A stretch of DNA of 64,000 nucleotides from NCBI GenBank assembly GCA_949297145.1, contig CASFQO010000013.1, positions 18,768 through 82,767 of the forward strand, written 5' to 3'. Each line of letters starts with the position of its first letter. Positions within the stretch are counted from its first letter, which is position 1. Below, one piece after another: positions 1 to 64,000 of this stretch. This stretch comes from an uncultured Alphaproteobacteria bacterium. GTDB taxonomy: Bacteria; Pseudomonadota; Alphaproteobacteria; RF32; CAG-239. Below the pieces are notes generated by a model. The model was not told the DNA's origin. It saw only the letters and a program-made list of their open reading frames with translations, and made no database searches. Made by a program: the position numbers and the translations under genes.

Positions 1-336
1 TATTCGGTTATCTTTCTTGGCGTATTCTTTTAAAATTTCCAAAGAGTTATCTGTTGAGCCATCATCAACGCAGATGATTTCTATTTCTTTTAAGGTTTGA
101 TTGACAACACTATCCAAACATTCCCTTAAATACTCCTCTACATTATATACAGGGATGATGACACTAACTTTCGGTGTGTAATTTATCTTGTTTTGAATCA
201 AAATCTTAGCTTCAGTATCCGGCTCACCTTCGGCATTTTTCACCGTTATCATCTGTTCAGCTTGTTTTTTTAATTTATTTTCTGCTTTAGCTAATTTTGA
301 TGCTTTGATGCCTTGCTTATTCTTCTGCTTTTTCAT
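1..336 (-). CDS. Family-2 glycosyltransferase, N-terminal part only (gene runs off the left edge)
   Basis: Absent from the ORF track because there is no stop in the window. Hand translation of the minus strand from ATG 336-334 gives MKKQKNKQGIKASKLAKAENKLKKQAEQMITVKN...PKVSVIIPVYNVEEYLRECLDSVVNQTLKEIEIICVDDGSTDNSLEILKEY, which is the GT2 signature VSVIIPxYN...DDGSTD. Confidence 0.8.
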   Translation of the reverse strand, partial: MKKQKNKQGIKASKLAKAENKLKKQAEQMITVKNAEGEPDTEAKILIQNKINYTPKVSVIIPVYNVEEYLRECLDSVVNQTLKEIEIICVDDGSTDNSLEILKEYAKKDNRI

Positions 337-367
337 GTCAAATCTTCCTAATTCTGCTTTAATGGGA

Positions 368-1663
368 TTATTTCATTTGTTGTTCTAATGCTTTGATTTC
401 GGCCTTGAGGCGGTCGCATTCTTCTTGTAATCGTATCGGATATTCCAATGCATAACGCAATTTTCCATACCAACTCATTTCTTCTATCTTCGGTTGGTTT
501 ATCTCTCCGCTCACACTGCTGTAATATCTGCCTTCTCTTTGTCCGTTGATGATATAGTGAACGAGTGGGCATATCCCCTTCTCTGCTACTTCCGGATAAT
601 CACTCAAATATTGGTTGCCATCAAATTTCGGACTGGGGTTGCGACCTTCTTTCCACCCATATTTCACATAGTGCTTAGCTGCTCCCAACTTTTTCTCTTT
701 CACATCCGGATTAACCGCAAGATACCACTTTGTATCAAACAAATCCGACGCTTTCACCAATTCTATCTGGCGTTTTTGATTATACTTTTCTTTGCTTATC
801 AGGTGAAACAGCCTGATAAACTTTAATATTGCTAATTTCATGCTTATTTCCTTTTCTTGTTTGTTTTTTATTCCTAATATTTTATAAAACTGTGTTTGAA
901 ACTGCTTATCTTTGGGGTAATCACTCAAACTTCTTATTAAAAATCTCTCATATTCATATAGTGCATTGTCTGTCAGAGTTTGCGCATCTCTCAACGCTAT
1001 TGCCTTTTGCAATACTTCTAAAATATCTTTTTTGCGCTTGGTTTGTTTGGCCTCATCCTTACCGATTGAATCTTCTTGGATGGTGTACTCGTAATTCGAC
1101 GAGGCGGTTAAAACAATGTTATTTGTCTGCAAAAACGCCTGCAGAACAAATAAGTTGTCTGCCGTATATAAACCTTCCGTAAAGCTGATATGTTTTGTAT
1201 CCAGATATTCTTTTTTATATAGTTTATCCCAAATCGCCCCGTTTTTCAGAACCTTAAACTTATCTGATTGATTTTGTATTTTCTGGAGCCGATGAGGGAT
1301 ATTATTGTATAGGCCGTATACAATATCGGCGTTTTCTGTTTTTGCTTGCTCATATAAACTTTCAAAATAATCTACCGGTATTTTATCGTCACAATCAAAA
1401 AAGCCTATATATTCTCCCTTGGCTTGTGCTAAGCCGATGTTTCTTGCGTGGTATGGCCCCTTATTTTCCGGACTTTTTATAATTTGAAAGCTATTATCGC
1501 CTTTGGTCTTTGCCAGCAGATATTCATACGTTTTATCACTTGAGCCATCATCAATGATAATAAACTCTATTTCTTTTAATGTTTGGGATTGCAGATTATC
1601 TAACAGATTTTCAACCCATTGTTCTCGATTGTATATCGGAGATATCACACTAACTTTTATCAT
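368..1663 (-). CDS. Family-2 glycosyltransferase with C-terminal extension
   Basis: 431-aa ORF. The N-terminus KVSVISPIYNREQWVENLLDNLQSQTLKEIEFIIIDDGSSD plus FFDCDD is GT2. The C-terminus has FDxxWYLxxNPDV...HYxxxGWKEGRNP-type repeats and a coiled-coil tail. The start overlaps the upstream gene by 14 nt, consistent with an operon. Confidence 0.85.
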   Translation of the reverse strand: MIKVSVISPIYNREQWVENLLDNLQSQTLKEIEFIIIDDGSSDKTYEYLLAKTKGDNSFQIIKSPENKGPYHARNIGLAQAKGEYIGFFDCDDKIPVDYFESLYEQAKTENADIVYGLYNNIPHRLQKIQNQSDKFKVLKNGAIWDKLYKKEYLDTKHISFTEGLYTADNLFVLQAFLQTNNIVLTASSNYEYTIQEDSIGKDEAKQTKRKKDILEVLQKAIALRDAQTLTDNALYEYERFLIRSLSDYPKDKQFQTQFYKILGIKNKQEKEISMKLAILKFIRLFHLISKEKYNQKRQIELVKASDLFDTKWYLAVNPDVKEKKLGAAKHYVKYGWKEGRNPSPKFDGNQYLSDYPEVAEKGICPLVHYIINGQREGRYYSSVSGEINQPKIEEMSWYGKLRYALEYPIRLQEECDRLKAEIKALEQQMK

Positions 1664-3452
1664 GCGCTATCTCCTTCGCATAAACAGGTATTTTACAGAT
1701 TTTAATGATTGTTTTGCCGGATTTGGTTTGCTTCTTCTGATAGAAAAAACGCTTAATGTAAAAATCCGCAATTTTGTAGATTAATTCACTAGTACTGGGC
1801 AAAATATTCTTTAACTTACGATTTATACGTATTGCCGCCCATCTTGCTCGTAGCAGTTTACCTTCTAAACTATAAGGTACTTCCTCAAATACTTTTTTCT
1901 TGATAATAGGAGAGCCTTGCTTAATTAAACTATGAGGGTATAATGTCAGATTACTATTTTTTCTTAAGCGATTATTACTCTCTATGCTCACATTCAAACC
2001 ACTTTCACTCTTAAAACCTTCTTTATATAGTAATTGACTTAATTGTACCTCATAATTTTCAATAACATCACGCACTTTCTTTTGTGGTTTTACCGAGGCT
2101 AAAAAGTTTTCAAATACTTTAGCCTTAAAGACTTGCGGACGGAAAACCATAAAATAACTTTGAATGTGTCGGGCAATTTCTATATTTTCGGTTATCCCCC
2201 AAAAATCTATCTGCTCATTTTGCATTTTATCAAATATTGGCTTAAACGGATGTATTGGTGCATAACAGCTGTCATTACACAAAATCAGCTCATCTATATC
2301 ATCTAATAGTCCATGCTCTTTGGCATACATAAAACCTCGTTTATAGGAACCAAAGTCATACTCTCCATGCTTTTCTGCTTTGATATAGTTGACTTCTTTG
2401 GAAATTTTTTCGGCTTCTCCGGCTATTAACTCATTATCTGCAATATAAATGATGTTATCGGCAATCTCTTGTAAAGCTCGGATATAGTAAATATCAGCTT
2501 TATCTACAAAGCCATCCGCATCGTATGCAGCATAGACGGCTAGTCTTCTCTTTTGGCTTGGATTTTTCTGAAATTCTTGTTCAATTTTGTGCGTTGGCAA
2601 AATCTCTTTACTCTGCCAAACTGGAATTTTACAAATCTTGATAATTTTTTTGCCATTTTTGGTGATTTTCTTCTGTACAGCAAAGCGCTTAACACTTGCC
2701 CACAATCTTGAGAACTGGTATTGCTTATATGTTACTCCTCTTATTTCATATCCTTGCGCGAGAACAGCAACTCCAAATAAACGCTCCAAACAGTGAGCCA
2801 GCATATAGTCATGAACTTTGCTCTGAACTTTTTCAAAATCTGTTATACGATAAGCTAAAAACGGTTTCATTAACTGAGCTCTTACCATAAACATTGTTCC
2901 GGCTATAAATGATATGGTATTAATATTGGGCAATAATATTTTTTGAGCCTCTTGATTAATACGCTTTTCCAGCATTTTATACGTCCATTCTTCATCGGTT
3001 AGGCTGAAGGAACTGCCGACCATACCAATTTGAGGATTTTCTGATAAAATGCTATAATTGTTTTTGACAACATCCAAACTACCTAGTAAAGCATCCCAAA
3101 GCATATTTGCCCAAGTTTTAGAATCTATACGCACTCCGTTAAAACAACCATAATCTCCGCCCTTTTTATTCTTGGTATGAACTTTGAGGATATAGGCATA
3201 GCTATCCAAATTGATTTTATGCAAGAAGTCTATAAACGGACCGATGTCATAACCGCGATTTTCAACTTGCCAGATAGTAGCTTTCGGAAAAGCTTGTTTT
3301 ATCTTAGTTTCTGCCTCCTCATCTTTTGCGGTCATTGTTACATATAAATCATAATCAATGCCGGCTTTATCCAGATTTTGCAGTTTGGAGATTATCTCGT
3401 GCAGTTGGTCCATATAGTATAAATGCAAATGTAGCGCTGTTTTCATCATCAC
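1650..3452 (-). CDS. Rhamnan-synthesis protein F (RgpF)-like polysaccharide biosynthesis protein
   Basis: 600-aa ORF. It has HLHLYYMDQL...DLYVT...NRGYDIGPF in the first half and AVYAAYDADG...ILCNDSCYAP...FWGIT...SYFMVFRPQVF in the second half, as I remember for the RgpF family. Both halves end in a near-identical KK(I/Q)TK(N/S)GK(K/T)IIKICKIPV(W/Y) motif. Confidence 0.7.
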   Translation of the reverse strand: MMMKTALHLHLYYMDQLHEIISKLQNLDKAGIDYDLYVTMTAKDEEAETKIKQAFPKATIWQVENRGYDIGPFIDFLHKINLDSYAYILKVHTKNKKGGDYGCFNGVRIDSKTWANMLWDALLGSLDVVKNNYSILSENPQIGMVGSSFSLTDEEWTYKMLEKRINQEAQKILLPNINTISFIAGTMFMVRAQLMKPFLAYRITDFEKVQSKVHDYMLAHCLERLFGVAVLAQGYEIRGVTYKQYQFSRLWASVKRFAVQKKITKNGKKIIKICKIPVWQSKEILPTHKIEQEFQKNPSQKRRLAVYAAYDADGFVDKADIYYIRALQEIADNIIYIADNELIAGEAEKISKEVNYIKAEKHGEYDFGSYKRGFMYAKEHGLLDDIDELILCNDSCYAPIHPFKPIFDKMQNEQIDFWGITENIEIARHIQSYFMVFRPQVFKAKVFENFLASVKPQKKVRDVIENYEVQLSQLLYKEGFKSESGLNVSIESNNRLRKNSNLTLYPHSLIKQGSPIIKKKVFEEVPYSLEGKLLRARWAAIRINRKLKNILPSTSELIYKIADFYIKRFFYQKKQTKSGKTIIKICKIPVYAKEIAHDKS

Positions 3453-4466
3453 CTACCCACGCCAATGTAACGCTAAATTGCAGGTTTTTAGCAGCAGATT
3501 GTTTTCTATCGGTAGCTTTGTCTTTTTCAGTAATTTTGATGAATTAACGCCACCGAACACAATAGCGTTTAAGCATCTTTTCACCAAATACCTGCCGCAT
3601 ACTTGGCTAAATTTTTGAGCAGGAACAAAAGGATGTTTTTGATTTGTCTCGTTGATTTTACTTAAAACTTGCTCTATCGCTTCTAAGGTTTGGATATCCT
3701 TGATATGACATTTTCCTTTGGTGACGTATTTATCAAAAATTTCCTTTTCCTCTTCTGTCAGCTCAATCCCCGCACATTCAAACCAATGCGTATGAAAATC
3801 ACATTGTTCCGCAAATATCTCCGGCTTCATCTTTTTAGAGACCATATCTTTATGGAAGCGATAGCGATACAAAACTTCTGACATATTCGCTAACTTCGCA
3901 TATTCGCCGATATCATAATAAAACTTACGGTCATTCAAACTCACATATTCTTCTTTGTAGCGGATATGGTGTTCCTCAACCAAGCTGCGACGATACATAG
4001 TGGTCGGGTGATGGATGCTTGATTTAAACAGTAACAAAGCCCTGATTTCCGCATCGTCTTTCGGGTTTTCTATGGTCTTAAAGCGATTGATTTCACCAAA
4101 TTTTTTATATGCTGTTCCAACTAATCCGACTTCCGGATGATTTTCAAGATAAGCTACTTGTTTCTCAAGACGTTGCGGTTGAGAGATATCATCATGATTC
4201 ATCACCGCAATAAATTCCCCTTTAGCCAAGTCCAATAAGCGATTGTAGCTCTTGGCCACACCTTGAGTTTGCTCATTTTCAAAATATCGGATACGGGCAT
4301 CTTGATAGGAGGATACGATTTCTTTTATATGCAAATTTTCAGGACTATCGTTTAGGATGATAAATTCATAATCCTCAAAACTTTGCGTCAAAATACTTGT
4401 AATCGCTTGCCTTAAATACTCGTCCTTTGTATTATATACAGGCATTATAACACTGACTTTAGGCAA
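3453..4466 (-). CDS. Family-2 glycosyltransferase
   Basis: 337-aa ORF with PKVSVIMPVYNTKDEYLRQAITSILTQSFEDYEFIILNDSP and MNHDD (DxD-like). It directly abuts the downstream gene (3452/3453). Confidence 0.88.
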   Translation of the reverse strand: MPKVSVIMPVYNTKDEYLRQAITSILTQSFEDYEFIILNDSPENLHIKEIVSSYQDARIRYFENEQTQGVAKSYNRLLDLAKGEFIAVMNHDDISQPQRLEKQVAYLENHPEVGLVGTAYKKFGEINRFKTIENPKDDAEIRALLLFKSSIHHPTTMYRRSLVEEHHIRYKEEYVSLNDRKFYYDIGEYAKLANMSEVLYRYRFHKDMVSKKMKPEIFAEQCDFHTHWFECAGIELTEEEKEIFDKYVTKGKCHIKDIQTLEAIEQVLSKINETNQKHPFVPAQKFSQVCGRYLVKRCLNAIVFGGVNSSKLLKKTKLPIENNLLLKTCNLALHWRG

Positions 4467-4761
4467 GATGTCTCTCCTTGTTTTTGTAAACCAGTACGAT
4501 AGAATCTATAATTGTTTGTTTAAATTTAACGATATTTCGCAGGTATCGTGATAAAATTTTCGCTTTTACGTGAGCATATAAAATGTCTATACAAGCACGC
4601 TTTGTATTGATTTCCTTATCTCTTGCAAGAAAGTAAATAGCATTTAAATAGCTGATTTTAATTGCATTTTTTATATTTTTCCGAATACAACTTCTATGCA
4701 TATCCCATCCATGTAGCTTAATAGACATTTTGTTTAATAAACTAACTTCTATTTTTAACAT
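4459..4761 (-). CDS. Hypothetical small basic protein (doubtful)
   Basis: 100-aa ORF overlapping the GT2 start by 8 nt. No recognisable motif. It is very AT-rich with no clear RBS and could be non-coding leader sequence. Confidence 0.25.
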   Translation of the reverse strand: MLKIEVSLLNKMSIKLHGWDMHRSCIRKNIKNAIKISYLNAIYFLARDKEINTKRACIDILYAHVKAKILSRYLRNIVKFKQTIIDSIVLVYKNKERHLA

Positions 4762-5060
4762 TAAGTAGAGGTATCATAGCAACAATTTTTATATTTTCAA
4801 GATAAATGTTTACGCTTTACATTCTTCGGCTGATATGATTTTTTTCGTTTTTATAGGGATTTAAAAAGTTCTATTTATGGCAATAGACCTCTTTTATGGT
4901 ATTTTGGAGACATATCTGTCTCTCGCACTTTTAACACAACAAAATCGTGTAATATCAATTTCTTGACTTACAAGTTTCATCTCAAAGACAAATTATAAAC
5001 ACCAAGATGCCATAACACGGTATATCTAAACAGAAAATAATCGTAGCTTTTTATATGCAC

Positions 5061-5678
5061 TTAAAGATTATCTTTATTATCCGGTTGTTGTCCATCATGT
5101 GCTTTCCATTGGCACGGTTGTATTTCCATATTTGTAAATGTTGCCGTAAATGATGATTCTTCCGGACTGCAGGCATAAATTCCAAATGAAATCTTATCGG
5201 TTGCCTTATGCAAATGGCAAATTCTCATTTGCTTAAAATGTTTTCCATCCGACGAGTTCTCAATGCAAAAATCATTATTTCTCCGGCTTAAGCGGTACCA
5301 CATGGATTTAATTCCGGCTGCAATCTCGGTTGTGGCCCAATCTGAGTATCCGCCATTGGTTACCACACTGCCTAAATGCTGCATTTGCTCATTTTCATAT
5401 TCTATGGAGGCTTTTAGCCAATTTTCACTATCTAAATAAACAACTACTCCGCACTGGTCAAAGCGATGTTTGCTCGCAAATTCGGTCTTCACCACAAAAG
5501 AAAAAAAATTTTCGTCCGTTTCTTGTTGCAAAACCGGCGCATTATCATTTTGAAAGTTGTAATATGTCCTCTGCCATAAATCCGTATGTGGAAGTGTGGT
5601 TATTTCTATTTTCTGGTCAGAAACAGTGTATTGTTGCGGTTCTCTTATCCAAAACAGCTTATCTGATACAAATTGCAT
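5061..5678 (-). CDS. DUF1349-like (concanavalin-A-like lectin/glucanase fold) protein
   Basis: 205-aa ORF. LPHTDLWQRTYYNF...FDQCGVVVYLDSENWLKASIEYE...SVVTNGGYSDWA...MWYRLSRR matches my memory of the DUF1349 family. Confidence 0.6.
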   Translation of the reverse strand: MQFVSDKLFWIREPQQYTVSDQKIEITTLPHTDLWQRTYYNFQNDNAPVLQQETDENFFSFVVKTEFASKHRFDQCGVVVYLDSENWLKASIEYENEQMQHLGSVVTNGGYSDWATTEIAAGIKSMWYRLSRRNNDFCIENSSDGKHFKQMRICHLHKATDKISFGIYACSPEESSFTATFTNMEIQPCQWKAHDGQQPDNKDNL

Positions 5679-5835
5679 TTTAGCCTCTTTTCTTTAATAA
5701 TTTATATGGAGATTACCGCATATTCTTTAATTTTATCCTAATTCCAGAGCCATCTCTCTTTATTCCCAAATTTCCATTTAGCTATAAAATTATCTTGCTG
5801 TATCAAAAATATTTGCTAATTTTTTAAATAAATCC

Positions 5836-5866
5836 TTGACTTAGAGTACACTCTAAAGGTTACGAT
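5836..5866 (+). promoter_or_regulatory. MerR-style promoter/operator: TTGACT-19 bp-TACGAT with dyad TTAGAGT-AC-ACTCTAA in the spacer
   Basis: Read directly: cTTGACTtagagtacactctaaaggtTACGAT, 34 nt upstream of ATG 5900 (RBS AAGGAG at 5886-5891). A near-identical copy lies at 22950-22981 on the minus strand. Confidence 0.55.
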
Positions 5867-5899
5867 AAGCTGAAAATTGATTTTTAAGGAGTTGAAAAT

Positions 5900-8353
5900 A
5901 TGTTCGGATGCGCCGTTACCACTTCTTTTTTGGGAAGTCTTGCCGCTTTATTGCTCTTTTGCAGATATTGCGCATTTGCTTCTGTCGGTATGGGGTGGAA
6001 AATAACTTTCTTTATCTTATTTATGTTGATTGCTTGCTTACCGATGTTGGCGGAATATAACTTTGAAGAATATTTAGGCAAATATTATGTTGCCTATCGT
6101 TATGTGCTTTATTTCCTATTTATCACCATGGTGATATTGTTTAGTTTGACGGTTGTACGCGATATTATTTGGGGGATTTTGAGAATCTTTTCTACCGAGT
6201 TTAAGCCCCTTGCCTCACCTCACTTAAATGTTATTAACGTCATCACGATTGTTTTGGCTTTTGTTATCGGCGGGTTTTCTCTTTATGACGGCATGAAAGT
6301 TCCCGCTACAAAATATATCAGTGTTAGCGATCCCAAAATTTTACAAGATAAAAAAATTGTTTTGTTACCGGATTTACATCTGCACCGCGCCTTAATGCCG
6401 GCTAAGCTGCAGGGAATTGTGGCGCAAACCAATGCGCAAAATCCGGATGTTATTTTGCTTATCGGGGATATGATTGACGATGATATTTCTCGGGTTTCGG
6501 AACAATTGAAAATTTTAGGGGGATTAAAAGCTAAATACGGCGTTTATTTTGTTTCCGGAAACCATGAATTTTATCACGATTTTAACAAAACCTCTCAGGC
6601 GCTTCAAAACTTAGGTTTTAAACTTTTAGAAAATGACGGCGTGCAGATTACAGAAGATTTGTATTTGGGAGGCGTTCCCGATATTCACTCTCAATCTTTA
6701 AGTCATAAAAAGCCGGATTTGGATAAAACTTTTGCAAAGGCTTTGCCTCAGCAATATAAAATTTTGATGTCTCATACCCCGGCAAATTTTGAAAAAACAC
6801 CTTTTGATTTGGAAGTTTCCGGTCATACACACGGTGGACAAATCTTTCCGTTTGTCTTTTTTATTTATGCGCATGCTCCTTATGTTGCCGGCTGGTATGA
6901 CTTAAACGAGACGGCTAAACTTTATGTTTCGCGTGGAGCCGGACAATGGGGACCGCAAATGCGCTTTTTGGCACCGGCTGAAATTGCGGTTTTGACGTTG
7001 AAAGCAGGAAATTCTGCGGCTGAAAACAAAACTTCAGCTACTTCTGACCACCAAAAACCTAAGGCTAAGGTCCATTTTACCTCTGAATTGACACCGGAAG
7101 CTTTGGTCAACATCTACAACAAGGTTAACCAAAATATCTCGGGTAAAGTTGCGATTAAATGGCACTCCGGCGAGCCGCACGGACCGAATATTCTCCCTAT
7201 CCCTATGGTGAAAGCCTTGCAAGAATCTATACCGAACAGTAATTTGGTGGAAACAAATACCCTCTATGAAGGGGGACGCCATACGACCGAAAAACATCGT
7301 GAGACCTTGAAAATCAACGGTTGGGATTTTTGTAAAGTGGATATTATGGATGAATTCGGAACGGTGATGCTGCCGGTTAAAGGCGGAAAGCACTTTAAGG
7401 AAATGTCTATGGGAAAAGGCATTTTAGATTATGATTCCATGGTGGTGCTTACTCATTTTAAGGGGCATCCGATGGGTGGTTTCGGCGGTTCTATTAAAAA
7501 TATCGCCATCGGCAATGCGGACGGCAAAATCGGTAAGGCTATGGTGCATGGGGCTGATAAATTTAGTCTTTGGAACGCAACACAATCTCTGCTCATGGAA
7601 AATATGGTTGAATCGGCAAAGGCTACTTTGGATCATTTTGGTCCGAAAATTACTTATATCAATGTGTTAAGAAATATGTCTGTTGATTGCGACTGTATGG
7701 GGACGGCCGCCGCTAAAGTTAAAATCCGTGATTTGGGGATTTTGGCCTCTACCGATATCGTGGCCTTGGATCAGGCTTCTATTGATTTATTAATGAAGCA
7801 GCCTGAAACCGAACTTCATGACATCAAAGAGCGTATTTTAAGTCGTGAAGGATTGCATCAGTTGGATTATGCCGAACAAATGGGCTTGGGAACTCGTGAC
7901 TATGTGTTGATTAACCTTGATTCTTCTCCATCCGGTTATGAGCAAGCTCTCCAAAAAATTAAAAATAACGATGCTTCCGCTGTCTTAGTTAAGGATAACC
8001 TTATGGTGGCACAAGGGCATGGAAAAGGTATTAGACCATTGATGGATCTTCATGATAAGTGGCCGGAACTTTTAGAAGATGCTTCCTTAATTGATAAAGT
8101 TATCGGAAGAGCGGCGGCTTTTATTGCCATTGATGGAAAAGCGCGGACGGTTTATGGTGAATTGATGAGCCAGGAAGCCTTTGATTTGCTCCAAAAGAAT
8201 CATATTCCTGCAACTTATGGAAAATTGGTGCCGCAAATCTTAAATCGCCACAAAGATGGTCTATGTCCGATGGAAGAAACCGTTGCGCATACGGATAATC
8301 CGAAAAAAGCTGTTGAACTTTTAAAACAAAAGATGGAAACTTTGGGACTATAA
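5900..8353 (+). CDS. Membrane-anchored metallophosphoesterase fused to DUF362-like and DUF1893-like domains
   Basis: Single 817-aa ORF with RBS AAGGAG. Four N-terminal TM segments, then calcineurin-like motifs (LLPDLHLH, LIGDMIDD, VSGNHE, VSGHTHGGQ). A low-complexity linker is followed by a DUF362-like region (KWHSGEPHGPN...LTHFKGHPMGGFGGSIKNIAIG...VDCDCMG). The C-terminus is DUF1893-like (VIGRAAAFIAI...CPMEE). Confidence 0.75.
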   Translation: MFGCAVTTSFLGSLAALLLFCRYCAFASVGMGWKITFFILFMLIACLPMLAEYNFEEYLGKYYVAYRYVLYFLFITMVILFSLTVVRDIIWGILRIFSTEFKPLASPHLNVINVITIVLAFVIGGFSLYDGMKVPATKYISVSDPKILQDKKIVLLPDLHLHRALMPAKLQGIVAQTNAQNPDVILLIGDMIDDDISRVSEQLKILGGLKAKYGVYFVSGNHEFYHDFNKTSQALQNLGFKLLENDGVQITEDLYLGGVPDIHSQSLSHKKPDLDKTFAKALPQQYKILMSHTPANFEKTPFDLEVSGHTHGGQIFPFVFFIYAHAPYVAGWYDLNETAKLYVSRGAGQWGPQMRFLAPAEIAVLTLKAGNSAAENKTSATSDHQKPKAKVHFTSELTPEALVNIYNKVNQNISGKVAIKWHSGEPHGPNILPIPMVKALQESIPNSNLVETNTLYEGGRHTTEKHRETLKINGWDFCKVDIMDEFGTVMLPVKGGKHFKEMSMGKGILDYDSMVVLTHFKGHPMGGFGGSIKNIAIGNADGKIGKAMVHGADKFSLWNATQSLLMENMVESAKATLDHFGPKITYINVLRNMSVDCDCMGTAAAKVKIRDLGILASTDIVALDQASIDLLMKQPETELHDIKERILSREGLHQLDYAEQMGLGTRDYVLINLDSSPSGYEQALQKIKNNDASAVLVKDNLMVAQGHGKGIRPLMDLHDKWPELLEDASLIDKVIGRAAAFIAIDGKARTVYGELMSQEAFDLLQKNHIPATYGKLVPQILNRHKDGLCPMEETVAHTDNPKKAVELLKQKMETLGL

Positions 8354-8394
8354 TTGCATCTTAAAACATACTATATCTATTGAGGAGATTAGTG

Positions 8395-8955
8395 ATGAAA
8401 AAAAGTATAGTCTTGATTATTGTCCTTCTGTTGGCGGTTTTACTTATTGTTTGGGGAGTTTTGATGATGAAGTCACAAGATGATGCTTTTCAGGTTACAA
8501 GTACGGATATTCAACCGAATACGATGCTTAGTCCGGCCCAAGTTTATAATGCGCACGGATGCAGCGGGCAAAATATTTCTCCTGAATTATCTTGGAGTAA
8601 TGCTCCAACCGGCACAAAAAGTTTTGCGATTATCTGTCATGATCCGGATGCGCCGCGTGAGCATGGATGGTATCATTGGCTGGTTGTCAATATTCCCTCT
8701 CACGTGTCTGAAATTAAAACTGGCGGCAATATCCCTGGCGCCCTCTCTACGATGACAGATTTTAAGGAAAATGCTTATGGCGGGGCTTGCCCTCCGGTTG
8801 GGCATGGGGTTCATCATTATAATTTTACGGTGTATGCCTTGAATACGGAAAAGCTTGATGTTTCCGCCCAAACAGCACCAACCGAAGTGGAAAAAGTGGT
8901 TAAACAACATGCTTTGGCTCAAGCAACCTTGACCGGTTTGTATGAGCGCAAATAA
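8395..8955 (+). CDS. YbhB/YbcL-family PEBP (phosphatidylethanolamine-binding-like) periplasmic protein
   Basis: ATG 8395 is preceded by GAGGAG. Signal/TM sequence MKKSIVLIIVLLLAVLLIV, then CHDPDAP...GWYHWLVVNIP...GPCPPVGHGVHHYNFTVYAL. Confidence 0.85.
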   Translation: MKKSIVLIIVLLLAVLLIVWGVLMMKSQDDAFQVTSTDIQPNTMLSPAQVYNAHGCSGQNISPELSWSNAPTGTKSFAIICHDPDAPREHGWYHWLVVNIPSHVSEIKTGGNIPGALSTMTDFKENAYGGACPPVGHGVHHYNFTVYALNTEKLDVSAQTAPTEVEKVVKQHALAQATLTGLYERK

Positions 8956-8982
8956 CTTGTTTCTTTACCTTAAAAAATCCTA

Positions 8983-9009
8983 AGAGCCTCGTTGTAGGCT
9001 CTTTTTTTA
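8983..9009 (+). terminator. Rho-independent terminator
   Basis: AGAGCCT-cgttgt-AGGCTCT stem followed by T7. Confidence 0.75.
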
Positions 9010-9180
9010 TACCTTTATGGTAACTTTTGAGTTCTTTTCCAATTTTTTCGCTATTTACACTTTATAAAATTTGTGGTATTCTTGGTTAATAGTAGTTTTG
9101 GAGGAGATTTATTATGGAAAACGATACTAATCAAGCAGAAAACGCAGATTTTGATAATTTTGTTTGTTCATGATGAAACT

Positions 9181-9909
9181 ATGCTAAAAGATAAAAGACG
9201 CCAAATTACTTTATATGTTCCAAAGGATATGATTGGGCTTATTATCGGTAAAGGCGGAAGTAAAATTAAGGAATTTGGCAAAAAATATAATAAATTCTTT
9301 AAGGTTGAACAAGATCCTGCCGAAAAGAAGCGCGATCAGCTTCGTGAGTTAAACGACAAAATTTCGCATATCATCTATAATGATGAAACGAAAAATCCAA
9401 TGGAGCAAATCAATGAGATTGTGGGCGCTTCCGAATGGCTTTCATCTCAGGAAAGAGACAACCTTTTGAAGGACTCTTCAGAAAAGTTAACGTCTTACGA
9501 AGCATATCGCAAAGAACAAGAAGTCGAGCGGCATAAAAATGGTGTTTTCCACTTAAAAATGAAGCTTTATGATTATTTCGGCGAGAATTTGGCTGATCAA
9601 AATAATCAACAGATAGATGAAGGTATTGCAAACTATTTACAACAAAATAAAGAGACTATATCGGTTATTCCGACTGTTGAGGAGCTGAATAAAATCCGCG
9701 ATGAATTTCGTGATGCTCGTGATCTAAATGTCAAACAGAGAGAGGCTCAAAAACAAGAAGAAATACGGAAAATGAATGATGCCGTACATCGTTTTATTGA
9801 CAATGCCGAGCAAGACGGCAAAAAGGCAGAGGCTCCGGCTGTTGAGCAATATATTAAAGAAAATTTTGCCGATAGCGCTTATATGCAAACTGTGCTTGAA
9901 GCTGGGTAG
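9181..9909 (+). CDS. KH-domain protein fragment (first ATG of the long frame)
   Basis: MLKDKRRQITLYVPKDMIGLIIGKGGSKIKEF contains the GxxG KH motif, followed by charged coiled-coil sequence. No RBS precedes ATG 9181. The ORF-track start at GTG 9073 adds an implausible hydrophobic extension. Confidence 0.6.
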   Translation: MLKDKRRQITLYVPKDMIGLIIGKGGSKIKEFGKKYNKFFKVEQDPAEKKRDQLRELNDKISHIIYNDETKNPMEQINEIVGASEWLSSQERDNLLKDSSEKLTSYEAYRKEQEVERHKNGVFHLKMKLYDYFGENLADQNNQQIDEGIANYLQQNKETISVIPTVEELNKIRDEFRDARDLNVKQREAQKQEEIRKMNDAVHRFIDNAEQDGKKAEAPAVEQYIKENFADSAYMQTVLEAG

Positions 9910-10113
9910 AAAGAAATTCAACTTCGTGAAGAACGTCGAATTATTAAAGAAAAAGCGGCTGAAAATTTTGATAAAGTCGTTAATGAGGAATTTGAGAGAT
10001 TTTTCCACGATCCGCTTCGCTCTGGCTCGCATGGGGCTTATTTCTTCTCTTCCGTTGGGAAAAACAGACGTATAAACGGTTATTCTAGTATTGCATATGC
10101 TACCGGTAAGCGC

Positions 10114-10506
10114 TTGAATTTGATACATGGCTCTTTTGATGAAGTTTCTGACTATTCACATCCTGAACATAAGGATTTTATGGAGCTGTTTTGCAAGGTT
10201 CGTACGTTTGAGGAAAACCGTCAGGCTGCTAATGAGCATAACGACGATGATGAGTATGTTGATATTAATGATTATATTGTTAACCCGTCTTCATCTTATT
10301 ATTCTGCCTATAATGAGGCAGAGCCGGAGGATAACCCAGTTGAATTAACACCTGAAGAAAAAGAAGCGCGTAAGCAGCAACTTAAATCTGCTAAAGCCGC
10401 AGCTAAAAAGGATATGACGGCTAAAGGACAAAAATCTAAGCAAGCTACAACGATAAAAGGCGGTCTGTCCGGATTGGCGGCTTTGCTTTCTTCTGAGCGC
10501 GAATAA
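10114..10506 (+). CDS. C-terminal continuation of the KH-domain gene (called as a separate ORF from TTG 10114)
   Basis: It is in the same frame as 9181..9909 (10114-9073 = 1041 = 347 x 3). The frame is open from 9910, and no RBS precedes TTG 10114. Confidence 0.4.
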   Translation: MNLIHGSFDEVSDYSHPEHKDFMELFCKVRTFEENRQAANEHNDDDEYVDINDYIVNPSSSYYSAYNEAEPEDNPVELTPEEKEARKQQLKSAKAAAKKDMTAKGQKSKQATTIKGGLSGLAALLSSERE

Positions 10507-10616
10507 TTTTAATTGTTGTTTGTCACGCCAAAGGGCTTTGAGAAATATCCCGAAGCCTTTTTTATACTCACATCATCCTTGTCTGCTCTGTATTTTTTTC
10601 TGACTAACTCTTAATT

Positions 10617-10646
10617 TTGCTTGTATTTCGTGTTGTGGTGTATAAT
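10617..10646 (+). promoter_or_regulatory. Sigma-70-like promoter TTGCTT-18-TATAAT upstream of gpsA
   Basis: Hexamers read directly from the sequence. Confidence 0.45.
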
Positions 10647-10692
10647 ATCGTTTTCATATGGATTTAATTATGTTGCTATAAAGGAACTTTTT

Positions 10693-11688
10693 ATGAAAAA
10701 AATAGCTGTCGTTGGTACCGGTATTTGGGGAACTGCTTTGGCTTTAACTGCGGCCAGAGCCGGTAATCAGGTCCTTTGCTGGGCAAGGGAACCTGAAGTT
10801 GTGGAAGCCATTAATCAATCACATGTCAATAAGGTGTTTTTGCCGGATATCCCTCTGCCGGATGCTATTCGGGCAACAAACAATATTGCTGACGTTTTTG
10901 ATTTTGCTGATGTTGTTTTGCTTACAGCTTCCGCACAATGGACGCGGGCTACCCTTAAATTGATGAAGCCGTTTGTTAAACCTTCCACAATTATCGTTCT
11001 TTGCGCTAAAGGAATTGAAGTTGATACGGGCAAAATGCTTTCGGAAATTGTTGATGAGGAGATTTCCGATGCTACAATTGCCATTCTTTCCGGTCCGGGA
11101 TTTGCTATTGATGTGGCGCAACGCAAGTTAGCTTCTGTTACCATTGCATGCGCAAAAGACGGTATTGCCACTCAGTTGGCTAATATGCTCGGAACCCCCT
11201 ATTTTCGCCCTTATACCACAACAGATATGATTTCTCCTCAAGTTGGCGGAAGTGTTAAAAACGTTATTGCTATTGCTTCCGGTGTGGTTGAAGGTGCGTC
11301 TTTAGGCGATGGTGCAAGAGCTGCTTTAATTACTCGTGGTTTTCATGAAATGGCTAAATTTGCGGACGCTCTTGGCGGTTCTCTTACGACGATGATGGGG
11401 ATGAGCGGTTTGGGGGATTTGGTTTTAACGGCCAGCTGTTCTCAATCTCGTAACTTTAGTTTTGGCTATGAAATCGGTGTTCAGGGGCATGCGAAAAAGT
11501 TAATTGAAGAAAATACACGTACTGTGGAGGGAATTTATACAGCTAAGGCAGTTATGCAACGCGCAAGAGCGCTTAGTATTGAAATGCCTATCTGCGAAAT
11601 GGTTAATCGGGTGCTCTTTAACGATATGGCTCTTAAAGACGCTATGGCAGAGTTGATGTCCAGACCTTATCGTGAGGAAGGTTTTTAA
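10693..11688 (+). CDS. gpsA: NAD(P)H-dependent glycerol-3-phosphate dehydrogenase
   Basis: MKKIAVVGTGIWGTALA Rossmann N-terminus, plus GPGFAIDVA and GGSVKNVIAIASG motifs. Start moved to ATG 10693. Confidence 0.92.
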   Translation: MKKIAVVGTGIWGTALALTAARAGNQVLCWAREPEVVEAINQSHVNKVFLPDIPLPDAIRATNNIADVFDFADVVLLTASAQWTRATLKLMKPFVKPSTIIVLCAKGIEVDTGKMLSEIVDEEISDATIAILSGPGFAIDVAQRKLASVTIACAKDGIATQLANMLGTPYFRPYTTTDMISPQVGGSVKNVIAIASGVVEGASLGDGARAALITRGFHEMAKFADALGGSLTTMMGMSGLGDLVLTASCSQSRNFSFGYEIGVQGHAKKLIEENTRTVEGIYTAKAVMQRARALSIEMPICEMVNRVLFNDMALKDAMAELMSRPYREEGF

Positions 11689-11704
11689 GTTTTTAGTCTT
11701 TTTT

Positions 11705-11738
11705 AGAGCTCCGTTTAATCTAGACGGAGCTCTTTTTG
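11705..11738. terminator. Bidirectional Rho-independent terminator between convergent genes
   Basis: AGAGCTCCGT-9 nt-ACGGAGCTCT perfect 10-bp stem, flanked by T/A runs. Confidence 0.85.
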
Positions 11739-11746
11739 TTGCTCTT

Positions 11747-12511
11747 TTATAGCTCTATGGTCATACCATCATAGGCCAATTCTACATTTTGAGGTAGAGA
11801 TGTTTGTATTGCATTATAATCCACACGACAAGATAAATGCGTTAAAATAACTCTTGAAGGGCAAATTTTCTCTATCACCTTTTTTACATTTTCTAAATCA
11901 CTATGTCCGTTCTTTTCCGGATACAAGCCATTGTTACATTCAATTACCAGCAACTTTATGCCCTTTAGCATATTAAGTCCCTGCTGGGGTATTGTTTCCC
12001 AATCGGTTACATAAGCAAAATCTTGATAACGAAAAGCTGAACAATGGAACTGATGATGCGGAACCTGAAAAGTTTGAAATTCAATCCCCTGACTGATAAA
12101 TGTTCCTAAATCCGGCAGTCTGCACCATTTTAATCCGACACTTTCATGTTCGGCGCCATTAAACATAAAACCATAAGTTTGGCGTAATTCTTTTTCTGTT
12201 TCTGCACTAGACCATATTTCTATGGTATGTCCTTTGCTGGAACTGGCTCGCGATAACTCCGGAACGCTTGCTATATGGTCATAATGTCCATGTGTTAGAA
12301 ACACCGAATCTATGTCGGTTATATTGTTCTCATTTATCTCAAGACGAAACTCAGGCCCTGTATCTATCACAAATTTTTTGTTTTCTATTTCCAAATATAA
12401 AGAAGCACGGTTACGGATATTTTTGGAATTTTTTGCGTCTAATAAATTCCATTGATTAAAAATCATCGGGCAACCATAAGCCGAACCGGAACCTAAAATT
12501 ACTATTTTCAT
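11747..12511 (-). CDS. MBL-fold metallo-hydrolase (PhnP-like)
   Basis: 254 aa with KIVILGSGSAYGCP and the THGHYDH motif. Confidence 0.8.
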   Translation of the reverse strand: MKIVILGSGSAYGCPMIFNQWNLLDAKNSKNIRNRASLYLEIENKKFVIDTGPEFRLEINENNITDIDSVFLTHGHYDHIASVPELSRASSSKGHTIEIWSSAETEKELRQTYGFMFNGAEHESVGLKWCRLPDLGTFISQGIEFQTFQVPHHQFHCSAFRYQDFAYVTDWETIPQQGLNMLKGIKLLVIECNNGLYPEKNGHSDLENVKKVIEKICPSRVILTHLSCRVDYNAIQTSLPQNVELAYDGMTIEL

Positions 12512-12598
12512 TATACTTCCCTTCTTTTTTAATGCACAATCTGTTTGATAACGCCTGCTCTTTTATCAAAAAATGCGCCTTGAGGCGCATTCTCTTGC

Positions 12599-12999
12599 TT
12601 AGAAATCAAGCGGATTGCCACCCATATCTATTCTTAATTGATGGGTGTCATAAATTATGGTTTCTTTGCAGATTTGGTTGTTTTCATTAAATTCAAACAC
12701 ATCGCACACTTCAAAGGTGGTATTTCTTCCATCTTTTACCGCCCAGTGATAGGTGAAATGTTTAATCATAACCGGTTTTCCTTCCGTGCTGATTAACGTG
12801 TTATGCGGTTTTTGCCAAGATTTTTCGACATCCGACAGTACACACATTTTTTCAAAGAACACTCTTGGTTCTAACCATCCCAACAAAGGCGAATAAACTT
12901 TTGCTTCCGGTGTAAATAAATTCCATCTAAATCATATTCCGCAAGAGCTTTCATATATTTTTGAATAATTTCTTCATAAATTGCTTCTTTACTCATCAT
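12599..12999 (-). pseudogene. SnoaL/NTF2-like protein gene with a 1-nt frameshift near 12911-12920
   Basis: RBS GGAG precedes ATGATG at 12999. That frame reads MMSKEAIYEEIIQKYMKALAEYDLDGIYLHRKQKFIRLCWDG*. The adjacent frame continues FTPEAKVYSPLLGWLEPRVFF... into ORF 12599..12886. Adding one T at ATTTATTTAC restores a single roughly 133-aa ORF. Confidence 0.65.
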
Positions 13000-13041
13000 T
13001 TTCTCCTGTTTATGTCTTGTTTTGATTATATTGGTGATTAT

Positions 13042-15453
13042 ATGGGGCTATATTTGAAAATAAAATGGATTTTTGGGGCTATGCTCAAGTTTTTGCAATT
13101 TGTTCTTTTGTTTTGGCTGTGCCTTATACCATATCATTTGGTCTGGGCTGATACAACCTATGCGCAAAGTGAGCAGGAACTTAAATTTAGCGAGGCAAAC
13201 AAAACTCTTGATGCCATCTTAAAAAGGCTTAAAGAACAAAATATCTCCCATGATGACAGTTATGGTGTTTTACAAGTCTTAAACCAGCTTCAATCACAAA
13301 TATTATCTCAGCAAAAAAGCGACAATGTTATGTATCAATCGCTTAAGCAAAAAATAACGGCTCTTGATGAACTTTCTCTCGGAAGCGGCAAAGATTTGCC
13401 GGAAGTTTCTAAAGAAAGGAAAAATCTCAACGCCGAACTTTCTCTTTATAAAGAAAAATTAGCTCAAGGTGCTTTTATTCTTACTAAAATTGATGAGGCT
13501 AATGCTTTGATTTTTGCTTCGCGCAATCAAGAACTGCTCTCTAATTTGCTCACTAAGCAAAACGCTCTTTTTGAACCACAACAATTTGTTGCTTCGCTTC
13601 ATGGATTTCAGCACTTCTTCTCAGAAGTTTCATCTTCGCCTCGTGTTTGGTATTCGGAATTAACGGCTTATCAAAAAGAACAAATTGCTTATCAGGGATT
13701 TAAGCTACTTATGCTCATGGGCGTGTTGCTTCTCGTGCTGATTTTTTTGAAAAAAATAATCTTAAAGCGCCATATTTCTTTCTATGCAAATCTTATACGT
13801 CCTAACTATCTGCAAAAAATAAAAAATGTTCTCTATATTTTTTTAACGTATGCTCTGATGCCTGTCGTTTTTTTATATGTTTTAAAAATGGCAAGCGTAC
13901 AATTGCTTTTCCAGAACTCCTCTCTTTTTGAGGTTTTGATTGCCAATGCTTTGCTATATCTTTGCTATTTCATCCTCATCAAAGTTTTAATCTACGCTGT
14001 GATTGCACCTGATTTTCCGGAATGGTCATTATTTGAAAATCTTGATGATAAATTTGCCAAACGTATTTATCAAACGCTCATGACAGCTTTGGTGCCTATT
14101 ATGCTTATTGCCTTTTTGCAACGCGTCATTACCCTTTTTCCGATGCAAAACGATATGGTGTATTCTTTTCAGCTCTTAAATAATGCCGTTAAGGCGTTTG
14201 CAATTATATGGGTTGTGCTCCGAATCCTTTACCGCACGCAGGAACTTTCTGATGAAGATGCTAATAATGATGATTTTCAACAACTTTCTTTTTCCTCGCA
14301 GGCTGCGTTGGCGATTGCCTTGTTTATAGGGCTTAGTTTCGGATGTTCGTTATTTGGATATCTTCAATTATCTTCGTATTTAATTAATCATTTTATCCTT
14401 TCGGTGGCTGTGATTGCTCTTATCTATGTCATTAAAAGATTGCTGCTTTTTTTGTACCATTGGTTTGTACATCGAAGATTTTGGATTTCTGCCTTTCGCA
14501 TCCGCCCGAGGACATTACTTAAGAGTGAGATTTGGTTTAATATCCTGCTAACCCCGATTATTTATTGTTTGGCGCTACTCTTTCTTTTAGCCTCTTGGGG
14601 CGTTTCGGTGGATATTCTTTTGGCACGCACAAAAGGGTTTTTAACCGGTTTTCATATCGGCGGTGTTTATGTTTCTATCTCTTCTATTTGCTTGGGAGGA
14701 TTGGCTTTCGGCATCGGGATGCTGCTTGTAAAATTACTTAAAAACAGTTTGATATCCGGCAATCTTAATAAACTTGATTTAGATGAGGGGATGAAAAGCT
14801 CTTTGATTTCGGGAATCGGATTTTTTGGCTTTATCTTTGCGGTTATTTTGGGAATCGCCGTGGCCGGCGGGAGTTTTCGTAGCTTGGCCATTATTGCCGG
14901 AGCTATTTCTTTTGGAGCCGGATTTGGTTTGCAAAATATGGTCAGCAACCTTGCTTCCGGATTGACTATTTTGTTTGAGCGTCCCATAAAAGTCGGGGAT
15001 ACGGTCATTATTAACGGTTTTGAAGGAATCGTTTCTAAAATCAGTATGAGAGCAACGACGCTTGAAACTTCTGATAAATCTAATGTTATTATTCCAAATG
15101 CTCTTATCATTTCCGGCTGTGTGGTTAATAAGACTTATGAAAACAGAATGACGCGCGTGGATATTCGAGTTGGGGTGGACTATAACTGTGATATACAAAA
15201 ACTTAAGCAACTCTTGTTACGAATCGCTCAAGATGATGCGGAAGTCTTGGCTTTTCCGGCCCCTACTCTGGCCTTTCTGGACTTTGGAGACGGGCAACTT
15301 AATTTTGTTCTCAGCTGTTTTACTTCTAACATTACTTTGAGTGCGGGAATGGCGTTTCGGCTTCGCGAAAAAATTATTGATGCGTTCAAAAAAGAGGGTA
15401 TTTCTCTCCCTTATCCGCAGCGTATTGTTCATCTTGAAAAAAATATTTCTTAA
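13042..15453 (+). CDS. Large mechanosensitive channel, MscS/MscK (KefA) family
   Basis: N-terminal signal, coiled-coil periplasmic region, many TM segments, and the MscS core GFGLQNMVSNLASGLTILFERPIKVGDTVII. The start is uncertain (ATG 13042 or 13081). The ORF-track start 12961 overlaps the neighbouring gene's 5' end. Confidence 0.85.
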   Translation: MGLYLKIKWIFGAMLKFLQFVLLFWLCLIPYHLVWADTTYAQSEQELKFSEANKTLDAILKRLKEQNISHDDSYGVLQVLNQLQSQILSQQKSDNVMYQSLKQKITALDELSLGSGKDLPEVSKERKNLNAELSLYKEKLAQGAFILTKIDEANALIFASRNQELLSNLLTKQNALFEPQQFVASLHGFQHFFSEVSSSPRVWYSELTAYQKEQIAYQGFKLLMLMGVLLLVLIFLKKIILKRHISFYANLIRPNYLQKIKNVLYIFLTYALMPVVFLYVLKMASVQLLFQNSSLFEVLIANALLYLCYFILIKVLIYAVIAPDFPEWSLFENLDDKFAKRIYQTLMTALVPIMLIAFLQRVITLFPMQNDMVYSFQLLNNAVKAFAIIWVVLRILYRTQELSDEDANNDDFQQLSFSSQAALAIALFIGLSFGCSLFGYLQLSSYLINHFILSVAVIALIYVIKRLLLFLYHWFVHRRFWISAFRIRPRTLLKSEIWFNILLTPIIYCLALLFLLASWGVSVDILLARTKGFLTGFHIGGVYVSISSICLGGLAFGIGMLLVKLLKNSLISGNLNKLDLDEGMKSSLISGIGFFGFIFAVILGIAVAGGSFRSLAIIAGAISFGAGFGLQNMVSNLASGLTILFERPIKVGDTVIINGFEGIVSKISMRATTLETSDKSNVIIPNALIISGCVVNKTYENRMTRVDIRVGVDYNCDIQKLKQLLLRIAQDDAEVLAFPAPTLAFLDFGDGQLNFVLSCFTSNITLSAGMAFRLREKIIDAFKKEGISLPYPQRIVHLEKNIS

Positions 15454-15549
15454 TTTTGATAAATTTTATTTGAAACTAACTTGTTGATTTTACTAATCTT
15501 TATCTCTTAATTTTCCTTCTTCTCAAAAAAAATCAAAAAATTATTTTGC

Positions 15550-15566
15550 CTTAAGCGTTTCTTAAG
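15550..15566 (+). promoter_or_regulatory. PmrA/QseB-type direct-repeat box CTTAAG-N5-CTTAAG
   Basis: Read directly: CTTAAGcgtttCTTAAG, about 70 nt upstream of the ygiW-like start codon. It matches the YTTAAK-N5-YTTAAK consensus. Confidence 0.55.
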
Positions 15567-15636
15567 TTTACAATGCAGAATTAAAGTTGTTCTGATAAAC
15601 AAACTTTATTTACAACTTTTATTTAGGAGAAAAATT

Positions 15637-15999
15637 ATGAATAAAATTTTAGCTGTTTCTGCTCTTGTTTTAACTTTCGCTGTTGCTTCTAATGCTCAAG
15701 CTCAAATGAATATGGGTGGTGGTTTCCAAGGACCGACTATCGCTTCTACCACTGTTGCCGATGCTCTTAAAATGAATGATGATACTCCGGTTGTTTTGGT
15801 TGGTAACATTCAAAAGAATTTGGGTAATGAAAAATATCAATTCGCCGATAAAACTGGTACAATCGTTGTTGAAATTGATGATGAAGATTGGAGAGGCCAA
15901 GTTGTTAAACCGGAAAACACCGTTGAAATCAGAGGTGAAATCGATAAAGAATTGCTCGGCACACCTGAAGTTGACGTTGACTCCATTATCTTGAAATAA
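15637..15999 (+). CDS. ygiW: YgiW/YdeI-family periplasmic OB-fold (BOF) stress protein
   Basis: 120 aa with signal peptide ...[26 protein letters not shown]...[20 protein letters not shown], and RBS AGGAG. Confidence 0.85.
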
Positions 16000-16019
16000 T
16001 CCTCTTGAAAGGATTGGCG

Positions 16020-16676
16020 ATGAGAGTGCTTTTAATTGAAGATGACAGTCTTATCGGGGACGGAATTAAAGTCGGGCTTTCTAAGCTCGGCTTTACCGTC
16101 GATTGGTTTGATGATGGGGCTGACGGCAAAGAGGCTTTATTGCAAACGCCTTATGACGCCGTTATCTTAGACCTGGGACTGCCTACCATTGAAGGTTTGG
16201 ATATCTTGAAAGCATGGCGTAACGCCGGAATTGATACGCCGGTTCTCATTTTAACCGCCAGAGGTGATGTCGATGAGCGCATTAAAGGCTTGAATTCCGG
16301 TGCCGATGATTATCTCGGCAAGCCTTTTGCGCTTAGAGAAGTACAAGCACGGCTTAATGCCCTTATTCGGCGGCGTAACGGCGTTACAAAACCGCTTATC
16401 CATTTCAAAAATATTACTTTTGCCCCGGATACCAAGACCGTTACGCTTAATGGGGAAAAAGTTACTTTAGCCCCGCGTGAAGTAGCGTTGTTAGAACTAC
16501 TGTTGCTCAATAAGAATAAAGTTTTATCTAAGGAGACGATTGAAAATAAACTTTATTCTTGGGATGATGATGTGGCGAGCAACGCTGTTGAAGTTCATGT
16601 CCACCATTTGCGTAAAAAACTTGGCAAAGATATTGTCAAAACCATCAACAAAATCGGATATACTTTGGAGGATTGA
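16020..16676 (+). CDS. qseB: OmpR-family response regulator, QseB/PmrA-like
   Basis: [30 protein letters not shown]...[10 protein letters not shown]...LILTARG...[12 protein letters not shown] closely parallels E. coli QseB as I recall it. It has a winged-helix C-terminus. Confidence 0.85.
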
Positions 16677-16679
16677 TAT

Positions 16680-18095
16680 ATGCTTAAGGTTGTCCCCTAT
16701 CTTGCTGATTTTTGCAAAAAAATTGATATCAAAAAGCTGAAATTCAGTTTGTGTTTTCGGCTCATGTTCTTTTTTGTGGTGATATCTGCCATTGTGTGGG
16801 GAATTGCCGGCTATATTTCTTATAAGGAAACTAGAGAAAGTATTGATGAGTTTTTTGATACCTATCAACTTGCGCTCAGCCGTCAGTTGGCGGCGGCAGA
16901 CTGGAGCGCTGTTTCGCAAAATACGCAAGATGTGACGGATAAACTTATTAAAAATGTTGAAAATGCCGACGACGATGATGATGCTATCGGGTTTGCTATT
17001 TTTACGCGTGACGGCAAAATGATTTTTCATGATGATGAAAACGGCAAATATTTTCCGCTCAATACCACCGCTTTCGGCACATTTGTTAATGAGCGGTTGG
17101 AGCGTGAAGGAGATAAATGGCGGTTGCTTCGTTTATATTCGGCAGACGGACGTTATATTATTACCGTCGGGCAAGAACTGGAATATCGTGAAGACTTAGC
17201 GATGGATATTGTTGAGGAGTTTTTGACTCCGTGGCTCTTTGGCTTTATCTTTTTGTTACTTTCTATTGCCGGACTGACTTATTTTGAATTTAGACCGCTT
17301 AAAAAGTTGGCGGCCTCTATTAATAATCGTTCGGCAGATGATTTGGCTCCGGTTAATATGGATAACGCGCCGGTTGAGGTGAAACCGCTAATTGGTGCTA
17401 TGAACCATATGTTTCAGAAAATTACAAATCTGCTTAAACGTGAACGTAGCTTTATTTCTGATTCTGCTCATGAACTCCGCACACCTTTGACCGCGCTTAA
17501 AATACAACTTGAAATTGCACAAATGGCTGATGATGATGCATCCATGCGTCAACAGGCTTTGGATAAACTGCAAAAGGGGATTGAACGTGCCGAACGTTTG
17601 GTGGAGCAACTCTTGGCGCTTTCTCGTTTGGAAGCAGACAACGGGCACTATGACAATGTTGAGATATTGAACTGGAATGAAATCTGCTCGCACTTGATTG
17701 ATGAATATAGATTGATGGTCAAAAATAAGACCATTGTCCTTGAAGCTGATGATAAAGCTCAACCGCCCTTTTGCACCGGAAACCATATTTTAACAGCTTT
17801 GCTTATTCGCAATCTTTTGGATAATGCCGTTAAATATAGTCCTGAAAACGCACGTATTACTCTTAAAATCGCTGATGGGAAATTTACGGTCACTAATTCT
17901 GATACCGTGGTTAATGAAAATATTTTACAAAGACTGACTGAGCGTTTCTTCCGTCCGGCCGGACAAAAAGAAACCGGCAGCGGATTGGGGTTGGCCATTA
18001 CGGAAAGAATTGCCGAACTCTACCATTGTCAATTAGTATTTGCCAACACTGATGAAGGCTTTGCCGTTACCATTCAGGCAAAAGAGGATATTTAA
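16680..18095 (+). CDS. qseC: Sensor histidine kinase, QseC/PmrB-like
   Basis: Two TM segments, H-box SDSAHELRTPLTAL, N box LLDNAVKYSP and G box GSGLGLAI. It starts 4 nt after the regulator gene. Confidence 0.85.
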   Translation: MLKVVPYLADFCKKIDIKKLKFSLCFRLMFFFVVISAIVWGIAGYISYKETRESIDEFFDTYQLALSRQLAAADWSAVSQNTQDVTDKLIKNVENADDDDDAIGFAIFTRDGKMIFHDDENGKYFPLNTTAFGTFVNERLEREGDKWRLLRLYSADGRYIITVGQELEYREDLAMDIVEEFLTPWLFGFIFLLLSIAGLTYFEFRPLKKLAASINNRSADDLAPVNMDNAPVEVKPLIGAMNHMFQKITNLLKRERSFISDSAHELRTPLTALKIQLEIAQMADDDASMRQQALDKLQKGIERAERLVEQLLALSRLEADNGHYDNVEILNWNEICSHLIDEYRLMVKNKTIVLEADDKAQPPFCTGNHILTALLIRNLLDNAVKYSPENARITLKIADGKFTVTNSDTVVNENILQRLTERFFRPAGQKETGSGLGLAITERIAELYHCQLVFANTDEGFAVTIQAKEDI

Positions 18096-19222
18096 TATTT
18101 AAGGGCTATGCCGGTAATGATGGCGTAGCCTTTATTATTGTTATTGCTTGCTCGTGCATAACCTTTTGAATTGCGATAGGCATTTACCCAATACAATTCT
18201 ACATATTTATTTAGCTGATACTTATTGGACTGTACCCATATATCATCCCGATGACGCGTATTTTCCGCTTCCGTATGCAAATAAGCTAAATTACTCTCAA
18301 ACTTTCCAAAATTGTAGCCAATACTGAAATCCCACGCTTGACCTTCTCTATAATTATCAAAATACGCCGGCAGGTGCTCATTTTGAGCTGTTGTTGATAT
18401 CGGATTTTTATGACCATCTATCCACGATTTTTTATAGCCGCCGGACATTTTTAAACCTTTATAAATCCAGCGTATGCCGCCTGACCATACGTTATCGGTG
18501 CGATTATACAGCCCATAGCCTGTTGACGTGTATAATTCTCCATACGGCAAATTCCAATGATTTTGCATAGAGGCGGTATATCCGTCTTGTGTTGTTTCAT
18601 AATTGCTGTAGCGGCTCGTCATACCGCGTCTGGAGGCGTTATCCGGCGTATAACTGAAACCTAATATGGTGTTGCCTATTTCCGGCGTGAAGTAACTCAA
18701 CTTGAAAGCACGTCCGTCATCTAAAATGGTTGTTGATTTGGGCGTAGCAAATTTCGTTTTTTTCTGGCCGTTCGACCAGTTAGCGCTGCTTAAAAAATAT
18801 GAAATGTTACTATCTTGTATGCCAACCCAGGTGATGTCTTGTGCCCCAACGTGCATAATTCTTGCGGCATTATAAGTATAACCTACCGTCATCTGCCCTT
18901 TTCTTTCATCAAAAACGTGTGCGTAGGGGTAAAACCGCCAATCCCCTTGCTCATAGTCCTTGTCATGTTGACGCATGACGATGGTATAATCTGCATTTAA
19001 CCCTATTTTTGTTTGTTGTGAGAACGGATAGTATCCGCTTATTTTGCCATCTGCCCGAAAAACGAGGCGATTGGCCATATTATCTAAATTATTATCTTCT
19101 TTTGTTTCCATTATACCGTAGTATATGCCGGCAATGCCTGACTGTGACAGGGTCCAATCTTTTGCTTCTGAAACTTCTGCCGCAATAGTCATCAGCCCTA
19201 GCGGTATTAATATTCTTTTCAT
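18092..19222 (-). CDS. Outer-membrane beta-barrel porin-like protein
   Basis: Start moved to ATG 19222 (RBS GAGAGGA). Signal peptide MKRILIPLGLMTIAAEVSEA, Tyr/Gly/Asn-rich alternating strands, and a C-terminal ...GIALKY aromatic terminus. Confidence 0.7.
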   Translation of the reverse strand: MKRILIPLGLMTIAAEVSEAKDWTLSQSGIAGIYYGIMETKEDNNLDNMANRLVFRADGKISGYYPFSQQTKIGLNADYTIVMRQHDKDYEQGDWRFYPYAHVFDERKGQMTVGYTYNAARIMHVGAQDITWVGIQDSNISYFLSSANWSNGQKKTKFATPKSTTILDDGRAFKLSYFTPEIGNTILGFSYTPDNASRRGMTSRYSNYETTQDGYTASMQNHWNLPYGELYTSTGYGLYNRTDNVWSGGIRWIYKGLKMSGGYKKSWIDGHKNPISTTAQNEHLPAYFDNYREGQAWDFSIGYNFGKFESNLAYLHTEAENTRHRDDIWVQSNKYQLNKYVELYWVNAYRNSKGYARASNNNNKGYAIITGIALKY

Positions 19223-19245
19223 TCGTCCTCTCTTGTGTTGAGTAT

Positions 19246-19273
19246 ATTGTACAGAATACTTTATTTTTTGCAA
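19246..19273 (-). promoter_or_regulatory. Sigma-70-like promoter TTGCAA-16-TACAAT for the porin gene
   Basis: Hexamers read on the minus strand, about 25 nt upstream of the RBS. Confidence 0.4.
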
Positions 19274-19442
19274 TCTGTTTTTATGGCTTGACTTTTTTAT
19301 CTTTTCCTGTATCTTATAATCGTTCTTGGTGCTTGCAGGGCTTATAAGCACGGAACTTTGGTAAACTGAGCCGGTTTAATGAGATTTGATTTGAGTACTC
19401 TTTATGAGTTTCATTGGCGGCTCCTTTTAAGGAGTTTTTTTT

Positions 19443-19985
19443 ATGACTGAATATAAATACAAACATGGTTTGAGCATTATGCGGGCGCAACCTTTTCATA
19501 TCGGTCATCAAAAGTTGATTGATAAGATGCTTAAGGAATGCGAACATGTTACTATTGTTCTCGGTTCTATCCAAGAACAGGGAACAGCCAGAAATCCTCT
19601 TAACTATACCACTCGCAAAAAGATGATCCAAAATATCTATCGGGCAAAACCTGAATATGATAGGTTGAAAATCGTTGGTATTTTTGATATTAATAATCCG
19701 GCAGAATGGGGGGAATATGTTCTTGATTTTATTCAAGAGAGCTTTCCTAACCTCCCGAAACCCGATGTTTATTATGCGGGGTCTTCTTATGATGCACATT
19801 GGTTTAGAGAGTGTTTTCAAAATATTGAATTGGTTGATCGTACGGATCCTAGTTTTCCGTTTGTTACCGGTACGATGGTTCGTGATATGATTAAATTTGG
19901 CGATGAACGATGGAAAAACTTTGTCGCACCCGAAAATCATCATATCATTGAAGAATACTTTAACAAGAAAAAAGGTATTATTTAA
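19443..19985 (+). CDS. Nicotinamide-nucleotide adenylyltransferase, NadM-like
   Basis: 180 aa. RAQPFHIGHQKLIDKML (the (T/H)xGH motif), VLGSIQEQGTARNPLNYTTRKKMI and TGTMVRDMI (ISGT-like) parallel archaeal/bacterial NMNATs. RBS AAGGAG. Confidence 0.75.
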   Translation: MTEYKYKHGLSIMRAQPFHIGHQKLIDKMLKECEHVTIVLGSIQEQGTARNPLNYTTRKKMIQNIYRAKPEYDRLKIVGIFDINNPAEWGEYVLDFIQESFPNLPKPDVYYAGSSYDAHWFRECFQNIELVDRTDPSFPFVTGTMVRDMIKFGDERWKNFVAPENHHIIEEYFNKKKGII

Positions 19986-20073
19986 TTTTTTTTTAGCCTA
20001 TCATCTGCGTCTTCTGAAGGGCTTATAGAAGACAGATGTTTTAACCCCAATAAGCCTGAAGGGATTTTTTCTT

Positions 20074-20697
20074 ATGAATAACCGTATTTTAATGCGAATT
20101 GATTTTCAAAACGATTTTGTTCATTCACATGGTGCGCTTACGGTAAATGCGCCGGAATTGATTGAGAAACATCAGAAATTTGCCGATAATCTGTTCTTAG
20201 ACAGTTTTGATAAAATTATTGATACTTATGATACGCATTTTTCCGAAACTTATCCGCACACCATTGAGGCACAAAGCTTTCCTCTGCATTGTGTTTTCGG
20301 GTCTTGGGGATGGCAGCAGGCGGCTCCGTTTAAGCCCGAGCTTAATGTCGTTAAAATGTATAAATCAACAACAAATATTTGGAACGAGGTTCGCTCTTAT
20401 CAAGATTTGGCACAAGATTGGAGGGGCAAAAATGTTTATCTTTGCGGGGTTTTAAGCAATATTTGTGTGCAACAAGCCATGAACGGATTGCTTAAAAAAG
20501 GGGCTAATGTTACTGTCATTGAAGATTTATGTTTGGGTAAAGACAAACAAATTAAAGATATTCTGCAAGATGATGTTTATGTTCCTTTTATTAAACAAGG
20601 GAAATTGAAAACGATTACCACCGCGCAGTTCTTTCGTTCTACCCTTTTAGAAAAGAAAATGCAACATCAGTTTATCAGCAGAGCTTTTGAAAAATAG
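20074..20697 (+). CDS. Isochorismatase-family hydrolase, nicotinamidase (PncA)-like
   Basis: RIDFQNDFVHSHGALTV near the N-terminus and the catalytic-Cys region LCGVLSNICVQQAMNGL. Confidence 0.65.
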   Translation: MNNRILMRIDFQNDFVHSHGALTVNAPELIEKHQKFADNLFLDSFDKIIDTYDTHFSETYPHTIEAQSFPLHCVFGSWGWQQAAPFKPELNVVKMYKSTTNIWNEVRSYQDLAQDWRGKNVYLCGVLSNICVQQAMNGLLKKGANVTVIEDLCLGKDKQIKDILQDDVYVPFIKQGKLKTITTAQFFRSTLLEKKMQHQFISRAFEK

Positions 20698-20756
20698 AAA
20701 AAGCTTGTTTATTCACCTTTTGGGAGCCATGCTCCGCGTTACTTTTAGGAGATTTA

Positions 20757-21539
20757 ATGATGGAAAAGATTTGGAAAAAACTTCAGCAAGGTTTGATTGA
20801 TTATTGTCAAAAATATGGCTTTCAACAAGTTATCTTAGGCCTTTCGGGCGGACTTGATTCAGCTATTACGGCCGTTTTGGCGGCGGATGCGCTGGGCGGG
20901 CAAAATGTGATGGCGCTTATGATGAAGACGCGCTATACTTCCGATTTAAGCCTTAATATCGCAAAACGTATTGCCGAACTCAATCATCTTCATTTTCAAG
21001 AACTGGATATTGAACCGCTGGTACAAGCGCATACAAATTTTCTTAAAAATGCGTTTCATGAAAATGTTAATGGGCTTACTTTAGAAAACTTGCAAGCCCG
21101 AATTCGCGGGCAAATTCTTATGGCTTATTCTAACCAACAAGGCGGTTTGGTTTTGGCTTGTGGCAATAAATCTGAAGCTTTAACCGGATATTGCACACTT
21201 TATGGTGATACTTGCGGCGGTTTAATGCCTATCGGGAATTTGTATAAAAGTACGATTTTTGATCTGGCGAAATGGCGTAACAATCAAAATATTATCCTTC
21301 CCGAAGAGGTTATTTCGCGCGCGCCGTCTGCCGAATTGGCTGAAGGGCAAAAAGATGAAAATACACTTCCGCCTTATGGAGTTTTGGATGCTATACTCAA
21401 ATTGATGGTAGATGAAAACAAATCTGCGGAAGAAATTTGTCATCAAGGTTTTGATTTGTCTTTGGTTCAACGCGTGCAAAAATTGGTTTGCAATTCTTCG
21501 TTCAAGCGTAAGCAAATGGCTGAAATATTACCTTTGTAA
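20757..21539 (+). CDS. nadE: Ammonia-dependent NAD+ synthetase
   Basis: VILGLSGGLDSA PP-loop, then NLQARIRG and GNKSEALTGYCTLYGD. 260 aa. Confidence 0.92.
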   Translation: MMEKIWKKLQQGLIDYCQKYGFQQVILGLSGGLDSAITAVLAADALGGQNVMALMMKTRYTSDLSLNIAKRIAELNHLHFQELDIEPLVQAHTNFLKNAFHENVNGLTLENLQARIRGQILMAYSNQQGGLVLACGNKSEALTGYCTLYGDTCGGLMPIGNLYKSTIFDLAKWRNNQNIILPEEVISRAPSAELAEGQKDENTLPPYGVLDAILKLMVDENKSAEEICHQGFDLSLVQRVQKLVCNSSFKRKQMAEILPL

Positions 21540-21562
21540 CATTACCATAACGATTATAAAAA

Positions 21563-21592
21563 ACACCTCCGTTTGGGGAGGTGTTTCTTTTT
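21563..21592. terminator. Bidirectional Rho-independent terminator
   Basis: ACACCTCC-gtttgg-GGAGGTGT stem, flanked by an A run and a T run, between convergent genes. Confidence 0.8.
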
Positions 21593-22439
21593 ACTTTAAT
21601 TCCGCTTTTAATATTCGGAGGGCTTTTAAGCCATTGGGAAAACCGACATAAGGCATACACTGGATTATGGCTGCCGTTATTTCTGCCAGCGTGTTGCCTG
21701 CTTTTAGGCTTCCTTTGATATGGCTTGACAATGTGTCCCAATTACCAGCAGTTACAAGGATACTTATGGTTAAAAGCTCTCTGGTTTTCATATCTAAAAC
21801 GCCACGCGTGCAGATGTCGCCAAAATAAACTTCCGTCAACAGGCGTGCGGCCTCTTTGCCCATATCTTCCGGCAATCCGGACAACGCATCTTTGATTTCT
21901 GTTCCATATAAAGGTTGCTGCAAGGCCAGACCTTTTTCGTGACGATTTTCTTCGGTCACTTTATTTTGGTTCTCTAAAGGCAGCTTTATATTATTTTCTG
22001 CGAAGACTTCATTGATGGTATTCAGCGCATTTAGGGTTTTCGGAAAGCCTATAAACGGTGCACATTGATAAACTGCCTCACGTAGCTCCAACGGGGTTAC
22101 GCCGGCATTTAATGCGGCTTGGGCGTGGGCCTTTAACTGGGGCAAGGTTTGCTGCGTGCTTAAAGAAACAACGGTTAGCATTTCTCTGGTTTTTATCGGT
22201 AAATCACCTATGGTAAAGACTTCTCCAAAAATATATTTTTGCAAAATTTGCATCATCTCCGGATCGGTTCCCGTATCGGTTAAGGCCTCGCCTTTAAATA
22301 AAATACGATAATTTCTTTTACATATTTCTGTTCTGGTCATATCTTTTTCTCCATTGGTTTGCGCAAATGTTGTCGTGGAAATGGAAAACAACATCATGAT
22401 ACTTAATAGCGCTCTTAAAAATTTTTTACTTTGATGCAT
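21591..22439 (-). CDS. Secreted tandem carboxymuconolactone-decarboxylase (CMD/AhpD-like) family protein
   Basis: Signal peptide ...TTTFAQT, then two CMD-like halves (KTREMLTVVSLSTQQTLPQLKAHAQAALNAGVT...; KTRELLTISILVTAGNWDTLSSHIKGSLKAGNT...). Confidence 0.75.
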   Translation of the reverse strand: MHQSKKFLRALLSIMMLFSISTTTFAQTNGEKDMTRTEICKRNYRILFKGEALTDTGTDPEMMQILQKYIFGEVFTIGDLPIKTREMLTVVSLSTQQTLPQLKAHAQAALNAGVTPLELREAVYQCAPFIGFPKTLNALNTINEVFAENNIKLPLENQNKVTEENRHEKGLALQQPLYGTEIKDALSGLPEDMGKEAARLLTEVYFGDICTRGVLDMKTRELLTISILVTAGNWDTLSSHIKGSLKAGNTLAEITAAIIQCMPYVGFPNGLKALRILKAELK

Positions 22440-22917
22440 TCTTTCCTCCGACTTTGTGTTTGATAATCTCTACAATCGTTTTTTCATCCTCTTGAGATAG
22501 TATCCCATATAGCGGTACGGCAAATGAGGTAAATTCGCCATTATGCTTTTGCAAAAAGTTATAGTGATATTCTATATTTTCACGTGGGTGCAAAATAAGA
22601 ACTTTATATTTTTGAAAGCAGCAATGAACTTCTTTTTCTTCAATTCCTGCAATATCTTTCCACTTTAGTTTATTGCTCATATCCAGTTTGATACCTTCAT
22701 CATCCACAACGACAGCCTGATGCTTGAGGACATATTTCCATATCCAGCCGAGCCAAGATAATATGCATAAACCTATTAAAATTTGTGTTTGTATCCAATA
22801 GAGCAAGCATACACACTTAATGCTCCAGTAACCTAACGTTATGGTTAGAGCTAAATTTAAAATTAGCCAAGCGTTTATCTTGTTGAATTTGTAGTAAAAA
22901 ATTTGTTTTTCTATCAT
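22426..22917 (-). CDS. Membrane protein, two TM segments plus a small cytoplasmic (PH-like?) domain
   Basis: 163-aa ORF with RBS GGGAGAG. Hydrophobic N-terminal half. No confident family assignment. Confidence 0.6.
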   Translation of the reverse strand: MIEKQIFYYKFNKINAWLILNLALTITLGYWSIKCVCLLYWIQTQILIGLCILSWLGWIWKYVLKHQAVVVDDEGIKLDMSNKLKWKDIAGIEEKEVHCCFQKYKVLILHPRENIEYHYNFLQKHNGEFTSFAVPLYGILSQEDEKTIVEIIKHKVGGKNASK

Positions 22918-22949
22918 CGTTTCTCTCCCTTTTTATCGATTCTTGTTTT

Positions 22950-22981
22950 AGTGTAACTCTTAGAGTTTGCTCTAAGTCAAG
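22950..22981 (-). promoter_or_regulatory. Second copy of the MerR-style promoter/operator: TTGACT-19 bp-TACACT
   Basis: The minus strand reads cTTGACTtagagcaaactctaagagtTACACT. 15 of 19 spacer positions match the copy at 5836-5866. It lies about 33 nt upstream of ATG 22917. Confidence 0.55.
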
Positions 22982-23055
22982 TATTTTCTTTTAATTTCTT
23001 GGCTTGATTATTTTTGTTTCTCTGGTATTTTGATTTTATGGCAACGAAAGGTTTG

Positions 23056-23628
23056 ATGATGCTCTATTCTTCTACATATATTTCACCGTTTGGGAGTCTC
23101 TTTTTAGAAAGCGACGGGCAGGTTTTGACTGGTCTTAAAAACGGCTTTGCTCAACAACAAATTAAGTATATGGATGTTTCGGCTTCTGACGGTCAAAACC
23201 TTTTTTGCATCAAAAAAACCAAAGAGTGGCTAGATATTTATTTTTCAGGAAAAAATCCTTCCTTTGTTCCGCCGCTTGCTTTATCCGGTACGGATTTTCA
23301 AAAGGAGGTTTGGAAGTTACTCTTGCAAATTCCTTATAGTAAACTCGTTACTTATGGTGAGCTTGCACGACAAATTGCACAAGAACGCGGCTTAAAATCT
23401 ATGTCAGCTCAAGCGGTCGGCGGCGCTGTGGGGGCAAACCCTATTGCCATTATTGTTCCCTGTCATCGGGTTATCGGGAAAAACAATAATCTCGTTGGGT
23501 ACGCCGGTGGTTTAAGTTTTAAATCTAAACTATTGCAATTAGAGAAAATTCCTGTTTCCTCGCTTATTATGCCGAAAAAGAGCCGTTTTTTAGAAACAAC
23601 TTGTGATGCCTTTGATAACACGTTATAA
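23056..23628 (+). CDS. ogt: Methylated-DNA--protein-cysteine methyltransferase
   Basis: FQKEVWKLLLQIPYSKLVTYGELA...NPIAIIVPCHRVIG (PCHRV active site). The start is ambiguous (ATG 23038 or 23056). Confidence 0.88.
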   Translation: MMLYSSTYISPFGSLFLESDGQVLTGLKNGFAQQQIKYMDVSASDGQNLFCIKKTKEWLDIYFSGKNPSFVPPLALSGTDFQKEVWKLLLQIPYSKLVTYGELARQIAQERGLKSMSAQAVGGAVGANPIAIIVPCHRVIGKNNNLVGYAGGLSFKSKLLQLEKIPVSSLIMPKKSRFLETTCDAFDNTL

Positions 23629-23727
23629 ATTTTTGTTATACGCTAAAAGAGCTATTGACATCTGCAAATCATTATTATATGCTGTAGGGTATGTTTAATG
23701 TATTTGAGGTAGTTCAAAAATAATCAC

Positions 23728-25059
23728 ATGAGTCCCGTTTATGGCTATGTCTTTAATTTATTTTTAGTTTTAGTTTTAGTTTTTTGTAATGCTTTTTTCG
23801 TTGTTTCTGAATTTGCTATTGTTAAAATTCGTCGCACAAAGCTTGAAGAGTTGTCTCACGCCGGTAATAAATCGGCTAAAATAGCACTCAAAATCAATGA
23901 GCATATGAATACTTATTTAAGTGCTATTCAGCTTGGTATTACGTTGGCTTCATTGGGCTTAGGTTGGCTTGGTGAACCGGCTGTTTCTCGCTTGTTGGAA
24001 GATCTGTTCTCGGGATTTTTTGCCGATAATAAAATTTTGTTGCACTCGTTGAGCTTTGGTATTGCCTTTACGTTTATTACCCTTTTACACGTTGTGTTTG
24101 GTGAATTGGTGCCAAAGTCTATGGCTATTCAGGATACAGAACGCTATGCCATGATTATTGCACGCCCTCTTTATACGTTTAATAAAATTTTTGCACCGTT
24201 TATTTGGGTGTTTGACCATGTTACGATGTGGATTTTGAAATTGATGGGCGTTAAGCAAACAGATGAAAATGAAGATGCTCACTCTGAAGAAGAAATCAAA
24301 TTGATTATTGATGCTTCGCAGAAAGGCGGGGTGATTGACGACACGGAAAGTGAGATTATTCAAAATGCCATTTGCTTTTCGGAAATTTCCGCACACGAAA
24401 TTATGATACCTCGTCAAGAGATGAAATGTATTTATCAAAACAGCAGCTATAACGAGATTATGGAATTTGTTAAACAACATAAACATACTCGTTTTCCGCT
24501 CTGTAACGGTGATAAAGACCAAATTATCGGGATGATTCATATTCGTGATTTGTTAGAGTGCAAAAACTCTCCGCATAAAGATATTTTAAGCAAGATTGTT
24601 CGCAATATTTTGTTTGTGCCGGAAAATAAATCAATCTCTGAAATTTTGCATGAGATGATGAAAAAGAGAATCCATTTGGCCGTTGTGGTTGATGAATATG
24701 GCGGAACAGCCGGTCTTCTTTCTATGGAAGATATTTTGGAAGAGCTGGTGGGTGATATTCAGGACGAACATGATGAAATTACCGATACACCGGTTAAAAA
24801 AATCAATGAAAAAGTTTGCGAATTTGACGGATTGTATTTGGTAGAAGATGCGTATGAGTGCTTAGGTTTGCCATATTGCGAACATGAAGAAAGCACCATG
24901 GGCGGATATGTGTTTAACCTCTTGGGGCGTGAACCGGTTGTCGGCGACAAGACAGAAGATGATTATTGCATCTATGAAGTTTTGGAAGTTGACAATATGC
25001 GTATTGCTCGGGTTAAGACCACCGTCAAAGAGCAATGCCAAATGATTAGCGCCGAGTAG
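23728..25059 (+). CDS. CNNM/TlyC-family membrane protein (DUF21-CBS pair-CorC_HlyC)
   Basis: 443 aa with four N-terminal TM segments (SEFAIVKIRR), a CBS region, and a C-terminal GGYVFNLLGREPVVGD transporter-associated domain. Confidence 0.88.
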   Translation: MSPVYGYVFNLFLVLVLVFCNAFFVVSEFAIVKIRRTKLEELSHAGNKSAKIALKINEHMNTYLSAIQLGITLASLGLGWLGEPAVSRLLEDLFSGFFADNKILLHSLSFGIAFTFITLLHVVFGELVPKSMAIQDTERYAMIIARPLYTFNKIFAPFIWVFDHVTMWILKLMGVKQTDENEDAHSEEEIKLIIDASQKGGVIDDTESEIIQNAICFSEISAHEIMIPRQEMKCIYQNSSYNEIMEFVKQHKHTRFPLCNGDKDQIIGMIHIRDLLECKNSPHKDILSKIVRNILFVPENKSISEILHEMMKKRIHLAVVVDEYGGTAGLLSMEDILEELVGDIQDEHDEITDTPVKKINEKVCEFDGLYLVEDAYECLGLPYCEHEESTMGGYVFNLLGREPVVGDKTEDDYCIYEVLEVDNMRIARVKTTVKEQCQMISAE

Positions 25060-25092
25060 TATTTTTACAATAATAAGTTATTGGGAGTGGCA

Positions 25093-25629
25093 ATGGTTTC
25101 TTATAAGCAATTAACTTTTTGGGTTTTGGCTTTGACCGTTGCCTCTTTTTTTGATGCGCAAGCAGTTGATAAGGTTAAAACTCGTCAAAAATATGGGGCA
25201 GAACTTTCTGCTACAGGTGAGATTTATGCCAAAATTGTCGCTCCGGTTGCAGTGACTTCTTCCAATGATTTACGGTTCGGGACGATTGTAACAAATAACG
25301 CCGGAGATGTTACCGTTGATGAAGCAGGAAACCGAACGACAACCGGTCCGGGGTTGGCGACAAGCGGTTATTCATCAGGAGCTATTCACCTTAGCGGCCC
25401 TAGGGCGCAGGCGGTGTCTGTGGCTATTCCGGGGGCGCACATTTATGACAATGACGATAATTCTATCAATGTTCATTCGTTCACAACGAGCGCAGATAGC
25501 GACAAGCTCATTACGCTAGGCTCGCAAGACGGAAAAGCGGACATCAATGTCGGGGCGACACTCAACGTCTCCGATACGGCAAAAAGTGGTGTTCGTTCAG
25601 GGGTATATCGCATACAAACTTCATACTAA
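25093..25629 (+). CDS. Secreted DUF4402-type putative fibre subunit 1
   Basis: ATG 25093 follows GGGAG. Signal peptide ...FFDAQA, then ATGEIYAKIVAPVAVTSSNDLRFGTIV, with the C-terminus ...SGVYRIQTSY. Confidence 0.7.
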   Translation: MVSYKQLTFWVLALTVASFFDAQAVDKVKTRQKYGAELSATGEIYAKIVAPVAVTSSNDLRFGTIVTNNAGDVTVDEAGNRTTTGPGLATSGYSSGAIHLSGPRAQAVSVAIPGAHIYDNDDNSINVHSFTTSADSDKLITLGSQDGKADINVGATLNVSDTAKSGVRSGVYRIQTSY

Positions 25630-25723
25630 TTAATTATTTATTTTTTTCATTTTATTTTAAACCGAATTTTAACAATTTTCTCTTATAGTTAGATTGAAAT
25701 TACTTATTGCTTTTAGGGGAAAA

Positions 25724-26221
25724 ATGATGAAAAAGAATTTACTTTTGACAGTGGCCGTGGCTGTTTTGGCTTTAGGTAGCTCTGCTGCTCAAGCCGCTGA
25801 AGAATCGGCTACAGGAAACATTAAGGCAAAAATTGTTGCTCCGGTTAGCATTTCCGAACAAGATTCTCTTGATTTTGGTACAATGATTGCGCCGACAGAT
25901 ACATCAAAAAAAGTAACTATTGCTACTAATGGTACAAGAAGTGGTGACTCTTCTATTTTAGTTGGAAACGGTGGTCAGGCCGGTTTGTTTAATGTGACAG
26001 GTGCTGATCGTCAATCTATGACTATTTCGGTTACAGATTCTACAACTTTGACAGGTGCCGGTGATCCTATGACCGTTAATAATTTTGTTACAGAACCTGC
26101 CAGCACACTTACTCTTACAGGCACAAGCGGACAAATTAAAGTTGGTGCAGATTTGACTGTCGGTCAAGGACAAGCTGAGGGTGACTATACCGGTACGTAC
26201 GAGGTTACAGTTAGCTACTAA
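25724..26221 (+). CDS. Secreted DUF4402-type putative major fibre subunit 2
   Basis: Signal peptide MMKKNLLLTVAVAVLALGSSAAQA, then ATGNIKAKIVAPVSISEQDSLDFGTMI, with the C-terminus AEGDYTGTYEVTVSY. Confidence 0.75.
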   Translation: MMKKNLLLTVAVAVLALGSSAAQAAEESATGNIKAKIVAPVSISEQDSLDFGTMIAPTDTSKKVTIATNGTRSGDSSILVGNGGQAGLFNVTGADRQSMTISVTDSTTLTGAGDPMTVNNFVTEPASTLTLTGTSGQIKVGADLTVGQGQAEGDYTGTYEVTVSY

Positions 26222-26250
26222 TTTTGGTTTAGTTTATTATTAGGTATGCT

Positions 26251-26274
26251 ACAAAAAAATGACCCTTTTTTATC
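26251..26274. repeat. Left arm of a 24/23-nt inverted repeat
   Basis: ACAAAAAAATGACCCTTTTTTATC. Its reverse complement matches 26379-26401 except for one extra A in the A run. Confidence 0.9.
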
Positions 26275-26350
26275 AGCAGGGCAGTTAAGAAAATGATTGT
26301 AAATTAAATGGGATAAGTCTTTATTCTTGTTAATAAAAAGTTAATCTTAA

Positions 26351-26378
26351 TTGCTTTGGGGAGAAATCTTTTTATATT
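26351..26378 (+). promoter_or_regulatory. Sigma-70-like promoter TTGCTT-16-TATATT inside the IR-bracketed segment, pointing at the downstream genes
   Basis: Hexamers read directly. The predicted transcription start falls inside the right IR arm. Confidence 0.45.
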
Positions 26379-26401
26379 GATAAAAAAGGGTCATTTTTTG
26401 T
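26379..26401. repeat. Right arm of the inverted repeat
   Basis: GATAAAAAAGGGTCATTTTTTGT. It ends 1 nt before GTG 26402 and contains the only RBS-like AAGGG for that gene. Confidence 0.9.
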
Positions 26402-27334
26402 GTGAAAAATATGTTTAGAAGATGTGTCTGTTTTCTTTTATTTACTTCTGTTTTTAAAGTAGCATCGTGTTGGGCTGTTGATGCTGATTATGTTAGTGTT
26501 ATTCAAAATCTAAATTTTGGAACGTTTATACAAACTTCAGAAAATGCTCAAATTGTTTTAGATTATAATGGGGCTGTCTCTAGTTCTTCTGGTATTACGC
26601 TTCTTAAAAATGGCAATGAAGCAAGACTTGAATATGAAGCGGGACGTTGGTCTGCTGCACATCGAATTTATATGCCTGAAGATTTAAGTTTAACTCTTAA
26701 CGCTAATGGTTGTTCTATATTAATTCATAATTTTTCTTTTTCTGCTTCCTCTCTTTATTTTATCATTGCTGGTGCAACTGATGAGGTTTCTGTTGGCGCG
26801 ACATTAGATATTCAAGGATGGTGTAAAGGTTCTAATGGCAGTTTAGTTGATACGCCTTTTACTGCAACTCAAATTATAGCTCCTACTGCTAATTTGGGTT
26901 ATAATGTTGAAACGGCAAATTTACAAATAAATTTTACCATTGAAGAAAAAATTAGTATTACAAATATACAAGATTTAAATTTTGGCTCCATGATGTCTCC
27001 TTCTAGCAATTCTAGTGTAACAATTTCTCTGGATGGGCAAAGACTTTCTACTGGAGGTATTTATTTAATGGAAAACGCTTCTGTAACAAATGGTCTTTTT
27101 ATTATTGATGGGCAGATTGGAAGAACTGTCTATATTAATTTACCAGATAAGGTTCTTATTTATAATGAATATGGTGATACACTAACAGTTGATAATTTTA
27201 TTTCAAACAAAGGTTCTTCCTTTGTTTTGGATGCAAATTCTGTTGATGCTTATATTGGGGCGACTTTAACTGTTCCTCGTAATGCTGCTGAAGGTAATTA
27301 TTCCGGTACGTATACGGTCACGGTTTCTTATTAG
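26402..27334 (+). CDS. Two-module DUF4402-like secreted protein (candidate tip/adhesin subunit)
   Basis: 310 aa with a signal peptide. Each half carries an LNFG(T/S) motif (VIQNLNFGTFI; ITNIQDLNFGSMM). The C-terminus AEGNYSGTYTVTVSY matches the small subunits. The start is GTG 26402 or ATG 26411. Confidence 0.65.
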   Translation: MKNMFRRCVCFLLFTSVFKVASCWAVDADYVSVIQNLNFGTFIQTSENAQIVLDYNGAVSSSSGITLLKNGNEARLEYEAGRWSAAHRIYMPEDLSLTLNANGCSILIHNFSFSASSLYFIIAGATDEVSVGATLDIQGWCKGSNGSLVDTPFTATQIIAPTANLGYNVETANLQINFTIEEKISITNIQDLNFGSMMSPSSNSSVTISLDGQRLSTGGIYLMENASVTNGLFIIDGQIGRTVYINLPDKVLIYNEYGDTLTVDNFISNKGSSFVLDANSVDAYIGATLTVPRNAAEGNYSGTYTVTVSY

Positions 27335-27353
27335 TCTTTGAAAGGAAGAACTT

Positions 27354-28139
27354 ATGTTAAAAAAAATTTGCAAAATCTATCTCTTGTTTTCTGTTCTTAT
27401 GATGCCGACACTTGCTTTTGCTAATATTTCGGTCTTTCCTTATAGTATTGATTTTGAGGCTAATTCAAAAAAGCGCGTGCAAAGTGTGCGTATTATCAAT
27501 ACTTCTCAGGAAACTCAAACGTATCGTGTTTCTATGGTGAATTTTGTGCAGGATGCTAACGGGAAACTTACTGAAACAAAGGACCCCTCTCCTTTTTATG
27601 CCAATAAATATTTAACTTGGTCGCCACGACAGTTTACTCTGAAACCTAATGAGGTGCAAACTATCAATATTGCCCGCAGAAGTTTGGCGCAAGCTCCGGA
27701 TGGGGAATTTGTTTCTCATCTCAAAATTAGCGAGGTTTTGTTGGGTGCGCCTAAGCTCAAAAGTAAAGATGGCGGGCAATCTAACACCATATCCATGCAG
27801 TTGCGCGCTCTTTTTGCTATCACTATTCCGGTTACCATTACCAAGGGGGATAACCTCTTTAGTAAAACGGAAGTGGTTAGCTATAAATTATTGCCTAACA
27901 ATCAACTCAACCTGGTCTTAAAGCGTTTGGGGAACAAATCTTCCCGCTTTAATGTGGTTGTTGCGGATCAAAAGGATAAAGATATCGGGAGGGTTAACGG
28001 ATTGAAGATTTATATGTCTACGGACACGCTCTCGGTCAATGTACCTCTTGATAAAAATGTTCAAATAAAAAATGCGGTTTTGAAACTTGAAGATGCTAAA
28101 ACGAAGGAAGAAATATTGCGGAAGGCTATATCGCTATAG
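27354..28139 (+). CDS. PapD-like periplasmic pilus chaperone
   Basis: Signal peptide ...PTLAFA, then NISVFPYSIDFEANSKKRVQSVRIINTSQETQTYRVSMVNF and WSPRQFTLKPNEVQTINI, which fit the two-Ig-domain chaperone pattern. 261 aa. Confidence 0.7.
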   Translation: MLKKICKIYLLFSVLMMPTLAFANISVFPYSIDFEANSKKRVQSVRIINTSQETQTYRVSMVNFVQDANGKLTETKDPSPFYANKYLTWSPRQFTLKPNEVQTINIARRSLAQAPDGEFVSHLKISEVLLGAPKLKSKDGGQSNTISMQLRALFAITIPVTITKGDNLFSKTEVVSYKLLPNNQLNLVLKRLGNKSSRFNVVVADQKDKDIGRVNGLKIYMSTDTLSVNVPLDKNVQIKNAVLKLEDAKTKEEILRKAISL

Positions 28140-31086
28140 TTTACTATTTCTTTTGCTTGGCGCCTTCTTTTCTCCGTGGGGCAAAGCCGAAGATTTAACC
28201 GATTATAGTGAAGATCCTCTTATCTTGGAACCTATTATTCAGGGTTTCAATTTAGATGATTATGCCTATGTTTATGAAAAAAACACTAAGCAATATATTT
28301 CTTTGCCGCAAATTGCATCTTATTTGGGAATTAAGTATTCTCTTTCTGATAATGTCATTCGCGGCTATTGGGTCAATACACCGGATAAACCGTTTGTTAT
28401 CAATCTCAATAGCTATACCGTTGAACAAGATGGCGAAGTTACACCTTTTGCTACTAATGAAGTGATTGTGGTTGATAACACTATCTTTTTTGCAGCTGAT
28501 TTCTATATCCGTGTGCTCCATATCAATATTAAGATTGACTCACTTAATATGCAGATGTTGATTACGGCACAAGATGAATTTCCGACTACTCTTAAGCGTA
28601 AAGCGGAGAAAAAAAGAGGCAAAAATAATTTTTCATTCAGAAAAGACAGTTTCAAAAATTATGAATTCGATAACCGTTGGTTTGGCGCTCCGGTGGTTGA
28701 TTTAACCCTCGGAAAAGGCTGGAGCCGCTATGATAGCGTTGATAAGAGTTTTAACAGTGATTCTTATTCTTTGAATGTGGCTATGCTCGCGGCCGGATTG
28801 GATGTTAATGCGTATATTTTTGGAGATTCATATAATGACAGGCAGCCGAGAATCCGCTTAACCGGCAGCAGAACTTTTTTGGATGAACCGGGAAATGCGC
28901 TTAACCTGAAAACATTAAAAGTTGGTGATATCAGCGGGCTTAATTCTTCTTATTTTGCAGATGCATCTTATGGACGAGGTGTTGCGGTCAGCAGCTTTAA
29001 AAACTTAGTTATGTCCGCGAATAAAACAATTGATATTACCGGTCCGCTTTTAGATGGGTGGCAGGTTGAGCTCTATTGGAACGAACAATTGGTTGGATAT
29101 CGTCAAAGCGGTGTGAACGGGCAATATAACTTCCCCGATATTCCGGTTTCGTATGGCTTAAATACGTTTAAACTCGTTTTTTATGGACCTTATGGTGAAA
29201 CACGGACTGAATATGAGCGCTATTATTCCGGTACAAGTCCGGTTAAAAAAGGTGAATTCGGATATACGGCTTCTGCTTATCAACCTTATAGATATCTCTT
29301 TGAAAATAATGAGCCGTTCACTTATAGCGGTGACGATACACCAGTGCTCGATTTTACCGGTTATTATGGTGCCACGGATCATTTGACACTTATGGGCGGT
29401 TTGACGCAAACGCCCGATGCTGAAACGGGAACGGAAACTCAACGTTTTGCTATGGCCGGTGCACAAGTTGCCGTTAAAGGTAGCTCTTTACAATACAACT
29501 TAGAGCAAAATTTGGATACGGATGATTTTGCCCATCACGCAGAATGGCAAGGCGACGTCTATATCGGGTCTATCTATGCCGGATATGATAAATTTAATAA
29601 TATTCACTCGCCGGTTTCTTTTTATGGTGATGAGTATTTAGATGAGCAATTTGAAGCTCGTTTATCCGGTATGTTACCATGGAGAGTGCCGTATTATTTG
29701 AGTTGGCGGCAGGGAACTCTTGAAAGCGATGAAACGTCTTTTAATAATGTTACGGCCAGACTTTCTAAACAGTTGATGAATAGCTTGAATTTGACTTTAG
29801 AAGATAGCTATTACGACTATAACAGCTCTCGCGGTGCTTATAATACCGTACGCTTCGGCGCTTATAAATGGTGGGGAGATTTTTCTTCTGAAACTTGGTT
29901 GACGTATGAAACCTCTCCAGAATCCCGCTTTACGGAATTTTCAACACGTCTTGATTGGCGAACCGGACGAAATACTTATCTTTCCGGAAAATATACTCGC
30001 AACTTAATTGAAGATATGGATTATCTCTCTTTTTCGGGCGGACAAATCTTTCCTTTCGGCGGATTGACGGCCACCCTTGAATTTGATCGAGATTTTAATA
30101 TCAGTTCCTATCTGACTTATAATATCAGCTTTGCTAAGGCGCCGAATTCTATGGATGTGATTACTTCGGCTAACTCAAAACTCAGTAATACCGGTACGAT
30201 GTATGTTCAGGCAACCGATGAGTCCGGTCAACCTTTGGAGGGTATTGGCCTTAACGCTAATGGCTTGGAAAAAGAAATTTATACGGATGAAAATGGTGTA
30301 GCGGTTTTGACCGATTTGCAAACTTATGAAAAAACGGTACTTAACGTTGATACGGAAACGCTATTGGATATTGCATTGCAACCGGTTTATGATGAGAAAA
30401 AGTTAGTTTTAAGACCGGGAACTATCCGAACTGTTTCTATTCCGTTTACGCATCGGGGTGCGGTTGAAGGTAAAATTGAAAACATTGATGATACGCGTAT
30501 GTTTGGATACCAAATTATTGCGCTTGATGCGGACAATAAAGAAATTGCTTCCACTTTTGCTGATATTGAGGGTTTCTTTATCTTGGATGCGGTTCCTTAT
30601 GGAACATATAAAATTGTTATCTCTAAAGATGGAAATCAACTGGCTGAATTGCAAGATGTTAAAGTTGATGATGTTTCTATCTATCTTCCTGATGAGATTA
30701 AACTTGATAAAAAAGCTCTTGATTTCTTTGCTGAAAAAGATAGTGCGGATGAACTTCAATTTGTAGAAGAACAACATGATCTCGGCTATAATAATGTTGA
30801 CTACAGAAACAGAGATTTACCTATAGATATTCCTCAAGCGGTTTCTGAGCCTCAACCGCATATGCCTAAAATTCAAATTGAAGAAATTGAAAAAGATATT
30901 TTTGTGCAGACTGAAGCTCCGGTCTTTCAATCTGTTGCTTCCGTACAATCTTTTGATAGATACACAACCGTGCAAGATATTGAAAAAGGTATTTTCGCGG
31001 TAGCAACTCAGAATAGTTCTGTTTCTTATATTCTGCATGACTTGGAATATAATGTTGCACTTCAAGATGTTTTGGAAAAAGAATAG
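28093..31086 (+). CDS. Large outer-membrane usher-like protein
   Basis: About 998 aa; it overlaps the chaperone gene by about 47 nt. After the signal peptide, the N-terminus LILEPIIQGFNLDDYAYVY...YISLPQIASYLGI resembles an usher N-terminal domain. The middle is long and Tyr/Gly/Asp-rich, as for a beta-barrel. Two CarboxypepD_reg-like beta-sandwich modules follow (MYVQATDESGQPLEG...; GAVEGKIEN...GFFILDAVPYGTYKIVI). Confidence 0.6.
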   Translation: MLKRRKKYCGRLYRYSLLFLLLGAFFSPWGKAEDLTDYSEDPLILEPIIQGFNLDDYAYVYEKNTKQYISLPQIASYLGIKYSLSDNVIRGYWVNTPDKPFVINLNSYTVEQDGEVTPFATNEVIVVDNTIFFAADFYIRVLHINIKIDSLNMQMLITAQDEFPTTLKRKAEKKRGKNNFSFRKDSFKNYEFDNRWFGAPVVDLTLGKGWSRYDSVDKSFNSDSYSLNVAMLAAGLDVNAYIFGDSYNDRQPRIRLTGSRTFLDEPGNALNLKTLKVGDISGLNSSYFADASYGRGVAVSSFKNLVMSANKTIDITGPLLDGWQVELYWNEQLVGYRQSGVNGQYNFPDIPVSYGLNTFKLVFYGPYGETRTEYERYYSGTSPVKKGEFGYTASAYQPYRYLFENNEPFTYSGDDTPVLDFTGYYGATDHLTLMGGLTQTPDAETGTETQRFAMAGAQVAVKGSSLQYNLEQNLDTDDFAHHAEWQGDVYIGSIYAGYDKFNNIHSPVSFYGDEYLDEQFEARLSGMLPWRVPYYLSWRQGTLESDETSFNNVTARLSKQLMNSLNLTLEDSYYDYNSSRGAYNTVRFGAYKWWGDFSSETWLTYETSPESRFTEFSTRLDWRTGRNTYLSGKYTRNLIEDMDYLSFSGGQIFPFGGLTATLEFDRDFNISSYLTYNISFAKAPNSMDVITSANSKLSNTGTMYVQATDESGQPLEGIGLNANGLEKEIYTDENGVAVLTDLQTYEKTVLNVDTETLLDIALQPVYDEKKLVLRPGTIRTVSIPFTHRGAVEGKIENIDDTRMFGYQIIALDADNKEIASTFADIEGFFILDAVPYGTYKIVISKDGNQLAELQDVKVDDVSIYLPDEIKLDKKALDFFAEKDSADELQFVEEQHDLGYNNVDYRNRDLPIDIPQAVSEPQPHMPKIQIEEIEKDIFVQTEAPVFQSVASVQSFDRYTTVQDIEKGIFAVATQNSSVSYILHDLEYNVALQDVLEKE

Positions 31087-31169
31087 CTCTTTCTTTTAAC
31101 TTTTTTTATACATAAAAAAGCAGCCTTTTAATAGACTGCCTTTTTACTTTACCTGTTTTGATAAGTTAT

Positions 31170-31847
31170 TTATTCTGGTAACAGCGGGGTTAAATATTCC
31201 ATATACGGATCATCTTCACCGGATGTCAAGGTTAAACTTCCATCTTTATTTTTTGTTTTAGAATCTATCTGATTATATGCATAACCATCAAAGTCATTCA
31301 AATCAGCCTTTTGAGTACCGTCTAAGTATATATTTTTAATTGTTACCTTGCCTGGGTTAGAATCAAAATCTATACGTACTCTAAAGACCTTATCCGACGG
31401 AATTACAACGCTATATTTATGAGTTCCTGCTTCTCCCGCATATTCTACAACATGACTAGCATCGTACCATACTTCTCTTTTTACCGTATAAAATACTTGA
31501 TAATTCAACGGTTTTTCTGAAGTTGCTTCAAAAGTTAACACAGAATTCTTCGGCTCTACTTCTATGATTTCTTTCGTTATTTCCGGAAGCTTTTGCCCTT
31601 CCTCAGCCTTTTGAGGTGTTTTCTCTTCTTTGGGCTCCGCCTTAACCTTTGCTTCTGCTTTGAGTTCTGCTGTTTTTGCAGCTTTTTCAGGCAATTTCTC
31701 TTCTACTTTTATCGGAGCCGACGTTGTTTTTGCTGGCTCGTTTTTCTCTCCGCTAAATACGGATACAAGTAAAATGACTGCAACGGCAACAATGATGCCT
31801 GCAACAATTTTTTGCTTTTTGGTAATTTTTATTTCTTTATCTTCCAT
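31170..31847 (-). CDS. Membrane-anchored protein with Lys/Glu/Pro-rich linker and beta-rich C-terminal domain
   Basis: 225-aa ORF with a single N-terminal TM (IVAGIIVAVAVILLVSVF). No family recognised. Confidence 0.6.
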   Translation of the reverse strand: MEDKEIKITKKQKIVAGIIVAVAVILLVSVFSGEKNEPAKTTSAPIKVEEKLPEKAAKTAELKAEAKVKAEPKEEKTPQKAEEGQKLPEITKEIIEVEPKNSVLTFEATSEKPLNYQVFYTVKREVWYDASHVVEYAGEAGTHKYSVVIPSDKVFRVRIDFDSNPGKVTIKNIYLDGTQKADLNDFDGYAYNQIDSKTKNKDGSLTLTSGEDDPYMEYLTPLLPE

Positions 31848-31916
31848 AAAATCTCTCCCTTTTCTATTAACTTATGAAAGTTTATGCAATATTTTTTTTA
31901 TTTTCAACTCTTTTAT

Positions 31917-31951
31917 GCAAAACCCTCTCTTTTTGTATCCATTAGAGAGGG
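31917..31951 (-). terminator. Rho-independent terminator after pyrG
   Basis: The minus strand has CCCTCTCT-13 nt-AGAGAGGG followed by TTTTG. Confidence 0.6.
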
Positions 31952-31967
31952 CTTTACTCGACTTTAT

Positions 31968-33611
31968 CTAGACCAGACGGCTTTGTTTAATCGCCGCTTT
32001 AACAAACTCTACAAATAGAGGATGTGGCGCAAATGGTCTTGATTTTAATTCCGGATGGAACTGAACGCCTATAAACCACGGATGATCCGGACGTTCTACA
32101 ATTTCTGGCAACTTTCCGTCCGGTGATGTACCGGAGATTATCATACCACCCTTCTCTAACTCATCTTTGTATTTGATATTAACTTCATAGCGATGGCGGT
32201 GACGTTCAGAAATGTGTTCACACCCATAAACTTCGGCTGCTTTTGAACCTTTCTTTAAGACCGCTTCATAAGCACCTAAACGCATGGTTCCACCCAAATC
32301 TCCATCTTTATGACGAATTTGTTTGGCACCGTCTTTATCCCATTCTGTCATTAAGCCGACAACAGCTTCGCAATTTTCATCCAACTCTGTCGTATTTGCA
32401 TTTTTGACGCCCAAAACATTGCGCATTGTTTCAATAACGGCCATCTGCATACCGAAACAAATACCTAAAAACGGTATTTTGTGCTCACGAGCATATTTTA
32501 CTGCGGCTATTTTTCCGGCTGTTCCACGTAGTCCAAATCCCCCTGGTACCAGTATGCCGCTCACATCGGATAAAATAGAATCGACATCACCTTTCTCTAA
32601 ATCTTCGGCGTCAATCCACTTGATGCGAACTTTGTATTTATTCGCGATACCACCGTGAGTTAAGGCCTCACCTAATGATTTGTATGCCTCTAACAATTTA
32701 ACATACTTACCAACAACGGCTATTTTTACTTCTCCTTCCGGAGCTTTTATTGTTTCTACAATGTTTTCCCAGCGGCTCAAATCGGCTTCAGGACAATGCA
32801 AATTAAAGTGATCGCATACCGCCTTATCCATACCCTCTTTCGAATAAGCCAGCGGTACTTGATAAATATTACTTACATCCAAAGCTTGAATAACATTACT
32901 TTCTTTAATATTGCAGAATAAAGCGATTTTTTTACGCTCATTTTCAGGAATCGGCATTTGTGAACGACAGAGCAGCATATCCGGCTGTATTCCATATTCT
33001 TGTAACTTCTTCACAGAGTGTTGGGTCGGTTTGGTCTTTAACTCTCCGGCGGTCGGAATATAGGGTAATAAGGTCAGATGCAAAAACATTGTCCGCTCGC
33101 GTCCTAAATCATAGGCTAGTTGACGAATCGCTTCCAGATATGGTTGACCTTCAATATCCCCCACGGTTCCGCCGATTTCGCATAAAACAAAATCTTCATC
33201 TTCCAAATCGCTCACAATGAAATTTTTGATTTCATTTGTAACATGCGGAATGACTTGTATGGTTGAACCTAAATAATCGCCGTGGCGTTCTTTATCTATA
33301 ACCCGTTGATAAATTTTGCCGGTCGTGGTGCTGTCGCTCCTTTTGGCTGAAACGCCGGAAAATCTTTCATAGTGTCCTAAATCCAAATCTGCTTCCGTGC
33401 CATCATCGGTTACAAAAACTTCGCCATGTTGAAATGGGCTCATTGTTCCCGGATCCACATTCAAATACGGATCTAATTTTCTTAATCTTACCTTAAACCC
33501 GCGACATTGCAAAATGGAGGCTAAAGAGGCTGAAGCTAAACCTTTTCCCAGTGATGACACTACACCACCCGTGATAAAAATAAATTTTGTTTTTGGATTT
33601 AAACTAGACAT
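31968..33611 (-). CDS. pyrG: CTP synthase
   Basis: 547 aa with [16 protein letters not shown] and the glutaminase domain GICFGMQ...HRHRYE. Confidence 0.97.
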
Positions 33612-33696
33612 TTTTCTTCCTTTATTTCAGTTTTTTGCAGTGAAAAAGGCACCTCCTTGAAAAGGTGCCTCTATTTTGTTTTTTGTAACCATCCTT

Positions 33697-34104
33697 CTAT
33701 TCCGCCGTCGGTACTGTTGGCGCTGCTGCTGTATCTGCCGCAGGCGTGGTCGGCATTGGAGTTGTCGGAGCCGGTGTTTCTGCCGTATTAGCGGCTGCAT
33801 CAGGAACAGTCGGAACCGTCGGCTCTGTTTGAACCAAAGGAGCTACATCCGTAATTGATTCCGGCTTTCTTGTTTCTCCTTTGTAGTACAGAGATAATAA
33901 AATTGATGTGATAAAGAATATTGTAGCCAATATCGCTGTTGTGCGGGTCATTAAGTTGCCTTTACCACGGGCTGACAAAAAGCTGTCTGCTCCGTTGCCA
34001 CCGCCTAAACCGCTCAACGCATTGCCGGAATTTCTTTGCATTAATATTAAAATAACCAGCAACAGGGCTACCATTAAATGAATTACTAACAATACTGATC
34101 CCAT
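33697..34104 (-). CDS. secG: Preprotein translocase subunit SecG with Pro/Thr/Ala-rich C-terminal extension
   Basis: The first roughly 75 aa are typical SecG: two TM segments with a Gly-rich loop (LILMQRNSGNALSGLGGGNG). A PT-rich tail follows. Confidence 0.85.
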   Translation of the reverse strand: MGSVLLVIHLMVALLLVILILMQRNSGNALSGLGGGNGADSFLSARGKGNLMTRTTAILATIFFITSILLSLYYKGETRKPESITDVAPLVQTEPTVPTVPDAAANTAETPAPTTPMPTTPAADTAAAPTVPTAE

Positions 34105-34121
34105 TTTTATTTCCTTGTTAT

Positions 34122-34883
34122 TTATTGTTTACTTGCTTCGCCGATTGCCATGAAATCTGCTACTTTTAAGCTTGCGCCGCCGATTAAACCACCGTCTACA
34201 TCCGGTAATGCTAAAAGCTCTTTAGCATTTGACGGTTTCATGCTGCCGCCATATAAAATACGCATTTTATTAGCATTGGCTCGACCCAGTTTTTTAGCTA
34301 CGACTTTACGAATTGCAGCATGAACTTCTTCAACTTCCGCAGTTGTCGGGGTTCTTCCCGTGCCGATAGCCCATACCGGTTCATACGCGATGACCGTATT
34401 TTGTCCGTTTGAAATTTCCGGAACGGAACCTTCTATTTGTGCGCTGCAAACGGCAATTGTTTTGCCTGCATCTTTTTCTGCTTCTGTTTCACCAATGCAG
34501 ATGATAACTTTCAGGCCGGCATTGATGGCTGCTTCTGCTTTTTTCTTAATCAATTCATTTGATTCATAGTGATTGGTGCGGCGTTCTGAGTGTCCAACAA
34601 TAACATATTGGCACCCTAAATCTTTCAACATAACAGGACTGATATCACCTGTGTGTGCGCCTTTTTCAGCATAATGGCAATCTTGTGCCCCAAGCATAAC
34701 TTTTGAACCTTTAATTGCTTTTTTTGCCGAACTTAACAATGTAAACGGCGGACATATCAAAAATTCACAATCTTTTCTACCCGCTTTTTTTACTTCTTGC
34801 GCTACACCTTTGGCAAGTGCAACGCCATCTTCTAAAAGACCATTCATTTTCCAGTTGCCGGCAATTAAAGTTTTCCTTACCAT
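34122..34883 (-). CDS. tpiA: Triosephosphate isomerase
   Basis: IAGNWKMN, VGHSERR, AYEPVWAIGTG and GGASLK motifs. Confidence 0.97.
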   Translation of the reverse strand: MVRKTLIAGNWKMNGLLEDGVALAKGVAQEVKKAGRKDCEFLICPPFTLLSSAKKAIKGSKVMLGAQDCHYAEKGAHTGDISPVMLKDLGCQYVIVGHSERRTNHYESNELIKKKAEAAINAGLKVIICIGETEAEKDAGKTIAVCSAQIEGSVPEISNGQNTVIAYEPVWAIGTGRTPTTAEVEEVHAAIRKVVAKKLGRANANKMRILYGGSMKPSNAKELLALPDVDGGLIGGASLKVADFMAIGEASKQ

Positions 34884-35089
34884 CTTAATTATCCTTATAT
34901 TAAAATATCAAATTGAATTTAACTTTTCTTCTTTTAGCACACCTTTTTTTATTTTCCACATAAAAAAAAAGTTGTTTACAGAAAAATCATCAGTCTCGAA
35001 AAATATAAAAAAGTATGAACATATTTATATTTCAGATTGCATAAATTTTTTTGACCTTTATAATAAGCCGCAATCACACTATTTTTGGG

Positions 35090-36982
35090 ATGGAAAAAAT
35101 GATAAGTAAATTAGCTAAAGCTCACGAAAGTTGGATTTTTAAACTTATTTCTGCGGCGGTTGCCGTCAGCTTTATTTCTCTGTTCGGCGTGACAGGTTAT
35201 ATTAATAGTGCCAGCCAAAACCAAACCGTTGTGGATGTTGACGGGATTAAAACAACTCAAAGTGAATTTTCTTATCGCTTGCAAAAAGAATTAAATGCCT
35301 TAAAGAATCTGACAAGCGATGATTTTGAATTAACCGATGATATGCGTAACGCCATTACCGAGGGCGTTCTTAAACAAATTATTGATGAAAGCGTTTTAGA
35401 CCAAACGATGCTTTCTTATAATATTTCTTTTCCGAAAGCCTTTATCCAACAGGTTATTTTTTCTCAACCTGAATTTGCTAACCCGCTTAACGGTCAGTTT
35501 AATCCGGATATCTTTAAGCGTTATCTGTCTACGGCCGGTTTGAGCGAAGAAGAATACGTTAGCATGATTAAGAGATTGATGGCTCAAAAAATGCTCGTTA
35601 CAGATTTGGTTCAGCCTTTTGCGGTTCCGGCTGTTTTGAGTAATGCTATTCATAAAATGGATAACCAACGCAAATCTTTTAAATATGTTTTGGTTTCTCC
35701 TCAAGATGTGAAGATTGAACGTCAAATTACAGATGATGAAGTTGCTCAATATTTTGAAGATTTTTCGGAAAACTTTATGTTGCCTGAAACAAGAAATGCA
35801 CAAATCGTTTTCATTCCTAATGACGTTGTTTTGAAAAAATATGCTGCAACGGATAAGATGGTTGCCGATTATTATAAACAAAATGAGAAGGACTTTGACC
35901 AACCGGAAAAGAGAGAAGTTTTGCAGATGGTCTTTATGGATAAGGCAACAGCAGAAAAAGCTCTTGCCGAAGTTAATGCCGGTAAAGCGTTTGAAACAGT
36001 TGCCAAAGAGCTTAAGGCTGAAAATGCCGATGAGCCGACTTTAGGGCTTGTGACGCAAGATGAATTGGCGGAAGATTTGGCTTATGATACTTTTGAAATG
36101 GCCGTTAACCAACCGAAACTTTTGCAAGTTGCCGACACATGGCAGGTCGTCAGCGTCAAACAAATTGTTCCTGCGAAAAAAATGACTTTTGAAGAAGTTA
36201 AGCCACAAATTATTGAAATTTTGAACAATGACAATCTTTATGATGCTTTACGCGATGCCAGAGCTGACATTGACGATGCCGTTAACGGCGGAAAATCTTT
36301 GGCAGAAGTTGGGCAAATGTTTGGTGTTGCTCCCGTTGAAGTGAAAAATATTCCGGAAACATCACAAGTTACTAATTTACCGGAAACTTTAAAATCTTTG
36401 GCTAACACCTTGGATTTGAATGAATTGGTATTCTCTTATGGCGTCAATGAAATCAGTTCTGCCGAAGAGTTTGATGAAGGAATTGTTGTGGCTCAAATTA
36501 CAGCCATTAACGATGCTCATTTACCGGAAATTGCTGATGTCAAAGATAAAATTATTGAAATGTGGACCGTTCAGGAAAAAGATGCTTTGGCTAAAGAGCT
36601 TGCTGACGGAATTATGGCAGATGCTGAAAACGGTAGTCAGTTGGGCGATACAGCTAAAGCCAGAAATTTGGAAATGTTCCGTTCTGAACCGATTAGCCGT
36701 AACGAAACTTTTGCAAATTTAACACCGGCGGAAATCAGTGACTTATTCTTGGCACAACAAGGTGAAGTTAAGATTTATGAGCATGACGGCAATAGTTTTG
36801 TTATCGCAACACCTTTTGAAACCGTTAACTATAGCGATGAATTAAATTCTACTTCTCTTGACGAGGTTAAAAAACGTGCTTCTACGCTTATGCTTTCGGA
36901 TATGATGAGAAGTGCTTTGGATGCCTATGCGGAAGGTATGAAAATCAAAGTTGACTATAAACGTGCGGGATTTTCTGAATAA
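35090..36982 (+). CDS. PpiD-like periplasmic chaperone (SurA-N domain / parvulin-like)
   Basis: N-terminal TM anchor, about 630 aa, and an architecture typical of PpiD. The start is ATG 35090 or 35099. Confidence 0.75.
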   Translation: MEKMISKLAKAHESWIFKLISAAVAVSFISLFGVTGYINSASQNQTVVDVDGIKTTQSEFSYRLQKELNALKNLTSDDFELTDDMRNAITEGVLKQIIDESVLDQTMLSYNISFPKAFIQQVIFSQPEFANPLNGQFNPDIFKRYLSTAGLSEEEYVSMIKRLMAQKMLVTDLVQPFAVPAVLSNAIHKMDNQRKSFKYVLVSPQDVKIERQITDDEVAQYFEDFSENFMLPETRNAQIVFIPNDVVLKKYAATDKMVADYYKQNEKDFDQPEKREVLQMVFMDKATAEKALAEVNAGKAFETVAKELKAENADEPTLGLVTQDELAEDLAYDTFEMAVNQPKLLQVADTWQVVSVKQIVPAKKMTFEEVKPQIIEILNNDNLYDALRDARADIDDAVNGGKSLAEVGQMFGVAPVEVKNIPETSQVTNLPETLKSLANTLDLNELVFSYGVNEISSAEEFDEGIVVAQITAINDAHLPEIADVKDKIIEMWTVQEKDALAKELADGIMADAENGSQLGDTAKARNLEMFRSEPISRNETFANLTPAEISDLFLAQQGEVKIYEHDGNSFVIATPFETVNYSDELNSTSLDEVKKRASTLMLSDMMRSALDAYAEGMKIKVDYKRAGFSE

Positions 36983-37899
36983 TGAAAATTGTTTTTATGG
37001 GCACACCGGATTTTGCCGTTCCGGTACTGGAAGCTCTTGCTAAGGAGCATGATGTTGTTGCTGTTTATACACGTGCTCCAAAGGAAAGCGGTCGTGGAAA
37101 AAAAATAAACAAGACACCGGTTCATCTGTTGGCCGAGAGGTTGGGCATTGAAGTGAGGACGCCTCGGACGTTGAGAAACGATGATGAGCTTAATGTGCTT
37201 AAATCTTTTCAGGCTGATATAGCTATTGTGGCGGCGTATGGTTTATTATTGCCACAGACGGTTTTGGATGCTTTTCCTAAGGGGTGTATTAACGTACATG
37301 CTTCTTTGCTCCCAAGATGGCGGGGCGCCGCTCCTATCCAACGTGCTATTGAGGCAGGTGATGCGCAGAGCGGTATCTCTATCATGAAAATGGCGTTAGC
37401 TCTTGATGCCGGTGATGTTTTGAGGCAAGCTATTGTACCTATTTCTGACACGATGACCGGGGGCGATTTGCATGACAAGCTTTCGGTTGTGGGAGCGGAT
37501 TTGCTTATTCAGGTGCTTCGGGATTTAGATACCATTGTTCCGATGAAACAAGATGAGGCTCTGGTAACGTATGCCGAAAAGCTAGATAAATCTGAGTGTT
37601 TGCTCAACTTTAATCAGGATGCGGAAGTTCTTTGTCGCAAAATTCGCGCCTTTTCCCCCTACCCTGCGACTTACTTTATGTATCATGGCGAGCGTTTTAA
37701 GGTTTATCAAACAAGTGTTGTAGATGGTGTCGGTGAAGCTGGAGAAATTCTTGAAGGTTGCCATAAATTGGTTGTAGCCGTTGCTTCCGGCAAAGCCTTG
37801 CAAATAGAAAAAATTCAGCGAGAAGGTAAACAGCCGATGGCTATTTCCGAATTGCTTAAAGGATTTACTTTTGCCGAAGGCGAGATGCTCAACTCTTAA
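36982..37899 (+). CDS. fmt: Methionyl-tRNA formyltransferase
   Basis: MKIVFMGTPDFAVPVLEAL, HASLLPRWRGAAPIQRAI. Confidence 0.96.
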   Translation: MKIVFMGTPDFAVPVLEALAKEHDVVAVYTRAPKESGRGKKINKTPVHLLAERLGIEVRTPRTLRNDDELNVLKSFQADIAIVAAYGLLLPQTVLDAFPKGCINVHASLLPRWRGAAPIQRAIEAGDAQSGISIMKMALALDAGDVLRQAIVPISDTMTGGDLHDKLSVVGADLLIQVLRDLDTIVPMKQDEALVTYAEKLDKSECLLNFNQDAEVLCRKIRAFSPYPATYFMYHGERFKVYQTSVVDGVGEAGEILEGCHKLVVAVASGKALQIEKIQREGKQPMAISELLKGFTFAEGEMLNS

Positions 37900-37980
37900 A
37901 TAAATCTTGTTTATATTGTTTTTTTGCTTGATTATATAAAAATGTTGTATATACTCGTGGCAAATTTGTGGTTGTAATCC

Positions 37981-38064
37981 GCGGGCGTGGTGAAATTGGT
38001 AGACACGCTAGACTTAGGATCTAGTGGCTTTGCTGTGAGAGTTCGAGTCTCTCCGCCCGCACCA
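37981..38064 (+). tRNA. tRNA-Leu (anticodon UAG)
   Basis: Acceptor stem GCGGGCG/CGCCCGC. Anticodon arm CTAGA-CTTAGGA-TCTAG. Long variable arm, T-arm GTTCGAGTC, and an encoded CCA. Confidence 0.93.
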
Positions 38065-38103
38065 TTTCTTTATTGAAGTGGTCTTTTTGGAAGAGATTAA
38101 AAA

Positions 38104-39432
38104 ATGAAAATTAAAGAATTAAAAGCAGACGGTTTGTGCCGTGAATATAATGTTACAATCAGTGCTGCTGATTTTAATGCTGAAGTTGAAAAAAAATTAC
38201 ACTCAATTGCTAAAAACGTTAGTATGGCTGGTTTCCGTGCCGGCAAAGTTCCTTTTGCTATGGTACAGAAAAAATATCAACCGACCGCTATGAGCGAAGC
38301 TTTAGACGATATGGTTCGTGACGGTGTCAACGAACTCTTAAAAGAAAAAGAATTACGTCCAGTTTTCACTCCTGATGTTGAATTGAGCAAGTTTGAAGAA
38401 GGTAAAGATATTGAATTCAAAGTTTCTATGGAAGTTATGCCGAAAATTGAATTGAAAGATTTCTCTTCCATTAAACTTGAAAAAGTTGTTGCCGATGTTC
38501 CTGCCGAAGAAGTTGAAAAGGCTTTGAATTATATGGCAGAAAGCCGTCGCGATACAATCAAAGTTGAAGAAGACCGCGCAACCGTTAAAGGTGATGTTGC
38601 CGTTATTGATTTTGTCGGTTCTATTGACGGTGTTGAATTTACGGGTGGAAAAGGCGAAGCTTATCCTTTGGAAATCGGTTCTAATTCCTTTATTCCGGGA
38701 TACGAAGATCAACTTATCGGAAAGAAAGTTGGCGAAGTTGTTAATGTTAAAGCTACTTTTCCTGAAAATTATCATGCTAAAGATTTGGCTGGTAAAGAAG
38801 CTCTTTTCGTTACAACCATTAAAGAAATCAGAGAAATTAAAAAAGCTGAAATTAACGACGAATTCGCTAAATCTTTGGGCGAAGAAAATTTGGATAAGTT
38901 AAAAGAAACTGTTAAGTCTAAAATTGCTCAAGACTACGAAGCTGCTTCTAAGATGAAATTAAAGCGCGCTTTGTTGGATGCTTTGGATAAGGCTTATAAG
39001 TTTGATGTTCCGGCTAAATTGGTTGATATGGAATATGATTCCATTGTTAAACAATATGAAAATGCTAAAAAGAATAATCAGCTTGATGAAGAAGAAAAAG
39101 CTAAAAAAGAAGAAGATTTACTCAAAGAATATAAAGATATTGCTGTTCGCAGAGTAAAACTCGGTTTGTTGCTCGCTGAAGTCGGAAATGAAGCTAAAGT
39201 TGAAGTTACTCAAGAAGATATCAACAAAGCTATTATGGGTGAAGCTCAACGTTACCCAATGCAAGCTAAAGCTATCTTTGATTTCTATTTGAAGAATAAA
39301 GAAGCTATTGAACGCTTACGTACTTCTGTTTATGAAGAAAAAGTTATTGACTATGTTCTTTCTAAAGTTGAAACAAAAGAAAAGAAAGTTTCTGTTGAAG
39401 AACTCTATAACTTTGACGAAAAAGCTGCTTAA
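38104..39432 (+). CDS. tig: Trigger factor
   Basis: 442 aa with the FRxGKxP motif (MAGFRAGKVPFAMV), an FKBP-like middle, and the conserved tRNA-Leu-tig context. Confidence 0.95.
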   Translation: MKIKELKADGLCREYNVTISAADFNAEVEKKLHSIAKNVSMAGFRAGKVPFAMVQKKYQPTAMSEALDDMVRDGVNELLKEKELRPVFTPDVELSKFEEGKDIEFKVSMEVMPKIELKDFSSIKLEKVVADVPAEEVEKALNYMAESRRDTIKVEEDRATVKGDVAVIDFVGSIDGVEFTGGKGEAYPLEIGSNSFIPGYEDQLIGKKVGEVVNVKATFPENYHAKDLAGKEALFVTTIKEIREIKKAEINDEFAKSLGEENLDKLKETVKSKIAQDYEAASKMKLKRALLDALDKAYKFDVPAKLVDMEYDSIVKQYENAKKNNQLDEEEKAKKEEDLLKEYKDIAVRRVKLGLLLAEVGNEAKVEVTQEDINKAIMGEAQRYPMQAKAIFDFYLKNKEAIERLRTSVYEEKVIDYVLSKVETKEKKVSVEELYNFDEKAA

Positions 39433-39460
39433 TTACTATTCTTTCACTCTAGGAAGAATT

Positions 39461-39492
39461 AAGCCCTTGCGCAAGTGAGGGCTTATTTTTTT
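39461..39492 (+). terminator. Rho-independent terminator after tig
   Basis: AAGCCCT-10 nt-AGGGCTT followed by ATTTTTTT. Confidence 0.8.
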
Positions 39493-39612
39493 ATTTGTAA
39501 GCGTCAAGTACCTTTACTCTGTACAATGTGGATGCTATTTTTTTATCTAATTTATGTTGCATCTTTTTATTTTTGTGATATGTGGAAGTTGTAGATTTTA
39601 AATTATTTAGTT

Positions 39613-40200
39613 ATGAAAAAGTTATGTATTTTATTTGTTGTTGGTATAACAACTTTTTGTTCTTGTATTCAGAGATCCGACAACAAAGAAGAGACATCCT
39701 CAGCAGATACGGTTGTCTCCAACAATGATCAGGCTAATATGGTTTCTCCTCCAAACGAAGGGCATATCACTGGTATGGTCGGAAATGATACGGTTGTTGC
39801 GGCAATGATTGCTCAAGGACGTACCTATTCAACGGATCCCAGTGTTGCTTATGTTCTCCTTTCTAGCGGAAGAGTCTTGTGCTTTGATAATGCTGTTAAT
39901 ATTATTCCGTTTACTCTTTATGAGGCAAAAATTCTTTTGACAGCGATGGCCAAGGAAATTCCTGCACATAAACAGAATATTGATACTTGTGCGTCAAGTG
40001 AAAATTCTGTTGTGACCACGTTGATTGCTCATGGACGCACTACTTCTGCCTCTCCGAGCGTTGCCTATGTACTTCTGTCTAGCGGTCGTGTCTTGTGTTT
40101 TGATAATGCTGCTGTTACCGATCCTTTTACCCTAATGGAAGCAAGAATTCTCTTAGAAGCCAAGGCTCAAGGAAAACTTGTTTATAATAGTGCAGACTAG
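39613..40200 (+). CDS. Secreted/lipoprotein-like protein with an internal tandem duplication
   Basis: Signal sequence MKKLCILFVVGITTFCSC. Two roughly 55-aa repeats: VVAAMIAQGRTYSTDPSVAYVLLSSGRVLCFDNAVNIIPFTLYEAKILL and VVTTLIAHGRTTSASPSVAYVLLSSGRVLCFDNAAVTDPFTLMEARILL. Confidence 0.65.
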   Translation: MKKLCILFVVGITTFCSCIQRSDNKEETSSADTVVSNNDQANMVSPPNEGHITGMVGNDTVVAAMIAQGRTYSTDPSVAYVLLSSGRVLCFDNAVNIIPFTLYEAKILLTAMAKEIPAHKQNIDTCASSENSVVTTLIAHGRTTSASPSVAYVLLSSGRVLCFDNAAVTDPFTLMEARILLEAKAQGKLVYNSAD

Positions 40201-40217
40201 TGTTATTTTCTTTATTT

Positions 40218-40246
40218 AGACGGTCCATTGTGACCGTCTTTTTTTA
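40218..40246 (+). terminator. Rho-independent terminator
   Basis: AGACGGTC-cattgt-GACCGTCT followed by T7. Confidence 0.85.
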
Positions 40247-40316
40247 TTGACAAAATATTTATTACGAATATGATGTTCGCCGATTAAACATTATTCTAGG
40301 ACTAAATTTTACTATT

Positions 40317-40460
40317 ATGAACAAGACTGAATTGAAACATGTTGGGAAAATTATCTTAGCATTTTCGCTGTTTTTTATTATCGCTATTTTAGCCATTGCC
40401 TGCGTCCATTTTATTGGAAGTACGCAACCGATACATCACTTTGGGTGTCATGTTTGGTAA
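40317..40460 (+). CDS. 47-aa single-TM small protein (below the ORF-track cutoff)
   Basis: Hand translation gives MNKTELKHVGKIILAFSLFFIIAILAIACVHFIGSTQPIHHFGCHVW*. It is followed by its own strong terminator. No clear RBS. Confidence 0.4.
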   Translation: MNKTELKHVGKIILAFSLFFIIAILAIACVHFIGSTQPIHHFGCHVW

Positions 40461-40479
40461 AATACGATATGTATTGCAA

Positions 40480-40517
40480 AAGACTGTTTGAAAAAACTCA
40501 AACGGTCTTTTATTTTT
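40480..40517 (+). terminator. Rho-independent terminator
   Basis: AAGACTGTTTGA-6 nt-TCAAACGGTCTT (one G-U pair) followed by TTTATTTTT. Confidence 0.75.
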
Positions 40518-40641
40518 GTAAGATAGTGCGGTTGACAGGCTTTTTTATATTTTCTCTTTAAAATTCGATTGACAAAACATGTTTCATTTTCTATCATTTT
40601 GGCAAAATAAAATTATTGTAAAATTTAAATTTTTGTGTGTT

Positions 40642-41586
40642 ATGAAAAATACTATTCTTAAACAAATTAACGTTGTTGGCGCTGTGCTTGGCTATCCTTT
40701 TTACATTTATCCAGATGGGACATGTGGTAAAAACTTTATTTTCCAAAATGAACAAGCGGCTGCCGTGGTTAAATGTAAATTTCCTATGGGGGAATTGAAA
40801 TCGAAATTTGCGACTTCCTCTCCGGAAGATGAAAAGAATGTCCTAAAATATCTTTCTCATATCGGAAAGAACATCGGTTTTCCTTTTTATATTCTTCCTG
40901 ATGGTACTTGTTCAAAATCCTCTTTTGATAAAGATAATTTTGATATCAAAACTGCTAGTTCTTCTGCTATGATTGTACAACATCCATTTAATGTTGCACA
41001 AATTCTTGTTAATCCTAATCTCTGCGGTTCTTTATTTAACTCTTCTTCAGATGATGACGATGATTGTGTTGCAACGGTTTCTGTGGACGGAAATCTTATT
41101 TCATATGCTGCCAGTACGCCTTTTAAACCGACAATGTATGATTTACTACATTTGGAGAAAATTCGGAAAGAACTTCTTAGATCCCCGTCTTCTTCTTATA
41201 TATTGCGTAATTCTGATGATGAACGTGTTATGATTTGCTTTGGTCTTGTTCGTGATTTGAAAAATTATTTTTCGCATCATCTCACTTCTGAAAAAGGACC
41301 TATCTATCTTATTATGAGAAATGATTGGGGGGCTTTTAAAGCATATTTTAAATCCTTTTCCTTTTTTCAGGAGCATGAACGTTTGTTGATCAACTATTGC
41401 AGCGAATACGTTGTTATGCTCTACATGGAACGCCATGGTCTTTACGCTAGAGCACAACGACTGATGGTGCAACAATGTTCCGATAATCTTATCAAGGCTT
41501 TTCAAAAAAAGTACTTCTTGGATTATGGGGCTAAAATTCTTCTACAGAAAAGGGAGGAAAATTTCTTTAGCTTGCTCCATCTGTAA
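40642..41586 (+). CDS. Hypothetical cytoplasmic protein with duplicated G(Y/F)PFYI(Y/L)PDGTC motif
   Basis: Start moved to ATG 40642 (MKNTILKQ...). It contains VLGYPFYIYPDGTCGK and NIGFPFYILPDGTCSK, a poly-Asp linker, and a helical C-terminal half. No family recognised. Confidence 0.6.
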   Translation: MKNTILKQINVVGAVLGYPFYIYPDGTCGKNFIFQNEQAAAVVKCKFPMGELKSKFATSSPEDEKNVLKYLSHIGKNIGFPFYILPDGTCSKSSFDKDNFDIKTASSSAMIVQHPFNVAQILVNPNLCGSLFNSSSDDDDDCVATVSVDGNLISYAASTPFKPTMYDLLHLEKIRKELLRSPSSSYILRNSDDERVMICFGLVRDLKNYFSHHLTSEKGPIYLIMRNDWGAFKAYFKSFSFFQEHERLLINYCSEYVVMLYMERHGLYARAQRLMVQQCSDNLIKAFQKKYFLDYGAKILLQKREENFFSLLHL

Positions 41587-41606
41587 CTTATATGCATCTT
41601 AAATAG

Positions 41607-41634
41607 GCTTTCTCTTCGTGAGAAAGCTTTTTTT
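41607..41634 (+). terminator. Rho-independent terminator
   Basis: GCTTTCTC-ttcgt-GAGAAAGC followed by T7. Confidence 0.85.
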
Positions 41635-41724
41635 ATTTGTCTCGGCAATTTTATTTTTTAGTTGCAAAAATATCTTAGTTTTGATAGATATGTCTTTAGT
41701 TTGTTTTATTTCCAAGAGGTTGCT

Positions 41725-42588
41725 ATGTTTAAGGTCGGTATGGATGTATTGATGGATTCATTGTACGAAACTTTAGCCTTGTTTCCGTATCTGTTTCTGA
41801 CTTATTTGGCGCTGGAATTTCTTGAACATAAGATGTCGCGTAAAACGCTGGCTTATATACGTAAATCCGGCAAATATGGACCTATTATCGGCGGCATTCT
41901 CGGGCTTATCCCACAATGTGGTTTTTCTGTTGCTGCGGCTAACCTCTATACAACCGGAATTATTACACTTGGTGCGCTTTTAGCGATTTTTCTTTCGACC
42001 TCGGATGAAATGTTGCCGATTTTAGTTTCCGGTGGTGTCAGTGTTCCAATCATCACTAAAATTCTTTGCTTAAAAGTTTTTTTTGCAATTATCAGCGGCG
42101 TGTTGATTGATATGTTTTTACCTCAAAAATTTATTCGGCATAAACGTGAACCGGAAATTGAAGCTTTTTGTAAACGTGAAAATTGTTTATGTGAAGATAA
42201 AGACAATATTTGGTATTCGGCTTTTAAACATACCGAAAAAATCAGCTTATTTATCTTTTTCTTTTCACTTATTATCAATGCGCTGTTTGTTTTGGGCGGA
42301 CGGGATACTATTCATAATATGTTGGTAGGCTTTCCGATTTTCAGCAAATTTATTGCTGCAGCCGTGGGCTTGATTCCAAGTTGTTATCCATCTGTTTTGT
42401 TATCACAGCTTTATCTCGATAATGCTATTTCACTCGGGACGATGCTGGCTGGAACTCTCAGCAATGCCGGATTAGGGTATTTTGTGCTTTATCGTGTTAA
42501 CCCTGATAAACGCGAGAATTTGCGTATCCTCGCGCTATTATATGTTTTGGGTGTCGGATTTGGTATTATTGCCGAACTATTTGCTTAG
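41725..42588 (+). CDS. Polytopic membrane protein, ArsP_2-like putative 10-TM metal exporter family
   Basis: Start at ATG 41725 (RBS AAGAGG). GGILGLIPQCGFSVAAANLY in the first half and GLIPSCYPSVLLSQLY in the second suggest an internal pseudo-repeat. The family assignment is from memory. Confidence 0.6.
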   Translation: MFKVGMDVLMDSLYETLALFPYLFLTYLALEFLEHKMSRKTLAYIRKSGKYGPIIGGILGLIPQCGFSVAAANLYTTGIITLGALLAIFLSTSDEMLPILVSGGVSVPIITKILCLKVFFAIISGVLIDMFLPQKFIRHKREPEIEAFCKRENCLCEDKDNIWYSAFKHTEKISLFIFFFSLIINALFVLGGRDTIHNMLVGFPIFSKFIAAAVGLIPSCYPSVLLSQLYLDNAISLGTMLAGTLSNAGLGYFVLYRVNPDKRENLRILALLYVLGVGFGIIAELFA

Positions 42589-43428
42589 TTACTCTTTATA
42601 ATTGCGACGTAATAAATCTATTTCTTTGGCGTACCCATCCAGCTCATTTGGGGTCTCTAAGTTAAGCGGTATCCCTCTTAAGGCCGGATGATTGATAAAG
42701 CGAATGAGCGCCTCTGTTCCTAAACTTCCTTTACCTAAGCACTCATGACGGTCCTTATGAGAATTGAATTCTGTCATACTGTCGTTTAAGTGAATTGCCT
42801 GCAAACGATCTAATCCGATCACCTTATCAAATTCTTCCAAGACATCATCCAAGCGGTTTACAATATCATATCCCGCTGAATAAACATGGCAAGTATCTAA
42901 GCATACGCCCAGCTTCTTCGTATCATTGATTTTTGCTTTGCTTATAATCTCGGCCAGTTCTTCAAAACGTGAGCCAACTTCGCTCCCTTTGCCTGACATT
43001 GTTTCCAAGAGGACTGTTGTATTTTTAGCTTCCGGCATAACAGCATCCAGTATTTCTACAATTTGAGGAATCGCAACATCCACGCCCTGCCCTACATGTG
43101 AGCCGGGGTGAAAATTATATAAATTTCCCGGGATATTTTCCATTCTTTGTAAATCATCCGCAAAAACATTTTGCGCAAATTCTCTTATTGAAGCATCTTT
43201 TGAGCATGGGTTTAAGGTATAGGGTGCATGAGCCAATATCTTGCCGAATTTGTTTTCTATTGCTATCTTTTTATATTCCGCTATATCTTCTTGCTTTATA
43301 TCCTTTGCGGCGCCTCCACGCGGATTACGCAAAAAGAATTGAAATGTGTTAGCGTGTATTTTTACAGCCGTTTTTCCCATTGCTGCAAAGCCGCCGGCCG
43401 ATGATAAATGACATCCGAGATATAGCAT
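42589..43428 (-). CDS. nfo: Deoxyribonuclease IV (endonuclease IV)
   Basis: 279 aa with [28 protein letters not shown] and IHLNDS motifs. Confidence 0.93.
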
Positions 43429-43516
43429 TGTTCCCTCTTTCGTTGGTTAATTTCTTCTATTGCTAGCCCTTTTTATAAAAATCGTCAATTTTTTTTGTGA
43501 ACATATCAAAAAAAGC

Positions 43517-43545
43517 TTGTAATCTTATTTTTTTTTGTGTAGATA
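43517..43545 (+). promoter_or_regulatory. Sigma-70-like promoter TTGTAA-17-TAGATA upstream of tRNA-Pro
   Basis: Hexamers read directly, 16 nt upstream of the tRNA 5' end. Confidence 0.4.
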
Positions 43546-43561
43546 TATTGTCGTTGAACAT

Positions 43562-43638
43562 CGGAACGTAGTTCAGCCTGGTAGAACGCTGCGTTCGGGT
43601 CGCAGAGGTCAGTGGTTCGAATCCACCCGTTCCGACCA
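43562..43638 (+). tRNA. tRNA-Pro (anticodon CGG)
   Basis: Acceptor stem CGGAACG/CGTTCCG. Anticodon arm CTGCG-TTCGGGT-CGCAG. T-arm GGTTCGAATCC and an encoded CCA. 77 nt. Confidence 0.93.
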
Positions 43639-43645
43639 TCTTTAT

Positions 43646-43668
43646 ACCGCTCTTCGGAGCGGTTTTTT
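43646..43668 (+). terminator. Rho-independent terminator after tRNA-Pro
   Basis: ACCGCTC-TTCG-GAGCGGT followed by T6. Confidence 0.85.
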
Positions 43669-43741
43669 ATACTGTTTTTTTGTGCATGCTATAGTGAAAA
43701 TACAAAACTATTGATTATATAGCTCCTAAGGAGTTTTACTG

Positions 43742-44158
43742 ATGGTCAAAGTTTTTGTTTCCGGCTGTTTTGATGTTTTACATAGCGGGCATGTGCGCTT
43801 TTTTGAAGAGGCAGCGCAATATGGAGATTTATACGTTTCTATCGGCTCGGATAAAACGGTTTTTGAGTTAAAACATCGGCCTACCCTCTATAATGAACGT
43901 GAACGTCTTTATATCATCTCTGCACTCAAATATGTCCATCGCGCTTTTATTGCTCAAGGACATGGAAAACTTGATTTTTTAGAGGAGCTACAAACTATCT
44001 GTCCCGACATCTTTTTTGTAAATTCTGATGGGGACAGTATTGAAAAAAGACAAGCTGTTGAAGCTCTCGGTATTCGCTATATCGTGGGGCGCCGTCTTCC
44101 TAAAGAGTTACTCCCCGTGCGCTCAACCACGGCTATTCGGCAAAACCTTCAGAAATGA
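43742..44158 (+). CDS. Cytidylyltransferase-like (TagD/RfaE-II-type) nucleotidyltransferase
   Basis: 138 aa with VFVSGCFDVLHSGHVRFFEEA (HxGH motif) and RBS AAGGAG. Confidence 0.8.
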   Translation: MVKVFVSGCFDVLHSGHVRFFEEAAQYGDLYVSIGSDKTVFELKHRPTLYNERERLYIISALKYVHRAFIAQGHGKLDFLEELQTICPDIFFVNSDGDSIEKRQAVEALGIRYIVGRRLPKELLPVRSTTAIRQNLQK

Positions 44159-44172
44159 TTTTTTATACGAAA

Positions 44173-44197
44173 AACCCCGCTTGATTGCAGCGGGGTT
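44173..44197. terminator. Bidirectional Rho-independent terminator
   Basis: AACCCCGC-9 nt-GCGGGGTT flanked by an A run and a T run, between convergent genes. Confidence 0.85.
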
Positions 44198-44219
44198 TTA
44201 TTTTCCTATGAGCTATGCC

Positions 44220-44603
44220 CTAGTCTGCATTCTTTTTGTTTTGTGCGGACAAATCGTCTGCAATACGTGCAGAACGACCACGCAATGCGCGCAAGAAGTA
44301 TAATTTTGCTCTTCTTACTTTACCAACACGGGTAACTTCAATTTTGGCTACATTCGGAGAGTACAACGGAAATACACGTTCTACACCTTCACCAAATGAA
44401 ATCTTACGAACCGTAAATGATGAATTTAAGCCATCATTCTTACGGGCAATGCATACACCTTCGTAAATTTGGATACGTTCACGATCGCCTTCTTTTACTT
44501 TGGTGTGAACTTTAAGGGTATCACCAGCTTTGAAATCAGGAATATTCTTTCCTTCAGTCAATTTGGCTACTTGCTCTTGTTCAATATTCTCTATAATATT
44601 CAT
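44220..44603 (-). CDS. rplS: 50S ribosomal protein L19
   Basis: Start moved to [11 protein letters not shown]... It contains [30 protein letters not shown]. Confidence 0.95.
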
Positions 44604-44642
44604 CAGTTTTACCTTTTTATAAAATTTTTTAACTTTATACAC

Positions 44643-45335
44643 CTAACTATTTTTAGAATCAAGATATTTCTTAAACAGGTCAGGCCGTTTAGCTTTTGTT
44701 GCGAGTTCTGCTTGTTCTCTTCGCCATTCTTCTATTTTTTGATGATGGCCTGATAGCAATATTTCCGGAACTTTCCGCCCCTTCCATTCTATCGGACGGG
44801 TGTATTGCGGATATTCCAATAAACAGCTTTCAAAGCTCTCATCTTCTATAGATGCTTCATTTCCTAACACGCCGGGCAATAATCTGATTATTGAATCTAA
44901 CATTATTTGCGCCGCTTGTTCGCCTCCGGTTAAAATGTAGTCGCCTATGCTTATCTCTTCCACATTATATTCTTCTATGATACGCTCGTCTATACCTTCA
45001 AAACGTCCGCATATTATCGTTATGTTCTCTTCTTTTGAAAGTTCATGACTTAACTCTTGCGTCAGCGGTCTGCCTTTTGGGCTCATATATATCATGCGGC
45101 CGCCTTGGTAATTGGCATCTATCGCTTTTCCCAATATATCCGCACGCATTATCATGCCGGCGCCTCCGCCACAAGGGGTATCATCGACCGATTTGTGTTT
45201 GTCTTCAGCATAATCGCGAATGTTTATCGCGTCTATTTGCCACTTCTTTTCTTCTAACGCTTTTCCGGTTAAGGAATATCCCAAAAATCCGGGGAACACC
45301 TCTGGAAACACCGTCAGAACTTTTACACTTAGCAT
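44643..45335 (-). CDS. trmD: tRNA (guanine37-N1)-methyltransferase
   Basis: VLTVFPEVFPGFL, GGGAGMIMRADI and ICGRFEGIDERI motifs, in conserved operon order. Confidence 0.96.
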   Translation of the reverse strand: MLSVKVLTVFPEVFPGFLGYSLTGKALEEKKWQIDAINIRDYAEDKHKSVDDTPCGGGAGMIMRADILGKAIDANYQGGRMIYMSPKGRPLTQELSHELSKEENITIICGRFEGIDERIIEEYNVEEISIGDYILTGGEQAAQIMLDSIIRLLPGVLGNEASIEDESFESCLLEYPQYTRPIEWKGRKVPEILLSGHHQKIEEWRREQAELATKAKRPDLFKKYLDSKNS

Positions 45336-45865
45336 TCTTTAGAATCCTCTTCGTCTTCTATGAACACCATACCGGTGGATGCAACAATAATATAGCCTTC
45401 TTCAAGATTTATTTCCGGTACATAACCTTTATTAAAAGGCAACATCTCCGAACGTCCGCTCTTTAACTTAATTTCTAAGATGTCACCGGCACCGAAATTA
45501 TAAAATCCCGTTACCTTGGCGACCTCTTTCTTTTCAGCATCAAGTACTTTTAAGCCGAGCAAATCAGTTTCATAGTACTCTTCTTCCGTCTTAATTTCCG
45601 GAAGAACGCCTCGGGGTGCATAAAGCTCCGTTCCTATCAGAGTTTCTGCAACCATACGATCTTCTACTCCGGAGATTTTTACGCGAAGCAAATCTTTTGA
45701 ATGGCCGGTAACCTTTAGGTTAAAATGCTTTGTTGAGGTTTTGTCTTCCAACATGCCATAGCTTGCGATGTCTTTGTCTACAACTGTGTAGCTTTTGACT
45801 TTGACTTCGCCTTTTATGCCATGAACGCCGACAATCTTGCCTAAACAAACGCGCTTTTCACTCAT
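45329..45865 (-). CDS. rimM: 16S rRNA processing protein RimM
   Basis: GKIVGVHGIKGEVKVKSYT, a PRC-barrel C-terminus, and a 7-nt overlap with trmD. Confidence 0.93.
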   Translation of the reverse strand: MSEKRVCLGKIVGVHGIKGEVKVKSYTVVDKDIASYGMLEDKTSTKHFNLKVTGHSKDLLRVKISGVEDRMVAETLIGTELYAPRGVLPEIKTEEEYYETDLLGLKVLDAEKKEVAKVTGFYNFGAGDILEIKLKSGRSEMLPFNKGYVPEINLEEGYIIVASTGMVFIEDEEDSKEC

Positions 45866-45914
45866 CGGATTACCTATCGCAACATATTCTTATTTTTTAC
45901 AAAAGAAACTCAGA

Positions 45915-46307
45915 TTAAGCTTCTGCAGATGCTTCTTCAGCAGCTGCTGCGGCTGCTTCTGCAGCGGCTTTGGCTTTTTCTTCTTTTTCTTTAATTCTCT
46001 CTAAAGCTTTTGCTTTCGGAGCAGATTTCTTTGGCTGATTGTGAATTTTCGGTGCTTCACAAATTCCTAAATTTGCAAACAATTTTTGCAATCTTTCTGT
46101 CGGTTGTGCACCTTTTGCAAGCCAAGATTTTACTTTTTCAATATCAAGAACTAATCTGTCTTGATGATCTTGCGGCAATAATGGATTGTAAGAACCCAAT
46201 TTTTCAATAAATCTACCGTCACGAGGAGCTCTTTGATCGGCTGCTACAACGCGATAGTATGGGTGCTTCTTTGATCCACCGCGAGAAAGTCTAATACGAA
46301 CTGTCAT
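45915..46307 (-). CDS. rpsP: 30S ribosomal protein S16 with Lys/Ala-rich C-terminal tail
   Basis: MTVRIRLSRGGSKKHPYYRVVAADQRAPRDGRFIEKLGSYNP. Confidence 0.96.
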   Translation of the reverse strand: MTVRIRLSRGGSKKHPYYRVVAADQRAPRDGRFIEKLGSYNPLLPQDHQDRLVLDIEKVKSWLAKGAQPTERLQKLFANLGICEAPKIHNQPKKSAPKAKALERIKEKEEKAKAAAEAAAAAAEEASAEA

Positions 46308-46348
46308 TTTTTTCCTTTCCAGTTATTTATTTGTTTCGTTTCTTCCGC

Positions 46349-47731
46349 TTAAAACGGAAATTTGTTGTTAAACCCGCCAAAGGAATTTCCCCCGAACGGA
46401 TTGTTTTTCATAAAACGGGTTGCAAGAGAGTTCATCCCCCCCAGCTTTCCCATTCTTTTCATCATGGTTGACATTTGCTCATAGGATTTAAGCAACTTGT
46501 TAACTTCATGAACTTCTACACCGGCTCCGGCGGCTATTCTTTTTTTGCGGGAGGCTTTGATAATATCCGGATTGCGGCGCTCGCCCTTGGTCATAGACAA
46601 GATAATTGCCTCTTGTCTTTTCATCATTGCATCTGCATTTGCCGCTTCTATTTGTTCTTTATATTTACTTAATCCGGGAAGCATCCCCATTATATTGGAT
46701 ACGGAGCCCAATTTCTTCATCTGGCGAATTTGATTGAGCATGTCCTCTAAATCAAATTTGCCTTTCATCATCTTTTTGGCCATAGCTTCTGTTTCTTCTT
46801 TATCCAGATTTTCTACGGCTTTTTCTACAAGGCTGACAACATCACCTTTGTCTAATATTCTGCCGGCTAGTCTATCAGCATGAAATTCTTCTAAATCTTC
46901 TAATTTTTCACCGGTTCCCAAGAACTTTAACGGCGCTCCGGAAACCATCTTCATGGATAATGCGGCACCGGCACGAGATGAACCGTCTATTCTGGTCAAA
47001 ACTAACCCGGTAATACCGACTTTTTCATTAAATTCTTTTGCAACATTGCAGGCTTCTTGCCCGATAAGAGAATCGGCTACCAACAAAGTTTCGGTCGGGT
47101 TAGCCAACTTCTTAACCGCGGCCACTTCGTCCATTAATTTTTCATCTATTTGTAAACGGCCGGCCGTATCCAAAATCAAAACATCATAAACACCTTTTTG
47201 ACCGGCAGCTATTGCGCGTTTGGTTATTTCTAACGGCTTTTCTCCGGCAACTATCGGCAGAACATCAACATTGATTTGTTTTCCTAACTGTGCCAGTTGT
47301 TCTTGGGCTGCGGGACGGTAAACGTCTAAAGATGCCATTAACACACGTTTATTCTTTTTTAATTTTAAGGCTATCTTTGCAGATGTGGTCGTTTTACCGG
47401 AACCTTGCAGACCTACCATTAAAATAACCGCCGGCGGAACGGCTTTGAAATTTAATTCCGTATTATCACCACCCAACAGCTCTATCAACTCGTCATAAAC
47501 AATTTTTACAAGTTGCTGATCTGGGCGGATGGATTTAATTACTTTTTCGCCAAGAGCTTTTTCTTTTACTCTGGCCATAAATTCTTTAACAACACTCAAG
47601 GAAACATCTGCTTCCAATAATGCTAAGCGAATCTCTCTTAAACCCTCTTCAATATCCTTTTCTTTAAGGACACCGCGAGAGCCTAAACGACTGAATATGT
47701 CACTCAACTTTGTTGTTAATGCGTCAAACAT
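46349..47731 (-). CDS. ffh: Signal recognition particle protein Ffh
   Basis: GLQGSGKTTT, DTAGR and the Met-rich M domain. Confidence 0.97.
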   Translation of the reverse strand: MFDALTTKLSDIFSRLGSRGVLKEKDIEEGLREIRLALLEADVSLSVVKEFMARVKEKALGEKVIKSIRPDQQLVKIVYDELIELLGGDNTELNFKAVPPAVILMVGLQGSGKTTTSAKIALKLKKNKRVLMASLDVYRPAAQEQLAQLGKQINVDVLPIVAGEKPLEITKRAIAAGQKGVYDVLILDTAGRLQIDEKLMDEVAAVKKLANPTETLLVADSLIGQEACNVAKEFNEKVGITGLVLTRIDGSSRAGAALSMKMVSGAPLKFLGTGEKLEDLEEFHADRLAGRILDKGDVVSLVEKAVENLDKEETEAMAKKMMKGKFDLEDMLNQIRQMKKLGSVSNIMGMLPGLSKYKEQIEAANADAMMKRQEAIILSMTKGERRNPDIIKASRKKRIAAGAGVEVHEVNKLLKSYEQMSTMMKRMGKLGGMNSLATRFMKNNPFGGNSFGGFNNKFPF

Positions 47732-47763
47732 TTGTTTCCTTTTTGTTTTTCCTCACTATTAGT

Positions 47764-47804
47764 AAAAAAAATTGCGCCAGTGTGCGAACCCTCGCTGACT
47801 GACG
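47764..47804 (-). terminator. Intrinsic-terminator-like two-tier hairpin plus U8 inside the ffh leader
   Basis: The minus strand reads CGTCAGT-CA-GCGA-GGGT-TCGC-ACA-ACTGGCG-CAA-TTTTTTTT. It lies between a good promoter (47846-47873) and the ffh start codon. Confidence 0.5.
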
Positions 47805-47845
47805 GCACTCCGTAGAGTGTTATTTTTTTACTTAAATCTGCCTAG

Positions 47846-47873
47846 ATACTAGGGATTTTTTCCTAAGAGTCAA
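47846..47873 (-). promoter_or_regulatory. Sigma-70-like promoter TTGACT-16-TAGTAT directed toward ffh
   Basis: The minus strand reads gacTTGACTcttaggaaaaaatcccTAGTATctagg. Confidence 0.55.
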
Positions 47874-47931
47874 GTCTTTTTTTTAGGCTATTTTACTTTT
47901 AAATTGCTACTTCTTTTGCGAAAATTTATAC

Positions 47932-47959
47932 TTGCATATTCCTTTTTATTTGTTATTAT
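47932..47959 (+). promoter_or_regulatory. Sigma-70-like promoter TTGCAT-16-TATTAT for prfC
   Basis: Hexamers read directly, about 40 nt upstream of ATG 48002. Confidence 0.45.
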
Positions 47960-48001
47960 GCGCTTAACTTTAGTATATTATCCGTTTTTTTGAGAAAAAT
48001 T

Positions 48002-49591
48002 ATGCCAGAAAATATTGTGAATAAAAGAAAAACTTTTGCGATTATTTCGCACCCTGATGCCGGTAAAACAACTTTAACCGAAAAACTCCTTTTGTTTGGC
48101 GGAGCCATTCAACAAGCTGGAGCGGTGAAAGCCCGCGGTGAAAACAGACGTGCACACTCCGATTGGATGAAAGTGGAACAAGAACGCGGTATTTCCGTTG
48201 CTTCTTCCGTGATGACGTTTGAATATAAGGATATTACGTTTAATCTTTTGGATACTCCGGGGCACGAGGACTTTTCCGAAGATACTTATCGTGTATTAAC
48301 AGCGGTTGATTCGGCTGTTATGGTGATTGATTCGGCTAAAGGTATTGAAGCGCAGACAAAAAAATTGTTTGAAGTTTGCCGTTTGAGAAATATCCCTATT
48401 ATCACCTTTATTAACAAAATGGATAGAGAAGGACTTGATCCGTTTGTGCTTCTTGATGACATCGAAAAGACTTTGGCTCTTGATGTTTGTCCGGCCAGTT
48501 GGCCTATCGGCAGCGGTAAAGACTTCCTCGGGTGTTATGACTTGCTTAATGACCAACTGATTTTAATGAATAAAACCGGTAACAAAGGACAAATCAACTC
48601 GGTTATTGAAACTTGCAAAGGACTGGATGACCCGAAATTGGATGAATTGCTTCCGGCTTATGCTGTGGCTAAATTGCGTGAAGATGTTTTGATGGTCAAA
48701 GAGCTATGCCCGAAATTTGACCGTGAACTCTATCTTGCCGGTGCTTTAACCCCTGTTTTCTTTGGAAGTGCCATTAATAATTTTGGTGTTAAAGAGGTTT
48801 TGGAAGGATTGCATACACTTGCACCAACACCTAGACCTCAACCTGCTGTTGAACGGATGGTTAATGCCGATGAGAAAAAAGTTACCGGTTTCATCTTCAA
48901 AATTCAAGCTAATATGGATCCGAAACATCGTGACCGAATTGCATTTATGCGTATCTGTTCCGGACATTTCAAACGTGGTATGACACTTTCGCAAATTCGC
49001 ACAGGTAAGCCTATTAAAATACCAACTCCGGTTATGTTCCTCGCGCAAGAACGTGAATTGGCCGAAGATGCCTATGCCGGTGATATTATCGGTATCCCTA
49101 ACCATGGGCAACTGCGTATCGGTGATACATTAACCGAAGGCGAAAAATTACACTTTACGGGCATCCCTAGTTTTGCTCCGGAATTACTTAAATCCGTGCG
49201 TGCACTTGACCCGCTTAAATCCAAACATTTGGGTAATGCACTGCAACAAATTGCCGAAGAAGGCGGAGCAAGCGTCTTCAAGCCGGTTATCGGTTCGGAA
49301 TGGATTGTCGGGGTTGTCGGTGTTTTGCAATTTGAAGTTATGGCTGACCGTATTCGTACCGAATTTAATATTCCGGTGGTATTTGAACCAACTCAATACT
49401 ATACGGCTCGTTGGATTTCTTCTAACGATAAAAACGCATTAGCTAAATTTATTGATGCTAACCAAGCAAATATTGCACAGGATCACGACGGAGAAACCGT
49501 CTTCTTAGCGCGTAATGCTTGGCACCTTAATAAAGCCAAAGAAGATTTTCCGCAAGTTGAACTAAAAACAACGCGTGAACAAGTTTTTTAA
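48002..49591 (+). CDS. prfC: Peptide chain release factor 3
   Basis: RKTFAIISHPDAGKTTLTEKLLLFGGAIQ, DTPGHEDF and NKMDR motifs. Start moved to ATG 48002. Confidence 0.96.
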   Translation: MPENIVNKRKTFAIISHPDAGKTTLTEKLLLFGGAIQQAGAVKARGENRRAHSDWMKVEQERGISVASSVMTFEYKDITFNLLDTPGHEDFSEDTYRVLTAVDSAVMVIDSAKGIEAQTKKLFEVCRLRNIPIITFINKMDREGLDPFVLLDDIEKTLALDVCPASWPIGSGKDFLGCYDLLNDQLILMNKTGNKGQINSVIETCKGLDDPKLDELLPAYAVAKLREDVLMVKELCPKFDRELYLAGALTPVFFGSAINNFGVKEVLEGLHTLAPTPRPQPAVERMVNADEKKVTGFIFKIQANMDPKHRDRIAFMRICSGHFKRGMTLSQIRTGKPIKIPTPVMFLAQERELAEDAYAGDIIGIPNHGQLRIGDTLTEGEKLHFTGIPSFAPELLKSVRALDPLKSKHLGNALQQIAEEGGASVFKPVIGSEWIVGVVGVLQFEVMADRIRTEFNIPVVFEPTQYYTARWISSNDKNALAKFIDANQANIAQDHDGETVFLARNAWHLNKAKEDFPQVELKTTREQVF

Positions 49592-49625
49592 TTTGTTCTT
49601 ATTAGCAAAATTTTCTACATAAAAA

Positions 49626-49677
49626 GATAAGACCACACTTGTATCTGCCAACTGTGGTCTTATTTTTTGGAACTCTT
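49626..49677. terminator. Terminator hairpin between convergent genes
   Basis: ATAAGACCACA-25 nt-TGTGGTCTTAT followed by T6. The loop is large. Confidence 0.55.
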
Positions 49678-49688
49678 TTGCTTGCTTC

Positions 49689-50150
49689 TTATTTGTAAAA
49701 TTGAGGGTGGAAGTTTTGCGCGAATACTTTTTTATCCATTCCGTTGATGCTGGTTATCTGAGGATTTTCCATAATCTCTTCTAGCTCTGTGGTACAAAAT
49801 GTGCTGCGTTCATCTGCTCCTTCTACAAAAGCATTGATGTTTCCCTTGGCTTCTTTGATGTATCTTGATGAGGCTATTCTCCAAATTTTGGTTATTTCTT
49901 CCCCTACCTCATCCACACGACCATCAAGCCCTAATCCGATTAGAGCTTGACCGCACGGCGTGTCATCCAACATTTTTGCCTTTTCATGGGTTTGAATAAA
50001 CGCTTTTGCCGCCTCTTTGTTTTTAGAATTAGGCATATAGCTTACACTGTAGACTACGGCATAATCCGGCTCTGTTGCTACACTTTCATGTTTTGCAATT
50101 TCATATGCCTTTTCCAGACAATTATTCATCTTTTTTATCTTCTTTTGCAT
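49689..50150 (-). CDS. Hypothetical protein; tentative ADP-ribosyl cyclase/CD38-like (NAD glycohydrolase-like) core
   Basis: 153 aa (or 146 aa from the second Met). MLDDTPCGQAL resembles TLEDTL(L/P)GY. KIWRIASSRYIKEAKGNINAFVEGA resembles (F)W..(A)S..(F/Y)A..A.G.V..M(L/V)(N/D)GS. STFCTTELEEI resembles STFGSVEVHNL, which holds the catalytic Glu of CD38. This comparison is from memory, not a search. Confidence 0.35.
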   Translation of the reverse strand: MQKKIKKMNNCLEKAYEIAKHESVATEPDYAVVYSVSYMPNSKNKEAAKAFIQTHEKAKMLDDTPCGQALIGLGLDGRVDEVGEEITKIWRIASSRYIKEAKGNINAFVEGADERSTFCTTELEEIMENPQITSINGMDKKVFAQNFHPQFYK

Positions 50151-51366
50151 CTAATGTTTTATCGTCTTGTGCTTCTGCTGATAGCGCCGCTGGTGTCGCT
50201 ATCTCCTCTGCTTTTTCTTTACTCGGTGTAAAATTAAACACGGTAATTTCTGATGGCGCAAAAATTCTTATTGGCGGCCCCCAATATCTTGTTCCTCTGG
50301 ATACATACATCTCTACGCCGTTTTTATTATAAAATCCGGCAAGAACACCTCCATTGGCACGCTCCGCAAAATAATGAAACGGGTAGATTTGTCCACCATG
50401 TGTATGTCCCGATAATTGTAAATCTACATTATCTTTATTAACCCCCGCAGCTATCTGCGGAGTGTGAGACAGTAATATTACATAATCGTCTTTTTCTGCC
50501 TTATAAAGTGCGTTGCTGATATTTACTTTCATCTTTGCCCATTCGGCCGCACGAATATCCGGAATACCTGCTATATAAATCCCCGTGTTTCCAAGCTTTG
50601 CCCCGTAATTATTCAGAAATTCAAACCCTAATTGGGCAAAACCTACCGCCCATTGCATGGCTCCGGAATAAAATTCGTGATTTCCTAAAACAACATACAC
50701 ATGATCCCTTGGTGATAACTGTTTTAGTTCCATCATCTGAGCAAATAATTTTCCCGGGGCATTATCAATAATGTCTCCGACTAACACAACGGCATCCGGT
50801 TTTAAGGAATTAACTTTATCAACTAATTTCTTAACGGTTTTCGGTGAAGTATCTGCATCTATATGTAAATCTGACAACATAACGACTTTTGTTGCTTCTT
50901 TAATTTTAGGGGAGCTTATGTCATATGTTTTTATGGCTGGCATCTTTTCAGCTTCATATAGACCATACAAGCAGAACAGCAGGCAGAATACAATCGTTCC
51001 GACATTCACTTTATTTAATAACGCCGTATTTTTTAAATCTGAAACCGGAACGCGTCTGATAAAATCAATCAGCGCCCAAATCATGTCGCGTATTACCGTT
51101 ATGGCAAATAAGAAAAAGACAAATCCAAACCAGAAATAAAGTATCTTAGTTATATATACAAAACTATCTTCTAAGCTGGTGCGGTGAACAGCAAAACCGA
51201 TGAGCGGCGCAAACCACCCAAAGGCTACAAACAAAAAGCACCCTAGTTTTGTATACCAATGATATTCCCCATACCCGACATAAGTTTTATACGTGATGGC
51301 GATTGCAGCAAGAGCTACAACTAAAAAAGCTACTTCTACAGGCATAAATCTTCTCCCTCTTTTCAT
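50122..51366 (-). CDS. Membrane-anchored metallophosphoesterase (paralog of the N-terminal part of 5900..8353)
   Basis: Four N-terminal TM segments, then MLSDLHID, LVGDIIDN, LGNHEF and LSGHTHGGQ. The acidic/Lys-rich C-terminal tail overlaps the next gene by 8-29 nt. Confidence 0.85.
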   Translation of the reverse strand: MKRGRRFMPVEVAFLVVALAAIAITYKTYVGYGEYHWYTKLGCFLFVAFGWFAPLIGFAVHRTSLEDSFVYITKILYFWFGFVFFLFAITVIRDMIWALIDFIRRVPVSDLKNTALLNKVNVGTIVFCLLFCLYGLYEAEKMPAIKTYDISSPKIKEATKVVMLSDLHIDADTSPKTVKKLVDKVNSLKPDAVVLVGDIIDNAPGKLFAQMMELKQLSPRDHVYVVLGNHEFYSGAMQWAVGFAQLGFEFLNNYGAKLGNTGIYIAGIPDIRAAEWAKMKVNISNALYKAEKDDYVILLSHTPQIAAGVNKDNVDLQLSGHTHGGQIYPFHYFAERANGGVLAGFYNKNGVEMYVSRGTRYWGPPIRIFAPSEITVFNFTPSKEKAEEIATPAALSAEAQDDKTLDAKEDKKDE

Positions 51367-51376
51367 TGCCTAACAA

Positions 51377-51937
51377 TTATGCTTCTGCAACTTTCTCTTC
51401 TTCTTTTTTTGCCTTGCGCGGTGTGCTTATTCTTCTTCTCACGGTCCGCTTTGGCTTGCTTTCATTTTCCGGTTGTGGTTCTTCGGCTATTTCTACAACC
51501 TTAAAGTTTTTGACATTTGTTTTTTCAACAGCCGGTAAAGTTTCTACATAGCCGTTTGCTTCCGGTATCGGTTCTATTGGTGCAGTATCTTCTGCTTTTA
51601 CCTCATCTTCTTCTGAAGATGTATCTTCAGCACTATCTTCTGCATCGCTTTCGTTATTCTCTTCCACGCGATTTTGCTGCTCTTGTCTAAACTGACGGCG
51701 CTCATTAATCTCGGTGACAATTTTACGATAGTGTTCAGCATACTGACGATATATTTCCATATCTACATAATTTCCACTGCCCTGAGCTTCTTTGGCCAAA
51801 TCATTATACTTTCTGATTAAATCTAGAGCAGTACCGCTTATCTTGCCGGCGATGCTTACGCTATCAAATTTATAGTTCAGCGTGTAACCATTATTGTTAC
51901 CGCCATTGTTACGAAATCTATTATTTTGCTTTTTCAT
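51377..51937 (-). CDS. DUF4167 domain protein
   Basis: N-terminal Asn/Gly-rich segment, then LIRKYNDLAKEAQGSGNYVDMEIYRQYAEHYRKI, with an acidic then basic tail. It lies downstream of prmC, as is typical in Alphaproteobacteria. Confidence 0.75.
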   Translation of the reverse strand: MKKQNNRFRNNGGNNNGYTLNYKFDSVSIAGKISGTALDLIRKYNDLAKEAQGSGNYVDMEIYRQYAEHYRKIVTEINERRQFRQEQQNRVEENNESDAEDSAEDTSSEEDEVKAEDTAPIEPIPEANGYVETLPAVEKTNVKNFKVVEIAEEPQPENESKPKRTVRRRISTPRKAKKEEEKVAEA

Positions 51938-52078
51938 ATATTCCTACATTCATCATAGAGCGCTCGGCTCTTTTCTAATTCATCATAAAAAAAGGAAACT
52001 TCTTGATATGCCTAAACAAAAACCGCATATCACTTCTTACAGGTTTTGATATTATAGGCTAAAAATTTTTTTTGCAAC

Positions 52079-52909
52079 CTATTTTTTTAATATCACACAT
52101 CTGTTTATCCCTCCTAAATCTTGGACGATTTTTTGTAATACTAATCCTTCATTTTCAAATATTTCTCCGATTTTTTCTGCTTGTCCTATTCCTGCCTCTA
52201 TTAGAATATATCCCTCCTTTTTTAGCATAGAAGGCGCAAGCTTTGCTATTTCTCTATAACACTGATAACCATCCTTGCCACCATCTAAAGCAATCTTGGG
52301 ATCGTAGGTTTTGACTTCTTCCTCTAAATTTGCAATTTCACTGCTTTCTATATACGGCGGATTGGTTACAATCATATCTAGGCTATTATCTAACTCTTTC
52401 AACTGCATCCAGGAGCAATTCTTAAATGTACATCTTGTGGCAACCTCTAATCTTTCCGCGTTCTCTTTCGCTACGTCTAATGCTTTTTTTGAAATATCAA
52501 CCCCTATTCCGCGGAGCTTCGGATATTCTTTTAATATTGACAGCAAGATACAGCCACTGCCGGTTCCTAAATCTAAAACAGTGCCCTCATTTTTATCCTT
52601 GAGCAGATTGATTGCCTCTTCCACTAAAATTTCTGTATCCGGTCGCGGCGTCAATACATCTTGATTAACCTTAAATACAGATTTATAAAATTCTCTCTCC
52701 CCTATTATCTTATCCAGTGGCTCATGATTTATTCTTCTTTTGAGCATTTCATAAGCTTTCGCTCTCTCTGTTTGGTTCACCTCCGGATATGATGGGGCTG
52801 CGTGTTTTAGAATAATATCTGTTTCTAACCGCGGAGAAGGAATTCCCGCTTTAATCAGCGTTGATATTATTTCTTCGCGCAAATTCCCTATTTTCGCATT
52901 TTCAGTCAT
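52079..52909 (-). CDS. prmC: Release-factor glutamine methyltransferase
   Basis: VLDLGTGSGCI and the IVTNPPY motif. 276 aa. Confidence 0.92.
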   Translation of the reverse strand: MTENAKIGNLREEIISTLIKAGIPSPRLETDIILKHAAPSYPEVNQTERAKAYEMLKRRINHEPLDKIIGEREFYKSVFKVNQDVLTPRPDTEILVEEAINLLKDKNEGTVLDLGTGSGCILLSILKEYPKLRGIGVDISKKALDVAKENAERLEVATRCTFKNCSWMQLKELDNSLDMIVTNPPYIESSEIANLEEEVKTYDPKIALDGGKDGYQCYREIAKLAPSMLKKEGYILIEAGIGQAEKIGEIFENEGLVLQKIVQDLGGINRCVILKK

Positions 52910-52913
52910 CTTA

Positions 52914-53810
52914 TTATGCTGCCATGGCCTTTTTTACTTCTGCCGATAGTTTTTCAAAGGCTTTCTTTTCTATCTGACGAACACGCTCGCGACTGATATT
53001 AAAGTGCGTTCCTATATCATCCAACGTCACAGGATTTTCTGTTAACATTCTGTTTTTTATAATATATTGCTCGCGTTCATCTAATTTCTTTAGGCATTGA
53101 GCCAAAATTTTAGCTTTATATGCTTGTTCTTGACGTGCCGCTAATTTACCTTCAATATTTTCACGGCCGTCTATAACCATATCTATTTTTTCGCGACCGT
53201 CTTCATCGTCCCCGACATTAACATTTAACGAGCTGTCTCCACCGATACGACGGTTCATCTCGGTTACATCTTTTTCATCAACAACCAACTCTTTGGCTAT
53301 TTCTTTAACAACTTTGGGCTCCAGCTCTTTATTTTCGTATATACCCAAACGCGCCTTAATACGGCTTAAATTATAAAATAATTTCTTTTGCGCGGCTACC
53401 GTGCCAATTTTTACCAATGACCATGAACGCAAAATGTAATCGTTTATAGCGGCTTTGATCCACCAAATGGCATATGTTGCCAAGCGAACTTTTTTATCCG
53501 TATCAAATTTTTTCACTGCCTGCATTAAGCCAATATTTGCCTCAGAAATAACATCAGACATCGGTAAGCCATAACGACGATAAGTTAAGGCTATTTTGGC
53601 GGCCAAGCGTAAATGCGACGTTATCAGCTTTTGGGCTGCCATTAAATCACCTTTGGTTTGAAACTCTTCAATCAGCTTTTTTTCTTCGTCTTCGGTTAGC
53701 ACCGGAAAGCGTTTAATCTGCTCCAAATAGGTATATAACCCATTTTCCTCAACCACCATAGGCAGTTGCGGTTTGGGATTGACGACGACTAAATTTTTAT
53801 GTTCACTCAT
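52914..53810 (-). CDS. rpoH: RNA polymerase sigma-32 (heat-shock sigma factor)
   Basis: Region 2 (LRLAAKIALTYRRYGLPMSDVISEANIGLMQAVKKFD), an RpoH-box-like AAQKKLFYNLSRIKARL, and region 4 (ISRERVRQIEKKA). Confidence 0.9.
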   Translation of the reverse strand: MSEHKNLVVVNPKPQLPMVVEENGLYTYLEQIKRFPVLTEDEEKKLIEEFQTKGDLMAAQKLITSHLRLAAKIALTYRRYGLPMSDVISEANIGLMQAVKKFDTDKKVRLATYAIWWIKAAINDYILRSWSLVKIGTVAAQKKLFYNLSRIKARLGIYENKELEPKVVKEIAKELVVDEKDVTEMNRRIGGDSSLNVNVGDDEDGREKIDMVIDGRENIEGKLAARQEQAYKAKILAQCLKKLDEREQYIIKNRMLTENPVTLDDIGTHFNISRERVRQIEKKAFEKLSAEVKKAMAA

Positions 53811-53880
53811 ACCTTTTCCTTACAGACTTTCTTACACACAGTTTTGTTTATTTAGGGTGTGCCTCAAGCTTTCGCAAGTT

Positions 53881-54387
53881 TTATTTATATAAAAATGATG
53901 TCTCTTTGCCGGAAGGCTTTAATTCTAAATTGATAACATCCACACGATAACTTTCCCCTTCCGGATAAACTAACAAATATAATTTTCCGGCTTCATCATT
54001 TAGGCTTTGATTTTTACACAACAGCATATTTTCTTCTGCCACGCTTTTATTGATGATGCGGTCGGCTATAATATCCGATACGGGTTTTGTGCTTTCTGTT
54101 TTATAGTTGGCAATGTTTTCTTTTGCAAATTTATCCAGATTATGCATTACAAAGTAACGATGTCTGCGTTGTTTTACGTTTTTATTCTGATCGTTTTTAT
54201 AAAATTCTGAAACAAACTCTTTGGTGGCAGTCAACAATTTTTCATCATTGCATGTCGGCATCGGCACTATTTGCTTTTCAACTTGATGAACAATTACTTC
54301 TTGTTGGGCCGTGGTTTCTTCTGCAGCCACGGTTACTTGCAAAGGCATGAGCAATAGCGCCGCTAGTCCAAAGAGTTTGTTTCTCAT
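53881..54387 (-). CDS. Secreted hypothetical protein
   Basis: 168 aa with signal peptide MRNKLFGLAALLLMPLQVTVAAE. No family recognised. Confidence 0.6.
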   Translation of the reverse strand: MRNKLFGLAALLLMPLQVTVAAEETTAQQEVIVHQVEKQIVPMPTCNDEKLLTATKEFVSEFYKNDQNKNVKQRRHRYFVMHNLDKFAKENIANYKTESTKPVSDIIADRIINKSVAEENMLLCKNQSLNDEAGKLYLLVYPEGESYRVDVINLELKPSGKETSFLYK

Positions 54388-54396
54388 GTGTTTCTC

Positions 54397-55785
54397 CTAA
54401 AAGTTTAGTGATTTCGGTGTTCTCGGGAACGGGATAACATCACGAATATTGGCAATACCCGTCAATAACATCATCATCCGCTCAAAGCCCAATCCGAAAC
54501 CTGCGTGTGGAACGGAACCGTATTTACGCGAATCGAGGTACCATCCATAATCTTCTTCGTGCATCCCCAATTCTTCAATACGCTTTTTCAACAAATCATA
54601 TCTTTCTTCTCTTTGGGAACCGCCGATTAGCTCACCTATTCTCGGAACAAGAACATCCATGGCGGCGACGGTTTTGTTATCTTCGTTCATGCGCATATAA
54701 AAGGCTTTAATTTCTTTTGGATAATCGCGTACAATCACCGGCCGCTTAAAGTGTTCTTCGGCTAAAAAGCGCTCATGCTCTGTTTGCATGTCTATGCCAT
54801 ATTCCGGTTCATATTCAAATTTTTTACCGGACTTTTTCATTATCTCTATAGCCTCTGTATAGGTAATGCGTGCAAAACTGTTATTTTTAATGGTGTTTAG
54901 GGTATCCATTAACGTCGGATCTACAAATTTTGCAAAAAGCTCTATATCATCATGACAATTTTCCATCACATCCGTTACACAATAACGAACCATATCTTCG
55001 GCTAAATCCATATCATCATAAATATCAGCAAATGCCATTTCCGGCTCTATCATCCAAAACTCTGCCGCGTGACGCGCCGTATTGGAGTTTTCGGCTCTGA
55101 AGGTCGGACCAAAGGTATAAATATCGCCTAATGCACAAGCATACATTTCTCCGTTTAATTGTCCGGAAACCGTCAAATGTGCCGGCTTGCCGAAAAAGTC
55201 TTGGCTATAATCAATATCACCATTTGGCAACCGCGGCGGATTTTTGATATCTAAGGTTGTTACTTGGAACATCTCGCCGGCGCCTTCGCAGTCTGAACCG
55301 GTAATAATCGGCGTATGAACATACTTAAAGCCGCGTTCTTGGAAAAATTTGTGAATAGCATAAGACAGTGCCGAGCGAACTCTGAAGGCCGCACCATATT
55401 TATTGGTTCTTGGACGGAGGTGAGCGATGGTGCGCAAATACTCATCAGAGTGTTTCTTTTTTTGAAGCGGAAAATCTTCCGGAGCTAAGCTATATATCTC
55501 AATCTTTTTGGCAACGACTTCATATTTTTGGTTGCCGCCTTGCGACTCTACTAATGCGCCGGTAACGGCTACTGATGATCCGGTAGAAAGATTTTTTACT
55601 TCATTATAATTGGGGAGATTATTATGAGCGATTATTTGCAAATTCTTTAAACATGAACCGTCGTTTATTTCTATAAATGAAAAATCTTTGGCATCTCTTC
55701 TGGTTCTAACCCAACCTTTTGCCAAAACTTCCGGTTGCGTCGTTTCTGATTTCAATAAATCTACAATTTTTGTTCTTCTTAACAT
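54397..55785 (-). CDS. asnS: Asparagine--tRNA ligase
   Basis: Start moved to [11 protein letters not shown]... OB-fold N-terminus, [21 protein letters not shown], and [15 protein letters not shown]. Confidence 0.95.
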
Positions 55786-55887
55786 TTTCAATAATTCCCC
55801 ATTTGTTAAATGTTGTTTTTTAAAGCAAACAGGAGCATAGAACATTTTGTTTTAAATGTAAACAGATTTATCTTTTTGTGTTTTATA

Positions 55888-56709
55888 TTATTTTTCTTTT
55901 TTACCTTTCTTTGCGGCAATACGGCTTAACCATTCCGTCACGGTTAATTCTTGACTTTGCGGGGATAGACTTTCGTATGCTTTTTGTGCGTATGTTCTAT
56001 AATAGATTTTGTCTTGTGTTTGTTCTGTTTTTTGTTCAGCTTTGCAGACGGCGATTATGCTTTTATACAGGGCATTTTTGCTCTGAGATTTTATCTCTAA
56101 ATTCTTAAAACAAATTTCCGCTTTTGTTATTTCGGCGATGCGCTTTAATACGAAAGGTTTGGCTATTTCATCTGCCGTATTGAGGCAATAACATTGCTGT
56201 GCGTAGCTTTGACGGCGTACAACCAACTCTGTGCTGCTACCATTGGGTAGACGTGCTTGGTTGATATGGGGGTGTTTATATATATATTCAAACCACTCTG
56301 CCAATCTTTCTGAAGTGTACTTTTTATATTCCTTTCCCCTGTTTCCTACTTTATGAAATATTTTGGCACAATCTCTTGGTGTTAGCTCTCCGAATTGTTT
56401 TTCCGGCAAATTCTCCGGTTCTTCTTTTTCTGGACAATACTTACAATTTGCCCATTTTGCAAAGGCTTGGATAATTTCTTGACGATATTTTGAAGTGTTT
56501 AAGCAGTACATGATCTTGTTATTGACGCCCAATCTTTCTACAATAATCGGAAGCTTAATCCCTGATATCATACATATATTATCTTTCGGGCGTTCATACA
56601 GTTTTCTGAACAATCCATTCAACCGGTCTTGCTTTTTAAAACCTGACAGTTTTTTGCCATCCTCTGATTTGACATCATTCAATAAATGTTTGGTATCGCT
56701 TACAATCAA
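55888..56709 (-). CDS. Repeat-domain protein, downstream fragment (repeats 2 and 3)
   Basis: The 273-aa ORF is called from TTG 56709 and has no RBS. It contains two copies of a roughly 90-aa module that is also present in the upstream ORF. Confidence 0.55.
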   Translation of the reverse strand: MIVSDTKHLLNDVKSEDGKKLSGFKKQDRLNGLFRKLYERPKDNICMISGIKLPIIVERLGVNNKIMYCLNTSKYRQEIIQAFAKWANCKYCPEKEEPENLPEKQFGELTPRDCAKIFHKVGNRGKEYKKYTSERLAEWFEYIYKHPHINQARLPNGSSTELVVRRQSYAQQCYCLNTADEIAKPFVLKRIAEITKAEICFKNLEIKSQSKNALYKSIIAVCKAEQKTEQTQDKIYYRTYAQKAYESLSPQSQELTVTEWLSRIAAKKGKKEK

Positions 56710-57061
56710 CTCTCCTGTTTTTTTTCGCTTCCGGGCGCCCTAAACGGCATGTAATTTTCATTTGTTTGGCAAACGCTTCTAATATTTCTTCTTGAGGGGC
56801 CTCCGATGTATTTAGATAATAGGCGGAGGCTCTGCCTTCTTGTCTATGGTGCACGACAATCGGAACGACTTTTCCATCCGACAAAGTACATTTGTTCTTT
56901 TCTTTATTTTGATATAATTTCGCAAACAAAAAACGCAGATGACCACGTTTTTCGCTCTGCGTTAGTTTTTCTCCGTTTTCATTTCTGATGTTATCAAAAA
57001 ATTTAACGGCTTCGGATGCGTTTAATTCGCCTTCTTGTTTTATCTCAACGTTCTCTGTCAT
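56675..57061 (-). CDS. Repeat-domain protein, upstream fragment (repeat 1)
   Basis: 128-aa ORF with a good promoter and an AAAGG RBS. It ends 35 nt inside the next ORF, in another frame, just after an A8 tract. Confidence 0.55.
   Translation of the reverse strand: MTENVEIKQEGELNASEAVKFFDNIRNENGEKLTQSEKRGHLRFLFAKLYQNKEKNKCTLSDGKVVPIVVHHRQEGRASAYYLNTSEAPQEEILEAFAKQMKITCRLGRPEAKKNRRVDCKRYQTFIE
56718..56725 (-). repeat. A8 homopolymer (coding strand) at the junction of the two repeat-protein ORFs
   Basis: GAAGCGAAAAAAAACAGGAGAGTTGATTGTAAGC. Removing one A joins ...RPEAKK to TGELIVSDTKHLL... in a single frame. Confidence 0.9.
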
Positions 57062-57088
57062 TTTCGGTTACCTTTTGCAATTTATGCC

Positions 57089-57117
57089 AATATAGCATAT
57101 TTTATCTTATTAGGCAA
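57089..57117 (-). promoter_or_regulatory. Sigma-70-like promoter TTGCCT-17-TATATT for the repeat-protein gene
   Basis: The minus strand reads gtgTTGCCTaataagataaaatatgcTATATTggc. Confidence 0.5.
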
Positions 57118-57131
57118 CACGATTTTATGAC

Positions 57132-57467
57132 TTAAAACATAAAGCGCATCAATTGTATCCAGTAGGCATAAACAGCAATGGCTATGATTTTATACAACAC
57201 GGCCAAGCTCATCAATGTGCCGCTTAGCACGACGACCTCTATAATTATGGCTGCAATAACCGCCACACCCAACATTTCCAGCCAATAATACTTTTGCTTT
57301 ATCAATAACAATGAGGCGATGACAGCGGTTAAAGCAATGTACATATTTTGCATTGCAGCAAATGTCCGCGCAACCGGAGCTGTTACCGGGCTGAAATTTA
57401 TAACAAAAGATGCCATCATCACGATGGTTGCAATGATAAAAATAATAAAACTACTTCTTCTTGACAT
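57132..57467 (-). CDS. Small integral membrane protein (3-4 TM)
   Basis: 111-aa hydrophobic ORF overlapping the upstream methyltransferase gene by 17 nt. Confidence 0.6.
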   Translation of the reverse strand: MSRRSSFIIFIIATIVMMASFVINFSPVTAPVARTFAAMQNMYIALTAVIASLLLIKQKYYWLEMLGVAVIAAIIIEVVVLSGTLMSLAVLYKIIAIAVYAYWIQLMRFMF

Positions 57468-58200
57468 TTTTTTCTCCTTTTGGGGTTTTCTTGATACTTT
57501 TTGCCGATGATTTAGCTTTTACTTTCGTTTGATCTGAGGTTTTCGTCTTTTTAACCTCTGCTTTTTTAGATTTTACCGAAGTTTGTTTTGGTGTGGTCTT
57601 TTGCTTTGATACGCGCTTCTCGGCTTTGGGCTTTTTATATACAAAAATCTTTTCTGGAACGCCATATATTGATGACTCTATTTGTTTTGTCTCCTCAAGG
57701 TGGCCAAGCGGAAACATCTCCGAGATCACCACACAGCTCTCTTTGATATTGTCTGCCAAAATTTTGCCTAAAGGGTCTCCTGTTACTTTCAAGACATAGC
57801 ACATGATTAAATCCATATCTTTATAGTCTTGCTTCATGTAATCGCCTTTAACAAAGGTGATGTTCTTTAGGCCGGCAGCTTTTATCTTTCCCATTGTCAG
57901 AGGCACTATATCCCATTCATAACCGATAAATTCGTGTTCCGGAAATTCTTTTGCCAAAGGCAATAAAAGCGCACCGCTGCCGCAACCTAAGTCGGTGACT
58001 TTCATTTTGTGTTTGGCTTTTTTCAAAACACTTCTTGCCTCTTCTATCATATCTTCCTTGATTTTTCCGTATGATGATACAAAAGGTCCATACTTGCCGC
58101 AACCGCATTTGATGTATGAATATGTTTGATACAGCAAATATACGATGGCCGCAAAACCTATTAACAACGCAAATATTACAATTATTCCGTTACAACACAT
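57451..58200 (-). CDS. Membrane-anchored class I SAM-dependent methyltransferase with Lys-rich tail
   Basis: N-terminal TM, motif I VTDLGCGSGALLL, and a roughly 60-aa C-terminal Lys/Thr/Ser-rich tail. Confidence 0.75.
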   Translation of the reverse strand: MCCNGIIVIFALLIGFAAIVYLLYQTYSYIKCGCGKYGPFVSSYGKIKEDMIEEARSVLKKAKHKMKVTDLGCGSGALLLPLAKEFPEHEFIGYEWDIVPLTMGKIKAAGLKNITFVKGDYMKQDYKDMDLIMCYVLKVTGDPLGKILADNIKESCVVISEMFPLGHLEETKQIESSIYGVPEKIFVYKKPKAEKRVSKQKTTPKQTSVKSKKAEVKKTKTSDQTKVKAKSSAKSIKKTPKGEKNVKKK

Positions 58201-58305
58201 TACTTGTTCTCCACGATATAAAAAAGTTGCATCTTTTTGTTGGTGTTATATATAGTAAAAATTGTTTAAGAAAACATTTAAGTTTTATTCTTTATGGAGC
58301 GTTGT

Positions 58306-59025
58306 ATGCGGCAAAAATATAATCGTATTATCTTTCTGACCGGTGCCGGTATCTCGGCAGAATCGGGCTTGGCTACTTTTAGAAGTGAAGATGGTTTGTG
58401 GAACCATCATCGGGTGGAAGATGTTGCAACTATTGAAGCCTATTATCGTAATCCCGATTATGTCCATGATTTTTATAACAATATGAAGCCTGAACTATGG
58501 AATGCCAAACCTAACGCCGGGCATCTGGCCATTACACGTTTGCAACAAGAATATCCGGCGGAAGTGAATATCGTGACACAAAATATTGATACGCTTCATG
58601 AAAAAGCTAAAAGCAAAAATGTTTTTCATATTCATGGGCAGATTAACCAAGCTGTTTGTATGAATTGCGGTCATATTTTAGAAACTTGGGGCGACGTTAC
58701 TTCGGAAACTTGTTGCGATAACTGTCATGTGATGGGGATGATGAAACCTAACATCGTCTTTTTTGGAGAAAATCTCCTTTATATGGACAAGGTTGAGACT
58801 TTGCTTAAAACCTCTGATTTGTTTGTTTCGGTCGGGACGTCCGGTGTGGTTTATCCGGCGGCCGGTTTTGTACAAACGGCTAAGTATTATGGGGCAGATA
58901 CGATTGAATTTAATTTGGAGCCGACTTCAAATAATTTCTTTTTTGATAAACATGTGATGGGAAAAGCCGGCGATACGTTGCCTAAATTTGTTGATGAACT
59001 TTTAGCCGCCCTTAAGGGCAATTAA
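58306..59025 (+). CDS. cobB: NAD-dependent protein deacylase (Sir2/CobB family), copy 1
   Basis: IIFLTGAGISAESGLATFRSEDGLW, VTQNIDTLHEKA, HIHGQ, and Zn ribbon CMNCG...CDNC. Start moved to ATG 58306. Confidence 0.9.
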   Translation: MRQKYNRIIFLTGAGISAESGLATFRSEDGLWNHHRVEDVATIEAYYRNPDYVHDFYNNMKPELWNAKPNAGHLAITRLQQEYPAEVNIVTQNIDTLHEKAKSKNVFHIHGQINQAVCMNCGHILETWGDVTSETCCDNCHVMGMMKPNIVFFGENLLYMDKVETLLKTSDLFVSVGTSGVVYPAAGFVQTAKYYGADTIEFNLEPTSNNFFFDKHVMGKAGDTLPKFVDELLAALKGN

Positions 59026-59869
59026 TCTTTAGCAGATTTTTATAAAACGGAACTGTGAAAACATTTTTATCACCAAGCATTTGCAATTTTTCACAGGCAT
59101 TTGCTTGATAGAATTTTTGTGGATTTTGCGGAGATATTCTTTTTCCCATTTTTTCTCTTATAATAACATTTCCGTCTTCATAGCTTGCTTGATAATATTT
59201 TTTACTGGCGCCGTTTCGCTCCAACACATCATCTTTGAGCGCTGCAAATTTTGCTCCCGAAAACAACATTGCCAACCAAAAATCCCAATCCTCACTGGTT
59301 TTTAATTTTTCATCATAATGTATTTGGTGTTGCTTTGCAAAAGCACTTCTATACATCACGTTAGCATTTCCGAAATTATTATATTGGATTAGGCCCATGG
59401 CTATATTGTCATGATTTTCCGGTATGCGCGGCAGACCTTTAATTTGTCCGGCAACCACTGAAATATCTTTATGTTTCTCCAGAAAATCTACTTGCTTTGC
59501 CATTCTTTCAGGTTCGCTTTTATCATCATCATCCATAATCATAATATACTCACCACGTGCCAAATTTGCCGCTTTGTTACGTGAATAAGCTATGCCGCGA
59601 TTTATGTCATTTTTATAATAGCGAATGCGTCTGTCTTGATAATTTTTAACAACCTGCTCCGTCTTATCTGTTGAGCCGTCATTGATAATTATCAGTTCAA
59701 AATTTTTATACGTTTGCCCCAAAATACTCTCTATTGCTTGCGGCAAAATCGTTTCACGTTGGTACGTTAACATGACAACGGATACCTTTGGCTTTGCTTG
59801 CCAAAGATATCCGCCATATATTCCGATTGCCAGCACAACACCGGCTATGAGAACTCTTTTGATATTCAT
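59012..59869 (-). CDS. Family-2 glycosyltransferase with N-terminal TM anchor
   Basis: KVSVVMLTYQRETILPQAIESILGQTYKNFELIIINDGSTD and IMDDDD motifs. Confidence 0.88.
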   Translation of the reverse strand: MNIKRVLIAGVVLAIGIYGGYLWQAKPKVSVVMLTYQRETILPQAIESILGQTYKNFELIIINDGSTDKTEQVVKNYQDRRIRYYKNDINRGIAYSRNKAANLARGEYIMIMDDDDKSEPERMAKQVDFLEKHKDISVVAGQIKGLPRIPENHDNIAMGLIQYNNFGNANVMYRSAFAKQHQIHYDEKLKTSEDWDFWLAMLFSGAKFAALKDDVLERNGASKKYYQASYEDGNVIIREKMGKRISPQNPQKFYQANACEKLQMLGDKNVFTVPFYKNLLKINCP

Positions 59870-60322
59870 TTATTGTGCGATAACACGATTGGTGCTTCCG
59901 AACAAAACGAGACAACGTTGTCCGACACCTAAGGCTTGTCCTGTACCTTGTGTTATGCTTATTACTTGTCCATTGTCTAATTTAACAATATATTCCAAAC
60001 CGGTTTGTGTTGACAGACCTTTTTCAGCTGCATTACCGACAACGCCGCCCAATAGCGCACCACCAACGGCACCTAATGTATGGGCTGTGCTGCCTCCGCC
60101 GATTGTTGAACCGGCAACACCTCCGGCCAATCCGCCAATCAAAGTACCGGCGCCACTATCGCTATCTACCGTTACATAACGTACGCTTAATACCGTGCAT
60201 TGTGCTACAGTGGATACTCTGCCGGCTTGATTGGTGTAATAGTGATCTGAATTGATATTATCTGCGCAACCTGCCAACAATAAAGCTGTGCATGCTATTC
60301 CTAACATTGTTTTGTACATCAT
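59870..60322 (-). CDS. Glycine-zipper outer-membrane lipoprotein (SlyB/17-kDa-antigen-like)
   Basis: Lipobox LLLAGC, then GTLIGGLAGGVAGSTIGGGSTAHTLGAVGGALLGGVVG. Its stop codon abuts the next gene's start. Confidence 0.8.
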   Translation of the reverse strand: MMYKTMLGIACTALLLAGCADNINSDHYYTNQAGRVSTVAQCTVLSVRYVTVDSDSGAGTLIGGLAGGVAGSTIGGGSTAHTLGAVGGALLGGVVGNAAEKGLSTQTGLEYIVKLDNGQVISITQGTGQALGVGQRCLVLFGSTNRVIAQ

Positions 60323-60410
60323 AAATCTCCTCTAAAACTTTATTTTCTAATAATGTAGTTGATTATTTTCTGTTGTCAATCTTTTTTCAAAGTTACTTTT
60401 TCTCTATCAA

Positions 60411-61343
60411 TTAGGCTTGTTTGCGGTGTAATTCTTCTAAAATACGTTTTTCATGTTCCGGTTGATCTTGTTTGGCCTCGATGACATCTTTTCGTATCTT
60501 TTGGGTACGCTTAAATAACTCAAACATTTTATCCCCCTCATCCCAGCGGATATTTCTTTCTAGAGCCACCAAATCTTCTATAAACCTTTGTATCAACTCT
60601 AAAACCGTTTGTTTGTTGGTCAAAAATATGTCGCGCCACATGGTTGGGTCTGAGCCGGCAATACGCGTGAAATCACGAAAACCTCCGGCGGAATATTTGA
60701 TTATCTCTTTATGCTCATAACCTTCTAAATCCGCCACCGTTACAACGATAGAATATGCAATAAGCTGCGGCAAATGGGATACGGCTGCCATTACTTTATC
60801 GTGGTGTGCAGGCGCCATGGTATCCACTTTCATATCACAGCTTTCCCACATTTTGGTTAATTTTTCTATTGCTTCCGGTGTGGAATTTTCATCTGGGGTT
60901 AAGATGCACCAGCGGCCTTTAAATAATGATGCAAAACCATTCTCGGGGCCTGATTTTTCAGTTCCTGCAACCGGATGGCCACCCACAACTATAGTGCCTG
61001 TCGCTTTATTGAGGTATTTTTCAATTTCTTGCAGACTATATTGTTTCACCGAACCGACATCGCTCACAATCGCGCCTTTTTTGATATATTTGGCAATTTC
61101 TTTTGCCAGTTCGCCAAACGAACATACCGGCGTTGCTAAAATAATCAAATCAGCGTCTTTTGCACCTTCTTCAATGCTTGTTGTATAAACATCCGCTAGG
61201 TTTAAACTTTTTGCTTTTTCTAAATTTTCTTTATTTTTATCATACACAACCAATGTCTTCACCAGTTGTTTTTCTTTTAAATTTCGTGCCAGTGACGAGC
61301 CGATTAACCCAATACCTAAAATGAACGCTTTACTAAATAGCAT
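60411..61343 (-). CDS. tyrA: Prephenate/arogenate dehydrogenase
   Basis: ILGIGLIGSSLA Rossmann motif, then DVGSVK and GGHPVAGTEKSG. Confidence 0.9.
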   Translation of the reverse strand: MLFSKAFILGIGLIGSSLARNLKEKQLVKTLVVYDKNKENLEKAKSLNLADVYTTSIEEGAKDADLIILATPVCSFGELAKEIAKYIKKGAIVSDVGSVKQYSLQEIEKYLNKATGTIVVGGHPVAGTEKSGPENGFASLFKGRWCILTPDENSTPEAIEKLTKMWESCDMKVDTMAPAHHDKVMAAVSHLPQLIAYSIVVTVADLEGYEHKEIIKYSAGGFRDFTRIAGSDPTMWRDIFLTNKQTVLELIQRFIEDLVALERNIRWDEGDKMFELFKRTQKIRKDVIEAKQDQPEHEKRILEELHRKQA

Positions 61344-61538
61344 TATTTTTCCCCTTTGTTTAACTTGCGTGTTAATTTAGCAACACCTCCCTGTTATGTC
61401 AATGTTTTCACTTTCTCTATCCTCTTTTCTTTCTTGACAGTATTTATTTACGACGTATGATATTTTTGTTTTCTTAAATTTATGTTTTATTATTCAGAGG
61501 ATTAGGAAAGGACCGAACCTCTTTTAAAAAATTTTTTT

Positions 61539-62234
61539 ATGCAAAATATTTATCATAAAATTGTTTTTTTAACCGGCGCCGGTATTTCCGAAGAATCCGG
61601 TTTGGCGACTTTTCGTGATGCCGATGGATTATGGAATAAATATGATGCCGAGACGGTGGCTTCTCTCTGTGGTTTTGAAGAGAACCCTCCCTTGGTGCAC
61701 CAATTTTATAATGAACTACGGCAACAAATGTTTGTGGCTCAACCTAATCCCGCGCATTTGGCTATCACTTATTTGCAACAGAAAATTTCTGCAGATGTTC
61801 ATGTTATTACCCAAAATATTGATACTCTGCACGAAAAAGCGTCTACTCAAAATGTTTGGCATATTCATGGTCAGATTAACCAGCTCAAGTGCTTGTCTTG
61901 CGGGAAAATTTCTGAAACTTGGGGATATTCAACGCCCAATTCATCTTGTCCTTATTGCAAAGGGAAGCTCAGACCGAACATTGTCTTTTTTGGAGAAGAG
62001 ATTTTCTTTTCTTCACAAATTGAAAATTTGCTTAAAAATGTAGATTTATTCGTTGCTGTGGGTACGTCCGGCACCATCCCTCCGGCTTCTTCTTTTGTTT
62101 GTGAAGCTAAGCAACATCATGCTTTGACTGTCGCCTTAAATTTGGAACGTCCTGCTAACTTTGATAATTTTGACATTTTTATACAAGGCCGCGTTGCAGA
62201 AACTCTACCTTTGTTTGTTCAAGATTTTTTTTAG
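61539..62234 (+). CDS. cobB: NAD-dependent protein deacylase (Sir2/CobB family), copy 2
   Basis: IVFLTGAGISEESGLATFRDADGLW, ITQNIDTLHEKA, HIHGQ, and Zn ribbon CLSCG...CPYC. By eye it is about half identical to copy 1. Confidence 0.9.
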   Translation: MQNIYHKIVFLTGAGISEESGLATFRDADGLWNKYDAETVASLCGFEENPPLVHQFYNELRQQMFVAQPNPAHLAITYLQQKISADVHVITQNIDTLHEKASTQNVWHIHGQINQLKCLSCGKISETWGYSTPNSSCPYCKGKLRPNIVFFGEEIFFSSQIENLLKNVDLFVAVGTSGTIPPASSFVCEAKQHHALTVALNLERPANFDNFDIFIQGRVAETLPLFVQDFF

Positions 62235-62243
62235 TTATCATAT

Positions 62244-62282
62244 CAAAAAAAACAGGTTCTCTTGTGAGAACCTGTTTTTTAT
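62244..62282. terminator. Bidirectional Rho-independent terminator
   Basis: A8-AACAGGTTCTC-ttgt-GAGAACCTGTT-T6, between convergent cobB copy 2 and tsf. Confidence 0.9.
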
Positions 62283-62299
62283 TTCCTTCAAGGATAAAC

Positions 62300-63232
62300 T
62301 TATGCGGATTTACCTAATTGTGCAGCAACTTCTGCAGCGAAGTCTTCTTCTTTCTTTTGTAAGCCTTCACCAAGTTTGAAGCATACAAAACCGCCAAGTT
62401 TGATATCTGCATTATATCCTTTTGCATATTCTGCAATGACATCTTTAACTTTCTTTTCTGGATCCATGATGTAAGCTTGTTCTTCAAGAACTACTTCTTC
62501 ATAATATTTACGGATACGGCCTTCTACCATCTTTTCTACAATATTTGCCGGTTTGCCAGATGCTAAGGCTTGTTCGCTGAAAATATTCTTTTCATGCTCA
62601 ACGGCTTCTGCCGGTACTTCTGCAATGGTCATTGCTATCGGATTTGTTGCGGCAATGTGCATAGCAATGTGTTTACCCAATTCTTGCATCTTTGCTTTAT
62701 CAGCATTACCTTCTAAGCTAACCAATACACCAATTTTGCCAACATTCGGACGTACGGCATTGTGAATATATGAACATACAACACCATTATTGACACTTAA
62801 ATATGCCGCACGACGCAAATTCATATTTTCACCAATCTTTGCAATCATATCTGTTAAAATGCAGCCCATTTCTTTGCCGCATACCGGACATGTGTATGAT
62901 TTTAATGCTTCAATGTCACCTTTTACAGCTAATGCAGCTTTGGCTGAATTTTCTACATAATCTTGGAAAATATCATTCTTTGCAACGAAGTCTGTTTCTG
63001 AATTTACTTCAACAACTGCTCCGGCATTTCCTTCTACATATACTGCAACTAAGCCTTCTGCTGCGATACGACTTGCTTTTTTGGCTGCAGATGCTAAACC
63101 TTTTTTACGAAGCCAGTCTATTGCTTCTTCCATATTACCTTCTGTTGCTACCAGCGCCTTTTTGCAATCCAACATGCCGGCACCAGAGGTCTCTCTTAAA
63201 CTTTTTACCATAGCTGCGGTAATTTCTGCCAT
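62300..63232 (-). CDS. tsf: Elongation factor Ts
   Basis: MAEITAAMVKSLRETSGAGMLDCKKAL. 310 aa, downstream of rpsB. Confidence 0.97.
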   Translation of the reverse strand: MAEITAAMVKSLRETSGAGMLDCKKALVATEGNMEEAIDWLRKKGLASAAKKASRIAAEGLVAVYVEGNAGAVVEVNSETDFVAKNDIFQDYVENSAKAALAVKGDIEALKSYTCPVCGKEMGCILTDMIAKIGENMNLRRAAYLSVNNGVVCSYIHNAVRPNVGKIGVLVSLEGNADKAKMQELGKHIAMHIAATNPIAMTIAEVPAEAVEHEKNIFSEQALASGKPANIVEKMVEGRIRKYYEEVVLEEQAYIMDPEKKVKDVIAEYAKGYNADIKLGGFVCFKLGEGLQKKEEDFAAEVAAQLGKSA

Positions 63233-63315
63233 TCTTTTTCCCCTTGTCTTGATTGTCTTTAATACATCAACTCGGCGGCAGCTTTACGCCACCGCCGTTT
63301 TTACTTAATCCTAAA

Positions 63316-64000
63316 TTAAGCGTTTTCTACATTTTCAAATGTGTTATCAGATGATGCAACGACATCGTCAACTTTAACGCCTTGTGCTGCAACTTCTGCT
63401 TGCATACCATCCAAAATGGCTGATGACATCAATTCACAGTACAATTGAATTGCACGAATTGCATCATCATTTCCCGGTACAGGATAATCTACATCATTCG
63501 GATTTGCATTTGTATCGGTAATGCCAATTACAGGAATACCCAATTTTTTAGCTTCTTTGATGGCTAATGCTTCTTTCGGAGTGTCAATTACGAACAATAA
63601 ATCCGGTTGACCACCCATGTTTTTAATACCATCCAAAGAAAGAGCAAGCTTTTCTTGTTCTTTTTTGATGTTTTGCATTTCTTTTTTGGTGTACCCTTCG
63701 TATGCGTTCTTTTCTTCCATTTCGTTTAATTTAACGAGACGGTTGATTGACTTGTTAACTGTCTTCCAGTTGGTCAACATACCACCTAACCAACGATAGT
63801 TAACATAGTACTGTCCACATCTTTCAGCACTTTCTTTAACAATATCTTGTGCTTGACGTTTGGTTGCGACGAACAATACTTTTCCGCCTTTTGCTGCAAC
63901 GTCACGTGCTACTGCCAATGCTGTATACAACATTGGATATGTCTTTTGAAGGTCTATAATGTGAACATTATCTTTTTTACCATAAATGTATGGTGCCATT
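63316..64000 (-). CDS. rpsB: 30S ribosomal protein S2 (5' end beyond the right edge)
   Basis: APYIYGKKDNVHIIDLQKT...LFVATKRQAQ...RWLGGMLTNW. The Met at 63999 is internal in S2 homologs, so the gene is truncated by the window. Confidence 0.95.
   Translation of the reverse strand, partial: MAPYIYGKKDNVHIIDLQKTYPMLYTALAVARDVAAKGGKVLFVATKRQAQDIVKESAERCGQYYVNYRWLGGMLTNWKTVNKSINRLVKLNEMEEKNAYEGYTKKEMQNIKKEQEKLALSLDGIKNMGGQPDLLFVIDTPKEALAIKEAKKLGIPVIGITDTNANPNDVDYPVPGNDDAIRAIQLYCELMSSAILDGMQAEVAAQGVKVDDVVASSDNTFENVENA

Follow-up and report, generated by a model that had tools for sequence, protein, structure and literature searches.

The window, by which we mean the whole 64-kb stretch of DNA that was analyzed, encodes a minimal ADP-ribosyl-cyclase/CD38-like catalytic core with a catalytic glutamate in STFCTTE, an assignment that the profiles, the fold, and the active site all support. 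The protein, called ARC here, is a single domain of 146 amino acids. It is probably a cytoplasmic, stand-alone, NAD(P)+-cleaving member of the bacterial ARC family and not a deployed toxin, with its adjacency to a membrane metallophosphoesterase (MPE) gene being an operon arrangement specific to its clade. CD38-type cyclases were regarded as a eukaryotic invention until the bacterial finds of 2025. The preliminary description of this DNA had agreed on the CD38-type core and its catalytic glutamate and had taken the genes to be of an unrecognized kind; bacterial mini-ARC enzymes, mostly toxins, were described in 2025 under the names Tac1, ARCtox, and, for a nontoxic member, Nac1 (PMC12356396, PMC12605009). 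The family is thus already known, and the window protein extends the 2025 set of bacterial ARCs.

The features of the locus are collected in Table 1. Both minus-strand open reading frames exist as they had been described, according to the ORF list, and the ARC start does overlap the end of the MPE gene. The start itself had been placed at the first ATG (49689..50150 on the minus strand, 153 aa) and did not stand. Because ARC homologues, about 140 in all, are 142 to 149 or 150 aa long and align from M8, as seen for nearly all of the at least 120 listed, the start is predicted from the alignment to be the ATG at 50127-50129, for a protein of 146 aa; the seven codons upstream of it probably lie outside the protein. 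This ATG sits within GATGAATAA and so overlaps the end of MPE by 8 nt, not 29 nt, which is the junction geometry of translational coupling. The sequence of the overlap region shows no strong Shine-Dalgarno at the junction. On the other side, the gene downstream of ARC is a convergent prfC, and the minus-strand RNA between the two folds into a hairpin with a dG of -22.6 kcal/mol (z = -4.7; 0 of 200 shuffles folded equally well). The hairpin is flanked by U/A-rich sequence and is likely a bidirectional intrinsic terminator that closes the ARC transcription unit. A consensus scan for promoters and terminators gave the same counts as shuffles, the terminator hairpin being seen only on direct folding.

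Table 1. Features of the ARC locus, in coordinates of the window
Feature	Position	Strand	Basis or remark
Stand-alone ARC gene (CD38-like ADP-ribosyl cyclase/NAD glycohydrolase fold)	49689..50129	minus	146 aa plus stop
MQKKIKK codons, seven, in frame 5' of the ARC consensus start	50130..50150	minus	within MPE coding sequence
Membrane metallophosphoesterase (MPE) gene	50122..51366	minus	414 aa ORF
MPE stop/ARC start overlap, 8 nt, ATGAATAA	50122..50129	minus	sequence
Hairpin between convergent ARC and prfC genes	49627..49663	.	RNA fold
DUF4167 gene, 10 nt upstream of MPE	51377..51937	minus	Pfam DUF4167 7.5e-17
prmC	52079-52909		member of conserved block with MPE and ARC
rpoH	52914-53810		member of conserved block with MPE and ARC
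Predicted ARC active-site codon Y27	50049-50051	minus	
Predicted ARC active-site codon D55	49965-49967	minus	
Predicted ARC active-site codon W83	49881-49883	minus	
ARC codons S109-T110-F111	49797-49805	minus	
Predicted catalytic ARC codon E115	49785-49787	minus	

The AlphaFold model of ARC (pLDDT 94.7, pTM 0.88) and its Foldseek matches present the two-lobed α/β ARC fold, with an N-lobe made of helices and a sheet of four strands flanked by helices. Structural comparison bore out the proposed kinship with CD38 and Aplysia cyclase: the best 50 Foldseek matches in the PDB were all ARC/CD38 structures, led by 9RO8_A, a Pantoea T6SS ARC toxin (E = 1e-5), and followed by CD38, Tac1 (9OUF), and Aplysia cyclase, with query TM scores of 0.49 to 0.59. 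Sequence identity to Tac1 and ARCtox in these alignments was about 18 to 21%. The TM scores, just about 0.5 to 0.6, came with a high RMSD; a hinge motion of the two lobes is expected.

Profile searches agreed with the structures. A family-profile search of the PDB ranked ARC proteins first (9RO8, E = 0.0046; porcine CD38, 0.023; Tac1, 0.042), and an hhalign comparison of this profile with human CD38, whose sequence was confirmed to be identical to 9GOX_A, gave an E value of 1.7e-4 and aligned exactly the three motifs discussed below. PF02267 was the Pfam family matched by the largest number of family members: sub-threshold matches were obtained in 21 of 24 (best E, 1.7e-4), and scores across the members tested were 12 to 20 bits, all under the 25-bit gathering score, with the window protein at 12.3 bits (E = 0.1). 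The PF02267 model is built from metazoan sequences, and a precomputed PF02267 call exists on a few proteins of a neighboring clade. When 1.84 billion representatives were searched with the profile, 576 relatives were found, among them ARC domains of the CdiA type and others linked to PAAR or ankyrin. The top matches of single-sequence Pfam and PDB searches, namely, PPR-repeat, DUF4106, and otubain, were spurious, and family profiles alone resolved the relationship.

The motif order is the same as in CD38/CD157 and Aplysia cyclase (LEDT/LDDT, FW..S.RF/IW..S.RY, and STFGSVE/STFCTTE), and the fold is alike by Foldseek. However, the metazoan CD38-type proteins are disulfide-rich ecto-enzymes of 250 aa that carry additional helices, and these parts are absent from ARC, as had been stated. 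The lack of a signal peptide was likewise upheld, the N terminus being a polar helix that forms part of the fold in the AlphaFold model.

The three CD38-type motifs that had been read from the letters are present, in order, and conserved. The first is L54-D55-D56-T57..G60, the second W83..A86-S87.R89-Y90..G96-N97..F101-V102, and the third S109-T110-F111...E115. Across 24 homologues that are 59 to 80% identical to the window protein, L54, T57, G60, W83, A86, S87, R89, G96, N97, F101, V102, S109, T110, F111, and E115 are invariant, and D55, D56, and Y90 are kept in at least 90%. By hhalign, the motifs fall on CD38 E146, W189/S193, and S220-T221-F222/E226. Thus, D55 aligns with E146 of the LEDT motif (Tac1 E516, ARCtox E299), with Asp in place of Glu; W83 aligns with W189; and E115 of STFCTTE aligns with E226 of STFGSVE (Tac1 E573, ARCtox E356), the position being E in 221 of 230 wider relatives. 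Y27 was matched to the first tetrad Trp (CD38 W125, ARCtox W273) by spacing to the ARCtox tetrad, the intervals being 28/28/32 for Y27/D55/W83/E115 versus 26/24/33 for ARCtox W273/E299/W323/E356. The predicted active-site set is Y27/D55/W83/E115. In the wider ARC branch, Y or F occupies position 27 and E or D occupies position 55; W83 and E115 show almost no variation. Because toxin-type C-terminal domains of the branch carry D at position 55 in 11 of 39 cases (E in 26), and because Nac1 has Ala there and is nonetheless a cyclase (PMC12356396), this position appears to be tolerant and would tune the product without defining membership.

The genomic setting is that of a core gene. ARC is the last gene of a block in the order rpoH-prmC-DUF4167-MPE-ARC, which is syntenic in 32 of 34 GTDB-species loci, plus extra loci (L001-L004). 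The 34 gut alphaproteobacterial GTDB species, among which ARC identity is 44 to 100%, came from a contig scan with peptide patterns of the window's clade, and that scan recovers this clade alone. ARC conservation resembles that of prmC, and the GC content of the gene is 40.1%, versus 38.6% for the window. ARC thus belongs to the core genes, passed on vertically, of a clade of uncultured gut Alphaproteobacteria.

On the reading that we favor, ARC would cleave NAD+ and/or NADP+ at the nicotinamide-ribose bond, with E115 stabilizing the ribosyl intermediate, and would release ADP-ribose (ADPR) and possibly cyclic ADP-ribose (cADPR). The Asp at the position that tunes hydrolysis versus cyclization is compatible with more than one product ratio. 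The protein would be expressed as the last cistron of the block, its translation probably occurring by re-initiation at the stop/start overlap with MPE, which would keep the ARC level low and tied to that of MPE, and the hairpin would end the unit behind it. An unregulated cytoplasmic NADase should be toxic. Since Tac1 variants whose activity is reduced by orders of magnitude remain lethal to E. coli, ARC must be restrained in some way, whether by low activity, by an inhibitor encoded at another site, or by use of a different substrate.

A published precedent is Nac1, a nontoxic bacterial ARC that makes cADPR (Colautti, Kim & Whitney, J Biol Chem 2025, PMC12356396). By its published description, Nac1 is, like the window protein, a stand-alone ARC fold of about 150 aa with the catalytic Glu kept and with neither a polymorphic-toxin link nor an adjacent immunity gene; the window ARC, a Tac1 homologue away from polymorphic-toxin systems, falls in the Nac class in this respect, and both proteins probably form ADPR and/or cADPR from NAD+. 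They differ in that Nac1 has a Sec signal peptide and is probably extracellular, whereas ARC has none and is predicted to be cytoplasmic, and in that the CD38 E146 position is Ala in Nac1 and Asp in ARC. The Nac1 paper (PMC12356396) offers no informative gene neighborhood, whereas the ARC gene is the final cistron of a block that is conserved and inherited vertically.

The neighbor in that block was analyzed in the same way. Hydropathy and AlphaFold (pLDDT 82) support the four N-terminal transmembrane helices ascribed to MPE (9-31, 37-62, 68-104, and 114-140 in the model), which precede a YaeI/COG1408-like catalytic domain at about residues 141-384 and an acidic disordered C-terminal tail at 385-414. 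MPE matches Pfam PF00149 (Metallophos, 1e-16) and carries the dimetal motifs of the calcineurin-like superfamily (D166/H168, G197-D198, G228-N229-H230-E231, H301, and H321-T322-H323); the metal ligands D166, H168, D198, N229, H230, H301, H321, and H323 are invariant in 21 homologues. It shares with YaeI/COG1408 proteins and chlamydial LpxG the calcineurin-like fold, all metal ligands, the GHTHGGQ motif, and an N-terminal membrane anchor. The best NCBIfam matches were LpxG (66.7 bits versus a cutoff of 350) and YaeI (63.1 versus 188); the YaeI model aligns over its full length, and MPE was rejected as an equivalog of either, the scores being far under the cutoffs. Our search for usable literature on DUF4167 or YaeI functions found none. 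Foldseek gave generic MPE matches, with Mre11/SbcD, Rv0805, 5'-nucleotidase, and MPPED2 ahead of 2NXF, which we take to be zebrafish ADPRibase-Mn and which ranked 31st (E = 8.6e-4). A sequence search of the PDB returned no match for MPE at E < 0.001. MPE is YaeI/COG1408-like and generic, and no specific similarity to ADPRibase-Mn was found.

These properties bear on the proposal, made in the preliminary description, that the two genes make and degrade an NAD-derived nucleotide. In a dedicated module of this kind, ARC would convert NAD(P)+ to ADPR/cADPR and MPE would split the product at its pyrophosphate bond into AMP and ribose-5-phosphate and thereby end a signal or complete a route of NAD breakdown and salvage. 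Some enzymes of the MPE superfamily, such as ADPRibase-Mn, hydrolyze ADPR and cADPR, and the intact metal ligands of MPE are consistent with such a role. Within the clade the pairing was conserved as had been supposed: MPE lies directly 5' of ARC in 33 of 34 species, with an overlap or a gap of no more than 2 nt (-2 to 20 nt), also in the most divergent one (L038; ARC 44% and MPE 40% identical). In one species (L037/L040) the genes are about 17 kb apart and both are retained, and in a second clade (L042 and L047) MPE and ARC stand in one block with clpB in between. However, because the whole rpoH-prmC-DUF4167-MPE-ARC block is syntenic, the in-clade adjacency is not independent evidence, and outside the clade the pairing did not hold. 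Among nine representatives of distant ARC relatives whose contexts were taken (L041-L049), ARC follows clpB in three (L042, L047, and L048), and the nearest out-of-clade ARCs have no MPE within 5 kb: L048 (51% identical) has the order clpB-ARC, L044 (47% identical) has ARC straight after DUF4167, and L041 and L046 have unrelated contexts. The MPE family is, moreover, very large (>7,900 homologues at E ≤ 1e-10), with a second paralogue, fused to other domains, in the window itself. The catalytic domain might not face the cytoplasm; a positive-inside count over 91 MPE homologues gave about equal inside and outside sums. With sister clades placing ARC elsewhere and MPE being generic, we consider a dedicated pair doubtful. 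The simplest view of the adjacency is a clade-specific operon arrangement; degradation of the ARC product by MPE is possible, and the adjacency is the one observation that argues for it. The conserved overlap in those 33 species is also what would be expected of a true functional pair, a counterpoint to incidental adjacency.

A different departure from our reading concerns the substrate. ARC might keep the fold and not turn over NAD(P)+ in vivo, acting instead on another N-ribosyl substrate (e.g., NMN, NaAD, or a nucleotide-derived metabolite), carrying out mainly base exchange, or serving as a nucleotide-binding regulator tied to the heat-shock/translation block. Viability is hard to explain with a constitutive NADase in the cytoplasm and no inhibitor, and the first tetrad Trp and the first Glu are replaced in ARC by Tyr and Asp. 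Stress genes also recur beside ARC, with rpoH in the window block, clpB in the three loci named above, and dnaK/dnaJ near L041; clpB was not found in the window. However, since Y and D are frequent also in toxin-type C-terminal ARC domains of the branch, Y27/D55 is no mark of a changed substrate. No variation is seen in the catalytic Glu, the STF motif, or W83, as expected of a working NAD-site enzyme, and every characterized member (CD38, Aplysia cyclase, Tac1, ARCtox, and Nac1) uses NAD(P)+. We regard a protein without NAD(P)+ turnover as distinctly unlikely.

It is highly improbable that ARC is itself a toxin, either an interbacterial effector delivered with no trafficking domain fused to it or the toxic component of a toxin-antitoxin or abortive-infection system, with its immunity or antitoxin elsewhere or in the upstream gene. 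The idea draws on the best profile and structure matches, Tac1 (a Streptococcus parasanguinis T7SSb LXG toxin, 9OUF) and ARCtox (a Pantoea ananatis PAAR toxin, 9RO8), which share with ARC the two-lobed core of about 145 aa, the catalytic Glu, the second Trp, and a similar tetrad spacing. Some T6SS ARC effectors are, in addition, separate proteins (PMC12356396), and three distant stand-alone ARC relatives (L043, L045, and L049) adjoin Imm74 genes, so some members of the branch need an inhibitor. However, Tac1 and ARCtox form the C-terminal domains of polymorphic toxins that are secreted and have adjacent immunity proteins (Imm74 or ARCimm), and they deplete NAD(P)+ extremely fast, whereas the window ARC is a free-standing core chromosomal gene with Y and D for the first W and E. 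No trafficking module (LXG, PAAR, VgrG, Rhs, or CdiA/TPS) is fused or linked to it, its neighbors being MPE, DUF4167, prmC, rpoH, and prfC, and secretion-system genes are absent from its flanks. Downstream, the convergent prfC stands where an immunity-like gene of the Imm74/ARCimm type might be sought. In our reading ARC, which has no trafficking domain, signal peptide, or adjacent immunity gene, is not a deployed toxin. When the six-frame ORFs of the window were searched by phmmer with two Imm74 queries, a weak search, no homologue of Imm74 turned up (E > 0.9). A stable syntenic locus across 34 species, with host-like GC and prmC-like conservation, is the opposite of variable, mobile polymorphic toxins and defense islands. 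ARC as a defense gene was rejected because PADLOC gave no match for it and a single weak generic match for MPE (PDC-S10, E = 3.8e-6) and because its context is one of syntenic core genes; the likeness to an abortive-infection or signaling module that had been drawn is, in a housekeeping block of host GC, unlikely.

The 2025 work on bacterial ARCs argued for their spread by horizontal transfer and left open the role of cADPR in bacterial physiology. In the window, an ARC with a complete predicted active site is, unlike those horizontally spreading proteins, a stable and vertically inherited core gene, whose product has no visible inhibitor and whose translation would be tied to the upstream gene. 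The locus is a candidate for asking whether bacteria use ADPR/cADPR made by a CD38-like enzyme internally and how cells tolerate such an enzyme. It is unlikely, in our estimate, that the clade runs an endogenous cytoplasmic pathway in which an immunity-free ARC makes ADPR/cADPR, is coexpressed with heat-shock and translation genes (the rpoH block here, clpB in sister clades), and has its product hydrolyzed by MPE. If true, such a pathway would be the first housekeeping or stress-signaling use of a bacterial CD38-type cyclase, outside the roles of weapon and secreted enzyme. If ARC is merely a weak NADase in NAD turnover, it would be a modest extension of the known family. On the practical side, the locus offers a well-defined 146-aa target, with E115, D55, W83, and Y27 as the residues of interest and MPE, ClpB, and DUF4167 as candidate partners.

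The small protein encoded directly behind the membrane metallophosphoesterase (MPE) gene is a member of the bacterial branch of the ADP-ribosyl cyclase (ARC) superfamily. The single sequence matched PF02267 at E=0.1, among unrelated matches equally weak. At the family level, PF02267 was the Pfam family matched by most members (21/24, best E=1.7e-4). A 24-sequence profile run against all PDB sequences gave as its best match 9RO8 (E=0.0046), a Pantoea ananatis T6SS "ADP-ribosylcyclase toxin," followed by porcine CD38 (5BNF, 0.023), by 9OUF (0.042), which is the Streptococcus parasanguinis toxin Tac1, and by about 20 CD38 entries. The AlphaFold model (pLDDT 94.7, pTM 0.88) was compared with the PDB using Foldseek, and the top 50 matches were all ARC enzymes, among them 9RO8 (E=1e-5), CD38, Tac1, and Aplysia cyclase, with query-normalised TM scores of 0.49 to 0.59. 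When the profile was searched exhaustively against 1.84 billion cluster representatives, 576 relatives were obtained at E<=1e-3, 103 of them at E<=1e-10. The 576 include the C-terminal domains of one filamentous-haemagglutinin (CdiA-type), one PAAR-linked, and one ankyrin-repeat protein, and several of these themselves match PF02267 below threshold. Together with the active-site alignment, these profile and fold matches bear out the preliminary description, which had read the protein as a CD38-like mini-enzyme.

The three motifs on which that reading was based are present in the correct order, and the family shows no variation at most of their positions. The invariant ones are L54, T57, G60, W83, A86, S87, R89, G96, N97, F101, V102, S109, T110, F111, and E115, while D55, D56, and Y90 are nearly so. 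An hhalign comparison of the family profile with the human CD38 ectodomain (100% identical to 9GOX_A) covered 84 columns at E=1.7e-4. It paired L54-D55-D56-T57..G60 with CD38 L145-E146-D147-T148..G151, W83 with W189, S87 with S193, S109-T110-F111 with S220-T221-F222, and E115 with the catalytic E226. The toxin ARCtox has a catalytic tetrad, W273/E299/W323/E356, with spacings of 26/24/33 (PMC12605009). The spacings of Y27/D55/W83/E115 in the ARC protein, 28/28/32, resemble these, and Y27, in a conserved V-V-Y-S strand, was therefore assigned as the putative counterpart of the first Trp, a spacing-based match and not a residue-level superposition. When 230 wider relatives were aligned to the family HMM, position 27 was with few exceptions Y or F, position 55 was E or D (among toxin-type C-terminal domains, E in 26 and D in 11), and W83 and E115 were nearly invariant. 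Judged by this alignment, the ARC protein carries the standard active-site set of its branch, which supports the prediction that the enzyme is active. On the model of CD38, Tac1, ARCtox, and the bacterial ARC protein Nac1, it would cleave the nicotinamide-ribose bond of NAD(P)+ to give ADPR and/or cADPR.

The two open reading frames lie on the minus strand (see the table). The search for homologues of the small protein gave about 140. Of the 120 that were listed, almost all have lengths of 142 to 150 amino acids and align with the small ORF from its eighth codon onward. We accordingly place the ARC start at the ATG at 50127-50129, within GATGAATAA, giving a 146-residue protein whose gene overlaps the MPE stop by 8 nt (ATGAATAA). 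The overlap in the preliminary description thus stands, with its first-ATG start replaced. The stretch 5' of this ATG is A-rich and lacks a strong Shine-Dalgarno element. The ARC start falls within an acidic, disordered MPE C-terminal tail of about 30 amino acids, the length of which varies across the clade. At the other end, the first seven MPE codons (MKRGRRF) may be untranslated, since most orthologues begin at the equivalent of M8 (MPVEVAF...).

Features of the window and ARC loci outside the clade (positions of the locus concerned)
Feature	Coordinates	Strand	Remark
Small ORF from first ATG	49689..50150	-	153 aa; ORF calling
ARC gene	49689..50129	-	146 aa
MPE ORF	50122..51366	-	414 aa; ORF calling
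First seven MPE codons	51346-51366	-	
Hairpin	49627-49663		between convergent ARC and prfC genes
Second membrane MPE paralogue	5900-8353	+	817 aa; fused to C-terminal DUF362 and DUF1893/TM1506 domains
L042	2405-5432		prmC-DUF4167-MPE-clpB-ARC; ARC/clpB-stop overlap 8 nt
L047	2410-5432		prmC-DUF4167-MPE-clpB-ARC; ARC/clpB-stop overlap 1 nt
L048	2395-5474		clpB-ARC, no MPE in view; clpB-ARC gap 26 nt
L044			asnS-hyp-rpoH-prmC-DUF4167-ARC, no MPE
L041			ARC adjoins tsaB and histidine kinase gene
L046	4320-6452		ARC between HAD hydrolase and flavodoxin-like reductase genes
L043, L045, L049	4038-5585, 4031-5567, 4104-5501		Imm74 - ARC paralogue - ARC paralogue

The ARC gene is vertically inherited in one alphaproteobacterial clade. 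A contig scan yielded 34 genomes at the species level, each of them an Alphaproteobacteria MAG from gut or rumen. One uncultured gut alphaproteobacterial MAG contig, CALXWH010000006.1, is 100% identical to the window over the ARC gene. An MPE orthologue lies directly upstream in 33/34 genomes, and the translational-coupling geometry is conserved, with extremes of a 2-nt gap and a 20-nt overlap. Even the most divergent genome (L038; ARC 44% and MPE 40% identical to the window) keeps it. In one species (L037/L040), the MPE gene is at its DUF4167 site and the ARC gene is about 17 kb away, flanked by an antiporter gene and thrS. Across species, identity to the window is 44 to 100% for ARC (56 to 100% without L038), 40 to 97% for MPE (54 to 97% without L038), and 54 to 96% for PrmC. 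These ranges indicate that ARC is a resident gene under purifying selection, not a mobile element. The GC contents of ARC, MPE, and the window are 40.1%, 39.0%, and 38.6%, and PADLOC gave no defence-system match for ARC. The hairpin beyond the ARC gene has a 15-bp interrupted stem with U/A-rich flanks and is much more stable than shuffled sequences (dG -22.6 kcal/mol, z = -4.7); a consensus scan missed it because of the interruption. It is plausibly a bidirectional intrinsic terminator, in which case the transcription unit would end with ARC.

The preliminary description had also proposed that the two genes form a dedicated pair that makes and degrades an NAD-derived nucleotide. We consider such a module unlikely. 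The one point in its favor is the adjacency of the genes, and sister clades do not share it. Within the clade, the whole block asnS-hyp-rpoH-prmC-DUF4167-MPE-ARC is syntenic, so adjacency there does not independently point to a functional link. We looked up the contexts of nine more distant ARC relatives: the pairing seen in 33 clade species is interrupted by clpB in L042 and L047, L044 has no MPE, and L048 has none in view. From these contexts and those of the clade, ARC is in most cases the final cistron, coupled tightly to whichever gene precedes it, MPE is not its constant partner, and the adjacency is clade-limited.

A specific kinship of MPE with ADPRibase-Mn was likewise not upheld. The protein has four hydrophobic helices by hydropathy (9-31, 37-62, 68-104, and 114-140 in the AlphaFold model), followed by a calcineurin-like phosphoesterase domain (PF00149, 1e-16) with metal ligands all invariant among 21 homologues. 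It is YaeI/COG1408-like, far under equivalog cut-offs, in a family of >7900 members at E<=1e-10, and no PDB sequence relative was found at E<0.001. Foldseek matches were generic (Mre11/SbcD, Rv0805, 5'-nucleotidase, MPPED2), and zebrafish ADPRibase-Mn (2NXF) ranked only 31. The link of ARC to the neighboring MPE is probably incidental. The second MPE paralogue in the window shares the 4-TM plus MPE layout (127/373 identical); we know of no other three-part fusion of MPE, DUF362, and DUF1893/TM1506.

Heat-shock genes recur near ARC (clpB in L042, L047, and L048, rpoH in the window's block, and dnaK/dnaJ near L041), which may reflect synteny or be meaningful. The L046 reductase is NAD(P)H-dependent, and the next gene, on the opposite strand, belongs to the isochorismatase family, which includes nicotinamidases; this single instance is a possible NAD-salvage neighborhood. 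L043, L045, and L049 are all chromosomal, with toxin-system genes absent nearby. Of their two paralogues, the upstream one retains D/W/E at the active site; in the downstream one, the equivalents of W83 and of the acidic residue 55 are lost. Such an arrangement, lying outside toxin systems, could be immunity-regulated or involve a pseudo-enzyme.

Mini-ARC domains some 145 amino acids in length were described from bacteria in two 2025 papers (PMC12356396, PMC12605009). An Imm74 protein neutralises the LXG/T7SSb toxin Tac1 (PMC12356396), the PAAR/T6SS toxin ARCtox has an immunity protein of its own (PMC12605009), and both toxins deplete NAD(P)+ (PMC12356396, PMC12605009). ARC domains were stated to occur exclusively with secretion-targeting domains (PMC12605009). 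In contrast to these toxins, the window protein lacks a trafficking domain, and what lies downstream of its gene is the convergent prfC, not an immunity gene; no Imm74 homologue was found in the 64-kb window. Closest in concept is the "non-toxic" Nac class, defined by the lack of toxin-system neighbors (PMC12356396), a description that fits the window protein. However, the tested example, Nac1, has a signal peptide (PMC12356396), whereas the window protein has none, and the tuning position is Ala in Nac1 and Asp here. Ala at the E146-equivalent residue of Tac1 leads to cADPR release, and Nac1, with a natural Ala there, makes cADPR (PMC12356396).

The window protein combines the complete active-site set typical of the ARC branch with a stand-alone, signal-less architecture. 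It adds to the recently described bacterial ARC family a new, divergent member that is inherited vertically, and we infer for it NAD(P)+ glycohydrolase or cyclase activity, a cytoplasmic location, and a non-toxin role. The family itself is already known; the novelty lies in the setting, a core gene for an intracellular protein with no immunity gene, and this opens bacterial ADPR/cADPR physiology to direct tests. Tolerance of a cytoplasmic ARC protein with no visible inhibitor is a puzzle, because crippled Tac1 variants are still toxic in E. coli (PMC12356396). The enzyme may be intrinsically weak or, through coupling, poorly expressed; an inhibitor may be encoded at another site, or the substrate may differ.

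DUF4106 (PF13388) gave sub-threshold matches in 16/24 family members (best E 5.9e-5), the window protein (residues 37-109) and 15 others, spanning profile positions 50-122, the LDDT-to-AFV part of the ARC core. DUF4106 is a family expanded in Trichomonas, and it might contain an unrecognised ARC-like region. Among the distant relatives, P0290, P0263, and P0344 have unusual ARC architectures: in P0290 the ARC domain is N-terminal and a PAAR motif C-terminal, the inverse of the published PAAR-ARC order, and in P0263 an ARC domain follows ankyrin repeats.

Follow-up and report, generated by a model that had tools for sequence, protein, structure and literature searches.

Runs of A or T promote transcriptional slippage at a frequency that is exponential in run length, and genome-wide data indicate that single insertions dominate at such runs, with homopolymer deletions being rare (PMC5574713). 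In tssM1 of Citrobacter rodentium, for example, an A11 run restores the gene at about 20% (PMC4256274). Other systems invite comparison as well: the poly(A) frameshift alleles of Buchnera and Blochmannia, the contingency loci of Haemophilus, Neisseria, Campylobacter and Helicobacter, and the +1 shift of prfB (RF2). Here we describe an A8 tract that splits an orphan gene in an uncultured gut alphaproteobacterium. Is the split a switch, a recoding site, a broken gene or a sequencing error? These were the four options of the original prediction, and it is the third, a pseudogene or null allele, that fits best; sequencing error is unlikely, programmed recoding is unsupported, and phase variation is left with a small share of the probability.

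The gene lies on the minus strand of the window (the whole 64,000-nucleotide stretch of DNA that was analysed), which belongs to contig 13 of an 87% complete MAG of 1.41 Mb in 16 contigs. Its features are as follows.

55888 to 57061, minus strand: the whole frameshifted gene, encoding an orphan three-repeat protein of 390 aa when intact (intact orthologs, 387-393 aa)
56675 to 57061, minus strand: upstream ORF of 128 aa with an ATG start, made up of repeat 1 and a 14-aa out-of-frame tail, NRRVDCKRYQTFIE
55888 to 56709, minus strand: downstream ORF of 273 aa as called from TTG, made up of repeats 2 and 3 and a helical tail
56718 to 56725, minus strand: A8 tract (T8 on the plus strand), +1 relative to the A7-CA of a sister strain and the majority A6-GCC
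56726 to 57037, minus strand: repeat 1, residues 9-112 of the intact protein (hhalign, AlphaFold model)
56398 to 56718, minus strand: repeat 2, residues 115-221 (hhalign; single-domain model with pLDDT 85.6 and pTM 0.77)
56086 to 56397, minus strand: repeat 3, residues 222-325, the most diverged copy (hhalign)
55891 to 56085, minus strand: C-terminal helical tail, residues 326-390, with no kinship to the repeats (hhalign, AlphaFold model)
57089 to 57117, minus strand: promoter-like TTGCCT-17-TATATT with TG, in the 70-nt upstream spacer, a match to consensus alone

The original observation is borne out in full. The two overlapping minus-strand ORFs that were originally proposed are both present, and removing one A from the A8 run joins their frames into the single 390-aa protein that was anticipated. 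An extension of the downstream frame upstream of its TTG had also been foreseen, and this frame is indeed open back to 56739, where it reads GARKRKKTGELIVSD (...KKTGELIVSD). The break falls in an inter-domain linker, and the upstream ORF contains the whole of repeat 1. Both facts suit a functional gene fission, in which a one-domain N-terminal and a two-domain C-terminal product would both be made and would work jointly or separately, as does the existence of a natural 268-aa relative of about two repeats (L027 216-1022, from a JGI metagenome). We nevertheless regard fission as highly improbable: the AGGAG located 2 nt before the downstream TTG consists of conserved Gly-Glu codons that are found in intact orthologs too, the same split occurs in no other genome, and the 268-aa relative, whether a natural two-repeat form or a remnant, looks like a remnant, starting inside repeat 2 with an unrelated ORF upstream. 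The 268-aa representatives were also considered as further split genomes and were set aside, one (L026) being a contig-edge fragment and the other (L027) a different truncated relative.

The homology of the three copies was assessed with hhalign: a segment of about 105 aa was taken for each copy from a 23-ortholog alignment, and the segments were compared profile to profile. Repeats 1 and 2 match with a probability of 99.9% (E 5e-31), repeats 1 and 3 with 98.5% (E 2e-15), and repeats 2 and 3 with 97.9% (E 6e-13); as a control, repeat 1 gave no hhalign match to the 65-residue C-terminal tail. The proposed three-copy module is thus homologous far beyond chance. For the whole protein, an AlphaFold2 model built with 11 homologs (mean pLDDT 84.6, pTM 0.54) depicts three alpha/beta domains and a helical tail, and repeat 2 modelled alone reaches the values listed above. 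Foldseek searches of the PDB and BFVD with the whole model and with a single repeat returned no match at E<0.1. Several matches below this threshold are winged-helix domains, a likeness that we dismiss as noise at a TM of about 0.25. That the module was not recognized originally is borne out at family level, there being no significant match in Pfam, NCBIfam, PHROGs or PDB sequences. PADLOC models gave weak matches, to Csm3 (best E 5e-4, in 6 of 11 family members, P0002-P0012, spanning repeats 1-2) and to HamC/DUF3223 (E 0.007); kinship to Csm3/RAMP or DUF3223 proteins was rejected, as these matches have no support from Foldseek or Pfam. As a confident prediction with no structural neighbor, the repeated domain qualifies as a candidate for a new fold. 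Hydrophilic and basic, with a pI of about 9.2 (9.1-9.4 for most of the orthologs) and 9-13 Cys, the protein has no signal peptide or transmembrane segment that is visible by eye in its sequence; the intact form is predicted to be a basic cytoplasmic protein. Its charge suggests, as a tentative guess, a nucleic-acid- or protein-binding scaffold.

How widely is the gene distributed, and is it split anywhere else? Of the 24 other species in the genus, 14 have it, in every case as one uninterrupted frame of 387-393 aa, and it is absent from all 16 other genera searched. The single ancestral ORF of about 390 aa that had been postulated can therefore be seen intact, in these 14 congeneric species as well as in sister strains, and the ortholog comparison finds no split among them. 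A family-profile scan of 1.84 billion representative proteins recovered 9 representatives, and a word-indexed search of 5.8 billion clusters recovered 11 clusters, all of 387-390 aa except for one fragment; a single-repeat profile search recovered no stand-alone single-domain relatives. By these searches, the protein appears to be confined to a single genus of uncultured gut Alphaproteobacteria. Among the closer species, its gene is located between a pair encoding a methyltransferase (membrane) and a small membrane protein on one side and asnS on the other, and in a distant species it has other neighbors; because of these neighborhoods, we take the gene to be chromosomal, vertically inherited and monocistronic-looking. 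Two nearby genes fall into protein clusters of two lengths, a methyltransferase at 57451-58200 (249 or 199 aa) and a glycosyltransferase at 59012-59869 (285 or 253 aa), with identical DNA in the compared strains. The shorter forms (199 and 253 aa) were rejected as truncations, since identical DNA makes them start choices of the gene caller.

Between species, dN/dS is 0.06-0.13 (for pairs with unsaturated dS), from which we conclude that purifying selection on the intact gene is strong. Both arms of the window allele, compared with G009, have a dN/dS of 0.06-0.07, which argues that there has been no old decay.

At the site of the tract, a Lys-Lys pair is conserved and every ortholog is in frame, with a tract length that varies by substitution from A3 to A8. 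The closest species reads GCG AAA AAA GCC GGA GAG (A6), two species read GCA AAA AAA ATA (A8, in frame), two read GCC AAA AAA ATA (A7), and more distant species have A3-A6. Within the species, tract states were read from the assembled contigs of public runs, in which minority A7 or A9 cells are not visible. The runs with the sequence are labelled as gut, chicken gut, rat and bird metagenomes, and no RNA run contains the sampled strain. Words containing the A8 state occur in two runs only, X1 (depth 30) and X2 (depth 8), whose independently built contigs match the window exactly across the tract. These are two samples of one study that carry nearly the same strain and are not fully independent; X2 differs from the window at 4 sites in another 20 kb, which marks it as a sample in its own right, from a strain that is almost identical. 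In one X2 contig, 31696 is joined to 44297, omitting 12.6 kb; the junction holds 9 unmatched letters, and the shorter side is only 20 nt long. This contig is probably spurious or foreign.

The polarity of the change is given by strain X4, which has one A fewer and an otherwise unchanged tract, GCG AAA AAA ACA, encoding KKT. Over 13,173 nt, its contig (L031, 80.5 kb) and the window share 99.85% identity, with the A7/A8 difference as the sole indel; the window allele is therefore a +1 insertion into an A7 tract. Eight other strains (X3, X5, X6, X7, X8, X9, X13 and X16) have A6-GCC, in frame. Elsewhere in the window, X4 has one additional T behind 47984, another strain-level difference in homopolymer length, near the ffh leader.

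Could the A8 be a homopolymer error of sequencing or assembly, the real DNA being A7? The source is a MAG, and contigs rather than reads were inspected, which leaves room for this explanation. We scanned the genome strand-wise for A/T runs of at least 7 and G/C runs of at least 6, calling a frame break when the arms were at least 100 codons. Frame-break signatures were found at 17 of 2990 homopolymer sites (0.57%) and at 131 of 28092 random control sites (0.47%), and genome-wide homopolymer error was discarded for want of an excess. Most of the 17 matches are SD-plus-start or stop contexts of adjacent genes, and the sole other A8 case (C2:87064) is the end of a trmFO-like gene. With no such excess and with A8 in separately assembled contigs of two samples (30x and 8x), an assembly error is unlikely. 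Split products are also recorded from NCBI, ENA and Logan assemblies, and the A8 goes together with SNPs at gene nt 258-383 that are specific to the strain. Taken together, these observations make an error extremely unlikely.

Neither mutS nor mutL was found in this MAG (G000), which likewise lacks the 18 kb and 10 kb that surround these genes in the closest relative. Loss of mismatch repair was rejected as a cause of the insertion: MutS and MutL are present in the genus, and the gap reflects the incompleteness of the assembly (the missing 13%).

In our judgment, the window probably contains a null or hypomorphic allele that arose recently, at the level of the strain, through replication slippage. 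The ORF is intact in the orthologs and close strains and broken in one lineage, and the break is a one-unit change in a simple repeat (A7 to A8) that is present, at the level of contigs, in the real DNA of two samples. Slippage would have lengthened the A7 tract, which codes for Lys-Lys-Thr (GCG AAA AAA ACA), by one A, shifting the frame after residue 114. The upstream ORF would then yield repeat 1 with a 14-residue junk tail, and repeats 2 and 3 would at best be produced at a low level, either from a TTG or ATT start in a poor position or by rare slippage in the mRNA. Loss of function would be expected from truncation after domain 1, and the event would be recent because neither arm shows further decay. 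Arms with no extra stops or indels also fit selection on two products or on a slippage-rescued product, which is a point against the null allele.

The window allele is not the only disrupted one. In the 90%-identity cluster of the protein, there are 23 distinct sequences from roughly 35 contigs, other truncated forms among them. A C4-to-C3 deletion at gene nt 1098, leaving 371 aa, is found mid-contig in L034, L035 and L036, contigs that reach 113 kb and come from two or more runs, and is a well-supported frameshift allele. An (AT)5-to-(AT)6 insertion at gene nt 774, leaving 299 aa (L033), is 159 nt from a scaffold end, and we are less sure of it. A second A8 contig with a differing 5' end (L032) may be a strain-chimeric assembly. 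In a sister species, an ortholog (L037 1501-2358) has a 58-nt out-of-frame deletion followed by a divergent 3' part, and this could be a fourth allele that disrupts the gene, or else a chimeric join in the scaffold. In the same strain alignments, 14 neighboring genes had no out-of-frame indels. Clusters of neighboring proteins are uniformly full length (14 of 14 for a 168-aa protein), and rpoH and a 111-aa membrane protein are each represented by one sequence in about 20 contigs. The apparent enrichment of frameshifts in the gene is ascertainment-biased, as the frameshift loci were chosen via their truncated products. The occurrence of at least two independent, well-supported frameshift alleles in a strongly constrained gene of one species is notable. 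Since at least two such alleles segregate in the species, the gene appears to be conditionally dispensable, or costly, in some hosts.

Substitutions are also concentrated here. Of the 21 differences between the window and X4 in 13 kb, 17 lie inside the gene, at 56129-56804, making this the densest SNP cluster between the two; further clusters are located at 44988-45377 (7 SNPs) and 29997-30105 (4 SNPs), with kilobases of identity between them. We read these clusters as ordinary, short homologous-recombination imports, going by their pattern in the sequence. A hypermutation or diversity-generating mechanism was rejected, given that similar clusters occur elsewhere and that the changes are not adenine-specific. 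The window-derived changes in the gene include 6 non-synonymous and 4 synonymous substitutions, one of them D128N at an otherwise invariant position, and the X4-derived changes include 3 of each kind, counts that are too few to show relaxed constraint.

Such within-species variation could be the signature of reversible phase variation, in which ON (A7) and OFF (A8) cells are generated by back-and-forth slippage and selection chooses between them. In its favor are the A7 and A8 alleles in strains that are 99.85% identical, the two or three simple-sequence frameshifts in one gene of one species, and the undecayed state of both arms. An A7 or A8 tract is short for a contingency tract, however, and a long one is not maintained: instead of the long, uninterrupted tract across strains that is expected of a contingency locus, we find A6-GCC in eight strains, A7 in one and A8 in one lineage, with A3-A8 in other species. 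Moreover, the other frameshift sites, C4 and (AT)5, are ordinary sequence, the strain is in the same state in both samples that contain it, and the genus has kept MutS and MutL. Phase variation is thus rather unlikely. A looser version, in which this would be a low-grade contingency gene under fluctuating gut selection, constrained between species and repeatedly switched off or swapped within a species, strikes us as decidedly unlikely as well; slippage at A7/8, C4/3 or (AT)5/6, or short recombination tracts, may in that case cause the loss or swap. If this version were true, gene loss would be advantageous under some condition, for example phage or host pressure.

Another question is whether the A8 allele is silent at all. 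Rescue at the level of expression, by RNA polymerase slippage (A8 to A7 or A10) or by a +1 shift of tRNA-Lys, would make the allele leaky rather than null. The exponential dependence of slippage on run length and the A11 precedent of tssM1, both cited above, speak for this possibility, as does the perfect re-pairing of tRNA-Lys in the +1 frame on A8 (AAA AAA A), as read from the sequence. To join the frames, either the ribosome must shift by +1 or the mRNA must lose one A or gain two, and a 1-nt deletion or 2-nt insertion in the mRNA is the disfavored direction; a -1 shift at the tract leads to TGA. The run is only 8 long and strain-specific, against the run of about 9 or more and the shifted state as the normal one that characterize transcriptional slippage. 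In the 0-frame, the site reads GCG AAA AAA AAC AGG AGA GUU, with no stop or obvious hungry codon, the codon next to the lysines being AAC. No Shine-Dalgarno stimulator is present in the sequence upstream of the tract, and the 141 nt around it fold no better than shuffles (z +1.05). Every ortholog is in one frame, so that neither a conserved shift site nor the two-frame arrangement exists in any of them. We judge expression-level rescue to be very unlikely and programmed recoding to be unsupported; some leakiness at the A8 tract is possible, with nothing to suggest selection for it. The frameshift is most likely routine natural variation and not a programmed switch.

What does a slipped allele of an orphan gene offer? 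For annotation, the two ORFs should be treated as one disrupted gene. The locus also brings to light a very narrow orphan family with a repeated domain in a gut lineage that is uncultured. Near-identical strains with intact and with independently broken alleles amount to a natural knock-out series, which, if linked to host or sample metadata, could hint at the role of the protein.

We can now return to the known systems. As with prfB, a +1 shift is needed to join the frames, but the locus lacks a conserved shift site, an in-frame stop and an SD 3 nt upstream, and its arrangement is not conserved in orthologs. As in tssM1 of C. rodentium, a poly-A run lies just before a premature stop with the remainder of the gene in another frame (PMC4256274); there, however, the run is A11, the gene is normally split in this way, an insertion brings about the rescue and both products are needed (PMC4256274), whereas here it is a strain-specific mutation of an A7 tract. 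As in the contingency loci of Haemophilus, Neisseria, Campylobacter and Helicobacter, near-identical ON and OFF strains differ by one repeat unit. Unlike those loci, this one has no long tract, most strains having an interrupted A6, its product is cytoplasmic rather than a surface or restriction-modification protein, and the allele differences are between strains. The poly(A) frameshift alleles of Buchnera and Blochmannia differ from the present case in that the tract here is just 8, the frameshift is in no relative, the organism is a free-living gut commensal of a genus with MutS and MutL, and the direction of rescue (-1 or +2 in the mRNA) is disfavored. Even so, the likeness is plain: in both, a single-base change in poly-A splits a conserved gene that is intact in relatives, and in both, polymerase slippage may allow for some leakiness.
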